Part shown: positions 1 through 32,000 of the stretch, in pieces
How the letters are laid out: every line of letters starts with the position of its first letter
How positions within the stretch are numbered: position 1 is the stretch's first letter
Origin: Promethearchaeia archaeon
GTDB taxonomy: Archaea; Asgardarchaeota; Lokiarchaeia; Sigyniarchaeales; SOKP01
Assembly (NCBI GenBank): GCA_046497275.1
Contig: JAWOFX010000088.1
Location: 1-32,000 of the forward strand
DNA: 32,000 nucleotides
Reading direction: 5' to 3'
The notes under the pieces: model-generated
Seen by the model: the letters and a program-made list of their open reading frames with translations, nothing else
Database searches by the model: none
Told to the model about the DNA's origin: nothing
Made by a program: the position numbers and the translations under genes

Positions 1-1
1 G

Positions 2-139
2 TATTCTTTCAGTGAGATCATTCATGACAAAATCATTCCGTCTCTTAGATGTGTACTGAAAAATGACAAAGTAAAAAGAAGACAAAAAAAAGATAAGTTT
101 GATGTCAAATTCATTACGCATAAACGCACGCGTAATTAA
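2..139 (+). CDS. 3' end of a CDS truncated by the window edge (basic C-terminus; identity unknown, possibly transposase-like)
   Basis: Frame 2 is open from base 2 to TAA at 137-139 (YSFSEIIHDKIIPSLRCVLKNDKVKRRQKKDKFDVKFITHKRTRN*). Only 45 codons are visible, so it could be a chance ORF. Confidence 0.35.
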   Translation, partial: YSFSEIIHDKIIPSLRCVLKNDKVKRRQKKDKFDVKFITHKRTRN

Positions 140-191
140 GATTTTGTCAAATTCATTCCACATCTGTGACATTTTTTAATTACGTGTCACA
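25..191. repeat. Cluster of imperfect direct repeats and nested inverted repeats
   Basis: TG(A/T)CAAA(A/T)TCATT(C/A)C occurs at 25-39, 103-117 and 145-159. Inverted repeat ACGCGTAATTAA (128-139) / TTAATTACGTGT (176-187). Inverted repeat TGTGACA (165-171) / TGTCACA (185-191). Confidence 0.7.
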
Positions 192-271
192 CTTTTTTCT
201 CTTTATATCAATATTTTTATCATAAAAAAAATTCTTCATTAGTAAAACATTAATGTGGATGGATAAAATTT

Positions 272-1354
272 TTGAACATTATATCCCTTCTAATCATCTG
301 TATTTTTTATTCATATTCTCTTATTATTCTTTATACTGCTATCTTGGCAAAAGATAATGGAGATAAGGGAACATTTACTAATAATATCTCAAATTTTATC
401 ATCTTAGTATTCTCCCTCTCATCAAATATTATAATTATTAATTTCTCAGATCTCCCTAATATTGACTTTTTAGTATTTCCCTTCGATTTCTTAACAATTA
501 GTTTTTTGATAATCTTTTTTCCTCTTTTTTTTATCTTCATTTTTAATGAAAAGCGTAAATTTGATAGAAATAAGAATCTCCCGAAATTAAAGGACTGTTT
601 TTCCACTGGAAATGAATTACCTCTCAAATATGATATCTATAGAAAGCTTACACACTTAGTTGTACTAGGCGTGGTTCTATTTTATTTTAATTTTGGTTTC
701 TGGACCAAACATGTCTTTATCTATCTTGCTGAATTACTACCTGAGGATCTCTATGATCTTTTTTATTCAATTCTTTTAGCTGAAAGTAATAATATGGTTT
801 TTACCCAGTATCTTGTCGTTTTTCTTGTTAGCATTTCTCTATTTGGACTTTTAACTGCAGATTTCTTCCGTATCTTAAAACCGAAATTGTATCCATTAAA
901 ATCTGTGAATAAAATTTTAAGAGAAAAAGAACTTCATTTGCGATTAGGGCCTCAAATCTCGATGACAATCGGGTGTTTTTCTATAATCAATCTATATGGT
1001 TTATTTCAACCAATAGGACCTCTAATGATTTGTACAGGAATGGTTATCTCAGTATTTGGAGATATGGCTTCTAATCTCGTCGGAAGAGTATTTGGAAAGA
1101 AGAAAATAAGGAATTCACAAAAAACGCTTATTGGGCTTTATTCTGGAATGATCATTGGCTTTCTATCTGGAATCCTCTTTTTATTACTATTAAATGCTCA
1201 AGCAATGTTCGGCTTTCTCGGAATATTCTTTTTATCTCTTACTGGCGCAATTATAATTGGATTATTAGATTATTTTAACCTGGAAATAGATGATAACTTA
1301 ACCTATCCCTTTTTCGTCTCTAGTATACTATTATTCCTATCTTTTTTATTTTAA
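272..1354 (+). CDS. Polyprenol/dolichol/phytol kinase-like membrane protein (cytidylyltransferase-family membrane fold)
   Basis: Multi-TM protein with family motifs RKLTH, GDMASNLVGRVFGKKKI..KTLIG and IDDNLTYP; TTG start. Confidence 0.75.
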   Translation: MNIISLLIICIFYSYSLIILYTAILAKDNGDKGTFTNNISNFIILVFSLSSNIIIINFSDLPNIDFLVFPFDFLTISFLIIFFPLFFIFIFNEKRKFDRNKNLPKLKDCFSTGNELPLKYDIYRKLTHLVVLGVVLFYFNFGFWTKHVFIYLAELLPEDLYDLFYSILLAESNNMVFTQYLVVFLVSISLFGLLTADFFRILKPKLYPLKSVNKILREKELHLRLGPQISMTIGCFSIINLYGLFQPIGPLMICTGMVISVFGDMASNLVGRVFGKKKIRNSQKTLIGLYSGMIIGFLSGILFLLLLNAQAMFGFLGIFFLSLTGAIIIGLLDYFNLEIDDNLTYPFFVSSILLFLSFLF

Positions 1355-1475
1355 AATTTTAGAATTATATTTTAACTATATAAATCTTAAACTGAAATAA
1401 TAAAGAAATATTAATGGATTTATTAATTGATCAATTTGAAGATATAAATAATAATAATACTTAATTTACAAGACA

Positions 1476-1982
1476 ATGTCTCAAAAAAGTCTTAGAATAG
1501 ATAAAATACAAAAGGGAACTGTTATTGATCATATAAATGCTGGTTATGCCTTAACTATTTTGAATCTAACCGGTCTTGATGAAGCTTCAAACCTTATGAC
1601 TATTGGTGTAAATGTGTCTTCCAAAAAATATGGAAAAAAGGATATTGTGAAGATTGAAAATGTATTTTTAGATGAGGTTCAAATGCAGCAAATTTCCATA
1701 CTAAGTCCTAACGCAACTATCTCGCTTATTGAAAATTTTGAAGTAATTCAAAAAAGAAAAGTTGAAATCCCCCGAACTATCAAAAAGTTAATTGTGTGTG
1801 AAACTAAAACATGTATTAGCAATTCTTTAAAAGAACCTATCGACACCGAATTTAAAGTTCTTGAAGAAAAACCCTTAAAAATTCAATGCGTTTATTGCGA
1901 TAGAATTTATAAGCTTAATGAAATAAAATTTAAACCTCGACGCAAAAAAGGTAAATCAGTTAAACAAATAATACAATTATAA
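1476..1982 (+). CDS. pyrI: Aspartate carbamoyltransferase regulatory subunit
   Basis: LRIDKIQKGTVIDHI, KKDIVKIE, SPNATI and Zn ligands CETKTC...CVYC. Confidence 0.96.
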   Translation: MSQKSLRIDKIQKGTVIDHINAGYALTILNLTGLDEASNLMTIGVNVSSKKYGKKDIVKIENVFLDEVQMQQISILSPNATISLIENFEVIQKRKVEIPRTIKKLIVCETKTCISNSLKEPIDTEFKVLEEKPLKIQCVYCDRIYKLNEIKFKPRRKKGKSVKQIIQL

Positions 1983-2054
1983 CTTTCTCATAAAAATAAA
2001 CCGTATTTTTTAAGAGAAAAGAAAATAATATTCTATTTTTAAAAAAATCATATT

Positions 2055-2504
2055 TTATATTAGTCCAAAAATCGTGATGGTTAATGGATAATCAATCATA
2101 ACTAATAAAGTATGGAGTATTGTACTCACAATCATGAATAGGAAAAAATACATGCCCACTCCCGGCATTATGATGCTCTTCCAGTTCCATTCCTCTTTAT
2201 CATATCTAAATTGAAAGATAATAAAGCTCGCGAAGAATGGAAATACAAACCAGAAAAAAAGCATCCAAATTAACAATAACCATCCAACAAACCCTATTAA
2301 ACGTCCCACAAGAGCACAAATTGCCCCCGTTATTGCGCGAACCCAATATAGTTTTGTTTCTTTTTCTAATCGAATATCGATATCTTTCTGTTTACCTTTA
2401 GTTTCTTTCTTTTTATCTATATCTAACTTCTTCCTTCTTAATTCCATCATCCGCTTTCTTTTCTTTTTGATGTCGATTTTTTCCAGTTTATCCTTTTTTG
2501 CCAT
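2055..2504 (-). CDS. Small 3-TM membrane protein resembling the RAB5IF(OPTI)/EMC6 family, with a Lys-rich N-terminus
   Basis: YWVRAITGAIC...GFVGW...DKEEW...GVGMYFFLFM..STILHT parallels the RAB5IF pattern YWFRQ...DEEEY...GF...FALFM...YT (recalled from memory). Confidence 0.65.
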   Translation of the reverse strand: MAKKDKLEKIDIKKKRKRMMELRRKKLDIDKKKETKGKQKDIDIRLEKETKLYWVRAITGAICALVGRLIGFVGWLLLIWMLFFWFVFPFFASFIIFQFRYDKEEWNWKSIIMPGVGMYFFLFMIVSTILHTLLVMIDYPLTITIFGLI

Positions 2505-2578
2505 AACTATTTTTTTCTTACCTTTAATTATTATAATTAATAATATATCTCTTAAAGTAAAAAATTTGTTAAAAAAAT

Positions 2579-4636
2579 ATGAAGCGAACTTTCAGTAACA
2601 TTGATTGCTATGCAATAACTCGAGAATTAGATCAATTTTTATCAAAAGGCAATATTTCTAATATCTATGAAGTAGAGGATTTATTAATTTTTAAAATTAA
2701 CACTCCAAAAGGAAATAGAAATCTTATAATTAAGAAAGACTCTAGGATCAATCTAACTCATTATGATTACCCAATTCCAAAATATCCAAGTCAATATATT
2801 CAATCACTAAGAAAAAAAATAAGAAATAAACGAATTTTAGGAATCCATCAATACAATTTTGATAGGATTATAGTAATCGAACTAGGTAACAATGGTGCTG
2901 AACCTTGGAAGTTTATAATTGAGTTATTTAATAAAGGTAATTATATTTTGGTGAATGGAAATGATATAGTAATAATAGCAAAAAGATATCTAAAATTGAA
3001 AGATAGGAATATCCTCGCCAACAAAAAATATTCCTTTCCACAATCTTATGGCGAAAACTTTTTAGAAATTACTATGGATCAATTCAATAGCATAATTAAT
3101 GAAGATGAAGAGATTGTTAGGATTCTTGCTAGAAAAATAAATATAGCGGGGACATATAGTGAAGAAATTTGTTATAGAGCAAATTTAGATAAAACTATTA
3201 TCGGATCTAAATTACATGAAAATAAAATTGAGAACTTATATAAATCATTCAAAAATCTTAGAAATGATTTAATGTTTTCAGATATAAACGCACATATAGT
3301 ATATGATGATAAAGATAATCAAATTTCTGTCCTTCCTTTTGAATTAGAAATTTATAAAGACTTTACAAAAAAAAATTATCCCTCATTTAATAGAGCTGTT
3401 GATGAATATTTTTCTAGAATTGATTCAGAAAACGTAATTGAAAGTTCAAATGGGAAATTTAAAGAAAAGATAGCATCCCAAGAAAAAATACTCAAAAACC
3501 AATTAGAATATATAAATACATTAAAAGAAAAAAGTGAACAATATTATTCATACGGAGATTTTATTTACGCTAATTTCAAATCCTTAGAGAGATTATTAAA
3601 AGTTATCAGAGATGCAAAATCCAAAGGCTATACTTGGGAAGATATCGAAGAAAAACTGCAAGATGCTAAGAGGGAAGGGATGGATGGTACTGAATATTTC
3701 GATAGAATAGTCCCGTCAACCAGTGAAGTGGTTTTAAAGGTTGATGAAAGTGAAATTTATTTAGACATTTATAAGAGTATAGGAGAAAATGCATCAATAA
3801 TATACTCAAGAGGTAAAAAGTCAAAGGATAAAATCGTTGGAACCAAAAAAGCAATTGAAAAAACTAAATCTAAAATAAATAAATTACAACAAGAAAGAGA
3901 TATATTAGAGGAAAAAATAGATTTCCTAGTTAAAAAACCTGAAAAAAAATGGTATGAAAAATATAGGTGGTTTGAATCTTCAGATGATTATTTAGTTATC
4001 GGCGGAAGAGATGCATCTTCAAATGAGGCAATATTTAGAAAATATATTGAACCGAATGATTTGATATTACACACTAATTTTCCAGGTTCCCCCCTCGCTA
4101 TTATTAAAAATCCTCAAAATAATAAAATTCCTGAACAGTCATTAAGAGAAGCAGCTGCTTTTGTTGCAAGTTATTCGCAAGCATGGAAAGAAAACTGGGG
4201 TGTGGTTGATGTTTTTTATGTAAATCCAGAACAAGTTTCAAAATCACCTCCCTCTGGGGAATATTTACCTAAAGGTTCTTTTATGATCGAAGGGAAAAAA
4301 AACTTTATTCGAAATGCCAAGACGGAATTAGCTATTGGGATTGTATTCGAAAAAATTAAGATCAATACTGAAGAGTATGATTATATATCTTATCCTAAAA
4401 TAATAGCAGGGCCAATCAAACCTATTAAAAATAAAGCAAACAAGTATGTTAAAATTAAACCTTCCCGCACTGGAATTTCTAAAGGAAATTTGGCAAGGAA
4501 AATAAAAAACATTTTTTTGAAGAAAAGTGAAAAAGATCAAAGAAAATGGATTGATTTGTTATCTCTTGATGATCTTATATTAATGCTTCCAAATGGCTAC
4601 TCTAAGATAATTAATTCTAAGGAAAATTCTTTTTAA
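2579..4636 (+). CDS. rqcH: Ribosome quality control protein Rqc2/NEMF homologue (NFACT family)
   Basis: NFACT-N (FDRIIVIE, IELFNKGNYIL), a coiled coil, and NFACT-R (WYEKYRWFESSDDYLVIGGRDASSNE, VSKSPPSGEYLPKGSFMIEGKKN). Confidence 0.95.
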   Translation: MKRTFSNIDCYAITRELDQFLSKGNISNIYEVEDLLIFKINTPKGNRNLIIKKDSRINLTHYDYPIPKYPSQYIQSLRKKIRNKRILGIHQYNFDRIIVIELGNNGAEPWKFIIELFNKGNYILVNGNDIVIIAKRYLKLKDRNILANKKYSFPQSYGENFLEITMDQFNSIINEDEEIVRILARKINIAGTYSEEICYRANLDKTIIGSKLHENKIENLYKSFKNLRNDLMFSDINAHIVYDDKDNQISVLPFELEIYKDFTKKNYPSFNRAVDEYFSRIDSENVIESSNGKFKEKIASQEKILKNQLEYINTLKEKSEQYYSYGDFIYANFKSLERLLKVIRDAKSKGYTWEDIEEKLQDAKREGMDGTEYFDRIVPSTSEVVLKVDESEIYLDIYKSIGENASIIYSRGKKSKDKIVGTKKAIEKTKSKINKLQQERDILEEKIDFLVKKPEKKWYEKYRWFESSDDYLVIGGRDASSNEAIFRKYIEPNDLILHTNFPGSPLAIIKNPQNNKIPEQSLREAAAFVASYSQAWKENWGVVDVFYVNPEQVSKSPPSGEYLPKGSFMIEGKKNFIRNAKTELAIGIVFEKIKINTEEYDYISYPKIIAGPIKPIKNKANKYVKIKPSRTGISKGNLARKIKNIFLKKSEKDQRKWIDLLSLDDLILMLPNGYSKIINSKENSF

Positions 4637-5354
4637 GCCAATTCTTTATAATAGGAATATTTTGATAATTATCAAATAATATTCCATTAATTCCAAGAGA
4701 GATTAATTCTTTTATTTTTTTTATGGGTTCAGAATATTCAAGAAAATCCCATGTAAGCGCAAAAATTTTATTATTATGGCATATTTCGATAAATTCTTCA
4801 GAAATTTTACTAGACCTTAAGCTTATCATATCTAAAGAAGGATTTATATTCTGATTTATCTTATCCTCAAGAAAATCCTCTAAAGTAAGACCTTTTCCTT
4901 TCGTAATATTATAACATGTTTTTAATTCTTCGAAATCATTTTTAATTTTTAACAATAGGGCATAATCACGACTACTAATGATTGTTTGATTTAATAAATT
5001 TAAATTTTCGATTAAATCTATAACAACTCCTTCAATTCCTTTAATTTTCAATTCCACCATAAAATTGATTTCTTTTCTAAATTTAGTTAAGACATTTTTT
5101 AAAAGTGGAATTTGATCTCCTTTATTTCGTGTTCTAAGCTTCCTTATTTCTTTTAAATTAAATTCTTCAATCTTTCCTTTTTTATTAGTCACTCGATCTA
5201 TAGTCTCATCATGGAAAATAATTAATTTTCCATCCTTAGTTTTTCTTATATCAAATTCTATATAATCTGCACCAGATTTAATAGCTGCTCTAAAAGCTTT
5301 TATTGTATTTTCATCAAAATCCTTTCTTGTACCTCTATGTCCTATAAAAAGAAT
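4617..5354 (-). CDS. Glycerophosphodiester phosphodiesterase (GDPD); the true start lies upstream of the ORF-track call and is apparently ATT
   Basis: The frame stays open upstream of 5192 and encodes ILFIGHRGTRKDFDENTIKAFRAAIKSGADYIEFDIRKTKDGKLIIFHDETIDRV (HRG, ExD and HD catalytic motifs). An in-frame TAG lies at 5366-5364. No ATG/GTG/TTG precedes HRG. Confidence 0.9.
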   Translation of the reverse strand: MLFIGHRGTRKDFDENTIKAFRAAIKSGADYIEFDIRKTKDGKLIIFHDETIDRVTNKKGKIEEFNLKEIRKLRTRNKGDQIPLLKNVLTKFRKEINFMVELKIKGIEGVVIDLIENLNLLNQTIISSRDYALLLKIKNDFEELKTCYNITKGKGLTLEDFLEDKINQNINPSLDMISLRSSKISEEFIEICHNNKIFALTWDFLEYSEPIKKIKELISLGINGILFDNYQNIPIIKNWLKKNFP

Positions 5355-5377
5355 TTTAATCTCCTAACTTAACAATT

Positions 5378-5776
5378 CTATTCTTGAATAAGATAGAGAT
5401 ATAATAATATAAAAATCAAACCTAATAATGTTAAAAAGAAAACATATATGTTAAGAATAGATTGAATGATTGACAAAATGAATAATAACATCAAATTCTT
5501 CCAATTAATCGGTTTCCCGACTAAATCCCTATAATTTGCATATGAAATAGTCAAAAAAAGAAAAAAGAATAATATAATAACAGTTCTAACCAAAATTTCG
5601 ACAATATTTAATATTAAATTATTGAAATATCCTAAAGAGATAATTTGCCCATTAAAGAATAAGGATACTATAAAAAATATTCCTGATAGAATTGCTGTTT
5701 TAATTACTGTTTTATACCCGATATTTTCTTTTAGTTTTTTCTTATTCTTGATTTCTGATTTTTTTAATTTCGACAT
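5378..5776 (-). CDS. Hypothetical membrane protein (~4 TM)
   Basis: Basic N-terminus followed by hydrophobic segments. Its start overlaps the upstream stop (TAATG), suggesting translational coupling. Confidence 0.75.
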   Translation of the reverse strand: MSKLKKSEIKNKKKLKENIGYKTVIKTAILSGIFFIVSLFFNGQIISLGYFNNLILNIVEILVRTVIILFFFLFLTISYANYRDLVGKPINWKNLMLLFILSIIQSILNIYVFFLTLLGLIFILLYLYLIQE

Positions 5777-6594
5777 TAATAACCAATCCTCTCCATTTTT
5801 CGCTTCAATAGAATAATTTGATATATATAATAGCTATAAAATAAACCAATCATCGTGAATACTATACTAGTTAATGTAATGGCAACTATATTAAAATCTA
5901 ATTGGGGAGGCTCTTTTTGAGCCTCTAAAATATTAATTATGATAGTAGTGCTCCTCTCAATCCCATTAGGAAGGTCTGGGATATTTCCATGACTTATATT
6001 AAATGCATGGCTAGATCCATAACTTAAAGCAACATCATTTTCCTCATTTTGAGTTTCATCTGATTGTAAAGGAAATTTAAATTCAAAAGTAAATATCCAA
6101 TTCTCAAATCCCTCAGATTTTATACTTCCTGCTCCATTTCCCTCAATATCATCCTCAAATATATACTGACTGTTATTTAAATAAAGATCATTATATGAGT
6201 CTTGTCCGTTTGAAATATTAATCATCTTAGCATCAATAAAATCCTCTATAACTTCAGATGTGGAATTGGATATTAATATCGCTAAGAATTCTGAATCTCG
6301 TTGTTCAATTAATTCAAATTGAAATAAAAGATATAAATTGTTGTCTTTTTGAATACATTTTATATCTATAGGTAGACCATTTGTAGTTGAGGAGCCTAAA
6401 TATAAAGAGGTATTATATCGTTCAGCTTTATCCCATTCATCTGATTCTACCTCTCCATCAATGATCGGAGCATCTCCGATTTTTGGACTTATCTCAAGTG
6501 AAACTCCATATGCTCTTGAAACAGTAAAAACAGATAATATAAAAACATTTAGCAAAAGCACAATCAATATAATTTTTATAGTACTCTTTTTCAA
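5776..6594 (-). CDS. Secreted, membrane-anchored protein with a CBM9/DOMON-like domain
   Basis: Signal-peptide-like N-terminus, APIIDGEVESDEW..A motif, beta-rich body with FEFKFPL, and a C-terminal TM helix. Confidence 0.65.
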   Translation of the reverse strand: MKKSTIKIILIVLLLNVFILSVFTVSRAYGVSLEISPKIGDAPIIDGEVESDEWDKAERYNTSLYLGSSTTNGLPIDIKCIQKDNNLYLLFQFELIEQRDSEFLAILISNSTSEVIEDFIDAKMINISNGQDSYNDLYLNNSQYIFEDDIEGNGAGSIKSEGFENWIFTFEFKFPLQSDETQNEENDVALSYGSSHAFNISHGNIPDLPNGIERSTTIIINILEAQKEPPQLDFNIVAITLTSIVFTMIGLFYSYYIYQIILLKRKMERIGY

Positions 6595-6745
6595 AATATC
6601 CTTTCACTTCAACTACTTAATTATCTTTTCAATGTTAGTGATAATTAAGAGTTCATTTAATATTTTTCTTTCGAAGTTTTACAATAGAATTATGGAGCAT
6701 ATAAAAATTATTTTCTGATAATTTAAATCAGCATAATTTATTAAA

Positions 6746-7198
6746 TTATGAATTATTATTGATATAGGTAGGTAATACAACCATGCAATTGAATTTATTC
6801 ATATAGGCAATGATGTAATTAATAATTCTCATGATTTCTCTCTTATTCTCAGAATTATTATAGTTATAATCAGAGAATTCTTTTGGTCCTATTGCAACCA
6901 ACAGTCCAGATAAATCTTTTTCTCTTTTTATTAAAAACCAAAACGATTTTTCTTTCTCATTATCTTTTATAATTAATAAAATCCAAGGATTTAATGTCCA
7001 TTCTTGATCATCGGATTTTATTTTATCTATTGCTTTAATTACTTTATAATTTTTAGATGTTTTTATTGTTTTAAGTAAACTGTTGAAGTACGTCCTTTTA
7101 ATTTTCAAATAACCGTCAAAATATCTTTTAGCATCAAATAATTCAATTTTTTTATGAAAATTTTCATCTGTTTTTAAGCTGATTTCCCATTTTTTCAT
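6746..7198 (-). CDS. Hypothetical protein
   Basis: 150-aa ORF starting 1 nt after the upstream stop; no motif recognised. Confidence 0.7.
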   Translation of the reverse strand: MKKWEISLKTDENFHKKIELFDAKRYFDGYLKIKRTYFNSLLKTIKTSKNYKVIKAIDKIKSDDQEWTLNPWILLIIKDNEKEKSFWFLIKREKDLSGLLVAIGPKEFSDYNYNNSENKREIMRIINYIIAYMNKFNCMVVLPTYINNNS

Positions 7199-7199
7199 T

Positions 7200-7619
7200 C
7201 TACTTTTTCTCCGTTTTTAAGCCTATTACCTCAATTTTTAAGTTTCTAGTGATTGCTTTCAAATTTTTTAAAGCCTTATCAAAATTCTTTTTATATAGAT
7301 CTAAATAACATTCATAGAAAAATTTATCTCCTTTAGAAGTAAGACCTGAAGCGTGAATAATATTTAAATCTTTAATTATGCCTACTATATCATTTATTTG
7401 TTTCTCTGTAAACTTTTCTTCAAATATTGTAATTTTAAAAATCTCTTCATTCTGTATTGGATAAAAAGTTAATTTTAAGGAATTTATTGTTTTCGTCTTT
7501 ATTATAAGAAGATACTTTGAACTCCATAAATCTAAACTTTCTTTGATAAGCTCTTTGAATTTAACATTATTCAAATCATCAATTTTTATAATACTTGCGA
7601 AAGTTAGATTTTCTTCCAT
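7200..7619 (-). CDS. Hypothetical protein, possible ACT/ferredoxin-like C-terminal fold
   Basis: 139-aa ORF operonic with Pop5. IIHASGLT..GDKFFYECY resembles an ACT beta-hairpin (weak). Confidence 0.6.
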   Translation of the reverse strand: MEENLTFASIIKIDDLNNVKFKELIKESLDLWSSKYLLIIKTKTINSLKLTFYPIQNEEIFKITIFEEKFTEKQINDIVGIIKDLNIIHASGLTSKGDKFFYECYLDLYKKNFDKALKNLKAITRNLKIEVIGLKTEKK

Positions 7620-7628
7620 TTTTAATAA

Positions 7629-7979
7629 TCATCCATTTATATACATCGGTATTTTTTCTTTAAGTTTTTTTATTGTGCCGCTAGTAATTACTGGAGAAAA
7701 AATAACCCTTTTGTCTTTTATTCTTTTGATCAAACTTAATGCAGAAATAATTATTTCTTTAGTCTTATGCGAACATTGGATTATTCCATATTTATGCTCC
7801 ACATCTAATTTATGTATCCATAGTCCAATCTTATTTGCTGTGTTCATTCCATAATAATCCCAAATAATACTCCATAGTTTATTTAGAAATTCATTTTTAT
7901 TAAACACGTGAGAGGGTTCTATAATAATTTTAAATAAAATATATCTCTGTCTTTCATATCTAATTTTAAGTCTCACCAT
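7629..7979 (-). CDS. rnp2: RNase P subunit Pop5/Rpp14
   Basis: RQRYILFKI, LWSIIWDYYG, GIIQCSH and SGTIKKLK. Confidence 0.93.
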   Translation of the reverse strand: MVRLKIRYERQRYILFKIIIEPSHVFNKNEFLNKLWSIIWDYYGMNTANKIGLWIHKLDVEHKYGIIQCSHKTKEIIISALSLIKRIKDKRVIFSPVITSGTIKKLKEKIPMYING

Positions 7980-8691
7980 CTGAAATCAATTTTACACCTT
8001 TTTCTATAATATTTGGGTTTATCCGATTTTTAGCTCTCTCTATTAGAGAAACAACATTTCTATTAAACGCTCTTTTTACTTCTGGCATTGGAATATCTAT
8101 CAAAGTATTTACGATACTAATTAATGCTCTAGGATTTCTAAAATCATATTTATTTTTGAAATTTCCACTAATAATAAACTTGACCTTTCTACTCCTCGCC
8201 ATCTGTATAGATTTAAATAATATTCTAAACTCTTTTGATTGAGATTGTTTACTTTCATTCATTATTGATTTTAATCCAAACTCTATGTATTTTTCATTTT
8301 GATTAGCCAAAGATAATACCCCTTCTGAGAGAGTATTTAAGAGTTTGAAATTAGTATATGATAATAAATCTATTCTCGAATCTCTTGCGGCGATTAATTG
8401 AAGGTTTGGATTAAATGTTTCTATAGAAATAATATCTGAAACATGATTTACTTTCTTAATCTTTTTTCTGAATTCTTTAATATTTTGAGTTTTAAGATTA
8501 ATTCGATAATATATATTTGAATTAGATAATTTTTCTATTTTTTGTTTTATATCTTTACTTATTTCTTTGAAATAATCTATTGGTTCAATTATTATATAAT
8601 TAATTGATAATTTTTCGCAGAAATCTAATTTCTCTTTAATTTCTGCAAAATCATTAAAATTCACTTGTAATTTTGCTTCAAAATATGGCAA
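7966..8691 (-). CDS. rnp3: RNase P subunit Rpp30
   Basis: AARDSRIDLL, LANQNEKYIEF and IISGN...YDFRNPRALIS; overlaps Pop5; TTG start. Confidence 0.92.
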   Translation of the reverse strand: MPYFEAKLQVNFNDFAEIKEKLDFCEKLSINYIIIEPIDYFKEISKDIKQKIEKLSNSNIYYRINLKTQNIKEFRKKIKKVNHVSDIISIETFNPNLQLIAARDSRIDLLSYTNFKLLNTLSEGVLSLANQNEKYIEFGLKSIMNESKQSQSKEFRILFKSIQMARSRKVKFIISGNFKNKYDFRNPRALISIVNTLIDIPMPEVKRAFNRNVVSLIERAKNRINPNIIEKGVKLISDGET

Positions 8692-8835
8692 TAAATCTCA
8701 AACCTTTTCGAAAGTATAAATTTTGTATATTCCTTTAACAAAGATAATCAAAATTAAATAAAAAAATTTTATTATCATTGAATATTAGATTTTTCATCTC
8801 AAATACTAAAAATAACACCTCAAAAGTGTTTTTCT

Positions 8836-10134
8836 TTGGATAAAAAAAGGACCCTTGATGAAATAAATACAAAAATTAAGGAAGGTAAAGCCACAATTCT
8901 TACAGTCCAAGAATTAATTGAAAAATTAGACGACGGGGAAAAAATAGAATTTGAGGATGTAGATGTTATAACCACAGCAACAAAAGCTTTAATGAGCGGA
9001 ATCGCGGGTATCTTTTCTTTTAGATTATCTCCTCCTAAAAAGGTACGGAAATTTATCGATGTAAGTATTAATGGGATACCTGGATATCCTGGACCATGCC
9101 CAAATGAATTTTTAGGAATAATCGATTTGATCTTATATGGTACAGCTAAAAGTGAGACAAGAGAAAATTATTCTGGTGGGATGCTCTTTAGAGATTTAGT
9201 TGAGGGGAAAGAAGTTAATATAAAAGCAAAAAGTGTGGAAGGTCTGGAAATTGAGAAAACCCTTTCTTTACAAGATTTCCAATTTGCTCGTTTAATGGGT
9301 ACTCGACAAGCAATACGAAACTATTTTGCCATGGTTAATCCTACTGATGATGACGTAGAAACAATTTTTTCAGTAATACCAATTAAAGGAAATTACTCTC
9401 AACTTACCTTCTCTGGATGTGGTGCTATGAATCCTTTCCAAAATGATCCAGAAGCGAATGTGATGGGAATAGGCACGAAAATATTAGTAAATGGACAAAT
9501 TGGCTATATAATGGGACCGGGAACCAGAAATGATAGATTAAAACCAAATCTTCAGACAATATGCGACATGAATGGGATGGATCCGGAATTTATGGGGTCT
9601 TTTAAAACATCTTATGGTCCAGAAAGTATATGTTCGATTGCTGTCCCCTTACCAATCCTTAATGAAAATATATGGGATAAAATTATCAAATCTGATAAAC
9701 AAGTTCCATTAACAGTATTAAATGTTGTTGGAAGATTTAAAGTTGGAGAAATTACTTATGGAGCCGTTTGGGATAATAACTTTATAGTAAAATTTTATCC
9801 TGAGAAATGCAAAGATTGTGATGATTGTCCTGTTGATGGAAAATGTCCAACAGACGCTTTCGATTTAATACAAGGAATAGATAGAAAGCGATGTTTTAAT
9901 TGTGGTACATGCTATGTGTTGTGTCCAGAAGATGCATTTGATATTGATATGAAGTCAGTGAAGGTAAAATTAAAAGGAATGACAGAAAAAAAACAAATTC
10001 CAGTAGTATTGAGACAATCTGACAGAAATGGGGCCATAAAATTAGCAGAAAGATTGAAAAAGATGATTTTAAATGGAGAATTCACTTTAAAAGAACCAAC
10101 AGATAAGCTAGAATTTTATCCAAAGGTGTTTTAA
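8836..10134 (+). CDS. DUF39/COG1900-family protein, methanogenesis-marker-16-like, with a C-terminal 2x[4Fe-4S] domain
   Basis: RTLDEINTKIKEG, EDVDVITTAT and GIPGYPGPCPNE.LG (marker-16 signature); ferredoxin motifs CKDCDDC...CP and CFNCGTC...CP. Confidence 0.85.
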   Translation: MDKKRTLDEINTKIKEGKATILTVQELIEKLDDGEKIEFEDVDVITTATKALMSGIAGIFSFRLSPPKKVRKFIDVSINGIPGYPGPCPNEFLGIIDLILYGTAKSETRENYSGGMLFRDLVEGKEVNIKAKSVEGLEIEKTLSLQDFQFARLMGTRQAIRNYFAMVNPTDDDVETIFSVIPIKGNYSQLTFSGCGAMNPFQNDPEANVMGIGTKILVNGQIGYIMGPGTRNDRLKPNLQTICDMNGMDPEFMGSFKTSYGPESICSIAVPLPILNENIWDKIIKSDKQVPLTVLNVVGRFKVGEITYGAVWDNNFIVKFYPEKCKDCDDCPVDGKCPTDAFDLIQGIDRKRCFNCGTCYVLCPEDAFDIDMKSVKVKLKGMTEKKQIPVVLRQSDRNGAIKLAERLKKMILNGEFTLKEPTDKLEFYPKVF

Positions 10135-10155
10135 TAATAATTAAAAGTGATATTT

Positions 10156-10602
10156 ATGAATGAAGAAATTAAACTTGAAAAATTTGATCAGATAGGAATT
10201 GTGGTGGATGATATTGAAAAATCTGCAGAACTATATAGAGAATTATTTTCTTTTAAAGGAGATATTAATATTGTCGAACAAGACGCCAATGTTACATATA
10301 AAGGAAAAGAAGTAACATTTAAAATGAAAAAAATTATGCAGTTCTTTGGAGGAAAGCAATTTGAAGTGGTAGAAGTAATTAGTGCTGATGGCCCAAATCT
10401 CTATTCGGAATTTATTGAACAAGGTAATACAGGATTACATCATCTTGGAATATATGTAAAAAACGCAGATAAATATATCAATAAGTTTAAAGATAAATTT
10501 GATGTAGATGTAGCACAAATTGGACATGTGGGAAAGCTTAAATTTACCTATTTGGATACGAAAGATTCATTAGGATATTACATAGAATTAATTGAATTTT
10601 AA
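10156..10602 (+). CDS. VOC/glyoxalase-family protein (methylmalonyl-CoA epimerase-like)
   Basis: DQIGIVVDD, FEVVE, GLHHLG and IELIE. The start was set at ATG 10156 because the upstream GTG is part of the SD AGTGAT. Confidence 0.85.
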   Translation: MNEEIKLEKFDQIGIVVDDIEKSAELYRELFSFKGDINIVEQDANVTYKGKEVTFKMKKIMQFFGGKQFEVVEVISADGPNLYSEFIEQGNTGLHHLGIYVKNADKYINKFKDKFDVDVAQIGHVGKLKFTYLDTKDSLGYYIELIEF

Positions 10603-10690
10603 TTTTTACATAAGTGTTATTATTAATTCTGTTTCTTTTACCCCCGTTAAATTAAAAATCTTTATTTTTTATTTATAATAATTTTAAATT

Positions 10691-12436
10691 ATGGTAAATA
10701 AAAAACAAAAAAAAGATGGTGGAGATCTTTTTGTAGAATGTCTTGTTAATGAAGGCGTAGAAAAGATCTTTGGTATTGTTGGTGGTGAATTACTTAGGAT
10801 TTTTGATGCAATTAAACGATGGGGTCGAGAAAAGGGGGTTGATACAGTAATGATGAGACATGAACAAGCAGGAGGTCATGCTGCTGATGCCTGGGCGCGA
10901 GCTACTGGAGATTTAGGTGTTTGTGTAGGAACTGCAGGTCCCGGAGTGACTCATTTGGTCCCAGCTGTGGCAGCAGCCTGGGCAGATTCTATACCTCTTT
11001 TAGTCATAGGGGCTCAAATTGCACGAATGTTTGATGATACTGGAATATTACAAGGAGGTTTAGATCAGATGAAATTGATGGAACCAATTACTAAAGCACA
11101 AATTTCTGTTGAAGATCCCTACGAGATCCCCAAAGCTGTTCAGCGAGCAATAAAGACTGCTATGTCTGGTCGAAGGGGTCCTGTTTTTTTGGAACTGAGA
11201 GAAACTGCTTTAGTTAGAGAAGCAAAAGAAGTTTTCTTCAAAGAAATTGTCCCCCCTGAAAAATATAGGCCTTTCAATCGCCCTTCTGGTAATCCAGATG
11301 CAATAAAATCTGTGATTGAGCTTTTAAAAAAAGCTGAAAAACCATTATTAATGGCTGGAGGGGGCACGATCGCTTCAGAAGCACACGATCGCTTAAAATT
11401 AATTTCACAAAAATACAGAATTCCCGCCGGAACAACAATTAACGGAATCGGGGCTATTTCTCAAGACTCGGATACATACATTGGATCCTATCCGACAACA
11501 AATACTTTTAGAACAGCAGCATCTCAATCAGACTTAGTAATCTCGTTTGGAGTTAAATGGGATTATACTGTCTTTTATGGAGCTCCACCAATTTGGAATC
11601 AAGAGCAAAAACTCGTTCAAATTGATATAGATCCAACTGTAATTGGGAAAAATCGACCTACTGATGTTCCTATTATAGGAGATGCTGGAGAGGTGATTAA
11701 CCAGATACTCTCACAAATGGAGGAAGAACTTCCAAAAGATAAAATTACTCAATGGGAGGAATGGAACAATTATTTGAGAGAAATGAATGCAGCAGATCAA
11801 AAAAATATCGATAAAATCTTGAAATCAGATAAACTTCCGATGAAACCCCAAAGATTAGTATGGGAGGTTTTAGATTTTATAAATTCTGATACACAATTTG
11901 TAATCGATGGTGGAGATATTGCTGTTTTTACCTATGGATTATTGAGTTATAAACCCAGAAAACCGAGATGTACTTATAACCCAATTTCGATGGGTCATTT
12001 AGGAACTGGCATTCCTTATGCGATAGGAGCACAAATGGCGAATCCCGACAAACTAGTTGTATGTTTGTCTGGAGATGGGAGCTTCATGTTTAATGTTCAG
12101 GATTTAGATACGGCAGTTCGAGAAAATCTACCGATTATAATTGTTATTGCGAACAATTGTTCGTGGGGTATGATAAAATCAAACCAGAAAGCTAATTTTA
12201 GCAAGCGATACTGCGATGTGGACTTCCCGCCAACAAATTATGCAGAAATCGCTAAAGGATTTGGCTGTTATGCCGAAAAAATACAGAAACCCGAAGATAT
12301 CAAACCCGCACTCCAAAGAGCAGTAGATTCTGGAAAGCCATCTGTCATTGACGTAGATATCGCTTTTGAAACTCCTCCAGCTATGAAATTAATAGGTCTT
12401 TATAAAAAGAGTAAGGGACTATTCGAAAATCCCTAA
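10691..12436 (+). CDS. Thiamine diphosphate-dependent enzyme (acetolactate synthase / 2-hydroxyacyl-CoA lyase-like)
   Basis: RHEQAGGHAADAWAR, TAGPG, GILQGGLDQ and the ThDP motif GDGSF...ANNCSWG. Confidence 0.9.
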   Translation: MVNKKQKKDGGDLFVECLVNEGVEKIFGIVGGELLRIFDAIKRWGREKGVDTVMMRHEQAGGHAADAWARATGDLGVCVGTAGPGVTHLVPAVAAAWADSIPLLVIGAQIARMFDDTGILQGGLDQMKLMEPITKAQISVEDPYEIPKAVQRAIKTAMSGRRGPVFLELRETALVREAKEVFFKEIVPPEKYRPFNRPSGNPDAIKSVIELLKKAEKPLLMAGGGTIASEAHDRLKLISQKYRIPAGTTINGIGAISQDSDTYIGSYPTTNTFRTAASQSDLVISFGVKWDYTVFYGAPPIWNQEQKLVQIDIDPTVIGKNRPTDVPIIGDAGEVINQILSQMEEELPKDKITQWEEWNNYLREMNAADQKNIDKILKSDKLPMKPQRLVWEVLDFINSDTQFVIDGGDIAVFTYGLLSYKPRKPRCTYNPISMGHLGTGIPYAIGAQMANPDKLVVCLSGDGSFMFNVQDLDTAVRENLPIIIVIANNCSWGMIKSNQKANFSKRYCDVDFPPTNYAEIAKGFGCYAEKIQKPEDIKPALQRAVDSGKPSVIDVDIAFETPPAMKLIGLYKKSKGLFENP

Positions 12437-12529
12437 TTTTTATTAATTTTTATATTTCAGAAGCAATAAAACTAAGTAAGAAAAAGAAATTAATTATTTT
12501 ATTAAAAAAAATGAGTGGTTTAAATTAAA

Positions 12530-13336
12530 ATGGGAAATGATAAATATTTGAAAGGGAAAGTAGCAGTTGTCACGGGTGCAGGAAGTTCTGGGTTTGGTCG
12601 TATAATGGCAAAAAGATTTGCTTCTAAAGGTGCAGACTTAGTGTTAAATGATATTGATAAGGATGGTTTAGAAGAATCAAAACAGATCATTCAAAAAGAA
12701 TTTAACGTGACGGTAAAAATAATTAATGCGGACATCACAGATTTAAGTCAAGTTCAAAAAATGGAAAAGAAAGTTTTTGATTCTTTTGACAATGTTTATC
12801 TTTTGGTAAACAACGCAGGTATCGATGGAGGTCTTTACAGTTCTCTCAAAGCTAAGGAAGAGATATATGATAGGGTTATGGCAGTAAATGTAAAAGGAGC
12901 ATGGAATATGACGAAAACTTTTTTCAGAAAAATGAAAAGACAAAGAGATTTTAAACCTGTTCGAGCTAAAATTATTAATATCGCTTCATGTGCAGGGACT
13001 CCTAATGGCTTAAATCCATTTATAGGGGTATATAGCGCAAGTAAAGCAGCCTTAATCGCGTTTACAAAACTTTGGGCTTTGGAATTAGGACCAGATGATA
13101 TAACAGTAAATGCAATTTCTCCTGGAGTTTTTTTAACTCCTATCTATAATAACGATCCAAAACTGATTCGACAATTCTTAGATAGTAGAGGTGTTAAATT
13201 GCCGATCGATAAGATTGGAGATCCAGAATGGGTAGCTGATGTTGCCGAATTCTTAGCTTCTCCCCAGGCAGATTACATAACGGGCGAGAACATAAAACTA
13301 GATGGCGGTATGACCATATCTATAAATAAAATGTAA
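12530..13336 (+). CDS. Short-chain dehydrogenase/reductase, probably NAD-dependent
   Basis: TGAGSSGFG, acidic LNDID after beta-2, NNAG, YSASK and VNAISPG. Confidence 0.93.
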   Translation: MGNDKYLKGKVAVVTGAGSSGFGRIMAKRFASKGADLVLNDIDKDGLEESKQIIQKEFNVTVKIINADITDLSQVQKMEKKVFDSFDNVYLLVNNAGIDGGLYSSLKAKEEIYDRVMAVNVKGAWNMTKTFFRKMKRQRDFKPVRAKIINIASCAGTPNGLNPFIGVYSASKAALIAFTKLWALELGPDDITVNAISPGVFLTPIYNNDPKLIRQFLDSRGVKLPIDKIGDPEWVADVAEFLASPQADYITGENIKLDGGMTISINKM

Positions 13337-13376
13337 AAAAAAGAATGATTATTAATTTCTATTTTTTTTAAAATGT

Positions 13377-14846
13377 TTACTCTTTAACCTTATTTAAAGC
13401 TTCTTTTAGTACATTTTCAAAATTTTCTATAATATATTCCGTGTCTTCCTCTGTAATTACCAAAGGTGGTTTAATTTTGACGAGATTTCTCATCAGCAAT
13501 TCTCCTTTCGCAGAGAGAATTGGCATACTTTCCCCTAAATATAAATTATATTCTGGTGCTATTTGTATCATTTCCTCTACCAAATCGGTAAAAGGTTCTC
13601 TAGTTTCTCTATTCTTAACCATTTCAATTCCAATAAATAATCCAGGACCACGGATATCTCCTATAACCTCATAATCTTCTTGCATCTGTTTCAATGCTTC
13701 TGTGATTTTGTTTCCCATTTTCTCACAATTCTCTCCTATCTTTTCCTTTTCTATAACCTTTATAGCAGCTAAACCCGTTGCAAGAGCCACAGGATCCGAA
13801 CTAAAAGTTGTATGCTCTTCAGTAGGAGTGAAAGTTTTCCTTACTTTCTGACTGGCTATTAACGCTCCTAAGGGAAATCCTCCCCCAATGGCTTTAGTGA
13901 ATGTCATCATGTCGGGAGATACGTCTAAACCTAATTCTTCTAAATATTTTTCAGTTACAGTGAAATATTTGCCCGTTCTCCACATACAAGTTTGACATTC
14001 ATCGTATATCAAATAAATCTTCTCTTCCTCGCAAATTTCCTTTAGTTTTTTTAGAAATTCTGGTGGAAAAGGAATATGCCCCCCTGCGCCTTGTATTGGT
14101 TCTAATATGACCCCGGCCATTTGTTTTGATGCCATTCCTTTTAGATATTTCTCTACAACGTTAAAACATTCTAAATTACACTTAGGATCTCTCTTTCCAT
14201 ACAACCCATTTTTATAATTCCACATACACCTATAGCAATATGGTTGAGGCATTCTTGTGAAATGACCAGTAGCAAATGAATCAAACCTAGTCACAGCATG
14301 TATTGGTTGAGATAAGGTTGCCGTCACCAATGAAGAACCGTGATAACCATGCCAAAATGTTCCAAAATGATCAGCACCTCTTGATGCTATCATTGCGAGT
14401 TTCATCGCAGCCTCATTAGCCATACCACCTCCCTCACAATTAAGTACTACTCTCCCTCCTTTCAATTTACCAGGTGCTAATTCTGCTAATTTATTACAGA
14501 ATTTTGCTCTTGCTGGAGTTAAACAATTATATCTAACATGAGTTAACCTTTTCATTTGTTCCATAGCTGCATAATTGACATCAGGATTGGCGAATCCAAG
14601 GGCTAATGCCCAATTCATCGATGTACAGTCCAAAATCTCTCTCATCTCACCACTTTCATCTCTTACCATAACCCATGGGGATCCTGGTTCCTTAGCTTCC
14701 ACTGGAGTTAGAGGTTCAAAAAAATTGTTTAATGAATGTTTTTGAAATTCTAATATCTCTTCTCCATTTATCCCAGAAGAAATTCTACTCAATTCATCTT
14801 TACTTAAAGCTTTTGGTTCAAATTCAGTGTCTTTCATTTTAATCAT
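13377..14846 (-). CDS. Class-III PLP aminotransferase (omega-amine transaminase family); likely start ATG 14837
   Basis: GYHG, LEPIQGAGG, IYDECQT, TFTKAIGGG (PLP Lys), HTTF and RGPGLFIGIE. Confidence 0.92.
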   Translation of the reverse strand: MIKMKDTEFEPKALSKDELSRISSGINGEEILEFQKHSLNNFFEPLTPVEAKEPGSPWVMVRDESGEMREILDCTSMNWALALGFANPDVNYAAMEQMKRLTHVRYNCLTPARAKFCNKLAELAPGKLKGGRVVLNCEGGGMANEAAMKLAMIASRGADHFGTFWHGYHGSSLVTATLSQPIHAVTRFDSFATGHFTRMPQPYCYRCMWNYKNGLYGKRDPKCNLECFNVVEKYLKGMASKQMAGVILEPIQGAGGHIPFPPEFLKKLKEICEEEKIYLIYDECQTCMWRTGKYFTVTEKYLEELGLDVSPDMMTFTKAIGGGFPLGALIASQKVRKTFTPTEEHTTFSSDPVALATGLAAIKVIEKEKIGENCEKMGNKITEALKQMQEDYEVIGDIRGPGLFIGIEMVKNRETREPFTDLVEEMIQIAPEYNLYLGESMPILSAKGELLMRNLVKIKPPLVITEEDTEYIIENFENVLKEALNKVKE

Positions 14847-14997
14847 CTTAAATTATTATAGCTAAAAATTATTTCTAATGTCTTATATATTTGATATTAT
14901 TTTAGCATTATTCAAATAGAGATGAATTGTCTTAAAACTAGTTAGAAATAATGAACTTAAGAAAATTAAAATATAGTAATTTAATAAAATATGAATA

Positions 14998-15582
14998 TCA
15001 TTTCCCGCGCCCTTTATTTGCTCTAATACTTGGACGTGTTTTTTCAGATCCCCATCCTTTTTTATGTAATCCTCTTGACTTCTTTCCAGCTGAAGTTTTC
15101 CCTCTATAAACTCTCTTTTTATTAGAAGAATCACAAATCCAATTTATTTTAGGATCAGATTTGATAACTGGATGATGAGGATCAACTAAAATAACTTCAT
15201 AATACCAATTTTTACCATCGGAAAATACTTTATAACTATTTAGTACTTCTAAATTTGGAAACTTTTTTTGTGCTCTTTCTTCTGCTATCCATCGTAAATT
15301 CTTACCCGTAGTATATTTGACAACACCCATAGCTCGATTTTTTCTACCCCGTTTTGGTCGTAATTTGTGCATTCCACCTTTTCTTATTCGTGCTCTGGCA
15401 ATGGTATATCCTTGTTTTGCTTTATATCCGAGCTCTCGAGCTCTATAAATCTTCGTTGGTCTGTTTATTCTCTGAACAGATCTTCCTTTTCTATATTCTA
15501 CGCCTCTTTTCCAATTTGAGCTCTGAAAGGATTTATCATGCTCTTCAAATGTCTCTTTTACATATTTATATCCTGATTTCAA
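14998..15582 (-). CDS. rpl15e: 50S ribosomal protein L15e
   Basis: RPTKIYRARELGYKAKQG, RIRKGG, NLEVLNSY, YYEVILVDPHHP and RVYRGKTSAGKKSRGL. Confidence 0.98.
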   Translation of the reverse strand: MKSGYKYVKETFEEHDKSFQSSNWKRGVEYRKGRSVQRINRPTKIYRARELGYKAKQGYTIARARIRKGGMHKLRPKRGRKNRAMGVVKYTTGKNLRWIAEERAQKKFPNLEVLNSYKVFSDGKNWYYEVILVDPHHPVIKSDPKINWICDSSNKKRVYRGKTSAGKKSRGLHKKGWGSEKTRPSIRANKGRGK

Positions 15583-15640
15583 ATATGATCACTTTTTCAG
15601 ATATGTAATTATATTAATATATGATGGTTTTATAATTTTT

Positions 15641-16576
15641 TCAATCTTTTTTCTTGACATTATTAAAATACTTAATTATTTTTTTAGCTGCATTTATGCT
15701 AGCTTCAATTTGTGTTTCTTCCGTTTGACTTCCGATATGTGGAGTTAAAATTAGATTGCTTTCGCAATTGCATAAATCCATATTTTTTAAGGGTTCCTCA
15801 CGATAAACATCCAAAGCAGCTCCTCCAATTTTTTTTTCTTCTAAAGCTTTAACTAAAGCCGCCTCATCAATTAGATTACCTCTTGCTGTATTAATAATGA
15901 GTGTTTTTTCGTTCATTAGATTCAATCGCCTAGTATCAATTGTATTTTCTGTTTTTACTGTTGCTGGAATATGAAGTGATATTATTTGACAATTCTTTAT
16001 TAATTCATCAACGGATTCATATACTTCATAGCCGAGAGCGCTGGCTTTCTTTTTGGCACCTTTATCAACATCATAAATTCCTATATCCATTTCAAAGGCA
16101 GCGGCTTTTTTAGCGACTTCTGTTCCTATATTTCCAAACCCAATTAAACCTATTTTCTTTCCCTTTAAAACATATCCCATATATTCATTCTTACACCATT
16201 CTCCGCAATGCATTCTCCTATCTGCGTTAGCTATATGACGTACTAAACTGAGAATAAGTCCCATTGTCAATTCTGCAACAGAAACAGAAGGTGCCTTTGG
16301 AGTATTAGACACTGTTATTCCTAATTCCTCAGCTTTTTCAAGATCAATATTATCTAAACCAACCCCTGCTCTCACAATTATTCTCAGTTTCTTCGCTTTG
16401 ATCAGAATTTCTGCTCTCAATTTTGTTCGTGATCGAATAATAATAGCCTCAAAATTTTGAATCTCTTTACTTAATTCCTCTTGATTAAGAGAATATTTTT
16501 TCTCCAGTTTAAAGCCATTTTCTTCTAGTATTTTTATACCTGCTTCATGAATCTTATCAGAAATAAGTACTTTCAT
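15641..16576 (-). CDS. D-isomer 2-hydroxyacid dehydrogenase (3-phosphoglycerate dehydrogenase-like, no ACT domain)
   Basis: VRAGVGLDNID, GLIGFGNIG, INTARG, ALDVY..EP and TPHIGSQT. Start placed at ATG 16576. Confidence 0.92.
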   Translation of the reverse strand: MKVLISDKIHEAGIKILEENGFKLEKKYSLNQEELSKEIQNFEAIIIRSRTKLRAEILIKAKKLRIIVRAGVGLDNIDLEKAEELGITVSNTPKAPSVSVAELTMGLILSLVRHIANADRRMHCGEWCKNEYMGYVLKGKKIGLIGFGNIGTEVAKKAAAFEMDIGIYDVDKGAKKKASALGYEVYESVDELIKNCQIISLHIPATVKTENTIDTRRLNLMNEKTLIINTARGNLIDEAALVKALEEKKIGGAALDVYREEPLKNMDLCNCESNLILTPHIGSQTEETQIEASINAAKKIIKYFNNVKKKD

Positions 16577-16668
16577 ATAAATTATTAACAAAACTTTTAA
16601 TTTTCTTTAATACCTATTTTAATCAAGAATAACTTAAAGATTTAATTGAACAATATTATTAGAGATTC

Positions 16669-17136
16669 ATGAACGAGAAGGCAAAAGAAGATACGGAATA
16701 TGATAAAGTAAAGATAAAGAATGAGGATGGACTAAATGTCTCATATGATAAGAATGAATTAGATCAATTTTTACCCCACCTTATGGATGAGATAATAAAT
16801 AAAGAAAAATCGATTCAAATTGATTCTATTGATTATGATTTTGAAGAATCTAAACAATTAGAAGAAAAAAACGTATCTTGTTTAGATAATTTATCTAATC
16901 CTAAGGCTATTGATTTTATAAGAAGATGCTCCTCAAATGAAGAAGCCATTGAAATATTAGATTATCTTTTGGAAAGGGATGAAATCACCCGAGAAGAATA
17001 CAGAGAGCTAAAAAACCAAATTGATAACGGATTGGAAAAATTTATCAAAAAAAGCGGAGGCTTTAAGGAACCAGGTTATTATATACGAAAATATTATCAT
17101 AACCAGGAAACTAACAAAAAAAGGGATTCTCAATAA
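16669..17136 (+). CDS. DUF2095 family protein
   Basis: FLPHL, NPKAIDFIRRC...EEAIEILDYL and KEPGYY match this archaeal family. Confidence 0.85.
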   Translation: MNEKAKEDTEYDKVKIKNEDGLNVSYDKNELDQFLPHLMDEIINKEKSIQIDSIDYDFEESKQLEEKNVSCLDNLSNPKAIDFIRRCSSNEEAIEILDYLLERDEITREEYRELKNQIDNGLEKFIKKSGGFKEPGYYIRKYYHNQETNKKRDSQ

Positions 17137-17206
17137 TAAGAATTAATTAAAAATATTTCAAAAATAGTTTTAAATTTTTAGATTAATTATATTATATGTA
17201 GGAACA

Positions 17207-17283
17207 TGGCATATGATGAACTTGTGACAATTTAAAAGAGCTATTGCTCGTAGCGATGAAAATGTTGCCCCAATCTGATGCCA
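17207..17283 (+). ncRNA. Box C/D guide sRNA (predicted to guide 23S rRNA Gm2251-equivalent)
   Basis: Terminal stem TGGCA (17207-11) / TGCCA (17279-83); 3-nt bulge; C box ATGATGA (17213-19); C'-like GCGATGA (17253-59); D box CTGA (17275-78); D guide AAATGTTGCCCCAAT. Confidence 0.88.
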
Positions 17284-17307
17284 CTTAATAAAAATATATT
17301 ATAAACG

Positions 17308-17556
17308 TCACTTCCCCAGCAATTTCTTAAACTTATAACCCTTTTCTGTTAAGATATATTCATTATCTCTTTTTTCTATTAGATTTAGACCAAGAAGAAC
17401 TGGAACTCTCCCTTTTATGCACACAATAGGGATTCCTGAAAACAATTTGATTGTTTCAAAATTTTTTGCTCCTTTTTCGATAGCAAAAAATATTTCTATA
17501 CCCATATTTCCTAATAAATATTTTAAATCCTCTTCTAAATCCTCTTCTGTTGGCAT
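17308..17556 (-). CDS. Small winged-helix protein
   Basis: 82 aa, with the wing motif LIEKRDNEYILTEKG typical of archaeal wHTH proteins. Confidence 0.65.
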   Translation of the reverse strand: MPTEEDLEEDLKYLLGNMGIEIFFAIEKGAKNFETIKLFSGIPIVCIKGRVPVLLGLNLIEKRDNEYILTEKGYKFKKLLGK

Positions 17557-17624
17557 CCAAATCTAATATTTTAAAAGAAACTTATTTAATTATTAGAGTA
17601 ATCTTAATTATTTATTTTATATCC

Positions 17625-18950
17625 TTAGGTTTTGTTATCCCTTTCATTATTGTTAGAATTAAAGGGTTTTTTAGATAATGATTTTTGGTTACTCTTTGCT
17701 GCTAAATCTTCTAGAAAATCACTGATTTTCTCTTCCTTTGTTTTTTTAATTCCCTTTTTTCGCACATCTTTTAATATTTCTGCAATTTCTTTTTGTTTGC
17801 TTTTTTCAGTAGTGCCTGTATTATATTTATCTGCCACAACGGGTTTTACTTCTTGCGGTAATAATTTTCTAAGATACTCGGGGAATGCGGTTGTGACCTG
17901 TAAGTTTGTTTTTAGAATTATATATCTTTCATCTTTAAATTTGAGTTCTTCAATAATATTATGTTCCTTAAGAAAATTCAATACTTTACTTAAGGCATCT
18001 AAATTCCTTTTTGAGACTAGTTTCGGAAGCTTATCTCTTGGGATGAGACCATTTCTTAGTTCAGAGAGCACATTATATTTTTTTGGATCACCGATTATTT
18101 TAAATAATAAAAAAGAGTCCTCTTCTAATTCTTCTTGTGTTTTCATTTCATATCTGCTGAAATATTCTTGAACTTTAGGAAGAATTAAATCTATTAATTC
18201 AGGAGTTTCATCAATATATTCTATGACACTATCAGGAGGGATTCTTTCGGCATTCACTTCCTTTAAAAGTAAGATATACCTTTCCACAATACCAATTTGA
18301 TTAATAAAAATTAATTGCTTTTGCGCTAATGTTTGAATTATTTCATCGAAATCTTCATCTGGAAAATTTTCTTGGAACCATTCTTTCATCCATTCTAATG
18401 GTAATGGGCCTTTTGAGAGTTTCCTTAGAGTTAAGAAAACAAATTCCTTGCTTAACAATTCTGCTAATCTTTCCTCTTCTGTCTTCTCTCTTGTAAGCTC
18501 TACTGATGCCCAATATAACTCCCTTACCCACAATTTAACTAATTCGTTATTTCTAATTATTTTTTCTTGTTCATCCTCTTCGAAATTGTTAATATCTCCG
18601 ATATGAAATGCTGTATAGATCTCCTCATTAGATTTAAGTTTATCAGAAAATTCAATACTTAATTCTTTTATTCTGTCCTCTATTTGTAAATTTGTTTGTT
18701 CATCAAAAATAATTGAAATCATTAACATATCGTTATTCCCACGTGCCCAATCAGATTCAATTTCAAAATAATAATTCATTGTAATAGTATCTTCGAAAGA
18801 ATGAGTGAAAAATCCTTCTGTAAATTGTTGATCCATTATGTTGGCTATTCTTGTGGATAAATTATCATCTAATAAATTTTCTGGGTAAGAATACCATACC
18901 ATAGGACCTATCTTTCTATGAAAATATGACAAGGCGCAAATGGGTTTCAA
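17625..18950 (-). CDS. Longin/uDENN-like N-terminal domain protein with putative tandem winged-helix regions
   Basis: LSYFHRKIGPMVWYSYP resembles the NPRL2/uDENN start F..FH...GP.I.Y..P. Two later helix-helix-helix-wing-like segments follow. Confidence 0.6.
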   Translation of the reverse strand: MKPICALSYFHRKIGPMVWYSYPENLLDDNLSTRIANIMDQQFTEGFFTHSFEDTITMNYYFEIESDWARGNNDMLMISIIFDEQTNLQIEDRIKELSIEFSDKLKSNEEIYTAFHIGDINNFEEDEQEKIIRNNELVKLWVRELYWASVELTREKTEEERLAELLSKEFVFLTLRKLSKGPLPLEWMKEWFQENFPDEDFDEIIQTLAQKQLIFINQIGIVERYILLLKEVNAERIPPDSVIEYIDETPELIDLILPKVQEYFSRYEMKTQEELEEDSFLLFKIIGDPKKYNVLSELRNGLIPRDKLPKLVSKRNLDALSKVLNFLKEHNIIEELKFKDERYIILKTNLQVTTAFPEYLRKLLPQEVKPVVADKYNTGTTEKSKQKEIAEILKDVRKKGIKKTKEEKISDFLEDLAAKSNQKSLSKKPFNSNNNERDNKT

Positions 18951-19167
18951 TTATTTACTCTCCATTTAGATTTTTCTTATTATTCTTTGATTTCCAATAA
19001 AATTAAAGGTTAAAGATTTTATATCGCTCAAACTATTTAAGATCTAAGATATTTAAATATAAGATATCTAAGATATTTATATATTTATATAGATATGTGG
19101 ATATAGATAAGGATAAAGGTAAAAATTAAGAATTTAATTTAAAGTTATTAAATTTGGTTTAGAAAAA

Positions 19168-19896
19168 ATGATTAAATTAGTTGCCTTCGATCTGGATGAT
19201 TGCTTATTTGACTCAACTGGACTTTCAAAAATGGCGAGGATTAAGGGGATCGATGCCATGATAGATTTAGGCTTAAATATTGAGAGAAAAAAAGCTCTCA
19301 CCATACTTATGGAAATCGTAGATGAATATGGTTCAAATTTTTCAAAGCATTATAATTATTTTATTCGAAGATTAAATCAAATGGATGATAAATTTAATAT
19401 CTCTTTTAATATGAAATATAAATTTATTTCTGCAGCCGTTATGGCATATCATAAAGAAAAAATTGACTCAATCCGACTTTATGATGACGTAAAACCCACA
19501 TTAATGAAATTAAAAAAGAACAAAATAAAAACCTCTATTATTACGGACGGAATCCCTATAAAACAATGGGAAAAGATATTAAGATTGAATATAGATTCTC
19601 TGATTGAATTAGTAGTCATTTCTGATCAGATTGGAGTAAGAAAACCCAATCCTTGGCTTTTTGAATTTTGTCTTAAAAAATTCGCAGTGAAAGGGGAGGA
19701 AACATTATATATCGGCGATAGAATTGATAAAGATATTATACCTGCCAAAAAAAATAATATTATAAGTGTTTATATTCATCGAGGCGGAAAATATGATTCC
19801 TACAAAAAAGAAGGAAAAAGTTTAGAAAATAAAATTCCAGATTATGAAATTAATAATTTAGATGAAATCTTTACTATTATAGAAAATTTAAAATGA
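19168..19896 (+). CDS. HAD-superfamily hydrolase (TIGR02253-like)
   Basis: FDLDD (motif I), ITDG, RKP and YIGDRIDKD. Confidence 0.92.
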   Translation: MIKLVAFDLDDCLFDSTGLSKMARIKGIDAMIDLGLNIERKKALTILMEIVDEYGSNFSKHYNYFIRRLNQMDDKFNISFNMKYKFISAAVMAYHKEKIDSIRLYDDVKPTLMKLKKNKIKTSIITDGIPIKQWEKILRLNIDSLIELVVISDQIGVRKPNPWLFEFCLKKFAVKGEETLYIGDRIDKDIIPAKKNNIISVYIHRGGKYDSYKKEGKSLENKIPDYEINNLDEIFTIIENLK

Positions 19897-20708
19897 AAAT
19901 TGCATGCGTTCAATCTAGAATTTTAGAGAATAAAACCTTGTGTCATGATCATATTACAGAATTAATTAAAAATTTAATTAATGTTTATCCAAACATTGAT
20001 ATTATATGTTTACCAGAAAGATGGATTCCACTAAACCCTAAAATCGAGAGAAATTTTCAAGAAGAGAGAGGAGAAGATTATCATTTTATTAAATCCCTAG
20101 CAAAAGATTTCAAGGTTAATATTTTATCGGGGGCTATTTGGGAAAGAAGAAATAATTCAGAGGGGGATAAATTTATTACATGTTATTATTTTGATAAAAA
20201 TGGTCGAGAAATTGGTCGCCAAGATAAAATCCATCTTTATACATATGAATTAAAATATTTTAAGCCCGGAGATACTTTAAAATTGTTTAAATTTTCTGAT
20301 TTTTATTTTGCTATATTAATATGTTTTGATATGGCTTTTTATGAAACTCCTCGATTAGCTGCTGAAAATGGGGCGGATATTTTATTCTCTCCAACTCAAA
20401 TTAGATCAGACGGTATGGATAATTGGAAGATATACCTTCAAGCAAGAGTTCTGGAAAATAGGATTCCAGTGTTAGCTTGTAATTCTGTTGGAAGTGTCTT
20501 TGACAGAAAATTTAGGGGAAATAGTCAAATAATCTCTTTTAAAGAAGGACCAATGACACCTTCAAAATTAAAAATTGTTGAAGGTCCTATTGATAAGAGT
20601 GGGTATGTGTTTGATAATGTAAATTTACATTTTCCAAGAAAACTAAGAGAAATTAGACTTAATGAGAAAATTCATAAAGATTCTATAGAAGTTTTAAAAA
20701 TAGATTGA
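19893..20708 (+). CDS. Carbon-nitrogen hydrolase (nitrilase superfamily)
   Basis: Glu-Lys-Cys triad in LPE, DKIHL and ICFD; its start overlaps the HAD stop. Confidence 0.92.
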   Translation: MKIACVQSRILENKTLCHDHITELIKNLINVYPNIDIICLPERWIPLNPKIERNFQEERGEDYHFIKSLAKDFKVNILSGAIWERRNNSEGDKFITCYYFDKNGREIGRQDKIHLYTYELKYFKPGDTLKLFKFSDFYFAILICFDMAFYETPRLAAENGADILFSPTQIRSDGMDNWKIYLQARVLENRIPVLACNSVGSVFDRKFRGNSQIISFKEGPMTPSKLKIVEGPIDKSGYVFDNVNLHFPRKLREIRLNEKIHKDSIEVLKID

Positions 20709-20809
20709 TCTTTTATTATAAACTGTAAATTTCACTTCCAATGACCTCTCTCCGTGGGGTTTAAATACTAATTTTTCTAAAGAATATAAAAATAATTCTT
20801 TTTAGAAAA

Positions 20810-22015
20810 ATGATGTCTGAAAATATGGCACAAAAAGGATTTATAGGACCAAAGGCTCTATTTGATCCATTTTATGTTCCTCCCAAACTTCTTTTTAGAA
20901 AGGAGGAAGAATCTTCTCTTCTCTCAATCCTAAATGATAGCTTTAAAGATAATTTTTCAATAAATATTTTATATCAAGGAATTGAAGGAATCGGTAAAAA
21001 GGCAATAATTAATAAAGTTCTTAGAGATTTATACAACTCTGACCAATATTTTCAACTATATAAAAAGATTCCATTAGACTGCAAAGAGAAAAGTCTTGAA
21101 GAAATTATAATTAGTTTAATTTCAATACTTTCAAAATATTCAAATCTTGGTTGTGAAATAAGTACTATATTAAATTCAAATATTTCGAAGTTATGGAGCA
21201 TCTTAAAATTGATGTGTAAAAAGCTTGATAATCATGTGATTTTTATTTTCTATAATTCTGAATTTCTTGAAACAAAAATCCAAAAAAAATTTCTAAGGTT
21301 TGGTAAAAATTCTAATATTTCCATTATTTCTACTGTGAATAATGTATTAAGACAAAATTCTTTAGATTTAATTTCTGATTATGATTTAAAAAGAAAATTA
21401 GACTTTTTTTCTTACGATCAACTTATCTCAATTTTTACTCAAAGAACTGATCTCAGTTTTTCCTATCAAGTAGATAGAGAATTGATTGAATTAATAACTG
21501 ATCTAATTTTTGAAAACTATGTTCCGATTCCAGGTAAAGGAATTAATATACTTCGAGATCTTTACCCTCCTCTAAAAAACAAACATAGTTTGGATTATAA
21601 TACTTTGCTTAAGATATGTGAGAACCATTTTGACTCTATTCATAATCAAGACGAATTCAATTTGCTAAATTACTTAGCTGAAGAAGATCTCTTAACAGTT
21701 TTATTCTTAGATAATCTAATAAATCATTTCATTTCTGATACATCAAATTATTATATAAATCTCGAAGATTTAAAGCAACTCTATTTGATCTCATGTGAAT
21801 CCTTAGAATATAGTAATGATCTTCAGGAATTCATGGATATTATAACAAGATTGAAAAATATTGGTATTATAAGCCCTTCTAAGAAAGGGATGGATTTAAC
21901 ATATGATATCTTACTTGAGAATGAATTTTCAAAAAATTACTATTTCTTAGTTCTAAATCCGATTAAATTGAAAGCAATGCTAGATGCAATTTTTTCTCAT
22001 AGAAGATTCGTTTAA
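20810..22015 (+). CDS. Degenerate Orc1/Cdc6-family AAA+ protein with a C-terminal winged helix
   Basis: FDPFYVPPKLLFRKEE (cf. LxPxYVPxxLxxRE), Walker A-like GIEGIGKK, a Walker B site lacking DE (IFIFYNSEFL), and wH-like LY..SCE...F..IITRLKNIGII. Confidence 0.8.
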   Translation: MMSENMAQKGFIGPKALFDPFYVPPKLLFRKEEESSLLSILNDSFKDNFSINILYQGIEGIGKKAIINKVLRDLYNSDQYFQLYKKIPLDCKEKSLEEIIISLISILSKYSNLGCEISTILNSNISKLWSILKLMCKKLDNHVIFIFYNSEFLETKIQKKFLRFGKNSNISIISTVNNVLRQNSLDLISDYDLKRKLDFFSYDQLISIFTQRTDLSFSYQVDRELIELITDLIFENYVPIPGKGINILRDLYPPLKNKHSLDYNTLLKICENHFDSIHNQDEFNLLNYLAEEDLLTVLFLDNLINHFISDTSNYYINLEDLKQLYLISCESLEYSNDLQEFMDIITRLKNIGIISPSKKGMDLTYDILLENEFSKNYYFLVLNPIKLKAMLDAIFSHRRFV

Positions 22016-22149
22016 TTTTTTTATCATTATTTTTATTCTTTATAACAGATAATTAAAAATTATTACAATTTTATCTAAGAATATATAAAAAATTTATATC
22101 GGAGTTTATTCTTTAATTTTAATGAGAAAACTAGAGAAGGAGATCTAAA

Positions 22150-25100
22150 TTGACATATATAAAGAGAATAAGCATGACTGGTTTTAAATCATTTGGTGAT
22201 AGAACTGTGACTGTGAGACTCTCTCCAGGGTTTACTTGCATAGTGGGTCCAAATGGGGCGGGTAAATCGAATATAATTGATGCTTTATGTTTTTCCCTCG
22301 GGAGATTATCTAAAAAAACAATGAGAGCCGAAAAGCTTGAGGATCTCATTTTTGCTGGATCAAGAGGTCATAAAGAGGGAAATAGAGCATCAGTGACCCT
22401 CTACTTCGATAATTCAGAAGGAATCTTTCCAGGTGGGACGGATGAATTTCAAATCTCAAGGATTGTGAGAAGAAATAAAGGAAATAAGTATAAAATGAAC
22501 GGCAAGATCACCACAAGACAACAGATTCTTGATACTCTAGCATCTGCTAATATTGATCCTGATGGGAGTAATCAATTTGTTTTACAAGGAAAAATAGTCG
22601 AATTAACCCACATGAACACAATTGAACGACGCGAATTTATTGAAGAATTAATTGGCCTTCAAAAATATGATGATATGAAAGAAGAGACTATGAAAGAATT
22701 AGAAAAAGCTGAACGTGACTTAGGACAATTTGAAGCAATTTTCAAAGAAGTTTCTTCTCAACTAAAAAAAGTTGAAAAAGAGAAAAATGATGCTCTTGCA
22801 TGGAGAGAATTGGAACAAGAAATTAATAGTTTAAAATCAAAATTAATTGCTCTGAAAATTTCGAAATTAAAGGAAGAAGAACAAGAAATAGAAAATCAAA
22901 TTGATGAAACTAAAAAAATTATCGAAGAATTAGAGGAGAAGATAAGAATCCAGAATGATGTTGTTGAACAAGAATCTTTGGTTATGGAAAATATACAAAG
23001 ATCTATTAATCAAAAAGAAAAAGAAAGAGATGAGATAAATGAAAGTATAACTGAATTAAAAACTCAACTATCTTCCAATAATACCACATTGGAAATGAAT
23101 CAAAAATCTTTGAAAAAACTTCAAGATGAGAAAACAGATTTAGAAAATAAACAAATGAAATTAGAAGAAGATCAGACTTACGACTCTTTAATTTCAGAAT
23201 CATTAGAAAAAATCAAAAAGATTGAACTAAAAGTTGAAGAAGCTAAAAAAGAAATAGACCAAAGACAACAATCCCAAACAGAAATTGATGAGCAAATTAA
23301 TCTTAAGGAACAAGAAAAATCCAATTTAAAATCAGAAATCTCAGAATTAAAACAAAAGATTTCATCCAAAAATTCAACGATAAAACATTTGAGCAACAAT
23401 ATTAACAAAAATATGGAAAAAAAAGAGAAATTAGAGGCGGAACTAAATAATCTGAAGGGGGAATCTGAAAGTATAGAAGATGCAATTAAAACTAAAAAAG
23501 CTGAAGAGGATAAAATTCGAAATGAAATTGAGGCTTTGAAAAATAGCATATCCAAGGAAAATGAAAATCGAAGAACGCTTGAAGAGACTATTAATTCTAA
23601 AAGAAATGAAGTAAATGAAATAAATTCTCAAATTTCAGAATTCAATTCTGCTTTATCTTCCATAAATACTGAAATAAAAATGCATAAGGACACTATTAAT
23701 AGTTTAACTGAAAAGAAACAGCAAAATGAAACAAAGGTAGATAATTTAAGTAAAGGAAAAGACATAAAAAAAGCACTAGAGGATCTAATTCAAGAAAAGA
23801 AGAAAAATTTAGAGGAAATCGAGAGTTTAAGAAAAAAGTTGAAAGAACAAAATTTTGAAATTCAGCAGATTGAAAAAAATCAAGAATTATTTAAAATGAA
23901 GTCAGATTCTGCGCTCTCTGAAATTAATGATAATCAATCAAAAATAAGTAATTTAATTACTCGTGTAAATCTCTATAAAAAGGAAATAAAAAATTTAGAA
24001 AGAGAACAAAAAACTCTTTCTTTAAAGGCCAACACCCTGGAAGAAAATATCTCAAAACATGACCAAAAAATAGAAGATTTAGTTAGTAAGAAAGAAAACG
24101 TTTTAAGGCGTTTAAGTGAATTAAATGCTGAAAGAGAAAGAACTCAGAAACGAATTGACAGAGCTGAAGAAGAATACGAAAAAGATAAAAAAGATATAGA
24201 AGGAATTCTGCAAATATTAAATATGTTAACTCAAAATATTAATATCTCTGTAGAATCCATAAAAAGTAATATTCAACAATCAAATGCTGAAGCAATTGAC
24301 ATGTCTGCAGAGGATTTTCGAAAATTTATTTTAGATGTTATAGATATGATGAAAACTGTTGAGGATGTAAGTTGTGAGGTGGAAGAAATAAGTGAAATGG
24401 AAAATACCTTGAATTCAATGATGCAAACCCTGTCTTTATTTACGGATAATGCAGATCAAACTATTGGACAATTGATAACTAAGGTTAAAGATTCTGTTGA
24501 TGTTGCTGTTCAAGATTCTACTTCTAATTTTGATAATTTTGTTCAAGATTTAATGGAAATTTTAGAAAATATGCATGTCTCTTTAAGAAAATTAACCGTT
24601 TCTAAGAGTCAGGATTTATACAAACAACTTGAGGAGATTATCCAAAACATTAAGGATCAAGATGACGATTTGAATAATATAGAAAAACAAATATCTGAAC
24701 TTAAAATTGAGAAAAATTATGACCTAAAAGACCTTTCTCTTTCAAAAGATAAATTAACAAAAGTTAAGGAGAGGTTCTCGGAGTTAAGCAATAAAATCTC
24801 TAACTCTGAACAAGAATTAGAAGAGAGAAATCAATTAGTGAATAAAAAAAGTAAAGAAAAGGATGAAATAGAAATTAAATTAGGCGATTTAAAGAAGTCT
24901 AAAGAGAAAATGTGGGAAAACATTTCAAATACTCAGGAAGAAATTGGTGTAAAACAAACAGAATTGGAGAAAGTTCAAGTAAAGCTTCAAGAGATGAGAG
25001 ATATTCACACCTTATTTGAAAATATCGAAGAAATTGAGTCAAATATCTCTGAATCTGAGAATCTCATTAAAGAGAAAAAAAATTCTATAGTGAATATAAA

Positions 25101-26595
25101 TGAGAAAATTAGCAGTTTGAAAAACCAACAAGAAACAATTTTAAAAAAAATTGAGAGTTTAGATAAGGAAAAAGAAGAGTTTTGGGAAAAATCAGAGAAT
25201 TTACAAGAAAAAATTGATGATAAAAATCGAGAACTTGAGAAGATATTAGATAAATTAAGATCTTTGGAAAATATTCAACGAATGATTAATACTATTGAAG
25301 AATTGAAAAAAGAAAATATTGAATCAGAAAAAAATATTGAACAAAATGAAAAAGATATAAATCAATTAAATGAAGAAATTTCATCCATTCAAGAAAAAGT
25401 TAATAATAAACAAGAAGAGATTGATTTATTAAGAAAAGAAAAAACGAAAGAGATTGAAGCTCAAAAGGATGCTCAGAAAAAATTAAACCAATTCAATAAG
25501 AATTTACAAAAAAGCCAAAATGAATTAAATAATCTTAAAAAGAATAAAGAGAGAGAAGACACTATAAAATCGATCACTAAAGAAATATCTCTAACAAAAA
25601 CCCAAACTTCAGAATTGACCCAAAAAATTGATGAAATGCAAAAGAAATTAGAAGAAGAAAATAACAAAAAATTGGAGAAACAAACAGAAATTGATAAATT
25701 AACTGAAGAGAAAGATGAATCCTGGAAAAAGCAAAAAAAATACCAAAAAACATATACAGATCTAAAATCAGATCTTTCAATGAATCAATCAAAGCTAAAT
25801 AATTTTGAGTCTAAAAAAATTGCTACAACTGATCAAATTGAAACCCTTTATCAAAGATCAAAAGATTATGGAGCACTCCCCCATATTACTGAGGGGATCA
25901 CTGAGGAACAATTACAATCCAGTATAGATGAAGCAAATAAAAATAAACAGGCTCTTGAACCCGTTAATTTGAAAGCAATTCAACAATATGATGCTGTGAA
26001 AGAAAGATTTGACGAAATTGATATGAGAAGACAAACTATCCAACGTGAAAGAAAATCTATTTTGGATGCAATCGAGAAAATAGAATTGGAAAAGACTCAA
26101 ACTTTCATGAAATCTTACCATGAAATTAATAGAGAATTCTCCAAGATATTCCAAAAATTATCTCCGGGTGGTTCTGCAAAAATGATTTTAGATCGACCTG
26201 ATAAACCTTTTGAAGGTGGTATCAGTATTGAAGCGCGACCCAGAGGAAAAAAGATCGCATCCTTGGAGATACTTAGCGGGGGTGAGAAAACGCTGGTAGC
26301 TCTCTCTTTCATATTTGCCGTCCAAGAATTCTATCCTGCACCGTTTTATGTCATGGATGAGATAGATGCCGCTCTCGATGGCCCAAATGTTCATCGTGTT
26401 TCTATGGTAATAAAGGAATTTGCTGAACAAGCACAATTCCTTATTATAAGTCATCGAGAGGAAAATATTGTTAATGCGGATAGAATATATGGAGTATCAA
26501 TGCAAGAAAGCGGAATAACCGATATTTTCAGTGTCGATTTAGAAGAAGAAGCAAAACGCTTAATAGAACCTGAAGAGGCTGCATCTAAAACCTAA
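22150..26595 (+). CDS. smc: SMC ATPase (condensin-type heads), unusually long, with a non-canonical apex
   Basis: Walker A GPNGAGKS (aa 33-40), Q-loop FVLQG, VNLKAIQQY, signature LSGGEK (aa ~1375), Walker B/D-loop YVMDEIDAALD, and ISHR. SD GGAG precedes the TTG. Confidence 0.95.
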   Translation: MTYIKRISMTGFKSFGDRTVTVRLSPGFTCIVGPNGAGKSNIIDALCFSLGRLSKKTMRAEKLEDLIFAGSRGHKEGNRASVTLYFDNSEGIFPGGTDEFQISRIVRRNKGNKYKMNGKITTRQQILDTLASANIDPDGSNQFVLQGKIVELTHMNTIERREFIEELIGLQKYDDMKEETMKELEKAERDLGQFEAIFKEVSSQLKKVEKEKNDALAWRELEQEINSLKSKLIALKISKLKEEEQEIENQIDETKKIIEELEEKIRIQNDVVEQESLVMENIQRSINQKEKERDEINESITELKTQLSSNNTTLEMNQKSLKKLQDEKTDLENKQMKLEEDQTYDSLISESLEKIKKIELKVEEAKKEIDQRQQSQTEIDEQINLKEQEKSNLKSEISELKQKISSKNSTIKHLSNNINKNMEKKEKLEAELNNLKGESESIEDAIKTKKAEEDKIRNEIEALKNSISKENENRRTLEETINSKRNEVNEINSQISEFNSALSSINTEIKMHKDTINSLTEKKQQNETKVDNLSKGKDIKKALEDLIQEKKKNLEEIESLRKKLKEQNFEIQQIEKNQELFKMKSDSALSEINDNQSKISNLITRVNLYKKEIKNLEREQKTLSLKANTLEENISKHDQKIEDLVSKKENVLRRLSELNAERERTQKRIDRAEEEYEKDKKDIEGILQILNMLTQNINISVESIKSNIQQSNAEAIDMSAEDFRKFILDVIDMMKTVEDVSCEVEEISEMENTLNSMMQTLSLFTDNADQTIGQLITKVKDSVDVAVQDSTSNFDNFVQDLMEILENMHVSLRKLTVSKSQDLYKQLEEIIQNIKDQDDDLNNIEKQISELKIEKNYDLKDLSLSKDKLTKVKERFSELSNKISNSEQELEERNQLVNKKSKEKDEIEIKLGDLKKSKEKMWENISNTQEEIGVKQTELEKVQVKLQEMRDIHTLFENIEEIESNISESENLIKEKKNSIVNINEKISSLKNQQETILKKIESLDKEKEEFWEKSENLQEKIDDKNRELEKILDKLRSLENIQRMINTIEELKKENIESEKNIEQNEKDINQLNEEISSIQEKVNNKQEEIDLLRKEKTKEIEAQKDAQKKLNQFNKNLQKSQNELNNLKKNKEREDTIKSITKEISLTKTQTSELTQKIDEMQKKLEEENNKKLEKQTEIDKLTEEKDESWKKQKKYQKTYTDLKSDLSMNQSKLNNFESKKIATTDQIETLYQRSKDYGALPHITEGITEEQLQSSIDEANKNKQALEPVNLKAIQQYDAVKERFDEIDMRRQTIQRERKSILDAIEKIELEKTQTFMKSYHEINREFSKIFQKLSPGGSAKMILDRPDKPFEGGISIEARPRGKKIASLEILSGGEKTLVALSFIFAVQEFYPAPFYVMDEIDAALDGPNVHRVSMVIKEFAEQAQFLIISHREENIVNADRIYGVSMQESGITDIFSVDLEEEAKRLIEPEEAASKT

Positions 26596-26605
26596 AAACT
26601 TATGG

Positions 26606-27610
26606 GTGATTATCATTTCAAAAAAGGAAACAAATGAAGAATATAATTTTAAAGATTGGACTGTTAATGAACTAAGGGATTTTGCAGCAACTAATAATAT
26701 TTCGATTCCAGCAGGATCTAGAAAAAATGAAATTATAGAATTATTAGAAGGTATTGTATCTCACCCTGATTTTGTTGATAGGACAAAAGAAGAGAATTTT
26801 GAAGAAGAGTTAATAGTGGGGGAAGAGGAAGATGATTTAGCTCCCTTATTTAAAGAAGATATGAAAAATCTAAAATTCTGGCATAAACCTCCTTACTCAA
26901 CTCTCCTAAATATTGAATTGGCAAAAGATTCAGACGTGGCTTTTTATGATTTATCTACATTAGTCGATAAATTCTTCGATAAAATGTTAAGAGAGGAATA
27001 TATTAATTATAAAATCTCCGGCATTGCATTGAAAACTTCAGCATCATTACATCATCACAAAATAAATAGTGTTATAAAGCAAGAGGAGGAGATCCAGAAA
27101 CAAGAAAAAATTGAAGAAATGAGAAAAAGAGCCAGGCGAAGAATTCCAAAAACCCTTTCTCAACCATTACGACCTAAAATGAAAATGACAAGTAAAGATG
27201 AATTATATGAAGCCATGAGGGCTGCTATAATTGAAACTATGCAAAAAAAAGAGAAACTTAAAAGAAGGAGATTAAAAAGAGAGCAGAAATTAGAAAAACG
27301 TAGAGAAGAAAAAGCAAAAGCTAATTTACCAAAAGAATTATTAAAACACATTAGTGGGAGAGAACAAACAATAGAAGAACTGCATAATTCATGGTTTAAT
27401 AAGATAAGAACTAAAATCAAACTTGAAAATAAAGAGGATACTTCCTTTTTTGACCTTATAAAATTAATCAATGAAGAGGAAGAGAGTTCGTTAGGAAGAA
27501 AATATGAATTTATAAGAATGTTTTTAGCACTAATGTTTTTAAGCACGAGCAATAAAATAGAATTGAATCAAGATCAAGAATTTAAAGATATTAAAATTTC
27601 TTTACCATAA
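26606..27610 (+). CDS. scpA: Kleisin ScpA with an N-terminal extension
   Basis: N-kleisin region (PPYSTLL...FYDLSTLVDKF...SGIAL..SASL) and C-terminal wHD FIRMFLALMFL...IELNQDQEFKDIKI; directly downstream of smc. Confidence 0.88.
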   Translation: MIIISKKETNEEYNFKDWTVNELRDFAATNNISIPAGSRKNEIIELLEGIVSHPDFVDRTKEENFEEELIVGEEEDDLAPLFKEDMKNLKFWHKPPYSTLLNIELAKDSDVAFYDLSTLVDKFFDKMLREEYINYKISGIALKTSASLHHHKINSVIKQEEEIQKQEKIEEMRKRARRRIPKTLSQPLRPKMKMTSKDELYEAMRAAIIETMQKKEKLKRRRLKREQKLEKRREEKAKANLPKELLKHISGREQTIEELHNSWFNKIRTKIKLENKEDTSFFDLIKLINEEEESSLGRKYEFIRMFLALMFLSTSNKIELNQDQEFKDIKISLP

Positions 27611-27645
27611 TACTAATTTTAATAAATAAGATAAAGGATTTGCTT

Positions 27646-28374
27646 ATGCCAGAAGAAAAATCACACAAGGATTTAGAAGCTAATGATCAAGAAAATAATA
27701 TGTCCCAATCTGATGAGATAAAGCAGCAAAATGATATTGAGACCGATAAAGATGACCAATCTAATAATAATCAAGAGGAAGAAGATTTTGATGATATGAT
27801 TAGAACTCAAGATTTGTTTCAATCTAATGGTGATCAAGAAGAGGTCTTACTTGAAGAGAATCTTGAAGATTATCAAAGAAATCTAATTGAAGGTGCCTTA
27901 TATGCTTCTGGAGAACCGTTAACAGTCGAGGAGATATATACAAGATTAGACATCTCCAAGAATGATGTTCAAAAATATCTAAATGAATTAATTGATATGT
28001 ATGAAACGAGGAGTACAGCGCTTACTATTATTAATATTGGAGATAAATATCAGATGCAAATTAAATCCGAATATACTGAACCGATTTCTCAATTTGCCGA
28101 GGGAGGTGGTTTAGCAGAGAAATATTTACGTACCCTTACAATAATAGCACTTAAGCAACCTATTTTAAAATCAATCTTAGTTAAGATTAGAGGTAGTGGT
28201 GCCTATGAGCATGTCCAATATTTAATTGATAATGGATTTTTAAACTCCATTAAAAAAGGGAGGACCTCTGAATTAACAACAACAGAAAAATATGCTGAGA
28301 CTTTTGGACTACCTAAAAACATCGAAGAAATGAAAAAAGAAATGGTTGCTCAATTGGGTATTGATAATGAATAA
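27646..28374 (+). CDS. scpB: KITE subunit ScpB with an acidic N-terminal tail
   Basis: IEGALYASGEPL, YQMQIK, LRTLTIIALKQPI, IRGSGAYEHVQYL and TTEKYAETFGL. Confidence 0.92.
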   Translation: MPEEKSHKDLEANDQENNMSQSDEIKQQNDIETDKDDQSNNNQEEEDFDDMIRTQDLFQSNGDQEEVLLEENLEDYQRNLIEGALYASGEPLTVEEIYTRLDISKNDVQKYLNELIDMYETRSTALTIINIGDKYQMQIKSEYTEPISQFAEGGGLAEKYLRTLTIIALKQPILKSILVKIRGSGAYEHVQYLIDNGFLNSIKKGRTSELTTTEKYAETFGLPKNIEEMKKEMVAQLGIDNE

Positions 28375-28378
28375 TATC

Positions 28379-30985
28379 TTATTTAAATAAAAAAATGTTT
28401 AGATTCATAGATTCAAATTTCTCATGTAAATCCGGGTTCTCATCGATTAATTCTTTTTCTTGATTTTTTAAAATCTGAATATCATTAATCCGGATAGTCT
28501 GAGAAACATCTTCAATTATATCCTTGATCATTTCGATCTGTTCTTTATTTGTGGTTATCTTCACTTTTTTCAATTCTTGGTTTAATGGAATTTTAAGTTT
28601 TGATTTCATACTTCTGAGATTTTGAATTAATTTGATTGCCAATTCACCTGATTCTGCTTTTTCTTCCGAAATGTCCCGATAAGCCCTAGGCCATTTTTCT
28701 AAATGAATAGAACTCAGTCCTATGAAATCTTTATAAATAAGAGCATATAGTTCCTCGGAAATAAAAGGCATAATAATAGCAAATATTTTAAGAATTCTAT
28801 AGAATAGATGTAATGCATTTTTCAATGAATTTTTTTTTATCTCTATATTGTCAGAATAAAATCTGTATTTTATTGCTTCGATATAATTATCACATAGCTC
28901 GTTCCAGAAGAAAGGTCTAAGAATCATAAATGCTTCATGCCAATTATAACCATCAAAACATTCTTCGATCTCCCCTAATTTTTTATTAAATTCAGTAAAA
29001 AAATAGTGATCTATAGGAGATAGGGAATTAATATCTATATCAAGGGTTTTAATTTCAATTTTATTTAGATTTATATTTAAAAATCTAAACGCATTCCATA
29101 TTTTCGTCAAAAATCGAGATGCTCCTATTAATTGGTCGTATCTTCTTTTATACTTTTTATTAAATTTTTCTTCAGATAGCCTTTTTTGCTCTTTCAGAAT
29201 TTTTTCGTCAGAAACAAGTTGTTTATTATGAATATTTATCCATGTATATTCAAATGGATAATCATCTCCTAAAGAACCCATCGCAGCCCATTGTCTAATG
29301 GCATCTGCTCCAAAATCTGGGAGAACTTCATCAGGAGTCACTACATTTCCATAACTTTTACTCATTTTTCTTCCATCAGGACCTGCTACCATTCCATTAA
29401 TCATAACTTCATCAAAAGGTGCTTTTCCAGTAAGCCTTTTACATCTAAATAATGTGTAAAATAACCATGTTCGAATTATTTCATATCCTTGAGGGCGATG
29501 GACCTTAGCATTCATATATGCTTTCTTAAAGAACTTTTCGTCATCTAACCATTTAGCGATTGCTAAAGGGGTTATACTTGAATCAATCCAGCAGTCACAA
29601 ACATCTTTTTCTCCAACTATTTTATCTCCACCACACTTTGGGCAGTTCTTTATAGGTGGAGACTTTTCTATTGGATCAATTGGCAAATCTTTTTCATTCG
29701 CAGGAATTATTTCTCCACATGATTCACAATACCAAAAAGGAATAGGAGTACCGAAAACTCTTTGCCGTGATATTACCCAATTCCAATCTAACCCTTCTGC
29801 CCAGTCTATCAATCTAATTTTATGCTTTTCAGGGAACCATTCCATAGACTCGCCTGATTTGATAATCTCATCTCTAAAATCCTTAACTTTAATAAACCAT
29901 TGGTAAACTGGCAAATATTCAATAGGTTTACGACATGAAGAGCGTTCTGAATGAATAATAATATTATGTTCATGATCTTCAATTTTTACTAAAAGTCCCA
30001 TCTTATCTAGATCTTTTATAATCTGCTCTCTTGCTTGTTCGATAGTTAATCCTTGATATTTCGAATTCTCATTCATTCGACCATCTTTAGTAAATAGCTG
30101 AATTTCATCGAGATCATATTCTAATTTCCATTTTATATCTGTTTCATCTCCATATGTACAACAATAGACTACTCCAGTACCAAAATTCATATCAACGTCC
30201 TTATCTACCCTTATTCTGACAGTACGATTGGCAATTGGTAATTTAACTTCAGCAGCAGAAAGATGATAATATCTATCATCATTTGGATGGATAAAAACAC
30301 CTACACAACTCTCCATCATTTCAGGACGGGTAGTTGCAATTTCAACAAATTCATCCTCTCTGCCAACTAAAGGTAATTTAATATACCAAAGTTTTCCTTT
30401 TTCTTCAGCATATCCCACTTCAGCTTTTGCTACCGAAGTTTGGCAATTAACACAAAAGTGTGTAGGGAATTTATCCCTATATAACCAACCTTCTTCAAAA
30501 AAATAAAGGAGAGATTTTTGGACTTTATATTTATACTCATCATCCATCGTACGATATGTATAATCCCAATCTGTTGAATATCCTAAATCATCAAACTGAA
30601 TTGTCATATCTCTAATATTATCTTCAACCCATTCAACACATTTTTGAAGAAATTGCTCTCTGTCATCCTTAGAAATACCATAATTATTCTCAACAGCAAG
30701 TTCCACGGGAAGTCCATGGCAATCAAACCCTTGGGGAAAATATACATTGTATTTCCCCTTCATTCTATGATATCGGGCGACAAAATCTATCCATGAATGA
30801 TTCAGTATATGTCCTAAATGTAAAGTTCCACTGACGAAGGGAGGGGGAGTATCGATACTAAATAGTTCCTTCCCATTTTTAGTTAAATCAAATTTATAAA
30901 TGCCATTTTCCTTCCAATAATTAATCCATTTCTTTTCTGTTTCTGTAAAATTAAATCGTTTGGGAAATGTTGCTTTCTTTTCCAT
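28379..30985 (-). CDS. valS: Valine--tRNA ligase (archaeal type)
   Basis: DTPPPFVSGTLHLGH, GFDCHGLP, ATTRPE, WVISRQRVFGTPIP and KMSKSYGN. Confidence 0.95.
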   Translation of the reverse strand: MEKKATFPKRFNFTETEKKWINYWKENGIYKFDLTKNGKELFSIDTPPPFVSGTLHLGHILNHSWIDFVARYHRMKGKYNVYFPQGFDCHGLPVELAVENNYGISKDDREQFLQKCVEWVEDNIRDMTIQFDDLGYSTDWDYTYRTMDDEYKYKVQKSLLYFFEEGWLYRDKFPTHFCVNCQTSVAKAEVGYAEEKGKLWYIKLPLVGREDEFVEIATTRPEMMESCVGVFIHPNDDRYYHLSAAEVKLPIANRTVRIRVDKDVDMNFGTGVVYCCTYGDETDIKWKLEYDLDEIQLFTKDGRMNENSKYQGLTIEQAREQIIKDLDKMGLLVKIEDHEHNIIIHSERSSCRKPIEYLPVYQWFIKVKDFRDEIIKSGESMEWFPEKHKIRLIDWAEGLDWNWVISRQRVFGTPIPFWYCESCGEIIPANEKDLPIDPIEKSPPIKNCPKCGGDKIVGEKDVCDCWIDSSITPLAIAKWLDDEKFFKKAYMNAKVHRPQGYEIIRTWLFYTLFRCKRLTGKAPFDEVMINGMVAGPDGRKMSKSYGNVVTPDEVLPDFGADAIRQWAAMGSLGDDYPFEYTWINIHNKQLVSDEKILKEQKRLSEEKFNKKYKRRYDQLIGASRFLTKIWNAFRFLNINLNKIEIKTLDIDINSLSPIDHYFFTEFNKKLGEIEECFDGYNWHEAFMILRPFFWNELCDNYIEAIKYRFYSDNIEIKKNSLKNALHLFYRILKIFAIIMPFISEELYALIYKDFIGLSSIHLEKWPRAYRDISEEKAESGELAIKLIQNLRSMKSKLKIPLNQELKKVKITTNKEQIEMIKDIIEDVSQTIRINDIQILKNQEKELIDENPDLHEKFESMNLNIFLFK

Positions 30986-31175
30986 AATTGAATCAAAGTT
31001 TTAAAGAATTAATAATGGTAATGAATTAACAAATTATAGATTTTCGACTCTAATTTTTCTGAGATTGATATTAATAAAAAATTTAAATTAAATCTGAAGA
31101 ATTTATTTAATTTCTTTTCATAAAATAAATGCAATAAATATCTATCAATATATTTAATTAAGGAAACAAGTGAAA

Positions 31176-31853
31176 TCAAGATTTCCATTTTTTTATTGCT
31201 TGGTTAAATTTAGTAGTATAGCCAGTGTGAGCGGTTAATAAAATCTCTATATTCTCTAATTTTGCAATTTTTTTTATAGAACTATTAACATCATCAAAAT
31301 CATGGCAGATAATTTTAATAAATGCTTTGACTTTCCCATCTTTCAATCTTAACAAATCTCCTGTAAATAGAAATTTTTCATCAACCAAATAAGCCGTATG
31401 ACCTTTCCTATGACCAGGTGTGCTAATCGCATGAATTCTAATATCTCCCACTTTCATCACTTCTCCATCATCTAAGAATTTATACTTTTCTGGATTTTTG
31501 ATTTTAGTTTTTTTTCCAAAATATATCTTTTTATCTTCAAATAATGAAAGTCCTCCTACATGATCTATATCAGAATGGGTTAAGAAGACATGTGATATAT
31601 TTTCAGGTTTTAGATTTAATTTAGTTAATTCTTTTTTCATTTTCCTTTTAGTAAACCCCGCATCTATTAAAATTTTCTCTGAATTTTTAGTAAAGATAAA
31701 ACTTGAAGCAAAATAATTTTTAATGGCAATTATATTTTCGGTTATATGTCCTGTTGATGGAACATAGAATATTAACTTTAAAAGTATATAAAACAGAAGG
31801 ATTATAATACATAGAATTCCTAACAAGATTATTATTACAAAATACCATTCCAT
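31176..31853 (-). CDS. Metallo-beta-lactamase-fold hydrolase with an N-terminal membrane anchor
   Basis: N-terminal TM helix, IDAG, THSDIDH, TPGHRKGH, FTGD and TAH. Confidence 0.88.
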   Translation of the reverse strand: MEWYFVIIILLGILCIIILLFYILLKLIFYVPSTGHITENIIAIKNYFASSFIFTKNSEKILIDAGFTKRKMKKELTKLNLKPENISHVFLTHSDIDHVGGLSLFEDKKIYFGKKTKIKNPEKYKFLDDGEVMKVGDIRIHAISTPGHRKGHTAYLVDEKFLFTGDLLRLKDGKVKAFIKIICHDFDDVNSSIKKIAKLENIEILLTAHTGYTTKFNQAIKKWKS

Positions 31854-31912
31854 TTAAATCATTAATTAATAATTTTAATTCCTTTTTGTTATATATAAGG
31901 ATTATATATAGA

Positions 31913-32000
31913 TGGACCTGACGGGAATTGAACCCGTGGCCTCTTGAAGTCCTGGACTCCACGGAAAGTGGAATATCTTGCGAATCAAGCGATCTTCCGC
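31913..32000 (-). tRNA. tRNA-Ala(CGC) with a 30-nt intron at 37/38; 5' end beyond the window
   Basis: Anticodon stem CTTGA/TCAAG with anticodon CGC (31982-31980); T arm ACGGG-TTCAATT-CCCGT; acceptor 3' strand CAGGTCC plus A73, with U70 (Ala identity); intron ~31978-31949; no encoded CCA. Confidence 0.93.

What the first reader, a model, noticed from the sequence alone, without database searches (positions are those of the whole stretch)
17207..17283. Unannotated box C/D sRNA whose D guide predicts 2'-O-methylation of the 23S P-loop (Gm2251 equivalent)
Seen: textbook kink-turn ends (TGGCA-TAT-GATGA...CTGA-TGCCA) and D guide 5'-UGUUGCCCCAAU-3'. Established: the 23S P-loop reads NNUGGGGCRRYA (E. 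coli U2249-G2250-G2251-G2252-G2253-C2254), Gm2251 is near-universal, and the target pairs with the 5th nucleotide upstream of box D. Pairing the guide to this loop puts D+5 (C17270) exactly opposite G2251. The guide also predicts U at position 2248, which would need an A or G partner at 2256 in helix 80, and the guide allows that. Inference: an Asgard guide RNA for a modification that is also snoRNA-guided in eukaryotes. The D' box and second target are unresolved; ACUUGUGACA is complementary to UGUCACAAGU, which could be a tRNA-Asp anticodon arm (speculative).
Basis: partly seen in the sequence, partly recalled or inferred. Interest (0 to 1): 0.65.

Follow-up and report, generated by a model that had tools for sequence, protein, structure and literature searches.

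The report
Asgard double-guide ribosome methylation RNA
This is a genuine small guide RNA of a Loki-type Asgard archaeon that most likely directs sugar methylation of two nucleotides beside the ribosome's catalytic centre (G2251 and U2460); it is a known kind of RNA, and the same two guides occur in swapped order in Sulfolobus and its relatives.

Summary
Confirmed: a 77-nt intergenic box C/D sRNA, single-copy and syntenic in 85/101 family genomes, also present in cultured MK-D1 and Loki-B35, with both stems covarying. The host's own target rRNA is unassembled, so I tested pairing on relatives. The D guide pairs 9 bp with the P-loop, D+5 opposite G2251, and guide changes track P-loop changes between families. 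Two first-reader details are wrong: position 2248 is C, not U, and the first guide does not target tRNA-Asp (6 bp). It pairs 12 bp with 23S helix 89, register U2460, a site reported 2'-O-methylated in Sulfolobus islandicus. The same two guides, swapped, form a widespread Sulfolobales/Desulfurococcales family (Sac-sR110) also found in another Asgard family, so the Loki form looks circularly permuted. Open points: four extra bases blur this copy's D' register, and a conserved loop between D' and C' may give yeast-like extra pairing (unproven). The scan reported this family before in another genome (e1-5453282). New member of a known kind.

The parts
17207..17211 (+). Terminal stem, 5' strand (pairs with 17279-17283)
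   Evidence: All 5 pairs show compensatory changes across 18 distinct homologues
17213..17219 (+). Box C (AUGAUGA). With the bulge at 17212-14 and box D it forms the terminal kink-turn
   Evidence: Invariant in alignments A1/A2
17220..17231 (+). First (D') guide. Pairs 12 bp (2 G-U) with 23S helix 89, E. coli 2456-2467; A17227 faces U2460
   Evidence: Best site in 23S+16S, 0/500 shuffles as good; core UGACAA near-invariant; covaries with target
17232..17235 (+). Four extra bases (UUAA): a lineage-specific insertion or an alternative D' box. They make this copy's D'+5 register ambiguous
   Evidence: Spacer after the guide core is 1 nt in 29 and 4-7 nt in 25 of 54 family sequences
17236..17239 (+). 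Box D' (AAGA); its GA is inferred to form sheared pairs with the GA at 17258-59
   Evidence: Ends in GA in 56 of 64 homologues; canonical CUGA in genus g8
17240..17254 (+). Internal hairpin closing the D'/C' motif: 5-bp stem with conserved loop UGCUC (17245-49), a candidate extra-pairing element
   Evidence: 4 of 5 pairs covary; CUC present in 54/54 family and 0/10 sister-family copies
17256..17262 (+). Degenerate box C' (AUGAAAA), read with a 3-nt bulge at 17255-57; gives a 12-nt D guide
   Evidence: The GA at 17258-59 is invariant in alignments; the K-turn reading is inference
17263..17274 (+). D guide. Pairs 9 bp (2 G-U) with the 23S P-loop U2249-C2257; C17270 (D+5) faces G2251
   Evidence: Top site for 19/20 homologous guides; D+5 is C in 64/64; +2 is C in all 10 sister-family copies, whose family's 23S has G2248
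17275..17278 (+). Box D (CUGA)
   Evidence: Invariant in the family
17279..17283 (+). Terminal stem, 3' strand
   Evidence: Covaries with 17207-11

Best explanation
A stand-alone archaeal double-guide box C/D sRNA. SHOWN from sequence: two K-turn-type motifs with covarying stems, and two guides complementary to 23S rRNA domain V about 210 nt apart (P-loop and helix 89). ESTABLISHED for the class: L7Ae binds each kink, Nop5 and fibrillarin assemble, and the ribose opposite the fifth base upstream of D/D' is 2'-O-methylated. INFERRED: the D guide installs Gm2251 (about 90%). The first guide binds helix 89 (about 90%) and in most family members installs Um2460; in this copy four extra bases leave that register uncertain (about 60-65%). 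Holding both strands during 50S assembly may also help fold the peptidyl-transferase centre (speculative). The Loki RNA is most simply a circular permutation of the crenarchaeal Sac-sR110-type RNA.
For: Conservation, single copy and synteny. Stem covariation. P-loop is the top site, family score 6.97 vs 4.72 next, with tolerated changes limited to G-C/G-U swaps and +2 tracking C2248 vs G2248; lineages G001, G049 and G051 change +10 in step with position 2256 of their family's 23S. Helix 89 is the top site, 7.07 vs 5.26; the guide's 5' end follows GAG vs AGG vs GGG at 2464-66; the G038 guide has G facing its own C2458. In at least 74 crenarchaeal genomes the helix-89 guide sits before a perfect CUGA with +5 = A. 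S. islandicus U2600 is reported 2'-O-methylated and U2597 equals E. coli 2457, so U2600 = U2460 (PMC11077068). Gm2251 is seen in archaeal ribosomes (PMC12605026; PMC12124282). The genome has fibrillarin, Nop5 and L7Ae-family genes, and its only SpoU-family protein is TrmJ-like, not RlmB.
Against: The host's own P-loop and helix 89 are not assembled, so targets come from same-genus relatives (96% identical over the 260 nt that can be compared). Alone, the window's D-guide match is reached by 30/500 shuffles and falls short of the 9 Watson-Crick pairs used by Dennis 2015. Many homologues have an A-C mismatch at D'+8. Counting strictly from the AAGA box puts +5 on a U-G wobble at G2456. No expression or methylation data exist for this organism.
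Confidence: 0.86

Rival explanations
1. In this copy the first guide binds helix 89 but does not methylate U2460: it acts as a folding aid only, or the four-base insertion shifts the site.
For: Spacers of 4-7 nt in 25 of 54 family sequences and 0 nt in two sister-family copies. Strict +5 from AAGA is a wobble. Alternative D' boxes shift the site in yeast (PMC5389607).
Against: 37 of 64 homologues and all the crenarchaeal copies read keep the register at U2460. UUAA at 17232-35 restores it. This copy has one of the strongest helix-89 duplexes.
Confidence: 0.3
2. The D guide also targets G2446 (yeast Gm2815 site), 14 nt from U2460, as a local double guide. D guide, loop CUC and first guide would then tile 23S 2445-2467 without a gap.
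For: The window guide forms 9 bp (1 G-U, -14.0 kcal/mol) with 2445-2453, D+5 on G2446. U at +10 and +12 is conserved and Watson-Crick to A2451 and A2453. G2446 is a predicted target in other archaea.
Against: +9 is C in 40/54 family and 10/10 sister-family copies, which mismatches A2450. The invariant A at +3 mismatches G2444. +2 covaries with the P-loop, not with this site. The conserved U's are equally explained by pairing between the two guides. As the sole target I give it under 5%.
Confidence: 0.2
3. The first guide targets the tRNA-Asp anticodon arm.
For: UGUCAC occurs in the genome's tRNA-Asp anticodon loop.
Against: Only 6 bp, -8.6 vs -15.2 kcal/mol. +5 would fall on the middle anticodon base. 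Guide variation follows helix 89.
Confidence: 0.01
4. Chance boxes, or a 3'-UTR or terminator element of the DUF2095 gene.
For: AT-rich genome, and 9-bp matches to rRNA are common among loose candidates.
Against: Covarying stems, invariant boxes and guides, and GC contrast with the flanks. In the sister family the small wHTH gene is the only neighbour detected in the short loci fetched. No terminator-like site.
Confidence: 0.02

Closest known systems
Sulfolobus acidocaldarius Sac-sR110 (RNA-seq-identified C/D sRNA, listed without target in Dennis et al. 2015, PMC4644070) and its Sulfolobales/Desulfurococcales family
   Same: Same two guides. By my pairing against the paper's own 23S alignment: 11 bp with the P-loop, +5 on G2251, and 8 bp with helix 89, +5 on U2460. 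At least 74 genomes carry it.
   Different: Guide order is swapped (P-loop guide at D', helix-89 guide at D). It has a short K-loop instead of a hairpin-closed internal motif and is about 55 nt instead of 77. Common descent is inferred, not shown.
Archaeal box C/D sRNAs in general (L7Ae-Nop5-fibrillarin guides); G2520 and U2734 predictions in Dennis 2015
   Same: C, D', C', D layout, 12-nt guides and the +5 rule. Both sites are already predicted in other archaea, though on different sRNAs.
   Different: Targets are about 210 nt apart. Lui et al. [quoted passage not shown] The internal motif is closed by a covarying stem.
Eukaryotic guides of the Gm2251 equivalent (yeast snR67 for Gm2619; human SNORD31/U31 for Gm4196; the snoRNA-site assignments are from memory, the sites from PMC11542601)
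   Same: Same target nucleotide and mechanism.
   Different: No detectable homology: snR67 scores 15 bits against a gathering score of 55, U31b 13 against 37. No methylated uridine at the U2460 equivalent appears in the eukaryotic table rows read.
Yeast snR70-type 'extra base-pairing' snoRNAs (van Nues et al. 2011, PMC3116282)
   Same: A stem-loop between D' and C' whose conserved loop is complementary to rRNA flanking the D' target.
   Different: Here the complement is only 3-5 nt, has several candidate sites, and is untested.

Membership tests
Archaeal box C/D sRNA | Box C (RUGAUGA) and box D (CUGA) forming a terminal K-turn with a closing stem | tested here: met
   Perfect boxes, 3-nt bulge and covarying 5-bp stem
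Archaeal box C/D sRNA | Internal D'/C' motif | tested here: met
   D' ends in GA in 56/64 (CUGA in g8) and the C' GA is conserved. Degenerate in this copy, and stem-closed rather than a K-loop
Archaeal box C/D sRNA | 10-12 nt guides complementary to rRNA/tRNA with a Watson-Crick pair at D+5 | tested here: met
   D guide: 9 bp, C-G2251, tested on relatives' 23S
Archaeal box C/D sRNA | Watson-Crick pair at D'+5 | tested here: inconclusive
   A-U2460 in 37/64 homologues; in this copy only if UUAA serves as D' or the insertion loops out
Archaeal box C/D sRNA | Host encodes L7Ae, Nop5 and fibrillarin | tested here: met
   (two L7Ae-family hits, not told apart from eL30)
Archaeal box C/D sRNA | Expressed, bound by L7Ae, directs methylation | not testable with these tools
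   No RNA data. Indirect only: Sac-sR110 is expressed and U2460 is methylated in S. islandicus
Sac-sR110-type G2251/U2460 double guide | Both guides on one RNA | tested here: met
Sac-sR110-type G2251/U2460 double guide | Order: P-loop guide at D', helix-89 guide at D | tested here: not met
   Swapped in Lokiarchaeia. It works like this family; filed as a probable permuted relative, not a plain member
Sac-sR110-type G2251/U2460 double guide | Common descent rather than convergence | tested here: inconclusive
   Only guides and boxes are shared. The crenarchaeal order also occurs in Asgard family f18 and in G262, which favours descent
Eukaryotic snR67 / SNORD31 families | Sequence and structure match to the Rfam model | tested here: not met
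   13-15 bits, far below the gathering scores
Extra-base-pairing C/D RNAs (van Nues 2011) | Conserved non-guide element between D' and C' | tested here: met
   Loop CUC in 54/54 family copies on a covarying stem
Extra-base-pairing C/D RNAs (van Nues 2011) | Element pairs with rRNA next to the target and raises methylation | tested here: inconclusive
   GCUC fits 2454-57, 2464-67 and 2470-73, but has 62 possible sites in 23S. The f18 loop UCCAC fits GUGGG just upstream of the P-loop, 1 of 4 sites in 3.4 kb. Activity not testable

The most novel reading that the evidence does not exclude
Asgard C/D RNAs already use the eukaryote-type 'extra base-pairing' device. Two Asgard lineages carry this double guide in opposite orders. 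Each has a hairpin after box D' whose conserved loop matches the rRNA just upstream of whichever target sits at D': GCUC against GAGU 2454-57 in Loki, and UCCAC against GUGGG about 2235-39 in family f18. The G2251/U2460 pairing would then be an ancient long-range chaperone guide older than the Asgard-Thermoproteota split.
Probability: 0.35. Interest if true: 0.62.

Novelty: new member of a known kind. Interest (0 to 1): 0.38.

Why it matters
It names the probable writer of the near-universal Gm2251 in Lokiarchaeia, in a genome with no RlmB-like enzyme. It assigns targets to a published orphan sRNA (Sac-sR110) and links them to a measured modification (S. islandicus Um2600). It shows a long-range double guide kept across two archaeal phyla, with a probable circular permutation. 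Homologues in two cultured Asgard archaea make all of this testable. It is not evidence of a special Asgard-eukaryote link unless the loop proves to give extra pairing.

Tried and rejected
Rfam at gathering and E-value thresholds gave no family; the weak snoRNA hits reflect the boxes only. The host 23S P-loop is not assembled, and the full 23S family search across relatives failed. A first 23S probe used the bacterial motif and found nothing. U2248 and tRNA-Asp were rejected. No other tRNA of the host gave a credible site with +5 paired. Helix-81 GAGUA was rejected as the loop's 5-nt partner, since it is GAGAA in many g2 genomes with an unchanged loop. No promoter was found: the sigma-70 scan does not apply and TATA-like words show no fixed position across 71 upstream regions, so processing from the DUF2095 transcript stays open. 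The guide-guide helix is better than shuffles in most copies but cannot be shown by covariation because one side is invariant. A mistyped pattern wasted. Literature searches found no paper on Asgard C/D RNAs or on extra pairing in archaea, and the S. islandicus RiboMeth-seq paper itself was not in the library.

Full report
OBSERVATION. The element is as described: stem 17207-11/17279-83, three-base bulge, box C 17213-19, box D 17275-78, D+5 = C17270. It lies in a 171-nt gap between a DUF2095 gene and a convergent 82-aa ORF, at 40% GC against 11-13% in the flanks. Rfam has no family for it. A strict scan of the genome's 575 kb of intergenic DNA finds two such elements, against 4 in 20 shuffles.

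CONSERVATION AND HOST. BLAST found it in 19 of 36 same-family genomes. A covariance model found one copy in 85 of 101, in all 13 genera, and in 10 of 13 genomes of a sister family, at the same locus. Two sister-family genomes have contig lengths of 4,324,194 and 6,035,313 bp, the published sizes of Promethearchaeum syntrophicum MK-D1 (PMC11316595) and Ca. Lokiarchaeum ossiferum B35 (PMC9834061). The host is therefore a Loki-type Asgard archaeon. Both stems covary: 9 of 10 pairs have double-sided changes, 98% of cells are paired, 0/500 shuffles reach this, and slid controls pair at 30-52%.

ANATOMY. After box C come a 12-nt guide, four extra bases, box D' (AAGA), a 5-bp hairpin with loop UGCUC, a degenerate C', a 12-nt D guide and box D. 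D' ends in GA in 56 of 64 distinct homologues and is CUGA in one genus. I read the internal motif as a stem-closed kink-turn (bulge 17255-57, GA 17258-59 against GA 17238-39); this is inference. Archaeal sRNAs normally have a K-loop there (PMC7994747).

D GUIDE. The host's 23S is assembled only from about position 2520 on, so I used relatives; same-genus 23S is 96% identical where comparable. E. coli numbering follows the alignment in Dennis 2015. All 27 family P-loops read have C2248 and G2255-G2256-C2257. The guide makes 9 bp, two of them G-U, over U2249-C2257, with D+5 on G2251; this is the best site for 19 of 20 guides. For this copy alone the match is weak evidence (30/500 shuffles as good). 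The family supplies the rest. D+5 is C in 64/64, and +6 and +9 vary almost only between C and U opposite G. +2 is C in all 10 sister-family copies, whose family has G2248, and never C in the 54 family copies. G001, G049 and G051 change +10 to match position 2256 of their family's 23S (their own 23S is not assembled). Gm2251 is observed in Methanosarcina and Thermococcus ribosomes. The genome encodes fibrillarin, Nop5 and L7Ae-family proteins, and its one SpoU-family protein is TrmJ-like, not RlmB.

FIRST GUIDE. It pairs 12 bp (two G-U, -15.2 kcal/mol) with helix 89, 2456-2467, better than all 500 shuffles. The host's tRNA-Asp gives 6 bp. The guide's 5' end follows the target between lineages, and G038 has G opposite its own C2458. 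With the one-base spacer found in 37 of 64 homologues, D'+5 faces U2460. In this copy and 24 others there are 3-6 extra bases, so the register depends on UUAA acting as D' or on the insertion looping out. Alternative D' boxes are known to shift sites in yeast. Independent support for the site: S. islandicus 23S U2600 is reported 2'-O-methylated and U2597 equals E. coli 2457 (PMC11077068).

WIDER FAMILY. An earlier scan note on another genome (e1-5453282) pointed to Sac-sR110, which I checked. This expressed S. acidocaldarius RNA, listed without a target, carries a P-loop guide at D' (11 bp, +5 on G2251) and a helix-89 guide at D (8 bp, +5 on U2460). In those copies the helix-89 guide precedes a perfect CUGA, which fixes the register. 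Among 400 Asgard genomes the Loki order occurs in 110/134 family genomes, 9/14 sister-family genomes and G038. The crenarchaeal order occurs in family f18 (10 true hits) and G262. [quoted passage not shown] A shared ancestor with permutation in Lokiarchaeia is the simplest reading, but convergence is not excluded.

OPEN ELEMENTS. (a) The loop CUC is present in 54/54 family copies. Yeast snoRNAs use such loops to pair beside the target and raise methylation up to five-fold (PMC3116282). GCUC fits 2454-57 directly upstream of the D' duplex, and UGCUC fits 2464-68 in 17 of 18 genome-matched pairs, but GCUC has 62 possible sites in 23S. In f18, where the P-loop guide sits at D', the loop is UCCAC and fits GUGGG just upstream of the P-loop, one of 4 sites in 3.4 kb. 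This is suggestive, post hoc and unproven. (b) This copy's D guide also pairs 9 bp with 2445-53, D+5 on G2446, but most homologues break that duplex. (c) U at +10 and +12 is best explained by pairing between the two guides.

VERDICT. A real double-guide C/D sRNA: Gm2251 about 90%, helix-89 binding about 90%, Um2460 by this copy about 60-65%. It works like, and is a member of, the archaeal box C/D class. It is a probable permuted relative of the Sac-sR110 family and is not homologous to snR67/U31 by Rfam. New member of a known kind; interest 0.38, rising to about 0.6 if extra pairing is shown.

Noticed in passing
G000:C50:13048-13113, minus strand (L167/L168): A second box C/D sRNA in the same genome. 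Its D guide pairs with 23S around C2498 (E. coli Cm2498, the RlmM site), D+5 on C2498, and is conserved in at least 7 relatives; its first guide is not conserved.
   Followed up: partly
whole genome G000: A strict scan finds only these two intergenic C/D RNAs, so the repertoire may be very small and aimed at sites bacteria methylate with stand-alone enzymes. Copies that overlap genes or lack a stem would be missed.
   Followed up: partly
L317-L327 (Asgard family f18) and G262:C2:98461-98525: The same double guide in crenarchaeal order, with a hairpin after D' carrying a conserved (C/U)UCCAC loop.
   Followed up: partly
L072, L139-L141 (sister family f2 23S, including MK-D1 and Loki-B35): Helix 80 has a flipped closing pair, G2248-C2256 instead of the usual C-G.
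   Followed up: partly
L110, L111 (genus g9): One extra A before box D shifts D+5 from G2251 to G2250.
   Followed up: no
23S of G017, G024, G059, G111 (helix 89 loop) and G028, G090 (before 2447): Insertions interrupt the 23S near the helix-89 target, probably rRNA introns.
   Followed up: no
window 17625-18950 (-) and 17308-17556 (-): A conserved ORF without a Pfam hit (earlier notes call relatives NPRL2-like longin plus winged helix; not checked) and an 82-aa protein with a weak Sso10a-family hit. The small gene stays next to the sRNA in both families.
   Followed up: no
G000:C106:3300-4313 and G105:C87:2637-2699: Probable bin contamination: a bacterial/plastid-type 16S gene in the host assembly, and an f18-type sRNA copy in family genome G105.
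   Followed up: no
G000:C177:3617-3646 (-), L195: The 3' part of tRNA-Asp(GUC), missed by ARAGORN. Its 5' half is not contiguous, which suggests an intron in the D arm.
   Followed up: no

Follow-up and report, generated by a model that had tools for sequence, protein, structure and literature searches.

The hinge is regarded as universal in true SMC proteins, and it has been proposed as dimerisation point, as DNA-binding site and as a gate for DNA or obstacles. A locus in the window analysed here (32,000 nucleotides of a Promethearchaeia archaeon, contig JAWOFX010000088.1) raises the question of what a condensin-type SMC protein may look like without it, that is, to which complex such a protein belongs, what occupies the tip of its arms and how two of its subunits may be joined.

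An SMC-kleisin-ScpB operon

The locus comprises three genes on the forward strand, and the two halves of the ATPase head are encoded at the ends of the first:

22150..26595 (stop codon included), + strand: hinge-less smc paralogue, open reading frame of 1481 aa with TTG start
22150..22644, + strand, aa 1-165: ATPase head, N-terminal half; carries Walker A (aa 33-40) and the Q-loop (aa 144-147)
26035..26592, + strand, aa 1296-1481: C-terminal half of the ATPase head, with signature, Walker B/D-loop and H-loop
26606..27610, + strand: kleisin (ScpA-like), 334 aa; PF02616 at aa 207-333 with 25.0 bits, just clearing the cut-off of 24.6
27640..28374, + strand: ScpB (kite) of 244 aa, extended at the N terminus by an acidic stretch; PF04079 at 1e-33, TIGR00281 at 100 bits

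The homologues share the same N-terminal start, MTYIKRISMTGFKSFG, with the window SMC. By motif search we located Walker A (GPNGAGKS, aa 33), the Q-loop (VLQG, aa 144), the signature motif (LSGGE, aa 1375), the Walker B/D-loop (FYVMDEIDAALD, aa 1399) and the H-loop (IISHR, aa 1432), and column conservation among 104 homologues is 0.75-0.98 in the N-terminal and 0.83-0.96 in the C-terminal head half. Pfam SMC_N matches the protein at 3.7e-35, and its score against TIGR02168 (606.7 bits) exceeds the cut-off of 567.35. Unlike the order's canonical Smc, which reaches 828 bits against TIGR02169, the window SMC stays below the cut-off of this equivalog model (655.1 bits in four stretches; cut-off 729.4). 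The kleisin has an extra N-terminal HeH/SAP-like motif (Ish1, 1e-4; HeH, 0.02) and a weak C-terminal match to Rad21_Rec8 (E 0.021). A kleisin homologue follows the hinge-less smc at 13 of the 14 loci checked, and the order smc-kleisin-scpB is kept at 12 of them. The ScpB of this operon is the sole ScpB of the genome (98.9% complete), in which the window SMC is the only ScpB-linked SMC. With ATPase motifs, kleisin and ScpB all present, the window SMC is a divergent condensin-type Smc-kleisin-ScpB subunit, in agreement with the initial annotation, which had described canonical heads and a scpA/scpB operon. Complete ATPase motifs, the kept gene order and its place as sole ScpB-linked SMC are evidence for a complex that works.

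Absence of hinge and zinc hook

The midpoint of the protein had been described as carrying neither an alpha/beta hinge nor a CxxC zinc hook, and both statements are borne out. SMC_hinge (PF06470) gave no match at E<=1 in the Pfam scan, either with the whole protein or with aa 600-900, and a hinge in the window SMC was not found by Pfam, own-genome or PDB-sequence searches; the single hinge match of the genome is located on contig C84. CxxC is absent from the whole protein, the only cysteines of which are Cys30, Cys47 and Cys742, the last not being conserved in the family. For aa 600-900, Pfam returned weak coiled-coil families alone (e.g., Spectrin, 0.0027), the ESM Atlas feature search with aa 665-845 gave unnamed clusters alone (0.89-0.90), and a profile of the apex found nothing under E 1 among PDB sequences. 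When this profile was compared by hhalign with the hinge region of sister-order orthologues, no similarity was detected (probability 0.2%), so that a derivation of the apex from a degraded hinge could not be made.

A tandem repeat at the apex

The apex is built of the following segments:

24196..24360, + strand, aa 683-737: repeat unit 1, predicted (AF2) ascending helix of the tip hairpin
24361..24408, + strand, aa 738-753: variable acidic linker with a turn predicted by AF2 at aa 740-746
24409..24573, + strand, aa 754-808: repeat unit 2, predicted (AF2) descending helix of the tip hairpin
24574..24669, + strand, aa 809-840: conserved continuation of the descending helix (alignment A1)

The two units, noted in the initial annotation as ungapped repeats, are in frame and start 213 nt apart (nt 24196 and 24409). 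Their raw identity is 10/55, and their ungapped BLOSUM62 score of 62, reached in none of 20,000 shuffles, is the best among 957 alternative windows in the protein, the runner-up scoring 25. The identical ungapped 55-column alignment was recovered by hhalign of the family profiles (probability 94%, E 1.3e-7), as against probabilities of at most 1.4% in 20 control comparisons of arm segments. Judged by these comparisons, aa 683-737 and aa 754-808 qualify as a genuine internal repeat. The segment that follows unit 2 (aa 809-840, conservation 0.77-0.80) contains the invariant residues S811, L812, L815, S818, K819, Y824 and I830 in alignment A1, and of the whole apex, the linker alone (aa 738-753) is rich in indels and unconserved when the family is aligned.

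Predicted structure and composition of the tip

AF2, run with 104 homologues on aa 590-915, modelled two helices (aa 591-739 and aa 747-914) joined by a 7-residue turn, with a mean pLDDT of 85.5, and paired these helices as a long antiparallel coiled-coil arm. The pLDDT is 53-64 in the turn (aa 740-746, model residues 151-157) and 64-83 over aa 690-820, versus 92-96 in the arm parts, so that the model, a monomer run of aa 590-915 alone, leaves the exact shape of the tip uncertain. The region is thus predicted to form one continuous helical hairpin with the repeat units as its two strands, which fits the helical apex proposed in the initial annotation. The best Foldseek matches of the model, long hairpins dimerising as four-helix bundles or SMC/Rad50 arms, include 2ch7, a chemoreceptor (E 5e-4), as well as the arm of MukB and the coiled coil of Rad50. 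A complex prediction for two apex copies (alignment A1) stayed below the required mark (score 0.05; mark 0.42) and carries no weight for or against pairing.

Conservation in the tip is 0.8-0.9 (0.90 at aa 691-720), against 0.45-0.65 in the arms, and alignment A1 has 39 invariant apex columns, polar surface-type residues among them. Strongly hydrophobic residues make up 42% of unit 1 and 38% of unit 2, versus 25% of the arms; a content of 38-42% is beyond the need of a two-stranded coiled coil and implies an extra buried face. Conservation, invariant polar residues and hydrophobic excess are evidence that the tip may be a functional module and not a passive turn. The tip is also acidic (25 D+E versus 9 K+R in 142 aa), and a tip so poor in K/R would serve just as well as a place where a basic partner docks, which speaks against the four-helix bundle considered below.

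Repeat units in the arms

Tandem repeats were also identified in both arms:

23005..24129, + strand: repeats of 97/98 aa, in tandem along the N-arm (aa 286-382, 383-480 and 481-577, and a partial unit at aa 578-660)
24889..25698, + strand: repeats of 90 aa, in tandem along the C-arm (aa 914-1003 and 1004-1093, and a weaker unit at aa 1094-1183)

Neighbouring N-arm units match each other with hhalign probabilities of 92-97% (family profiles), and C-arm units with 97% and 68%. Proteins of family f4 lack exactly aa 497-593 of the N-arm and, in the C-arm, aa 862-875 and 887-962, together 90 aa. The arms were lengthened via matched units, of 97 aa in the N-arm and 90 aa in the C-arm.

Distribution, paralogues and origin

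The initial annotation had placed the architecture in Asgard archaea; the module is conserved and limited to Lokiarchaeia-type genomes. Our survey for the same apex and for a second Smc found it in a single order of Lokiarchaeia, in 130 of 153 genomes apart from the window's own, where an open frame of 1470-1510 aa recurs in the 130 other genomes, some of them single-contig. Closed genomes of the order have, in addition, a canonical Smc that bears a hinge and is accompanied by a ScpB of its own. This canonical Smc is absent from the window's genome, which has lost its copy, and from most of its family. The reading of the protein as a Smc-ScpAB variant is supported, but it is not simply 'the' Smc of these archaea, which have as many as three SMC paralogues.

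In the head-domain tree the hinge-less proteins form a monophyletic clade (UFboot 100) within the canonical-type radiation, and a long branch sets them apart from L010 and L035-L038, paralogues with a weak hinge. Their sister group (UFboot 96) consists of the hinge-bearing SMCs of 1189 aa of the sister orders, which adjoin a long ScpB. The hinge of a sister-order orthologue scores 31.6 bits, and that of the genome's SMC5/6-like paralogue 36.5 bits. The 1189-aa proteins had been considered SMC5/6-like on account of this weak hinge score, and the tree places them instead as closest relatives of the hinge-less clade; in the same tree the window SMC does not group with the SMC5/6-related paralogues. 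From this topology, the hinge-less SMC descends from hinge-bearing 1189-aa relatives, the hinge having been replaced on the stem of the order. Backbone support in the tree is weak (39-65), which limits the dating of the paralogy between canonical and hinge-less copies.

The apex module is found outside SMC proteins as well, occurring twice in the P0143-type proteins, an unrelated family of ~920-1180 aa with a Lys-rich tail from family-f3 genomes. The window's genome has none of these proteins, and nearly all of family f1 lacks them too, each genome there giving a single match to the module. AF2 modelled the N-terminal 520 aa of P0143, which hold two apex-like modules in one chain, as two long hairpins (pLDDT 88, pTM 0.60), the helices equivalent to those of the apex being kinked at residues 110, 156 and 180. 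Foldseek matches of this model were uninformative, as was the genomic context, in which an S33 hydrolase is the only conserved neighbour.

A possible closure of the arms and its alternatives

How the arms are held together is the question that the apex poses. The explanation to which we lean, if only slightly, is a Smc-kleisin-ScpB complex in which the hinge was replaced by hairpins that pair as a four-helix bundle and hold the arms together at that point. The SMC subunit has lost its alpha/beta hinge, its arms ending in a conserved, predicted antiparallel helical hairpin (aa ~683-840) that arose when one helix of ~55 aa was duplicated in tandem. We infer that the hairpins of two subunits lie side by side in a four-helix bundle, through which the apex would dimerise and which would assume the task of the hinge in joining the arms. 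SMC and kleisin would thereby close into a ring or rod of ~80 nm that acts on the chromosome via the usual ATP cycle. Given the acidity of the tip, contact with DNA would be expected at heads, kleisin and kite and not at the apex.

It is conceivable, if unlikely, that the apex does not dimerise and that the hairpin is a docking site, with nothing but ATP-engaged heads and the kleisin to keep the subunits together. Candidates for the docked partner would be a basic chromatin protein, P0143-type proteins (in some lineages only) or, once the arm has folded back, the head/kleisin/ScpB module of the complex itself. Such a role agrees with the strongly acidic, K/R-depleted tip and with its invariant polar residues, and the duplication of the module in the unrelated P0143-type family indicates that it can work outside SMC; moreover, marine Actinobacteria have 'hinge-less' SMC-like proteins without an identified apex dimeriser (PMC12153180). 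However, P0143-type proteins, absent here and in nearly all of family f1, are no general partner, every characterised SMC-kleisin complex requires a second closure point, and the hydrophobic excess on both helices fits a symmetric bundle at least equally well. We regard as distinctly improbable that the ~140 conserved residues form a compact all-helical globular domain, such as an intramolecular four-helix bundle, serving as a new 'hinge' with or without dimerisation. Although the reduced pLDDT of 64-83 at aa 690-820 (92-96 in the arms), a hydrophobic content too high for a two-helix coil and the kinks in the modelled P0143 modules would agree with such a fold, the best of five AF2 models, ranked by pLDDT, has uninterrupted helices through both units, no conserved Gly/Pro break occurs within either unit in 104 sequences, and no segment but the linker (aa 738-753) is rich in indels.

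We give almost no weight to an artefact as the explanation, whether an assembly error, a pseudogene or a degenerate hinge that escapes the profile. Hinges can score weakly, as do those of the sister-order orthologue and the SMC5/6-like paralogue, but the region is all-helical in AF2, PF06470 has no match at E<=1, and the comparison with the sister-order hinge region gave a probability of 0.2%. The same open frame is present in 130 other genomes, single-contig ones among them. A misassembly near 24200-24600, against which the initial annotation had cautioned, and a pseudogene are excluded by the occurrence of the architecture in >100 independent assemblies, including single-contig genomes.

We regard as evenly balanced the broader proposal that the locus encodes a natural hinge-free SMC-kleisin-kite motor, the sole condensin-type complex in most of the family, with either a new homodimeric four-helix-bundle tip or an unclosed apex, and with arms that would have grown by whole superhelical periods.

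Significance and comparison with known systems

Our literature search found no paper describing such a hinge-less Smc-kleisin-ScpB with a duplicated tip. A whole Asgard order possesses a hinge-less Smc-kleisin-ScpB, which in most of the genome's family is the sole condensin-type complex. This offers a test of which functions of the hinge are truly essential for loop extrusion and DNA entrapment, as well as a worked example of arm length evolving stepwise, by one coiled-coil period each. With up to three distinct SMC complexes, the Lokiarchaeia also bear on the origin of the eukaryotic SMC repertoire.

Like canonical Smc-ScpAB of B. subtilis and Pyrococcus, the window SMC has ABC-type heads, a long antiparallel arm, an operon with kleisin and kite, and a score above the TIGR02168 cut-off; unlike it, the protein lacks a hinge, has a predicted helical hairpin at its tip and is ~300 aa longer via the matched arm repeats. 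Rad50 and the ASRP family (coalescin ClsN, Sph1/2) are SMC-superfamily ATPases with a hairpin without globular hinge (PMC9389158), a feature that the window SMC shares with its coiled-coil hairpin. However, they dimerise by a CxxC zinc hook, absent here, and have no kleisin and ScpB; in addition, the head of the window SMC scores 161 bits against ASRP (cut-off 300) and ~100 bits against Rad50 models (cut-offs 700-1087). The cytoplasmic domain of chemoreceptors (2ch7) likewise folds as a helical hairpin of great length whose tip is highly conserved, and it forms a homodimeric four-helix bundle, which for the window SMC is a mechanism analogy only, the match being one of generic fold (TM 0.36-0.50) without sequence relationship.

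The 'hinge-less' SMC homologues of marine Actinobacteria combine an ATPase head and a coiled coil with neither hinge nor CxxC (Sussfeld et al., 2025; PMC12153180), as does the window SMC. They are set apart by their description, being bacterial and known only from metagenomes, with no conserved duplicated tip module or ScpAB operon reported.

In B. subtilis, Smc(Zh), in which the hinge was swapped for the zinc hook of P. furiosus Rad50, supported normal growth, so that the hinge fold is dispensable given that dimerisation and arm phase are kept, and functional and natural Smc arm lengths follow a period of ~91-99 aa (Buermann et al., 2017; PMC5344682). Unlike Smc(Zh), the window SMC occurs in nature, lacks a metal-binding CxxC and would dimerise by a putative apex contact. 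Like Smc(Zh), it has a non-hinge apex, and its arm units of 97 and 90 aa compare with the ~91-99-aa period; it may thus be seen as a natural counterpart of the hinge swaps engineered in B. subtilis.

The smc gene and its operon

The heads of the window SMC carry the complete set of ATPase motifs: a motif search located Walker A at aa 33, the Q-loop at aa 144, the signature LSGGE at aa 1375, the Walker B/D-loop at aa 1399 and the H-loop at aa 1432. Its N-terminal start, MTYIKRISMTGFKSFG, is common to relatives, and SMC_N was matched at 3.7e-35 (Pfam). As for the NCBIfam models, SMC_prok_B scored 606.7 bits, over its cut-off, and SMC_prok_A 655 bits, under the cut-off of 729 and with the alignment split in four stretches. 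The initial annotation had described canonical heads and an operon with scpA and scpB, and the motifs, together with the kleisin and ScpB genes directly downstream, bear it out:

22150-26595, + strand: hinge-less smc, 1481-codon open frame, TTG start
26606-27610, directly downstream of smc: kleisin, PF02616 marginally over cut-off
27640-28374, downstream of the kleisin: ScpB, Pfam 1e-33

The kleisin also gave a weak C-terminal Rad21/Rec8 match and weak N-terminal HeH/Ish1 matches (Pfam), the latter marking an additional HeH/SAP-like motif (window 26606-26760; Ish1 1e-4, HeH 0.02). This N-terminus is kept only in close relatives from f1, the family of the window's genome (f1-f4 are the families of its order); f3 and f4 kleisins can be aligned from ~aa 85 on (tblastn). 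ScpB has an acidic, low-complexity N-terminal extension of ~80 aa (27640-27880). Long forms of ScpB (244-343 aa) accompany the hinge-less SMCs and the hinge-bearing SMCs of the sister group; next to a canonical Smc, ScpB is short (196-218 aa). The 401-aa ORF upstream of smc (20810-22015) matched no Pfam family at E<=0.001 and has no conserved counterpart ahead of the hinge-less smc of G135, a closed genome.

Absence of hinge and zinc hook

SMC_hinge (PF06470) was not reported by Pfam at E<=1, neither in the whole window SMC nor in aa 600-900, and a six-frame search of the entire genome (3.85 Mb, 98.9%-complete) found a single hinge, on a different contig, C84. CxxC is absent from the protein, whose only cysteines are residues 30, 47 and 742, Cys742 falling within the sole unconserved stretch of the apex. 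The midpoint without a hinge and the missing zinc hook, both read initially from the sequence, are thereby confirmed.

The tip repeat

Two ungapped repeats had been proposed at the apex:

nt 24196, aa 683: start of apex repeat unit 1
nt 24409, aa 754: start of apex repeat unit 2

The units are identical at 10/55 positions, and their ungapped BLOSUM62 score of 62, reached in 0/20,000 shuffles, ranks top among 957 alternative windows of the protein (runner-up 25). When family profiles built from 104 full-length homologues (57-77% identical overall) were compared, hhalign returned the same ungapped 55-column alignment (probability 94%, E 1.3e-7), and 20 control comparisons with arm segments all gave <=1.4%. 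The internal repeat is genuine on this evidence.

Among the same homologues, aa 691-720 have a conservation of 0.90 and aa 781-840 one of ~0.8, compared with 0.45-0.65 in the arms and 0.8-0.98 in the heads, and the tip alignment has 39 invariant columns, many of them polar. These patterns point to a module rather than a passive turn. Canonical hinges are credited with a DNA-binding role; with 9 K+R versus 25 D+E in the 142-aa tip, its acidic surface argues against hinge-like DNA binding there.

Predicted structure and possible role of the tip

AlphaFold2, run on aa 590-915 with an alignment of 104 sequences, predicted one hairpin (helix 591-739, turn 740-746, helix 747-914; mean pLDDT 85.5), in line with the helical-hairpin apex suggested initially; repeat units 1 and 2 would form its ascending and descending strands. 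pLDDT drops from 92-96 in the adjoining arm to 64-83 at aa 690-820 and 53 in the turn, and a compact all-helical domain, straightened by AlphaFold2, is an improbable reading of the tip. The best Foldseek matches of the model are long hairpins as well, headed by the cytoplasmic domain of a chemoreceptor (2ch7, E 5e-4) and including the MukB arm, dynein stalks, the Rad50 coiled coil and Smc arm fragments; no hinge-like fold is among them.

The apex units are richer in strong hydrophobic residues than the arms (38-42% versus 25%). Since these apolar positions go beyond the needs of a two-stranded coil, an extra buried face is likely, covered by either a second hairpin, in a four-helix bundle, or a partner. 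A partner would fit a tip that serves as a docking site, with no dimerisation at the apex, which we regard as doubtful, if less so than the compact domain. We lean towards two tip hairpins packing in parallel into a chemoreceptor-like four-helix bundle. Such a bundle would close a rod or ring of ~80 nm (an estimate that takes some 560 residues in each strand and ~0.15 nm per residue), and the handling of DNA would fall to the heads, kleisin and kite.

Distribution of the tip module

A word-indexed search with aa 640-860 retrieved 169 clusters (59-85% identity), with PF06470 in 0/169; almost all are 1470-1487 aa long and come from Lokiarchaeia/Promethearchaeota assemblies. When 1.84 billion representatives were searched exhaustively by profile, only 38 hits were obtained. 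Within the phylum, the same apex occurs in 133/400 genomes, all matches but two within the window's own order (f1 113/134, f2 1/1, f3 14/14, f4 2/4), including three single-contig genomes (4.36, 6.04 and 4.32 Mb). Outside the order it was seen only in G063 (locus L047, on the 8.6-kb contig C70) and G039 (three fragments); these sequences closely resemble f3- or f1-type genes, so that mis-binning of contigs, not transfer, is the probable explanation.

The module also occurs in a family of about 920-1180 aa (P0143-P0158; also L055:6688-10044 and L056:5981-8746), found only in f3 genomes plus a single f1 genome, G221. In these proteins, which match no Pfam family, two apex-like modules, both complete, occupy aa ~45-236 and ~303-476, a beta-rich middle follows, and the C-terminal tail is rich in Lys; AlphaFold2 predicted aa 1-520 as all-helical (pLDDT 88). 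In a module tree, both copies nest among f3 SMC tips with weak support. Their occurrence shows that the module can exist outside an SMC.

Origin of the hinge-less form and SMC paralogues

In a head tree (N-terminal 215 aa plus C-terminal 205 aa; 48 sequences, 409 columns, LG+F+G4, ultrafast bootstrap), a single clade unites the hinge-less proteins (support 100) and the order's canonical Smc forms a separate one (support 100); the backbone is weak (39-65). The hinge-less clade has as its sister (support 96) a group of SMCs of 1189 aa that belong to sister orders within the same class. These SMCs possess a hinge (31.6 bits, aa 533-636), match the SMC model over a single stretch (680 bits) and adjoin a long-form ScpB. 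This hinge-bearing sister group indicates that the hinge was replaced on the stem of the window's order. No similarity links the apex profile to the sister-order proteins' hinge region.

A phylum-wide PF06470 scan identified three SMCs in closed genomes and several f1 genera: a canonical Smc of ~1200 aa (hinge E 1e-30 to 1e-34, TIGR02169 828 bits) adjoining its own short ScpB, a paralogue of ~1150-1190 aa with a weak hinge, and the hinge-less SMC with kleisin and long ScpB. Examples of the first two are:

L012:7177-10797 (G135) and L014:6884-10501 (G138), closed genomes: canonical ~1205-aa Smc, strong hinge, short ScpB adjacent
L010:7296-10763, + strand, contig C84 of the window's genome: weak-hinge paralogue, 1155 aa, divergent heads, PF06470 36.5 bits

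The weak-hinge paralogue is probably of the SMC5/6-related archaeal type (Yoshinaga & Inagaki, PMC8665677; bioRxiv 10.1101/2024.01.07.573240). Its flanking ORFs (421, 219 and 182 aa) have no Pfam or NCBIfam match, and the locus is probably an SMC5/6-related operon whose kleisin and kite genes go unrecognised.

The window's genome, 6/6 genomes of its genus and seven more f1 genera, together most of f1's genomes, have the weak-hinge and hinge-less SMCs alone; f1 genera without canonical Smc gave only weak hinge matches. In the window's genome, which has one ScpB, a canonical Smc query matched only contigs C69 and C84 (tblastn). The only hinge-bearing SMC there is the weak-hinge paralogue and, with canonical Smc missing, the hinge-less complex is the sole condensin-type Smc-ScpAB.

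Comparison with known systems

Full-text literature searches returned no paper that describes an Asgard SMC without a hinge. A study of SMC evolution reported two kleisins and two ScpB-like kites in Prometheoarchaeum and never mentions the hinge (bioRxiv 10.1101/2024.01.07.573240); hinge-less SMC homologues are described from marine Actinobacteria (Sussfeld et al., 2025, PMC12153180).

The arms of the window SMC contain tandem repeats:

23005-24129: N-arm repeats, 97/98-aa units, hhalign probability 92-97% between units
24889-25698: C-arm repeats, 90-aa units, hhalign probability 97% and 68%

Relative to the window SMC, the earliest-branching hinge-less SMCs, those of f4 (1296-1299 aa; one labelled Sigynarchaeota by source), are one unit shorter in each arm, the missing residues being exactly aa 497-593 (97 aa) and, with 90 aa in total, aa 862-875 and 887-962. 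These units match the ~91-99-aa period of functional and natural Smc arm lengths (Buermann et al., 2017, PMC5344682). In the same study, B. subtilis Smc stayed functional when its hinge was swapped for a Rad50 zinc hook, the nearest experimental precedent for the hinge-less window SMC.

Follow-up and report, generated by a model that had tools for sequence, protein, structure and literature searches.

The window analysed here is a stretch of 32,000 nt (GCA_046497275.1, JAWOFX010000088.1:1-32000) from a Promethearchaeia archaeon, a Lokiarchaeia-type Asgard archaeon. It carries an smc gene encoding a protein of 1481 aa, directly followed, on the same strand, by genes for a ScpA-like kleisin and for the kite protein ScpB (Table 1). 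The ATPase motifs of the head are intact in the translation (GPNGAGKS, LSGGEKT, VMDEIDAALD and IISHR), with Walker A, signature motif, Walker B/D-loop and H-loop of an ABC-type SMC head all present. The protein scored 121.8 bits with PF02463, 606.7 with TIGR02168, above the cut-off of 567.35, and 655.1 with the archaeal type model TIGR02169, under the cut-off of 729.4. It is the top match in its own genome to the SMC equivalog models. The second SMC of this genome (contig C84, 1155 aa), a hinged paralogue, is far more divergent, with 240 bits on TIGR02168. From gene neighbourhood and profile matches, ScpA and ScpB are the predicted partners of the 1481-aa SMC. The genome has a GC content of 27-30%, and the coiled coil of the SMC is of low complexity and rich in Lys, Glu and Asn.

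Table 1. Features of the smc locus (nucleotide positions in the window; aa, residues of the 1481-aa protein).
Feature	Start	End	Strand	Remarks
smc	22150	26595	+	1481-aa ORF, TTG start
N-arm unit N1	23005	23295	+	aa 286-382; predicted helix break aa 335-343 (nt 23152-23178); conserved Gly column 341
N-arm unit N2	23296	23589	+	aa 383-480; predicted helix break aa 436-442 (nt 23455-23475); Gly column 437
N-arm unit N3	23590	23880	+	aa 481-577; predicted helix break aa 535-538 (nt 23752-23763); Gly column 536, 98% conserved
N-arm stretch without counterpart in 1299-aa form	23629	23919	+	aa 494-590, 97 aa; MAFFT; placement within array arbitrary
N-arm unit N4	23881	24171	+	aa 578-674; diverged full unit; hhalign N3-N4 E 6.9e-7, N2-N4 E 1.2e-5, both in register
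Apex region	24172	24639	+	aa ~675-830; predicted two long helices and variable acidic loop aa 739-747 (nt 24364-24390)
C-arm stretch without counterpart in 1299-aa form	24736	25005	+	aa 863-952, 90 aa; MAFFT; placement within array arbitrary
C-arm half unit C0	24754	24888	+	aa ~869-913; hhalign C0-C2 E 2.9e-5, positions 46-90 in register; profile diagonal d=90
C-arm unit C1	24889	25158	+	aa 914-1003; W922; helix break at Gly 951
C-arm unit C2	25159	25428	+	aa 1004-1093; W1012; heptad shift and pLDDT dip ~aa 1035-1057
C-arm unit C3	25429	25698	+	aa 1094-1183; heptad shift ~aa 1135-1139
scpA-like kleisin gene	26606	27610	+	334 aa; PF02616 25.0 bits, cut-off 24.6 (marginal)
scpB (kite) gene	27640	28374	+	244 aa; PF04079 116.6 bits; TIGR00281 100 bits

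An AF2 model of the protein (pLDDT 79) was all helical and formed one long hairpin, with a turn at about residue 743 (loop 739-747). Its pTM was low (0.32), as expected of a long rod, and pLDDT at the apex was just 44-75. Helix breaks were predicted at 335-343, 436-442 and 535-538 in the N-arm, the second being the one of lowest confidence, and at 951 in the C-arm, where a dip in pLDDT was also seen at 1035-1044. In a Foldseek search with the arm model, the best matches were arms of the SMC family (MukB, Smc4, Smc5/6, JetC, Rad50). The hairpin, the heptad phase and the Foldseek matches agree in predicting a long intramolecular antiparallel coiled-coil arm. The rod would extend from about residue 170 up to the turn (about 743) and return as far as about 1290; by residue count this would give roughly 75-80 nm, where B. 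subtilis Smc has about 47 nm.

The apex is the best-conserved stretch of the rod, and its helices resemble one another at an offset of 71. It has no sequence match in the PDB. The hinge domain PF06470 gave no match within residues 620-880 even at E<=10, and it is likewise absent from the orthologues and from a shorter, 1299-aa sister form described below, whereas it is present in relatives of 1180-1189 aa. A conserved two-helix apex is thus predicted to replace the globular hinge. As the head tree groups this hinge-less clade with canonical Asgard SMCs, the head sequences indicate that the protein descends from the canonical archaeal SMC lineage and is not a paralogue; it is the canonical-lineage SMC of its host, encoded together with ScpA and ScpB.

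The original prediction, made on the DNA sequence, was that both arms carry tandem repeats, of 97/98 aa in the N-arm and 90 aa in the C-arm. Its unit coordinates, peptides, Trp positions and protein length were all correct and in frame. The N-arm units start at residues 286, 383, 481 and 578, with spacings of 97, 98 and 97, and the first full C-arm unit at 914. Autocorrelation peaks were seen at offsets of 195 and 97 residues for the N-arm; for the C-arm, the offsets were 90 and 180. Smith-Waterman scores of unit pairs were compared with those of heptad-preserving shuffles (n=300), giving z values of 4.9 (N1-N2), 6.5 (N1-N3) and 5.9 (N2-N3) in the N-arm, and of 9.9 (C1-C2), 3.1 (C2-C3) and 4.2 (C3-C4) in the C-arm. 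For the pairs among N1, N2 and N3 and for C1-C2, none of the 300 shuffles reached the observed score. Scores exceeding those of shuffled heptads had been anticipated in the prediction, and these four pairs stand well above the controls (z 5-10).

Profile-profile comparisons with hhalign, built on 67 orthologues, aligned the units over their full length and in register, with E values of 1e-12 (N2-N3), 2.6e-10 (N1-N2), 4.6e-8 (N1-N3) and 6.9e-7 (N3-N4) in the N-arm, and of 8.3e-13 (C1-C2), 2.5e-6 (C2-C3) and 2.8e-5 (C1-C3) in the C-arm. The fourth N-arm unit, first described as partial, is by its N3-N4 alignment a diverged full unit (578-674); N4 and C0 are both weak units, N4 being weak as a single sequence in the shuffle comparison. 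A segment C4 (aa 1184-1273) has only the opening LxxEKxxxW motif in common with the C units, and the C-arm contains three full units and a half unit. The protein has four Trp residues, at 922, 1012, 1192 and, outside this series, 218. Across the 67 orthologues, W922 and W1192 never vary, and conservation of W1012 is 90% or more.

Could such a periodicity arise with no duplication, either from coiled-coil composition and heptad bias or by convergence, through a partner that binds periodically? This explanation can draw on the low complexity of the coiled coil, its richness in Lys, Glu and Asn, and the genomic GC content of 27-30%, and bias alone brings N-versus-C comparisons to E values of about 1e-4 to 6e-5, the best of these controls being 6e-5. 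However, heptad-preserving shuffles never match the scores of N1/N2/N3 and C1/C2, hhalign, over full units in exact register, reached E values between 1e-8 and 1e-13, which lie 3-8 orders of magnitude beyond the background, and canonical-arm relatives with a comparable composition lack this periodicity. We regard this explanation as extremely unlikely, and the analysis confirms that the tandem repeats are real in both arms, above both the shuffles and the N-versus-C background. No long-period repeat was found at the DNA level, so that the duplications must be old.

Inspection of protein lengths revealed discrete classes: long forms of 1464-1500 aa, a sister clade of 1296-1299 aa, and outgroups of 1155-1193 aa. 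Full-length proteins with the apex domain fall into two size classes only, and the short form was found in one small clade (G280, G281 and P0131). The head tree joins the 1299-aa and the long clade as sisters (91/89), and a long stem separates the two from the outgroups. Arm length is otherwise invariant: all 108 long orthologues matched by motif have an N-arm span of 521 aa, and the arms of the 67 aligned orthologues show a single 2-aa indel site.

In a MAFFT alignment of the 1299-aa form with the 1481-aa protein, the difference consists of single gaps of 97 aa in the N-arm, 90 aa in the C-arm and 5 aa at the tip (Table 1). The first two make up the 187-aa step by which orthologues had been predicted to differ. 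Spans between anchor motifs, long form versus 1299-aa form, are 521 versus 425 aa in the N-arm and 456/458 versus 368 aa in the C-arm, and the first and last conserved Trp are separated by 270 aa versus 180 aa. The 1299-aa form retains equivalents of N1-N2 (N1'-N2', z 5.7) and of C2-C3 (C2'-C3', z 6.7). No single-arm intermediates were observed. The 1155-1193-aa Asgard outgroup SMCs show no 90/97 periodicity, and the step from the canonical to the 1299-aa form, about +97 aa in total between head anchors, has no clean decomposition into modules, as replacement of the hinge falls within that interval too. On these alignments, a whole-turn step is demonstrated for one step alone, between the long and the 1299-aa form (96-97 aa in the N-arm and 90 aa in the C-arm). 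We hold it to be very probable that arm length here changes by whole paired modules, each of about one coiled-coil turn.

In the predicted antiparallel rod, facing residues i and j would sum to near 1486 at the tip, less each loop length, which places the N-arm loops at 536, 439 and 339 opposite the C-arm heptad phase shifts, at about 950, 1045 and 1137. The AF2 break positions, the phase shifts and this length bookkeeping suggest the pairing N1/C3, N2/C2, N3/C1 and N4/C0. If the Gly-marked breaks of the N units face heptad discontinuities of the C-arm, a loop of about 7 residues would roughly account for the excess of 97 over 90. The rod would then consist mostly of about four tandem modules, each pairing an N segment of 97/98 aa, which carries the Gly-marked loop of about 4-9 residues, with a C segment of 90 aa, which carries a heptad discontinuity opposite. 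The hierarchy of similarity among units is mirrored between the putative partners: identity is 37% for N2/N3 and 36% for C2/C1, 28% for N1/N2 and 26% for C3/C2, and 26% for N1/N3 and 21% for C3/C1. The two indel stretches have midpoints that add up to about 1450, and for the head boundaries the sum is about 1460, which places these stretches opposite one another in the rod.

It is most improbable that the arms evolved independently, with real but unpaired repeats, the 97/90 pair of indels being a coincidence or a coiled-coil alignment artefact. Such a view can draw on the pairing register, which was derived from break positions, and on gap placement, which is ambiguous in a repetitive coiled coil: a global aligner with cheap gap extension splits the gaps. 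Even so, the per-arm totals across eight long forms (93-98 aa for N, 86-93 aa for C), the anchor spans and the Trp spacing all agree, the hierarchy is mirrored between facing units, and N loops lie opposite C discontinuities. Moreover, an excess of 90 aa in one strand cannot be absorbed by an antiparallel rod.

The paired modules probably arose in at least two rounds, each with a tandem duplication in both arm-coding regions, of which length-matched combinations alone were retained. The original prediction had an arm module copied about three times; paired duplication is supported, and the count is better put as at least two traceable rounds. An older round would have produced N1/N2 with C3/C2, common to the 1299-aa sister form; a younger one, N2 to N3 with C2 to C1, would have added 97 and 90 aa to give the 1470-1500-aa forms. 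Each round probably involved two separate duplication events; no genetic mechanism is known to copy, in one step, two segments lying about 1.1 kb from each other. At about 90 helical residues, the module nearly equals the 91-aa functional period of Smc arms and comes near their superhelical period of ~99 aa, so that changes by whole modules should preserve the angular relation between head and apex. The match in phase may be inexact, 90 residues being roughly 0.9 of the nominal 99-aa turn. A preserved head-apex angle would explain why only whole modules change and arm length is otherwise frozen.

The polarity may conceivably be the opposite, the hinge-less ancestor being long and unequal recombination among the repeats having removed an N and a C unit from the 1299-aa lineage. 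The short form is confined to one small clade, tandem repeats are as prone to deletion as to duplication, and the N-arm autocorrelation is higher at 195 than at 97, which a simple, most recent duplication of a single unit does not predict. We nevertheless consider loss unlikely: with the 1299-aa clade as sister to every long form, and with no module in the outgroups, an insertion on the stem of the long forms requires fewer events. In addition, the most similar pairs (N2/N3 and C1/C2) flank or overlap the stretch missing from the short form, as the youngest duplication would. Gain in the long forms is thus the likelier direction. Taken as a whole, a canonical-lineage SMC with a hinge-less modular rod, built by paired duplications and changing in whole-module steps that would keep its phase, is the best explanation, and one in which we have high confidence.

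A wider reading is more tentative. Possibly, one Asgard order uses as its main SMC a rod of about 80 nm that lacks a hinge and is made of homologous one-turn modules with built-in discontinuities. Its arm length would evolve in quanta, by joint duplication of strands that face each other; the periodic breaks would be flex points or elbows, and the apex a new element for SMC dimerisation or DNA contact, shared with a non-SMC Asgard protein family. If so, the mid-arm low-confidence break at 436-442/1035-1044 would be an especially likely flex point or elbow. We found no earlier description of an SMC with this paired-repeat architecture in the literature.

A 'hinge-less' SMC clade has been described in marine Actinobacteria (Sussfeld et al. 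2025, PMC12153180). [quoted passage not shown] Unlike that clade, the Asgard protein retains scpAB and coexists in its genome with a second, hinged SMC paralogue. Rad50/SbcC also combines a head with a hairpin coiled coil without globular hinge, and Rad50 arms were among the Foldseek matches. A Rad50/SbcC identity was rejected: the apex loop KTVEDVSCEVEEISEM has a single, non-conserved Cys (742) and no conserved CxxC hook, the neighbours are scpA and scpB with no Mre11/SbcD, and Rad50 models, with cut-offs of 700-1087, gave no more than 107 bits, far below the SMC models. Tropomyosin, with seven units of ~40 aa and a long-range sequence period (cited in PMC5344682), is similar in that rod length is an integer number of homologous units. 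It is a parallel dimer, in which a unit is duplicated once, whereas an intramolecular antiparallel SMC rod needs two separate, length-matched duplications per module.

With the Smc-ScpAB of B. subtilis and Pyrococcus, the Asgard protein shares an ABC-type head with all ATPase motifs, a predicted long antiparallel arm, and an operon with ScpA and ScpB. It differs in being about 300 aa longer, in its predicted two-helix apex in place of a hinge, in its detectable tandem modules, and in scoring under the TIGR02169 cut-off. The ~91-residue periodicity invoked in the original prediction is indeed published: engineered B. subtilis Smc arms function only in regimes of a 91-aa period (Bürmann et al. 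2017, PMC5344682), and natural prokaryotic Smc arms have length modes of 163, 238, 341, 423 and 515 aa (PMC5344682). The sister-form step, of 90 helical residues per strand, is similar to this period, and it fits the expectation that natural variants lie about one period (91-100 aa per strand) apart with no lengths in between. Rough arm estimates of ~417 and ~510 aa, which hinge on the chosen apex start, lie near the 423 and 515 modes. In that work, quantised lengths came from length statistics and chimeras, whereas in the Asgard SMC the arm-length quantum can be read directly from the sequence, as a module with homologous copies in each of the two strands.

The original prediction described tandem repeats in both arms of the SMC protein, an observation that is confirmed: its coordinates are all in frame, and the peptides quoted are exact in the translation. 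In the N-arm, units of 97/98 aa (N1 to N4) start at residues 286, 383, 481 and 578. In the C-arm, where units are named C0 (a half unit) to C4, a 90-aa period begins at residue 914, with Trp at 922, 1012 and 1192. BLOSUM autocorrelation had its maxima at offsets 195 and 97 for the N-arm, and 90 and 180 for the C-arm, with the single sequence and with a profile of 67 orthologues alike.

Similarity between units was compared with 300 shuffles that kept the composition of each heptad position. The z scores were 4.9 (N1-N2), 6.5 (N1-N3), 5.9 (N2-N3) and 9.9 (C1-C2), and for none of these pairs was the observed score attained by any of the shuffles. Profile-profile comparison by hhalign of units cut out of the 67-orthologue alignment gave full-length matches in register, with E values of 1e-12 for N2-N3, 2.6e-10 for N1-N2, 4.6e-8 for N1-N3, 6.9e-7 for N3-N4, 8.3e-13 for C1-C2, 2.5e-6 for C2-C3 and 2.8e-5 for C1-C3. 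Homology between N and C units was rejected, because the best N-versus-C control (E 6e-5) is the same as the coiled-coil background. The repeats of both arms thus score above the heptad shuffles and above this background. At the sequence level, N1 to N3 along with C1 and C2 far exceed the latter, and N4, C3 and C0 have weaker support, chiefly from their exact register.

No period of 291 or 270 nt was detected in the DNA by Tandem Repeats Finder, which reported short A-rich microrepeats only. Given this lack of DNA-level signal, and an identity between units of 21–37%, the duplications are old. The 90/97 periodicity is absent from the normal-length SMCs (1155–1193 aa) of related Asgard lineages.

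The source genome is 3.85 Mb in size, GC content in the window is 25–35%, and the nearest protein relatives are annotated as Lokiarchaeia/Promethearchaeota (Asgard archaea). The head of the SMC is complete, as Walker A, signature motif, Walker B and H-loop were all found in the translation. The protein matches PF02463 (121.8 bits) and scores 606.7 with TIGR02168, over the cut-off of that model, and 655 with TIGR02169, under its cut-off of 729. The ScpA-like kleisin encoded next to it is long (334 aa); it barely passes the Pfam cut-off, with a match limited to the C-terminal part. A second SMC of 1155 aa is encoded on another contig of the same genome (G000 contig C84, L010:5296-8763 (+)). It has a Pfam hinge (36.5 bits), and its head and arms are very divergent (TIGR02168, 240 bits); the small ORFs flanking it have no family matches. 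It may belong to the archaeal SMCs related to SMC5/6 that PMC8665677 describes. Since this other SMC is much more divergent, the window gene is taken as the canonical-lineage smc.

Features of the smc region and of the predicted SMC rod
Feature	Position (nt)	Residues (aa)	Strand	Remarks
ORF upstream of smc	20810-22015			401 aa; no Pfam match
smc	22150-26595		+	TTG start; 1481 aa
ScpA-like kleisin gene	26606-27610		+	3' of smc, same strand
ScpB gene	27640-28374		+	after scpA-like gene, same strand
Apex	24172-24639	~675-830	+	two long helices, variable acidic loop between
N-arm helix breaks		335-343, 436-442, 535-538		AF2
Turn of hairpin		739-747		AF2
C-arm helix break		951		AF2; one residue
Interruptions near C-terminal head		1238-1251, 1269-1275		AF2
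Lowest-confidence arm discontinuity, N side	23455-23475	436-442		AF2; pLDDT 45
Lowest-confidence arm discontinuity, C side	~25252-25281	1035-1044		AF2; pLDDT 53

The rod (residues 165–1300) was modelled with AF2 from 67 orthologues, with a mean pLDDT of 79.3. The model is helical throughout, apart from the interruptions listed in the table, and its best Foldseek matches are arms of the SMC family (MukB, Smc4, Smc5/6, JetC, Rad50). The N-arm has one break per repeat unit, at conserved Gly 341, 437 and 536. In the C-arm, the heptad phase moves by one position at ~950, ~1045 and ~1137, as expected from a 90-aa unit (90 = 13x7 − 1), and pLDDT dips at 1035–1044. Counting from the turn (i+j near 1486), less each loop, places the N loops at 536, 439 and 339 opposite C-arm positions ~950, ~1041 and ~1134, where the C-arm has its discontinuities. 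The difference in period between the two arms is thereby explained, 97/98 aa being about 90 helical residues plus a loop. By this bookkeeping of break positions, as distinct from contacts, the units would pair N1/C3, N2/C2, N3/C1 and N4/C0, and the unit boundaries, located separately in each arm, coincide under such pairing. The discontinuity modelled with the lowest confidence lies at facing positions on both strands near mid-arm, and is a candidate elbow.

No hinge was detected in the window SMC by Pfam, PDB sequence search or AF2; for residues 600–900, the PDB sequence search and a permissive Pfam scan returned generic coiled-coil noise only. The apex that takes its place is the most conserved stretch of the rod. 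Its two helices are alike when shifted by 71 residues (z 6.5, reached by none of 500 shuffles). Predicted alone by AF2, it forms two helices with a pLDDT of 63, deemed too uncertain for a fold search, and a two-copy prediction (residues 660–840) scored 0.02, which carries no weight for or against dimerisation. The apex profile also matched non-SMC proteins of ~900–1180 aa (P0137, P0139, P0140, P0144, P0146, P0151), with one to four apex-like stretches starting from near residue 50. Pfam families are absent from the four scanned (P0137, P0139, P0140, P0144), and the two whose sequences were read, P0137 and P0140, have a long basic tail rich in Lys, Ser and Thr. None is found in the window's own genome. 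These sequence matches suggest that the SMC tip is a module which another Asgard protein family also carries.

Relatives were collected with the N-terminal head as query against 400 genomes of the phylum, from which the SMC genes were excised. Their lengths are discrete and not continuous, and form three size classes. SMCs of 1470–1500 aa occur in two families of the window's order, f1 and f3, and a 1299-aa form in one genus of family f4 (genomes G280 and G281); the hinge family PF06470 was detected in neither. SMCs of 1155–1193 aa occur elsewhere in the class and phylum, with PF06470 in L013, L015, L025 and G279, and none at E<=0.001 in L016 and L024. An apex-profile search of 1.8 billion representatives found full-length SMCs solely of 1464–1497 aa or 1296 aa, and no further size class. 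One match of 1094 aa (P0123) was considered as a longer C-arm variant and rejected: an SMC fragment corresponding to residues 692–1218 of the window protein is fused to repetitive surface-protein sequence, most likely as a chimeric assembly or gene call.

Aligned with MAFFT L-INS-i, the 1299-aa form lacks 97 aa of the N-arm (residues 494–590 of the window protein) and 90 aa of the C-arm (863–952), and has a 5-aa gap at the tip. With a global aligner and cheap gap extension, the gaps break up, yet they still total 93–98 aa (N) and 86–93 aa (C) against eight long forms. Two alignment-independent measures, anchor-motif spans and Trp spacing, both agree with these gap sizes. From the head-end motif to the apex motif there are 521 aa in 108 of 108 motif-matched long orthologues, versus 425 aa in the 1299-aa form; from the apex motif to LEPVN, 456 or 458 aa versus 368 aa; and from the first to the last conserved Trp, 270 aa versus 180 aa. 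The absent N and C stretches lie opposite each other (midpoint sum ~1450, head-boundary sum ~1460). In the arms of the 67 aligned orthologues, which include family f3 sequences with ~32–35% identity over the rod, there is a single 2-aa indel site, other length variation being limited to the tip loop.

In a head-domain tree, the 1299-aa clade is the sister group of the long forms as a whole (support 91/89), and a long stem (0.67) parts both hinge-less forms from the 1155–1193-aa outgroups. Similarity among units is mirrored between facing partners: N2/N3 identity is 37% and that of the facing C2/C1 36%, followed by N1/N2 (28%) with C3/C2 (26%) and N1/N3 (26%) with C3/C1 (21%). In the 1299-aa form, units N1' and N2' are already alike (z 5.7), as are the equivalents of C2 and C3 (z 6.7). 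These sequences are most simply read as the outcome of paired duplication in two rounds. The older would precede the split of the 1299-aa and long forms, and the younger, N2 to N3 with C2 to C1, would fall on the long-form stem. Less probably, the 1299-aa lineage lost one stretch from each arm. As the two strands of the rod belong to one antiparallel hairpin within the molecule, each round would need two separate tandem duplications, at sites ~1.1 kb from each other in the gene. Intermediates changed in one arm only were not seen among the compared SMCs.

The step from the canonical to the 1299-aa form adds only ~97 aa between head anchors and coincides with the replacement of the hinge. Its decomposition into modules was rejected, since the gaps are scattered in the MAFFT alignment and the count is confounded by the hinge/apex exchange; a 187-aa module pair minus ~90 aa for that exchange gives about +97 aa, an arithmetic fit that we do not claim. 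Of the proposal that a whole antiparallel arm module was copied about three times, support was obtained for the repeats, for their pairing and for a single natural step of one whole module.

Family f4 holds both SMC types, a hinged canonical one of 1188 aa (PF06470 99 bits; G279, L032:1017-4580:-) and the 1299-aa one without a hinge (L011:1399-5295:- in G281, L012 in G280). The hinge-less lineage may have moved horizontally, or the f4 grouping may not mirror SMC history. A long-form SMC of 1472 aa (L027) was also found in G063, from the distant family f16 of another class, on a contig of 8.6 kb; its sister sequence is L019 from f3 (support 100/100), which suggests that the gene was acquired horizontally or that the contig is mis-binned.

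No published description of this Asgard SMC architecture was found in a literature search from which subscription journals were mostly absent. Quantised SMC arm length is already known from length statistics and engineered B. subtilis proteins (PMC5344682). Here the quantum can be read as a homologous sequence module in both strands, natural sister proteins stand one module pair apart (97 + 90 aa), and arm indels are otherwise almost absent from over 100 orthologues, so that the periodicity rule gains independent support from comparison. Tandem duplications in pairs, of which only those of matched length are retained, would offer a concrete evolutionary path between allowed lengths. If the head-to-tip geometry is kept only when modules change as whole pairs of matched length, both the discrete length step and the frozen arm lengths would be explained. 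The 1299- and 1481-aa proteins, with their module boundaries, are ready natural constructs for EM, cross-linking and module deletion. Their hosts, the Asgard archaea, are the closest prokaryotic relatives of eukaryotes, and the SMC there has also replaced its hinge.

The ~91-residue periodicity given in the original prediction is indeed reported: Bürmann et al. 2017 (PMC5344682) found B. subtilis Smc to be functional only at arm lengths that recur every 91 aa, close to the superhelical period of coiled coils, ~99 aa (PMC5344682). One such arm-length period corresponds to the module, with its ~90 helical residues in each strand. Natural prokaryotic arm lengths cluster at 163, 238, 341, 423 and 515 aa (PMC5344682). 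Our arm estimates, which are rough and depend on the apex start chosen, are ~417 aa for the 1299-aa form and ~510 aa for the long form, near the 423 and 515 aa modes.
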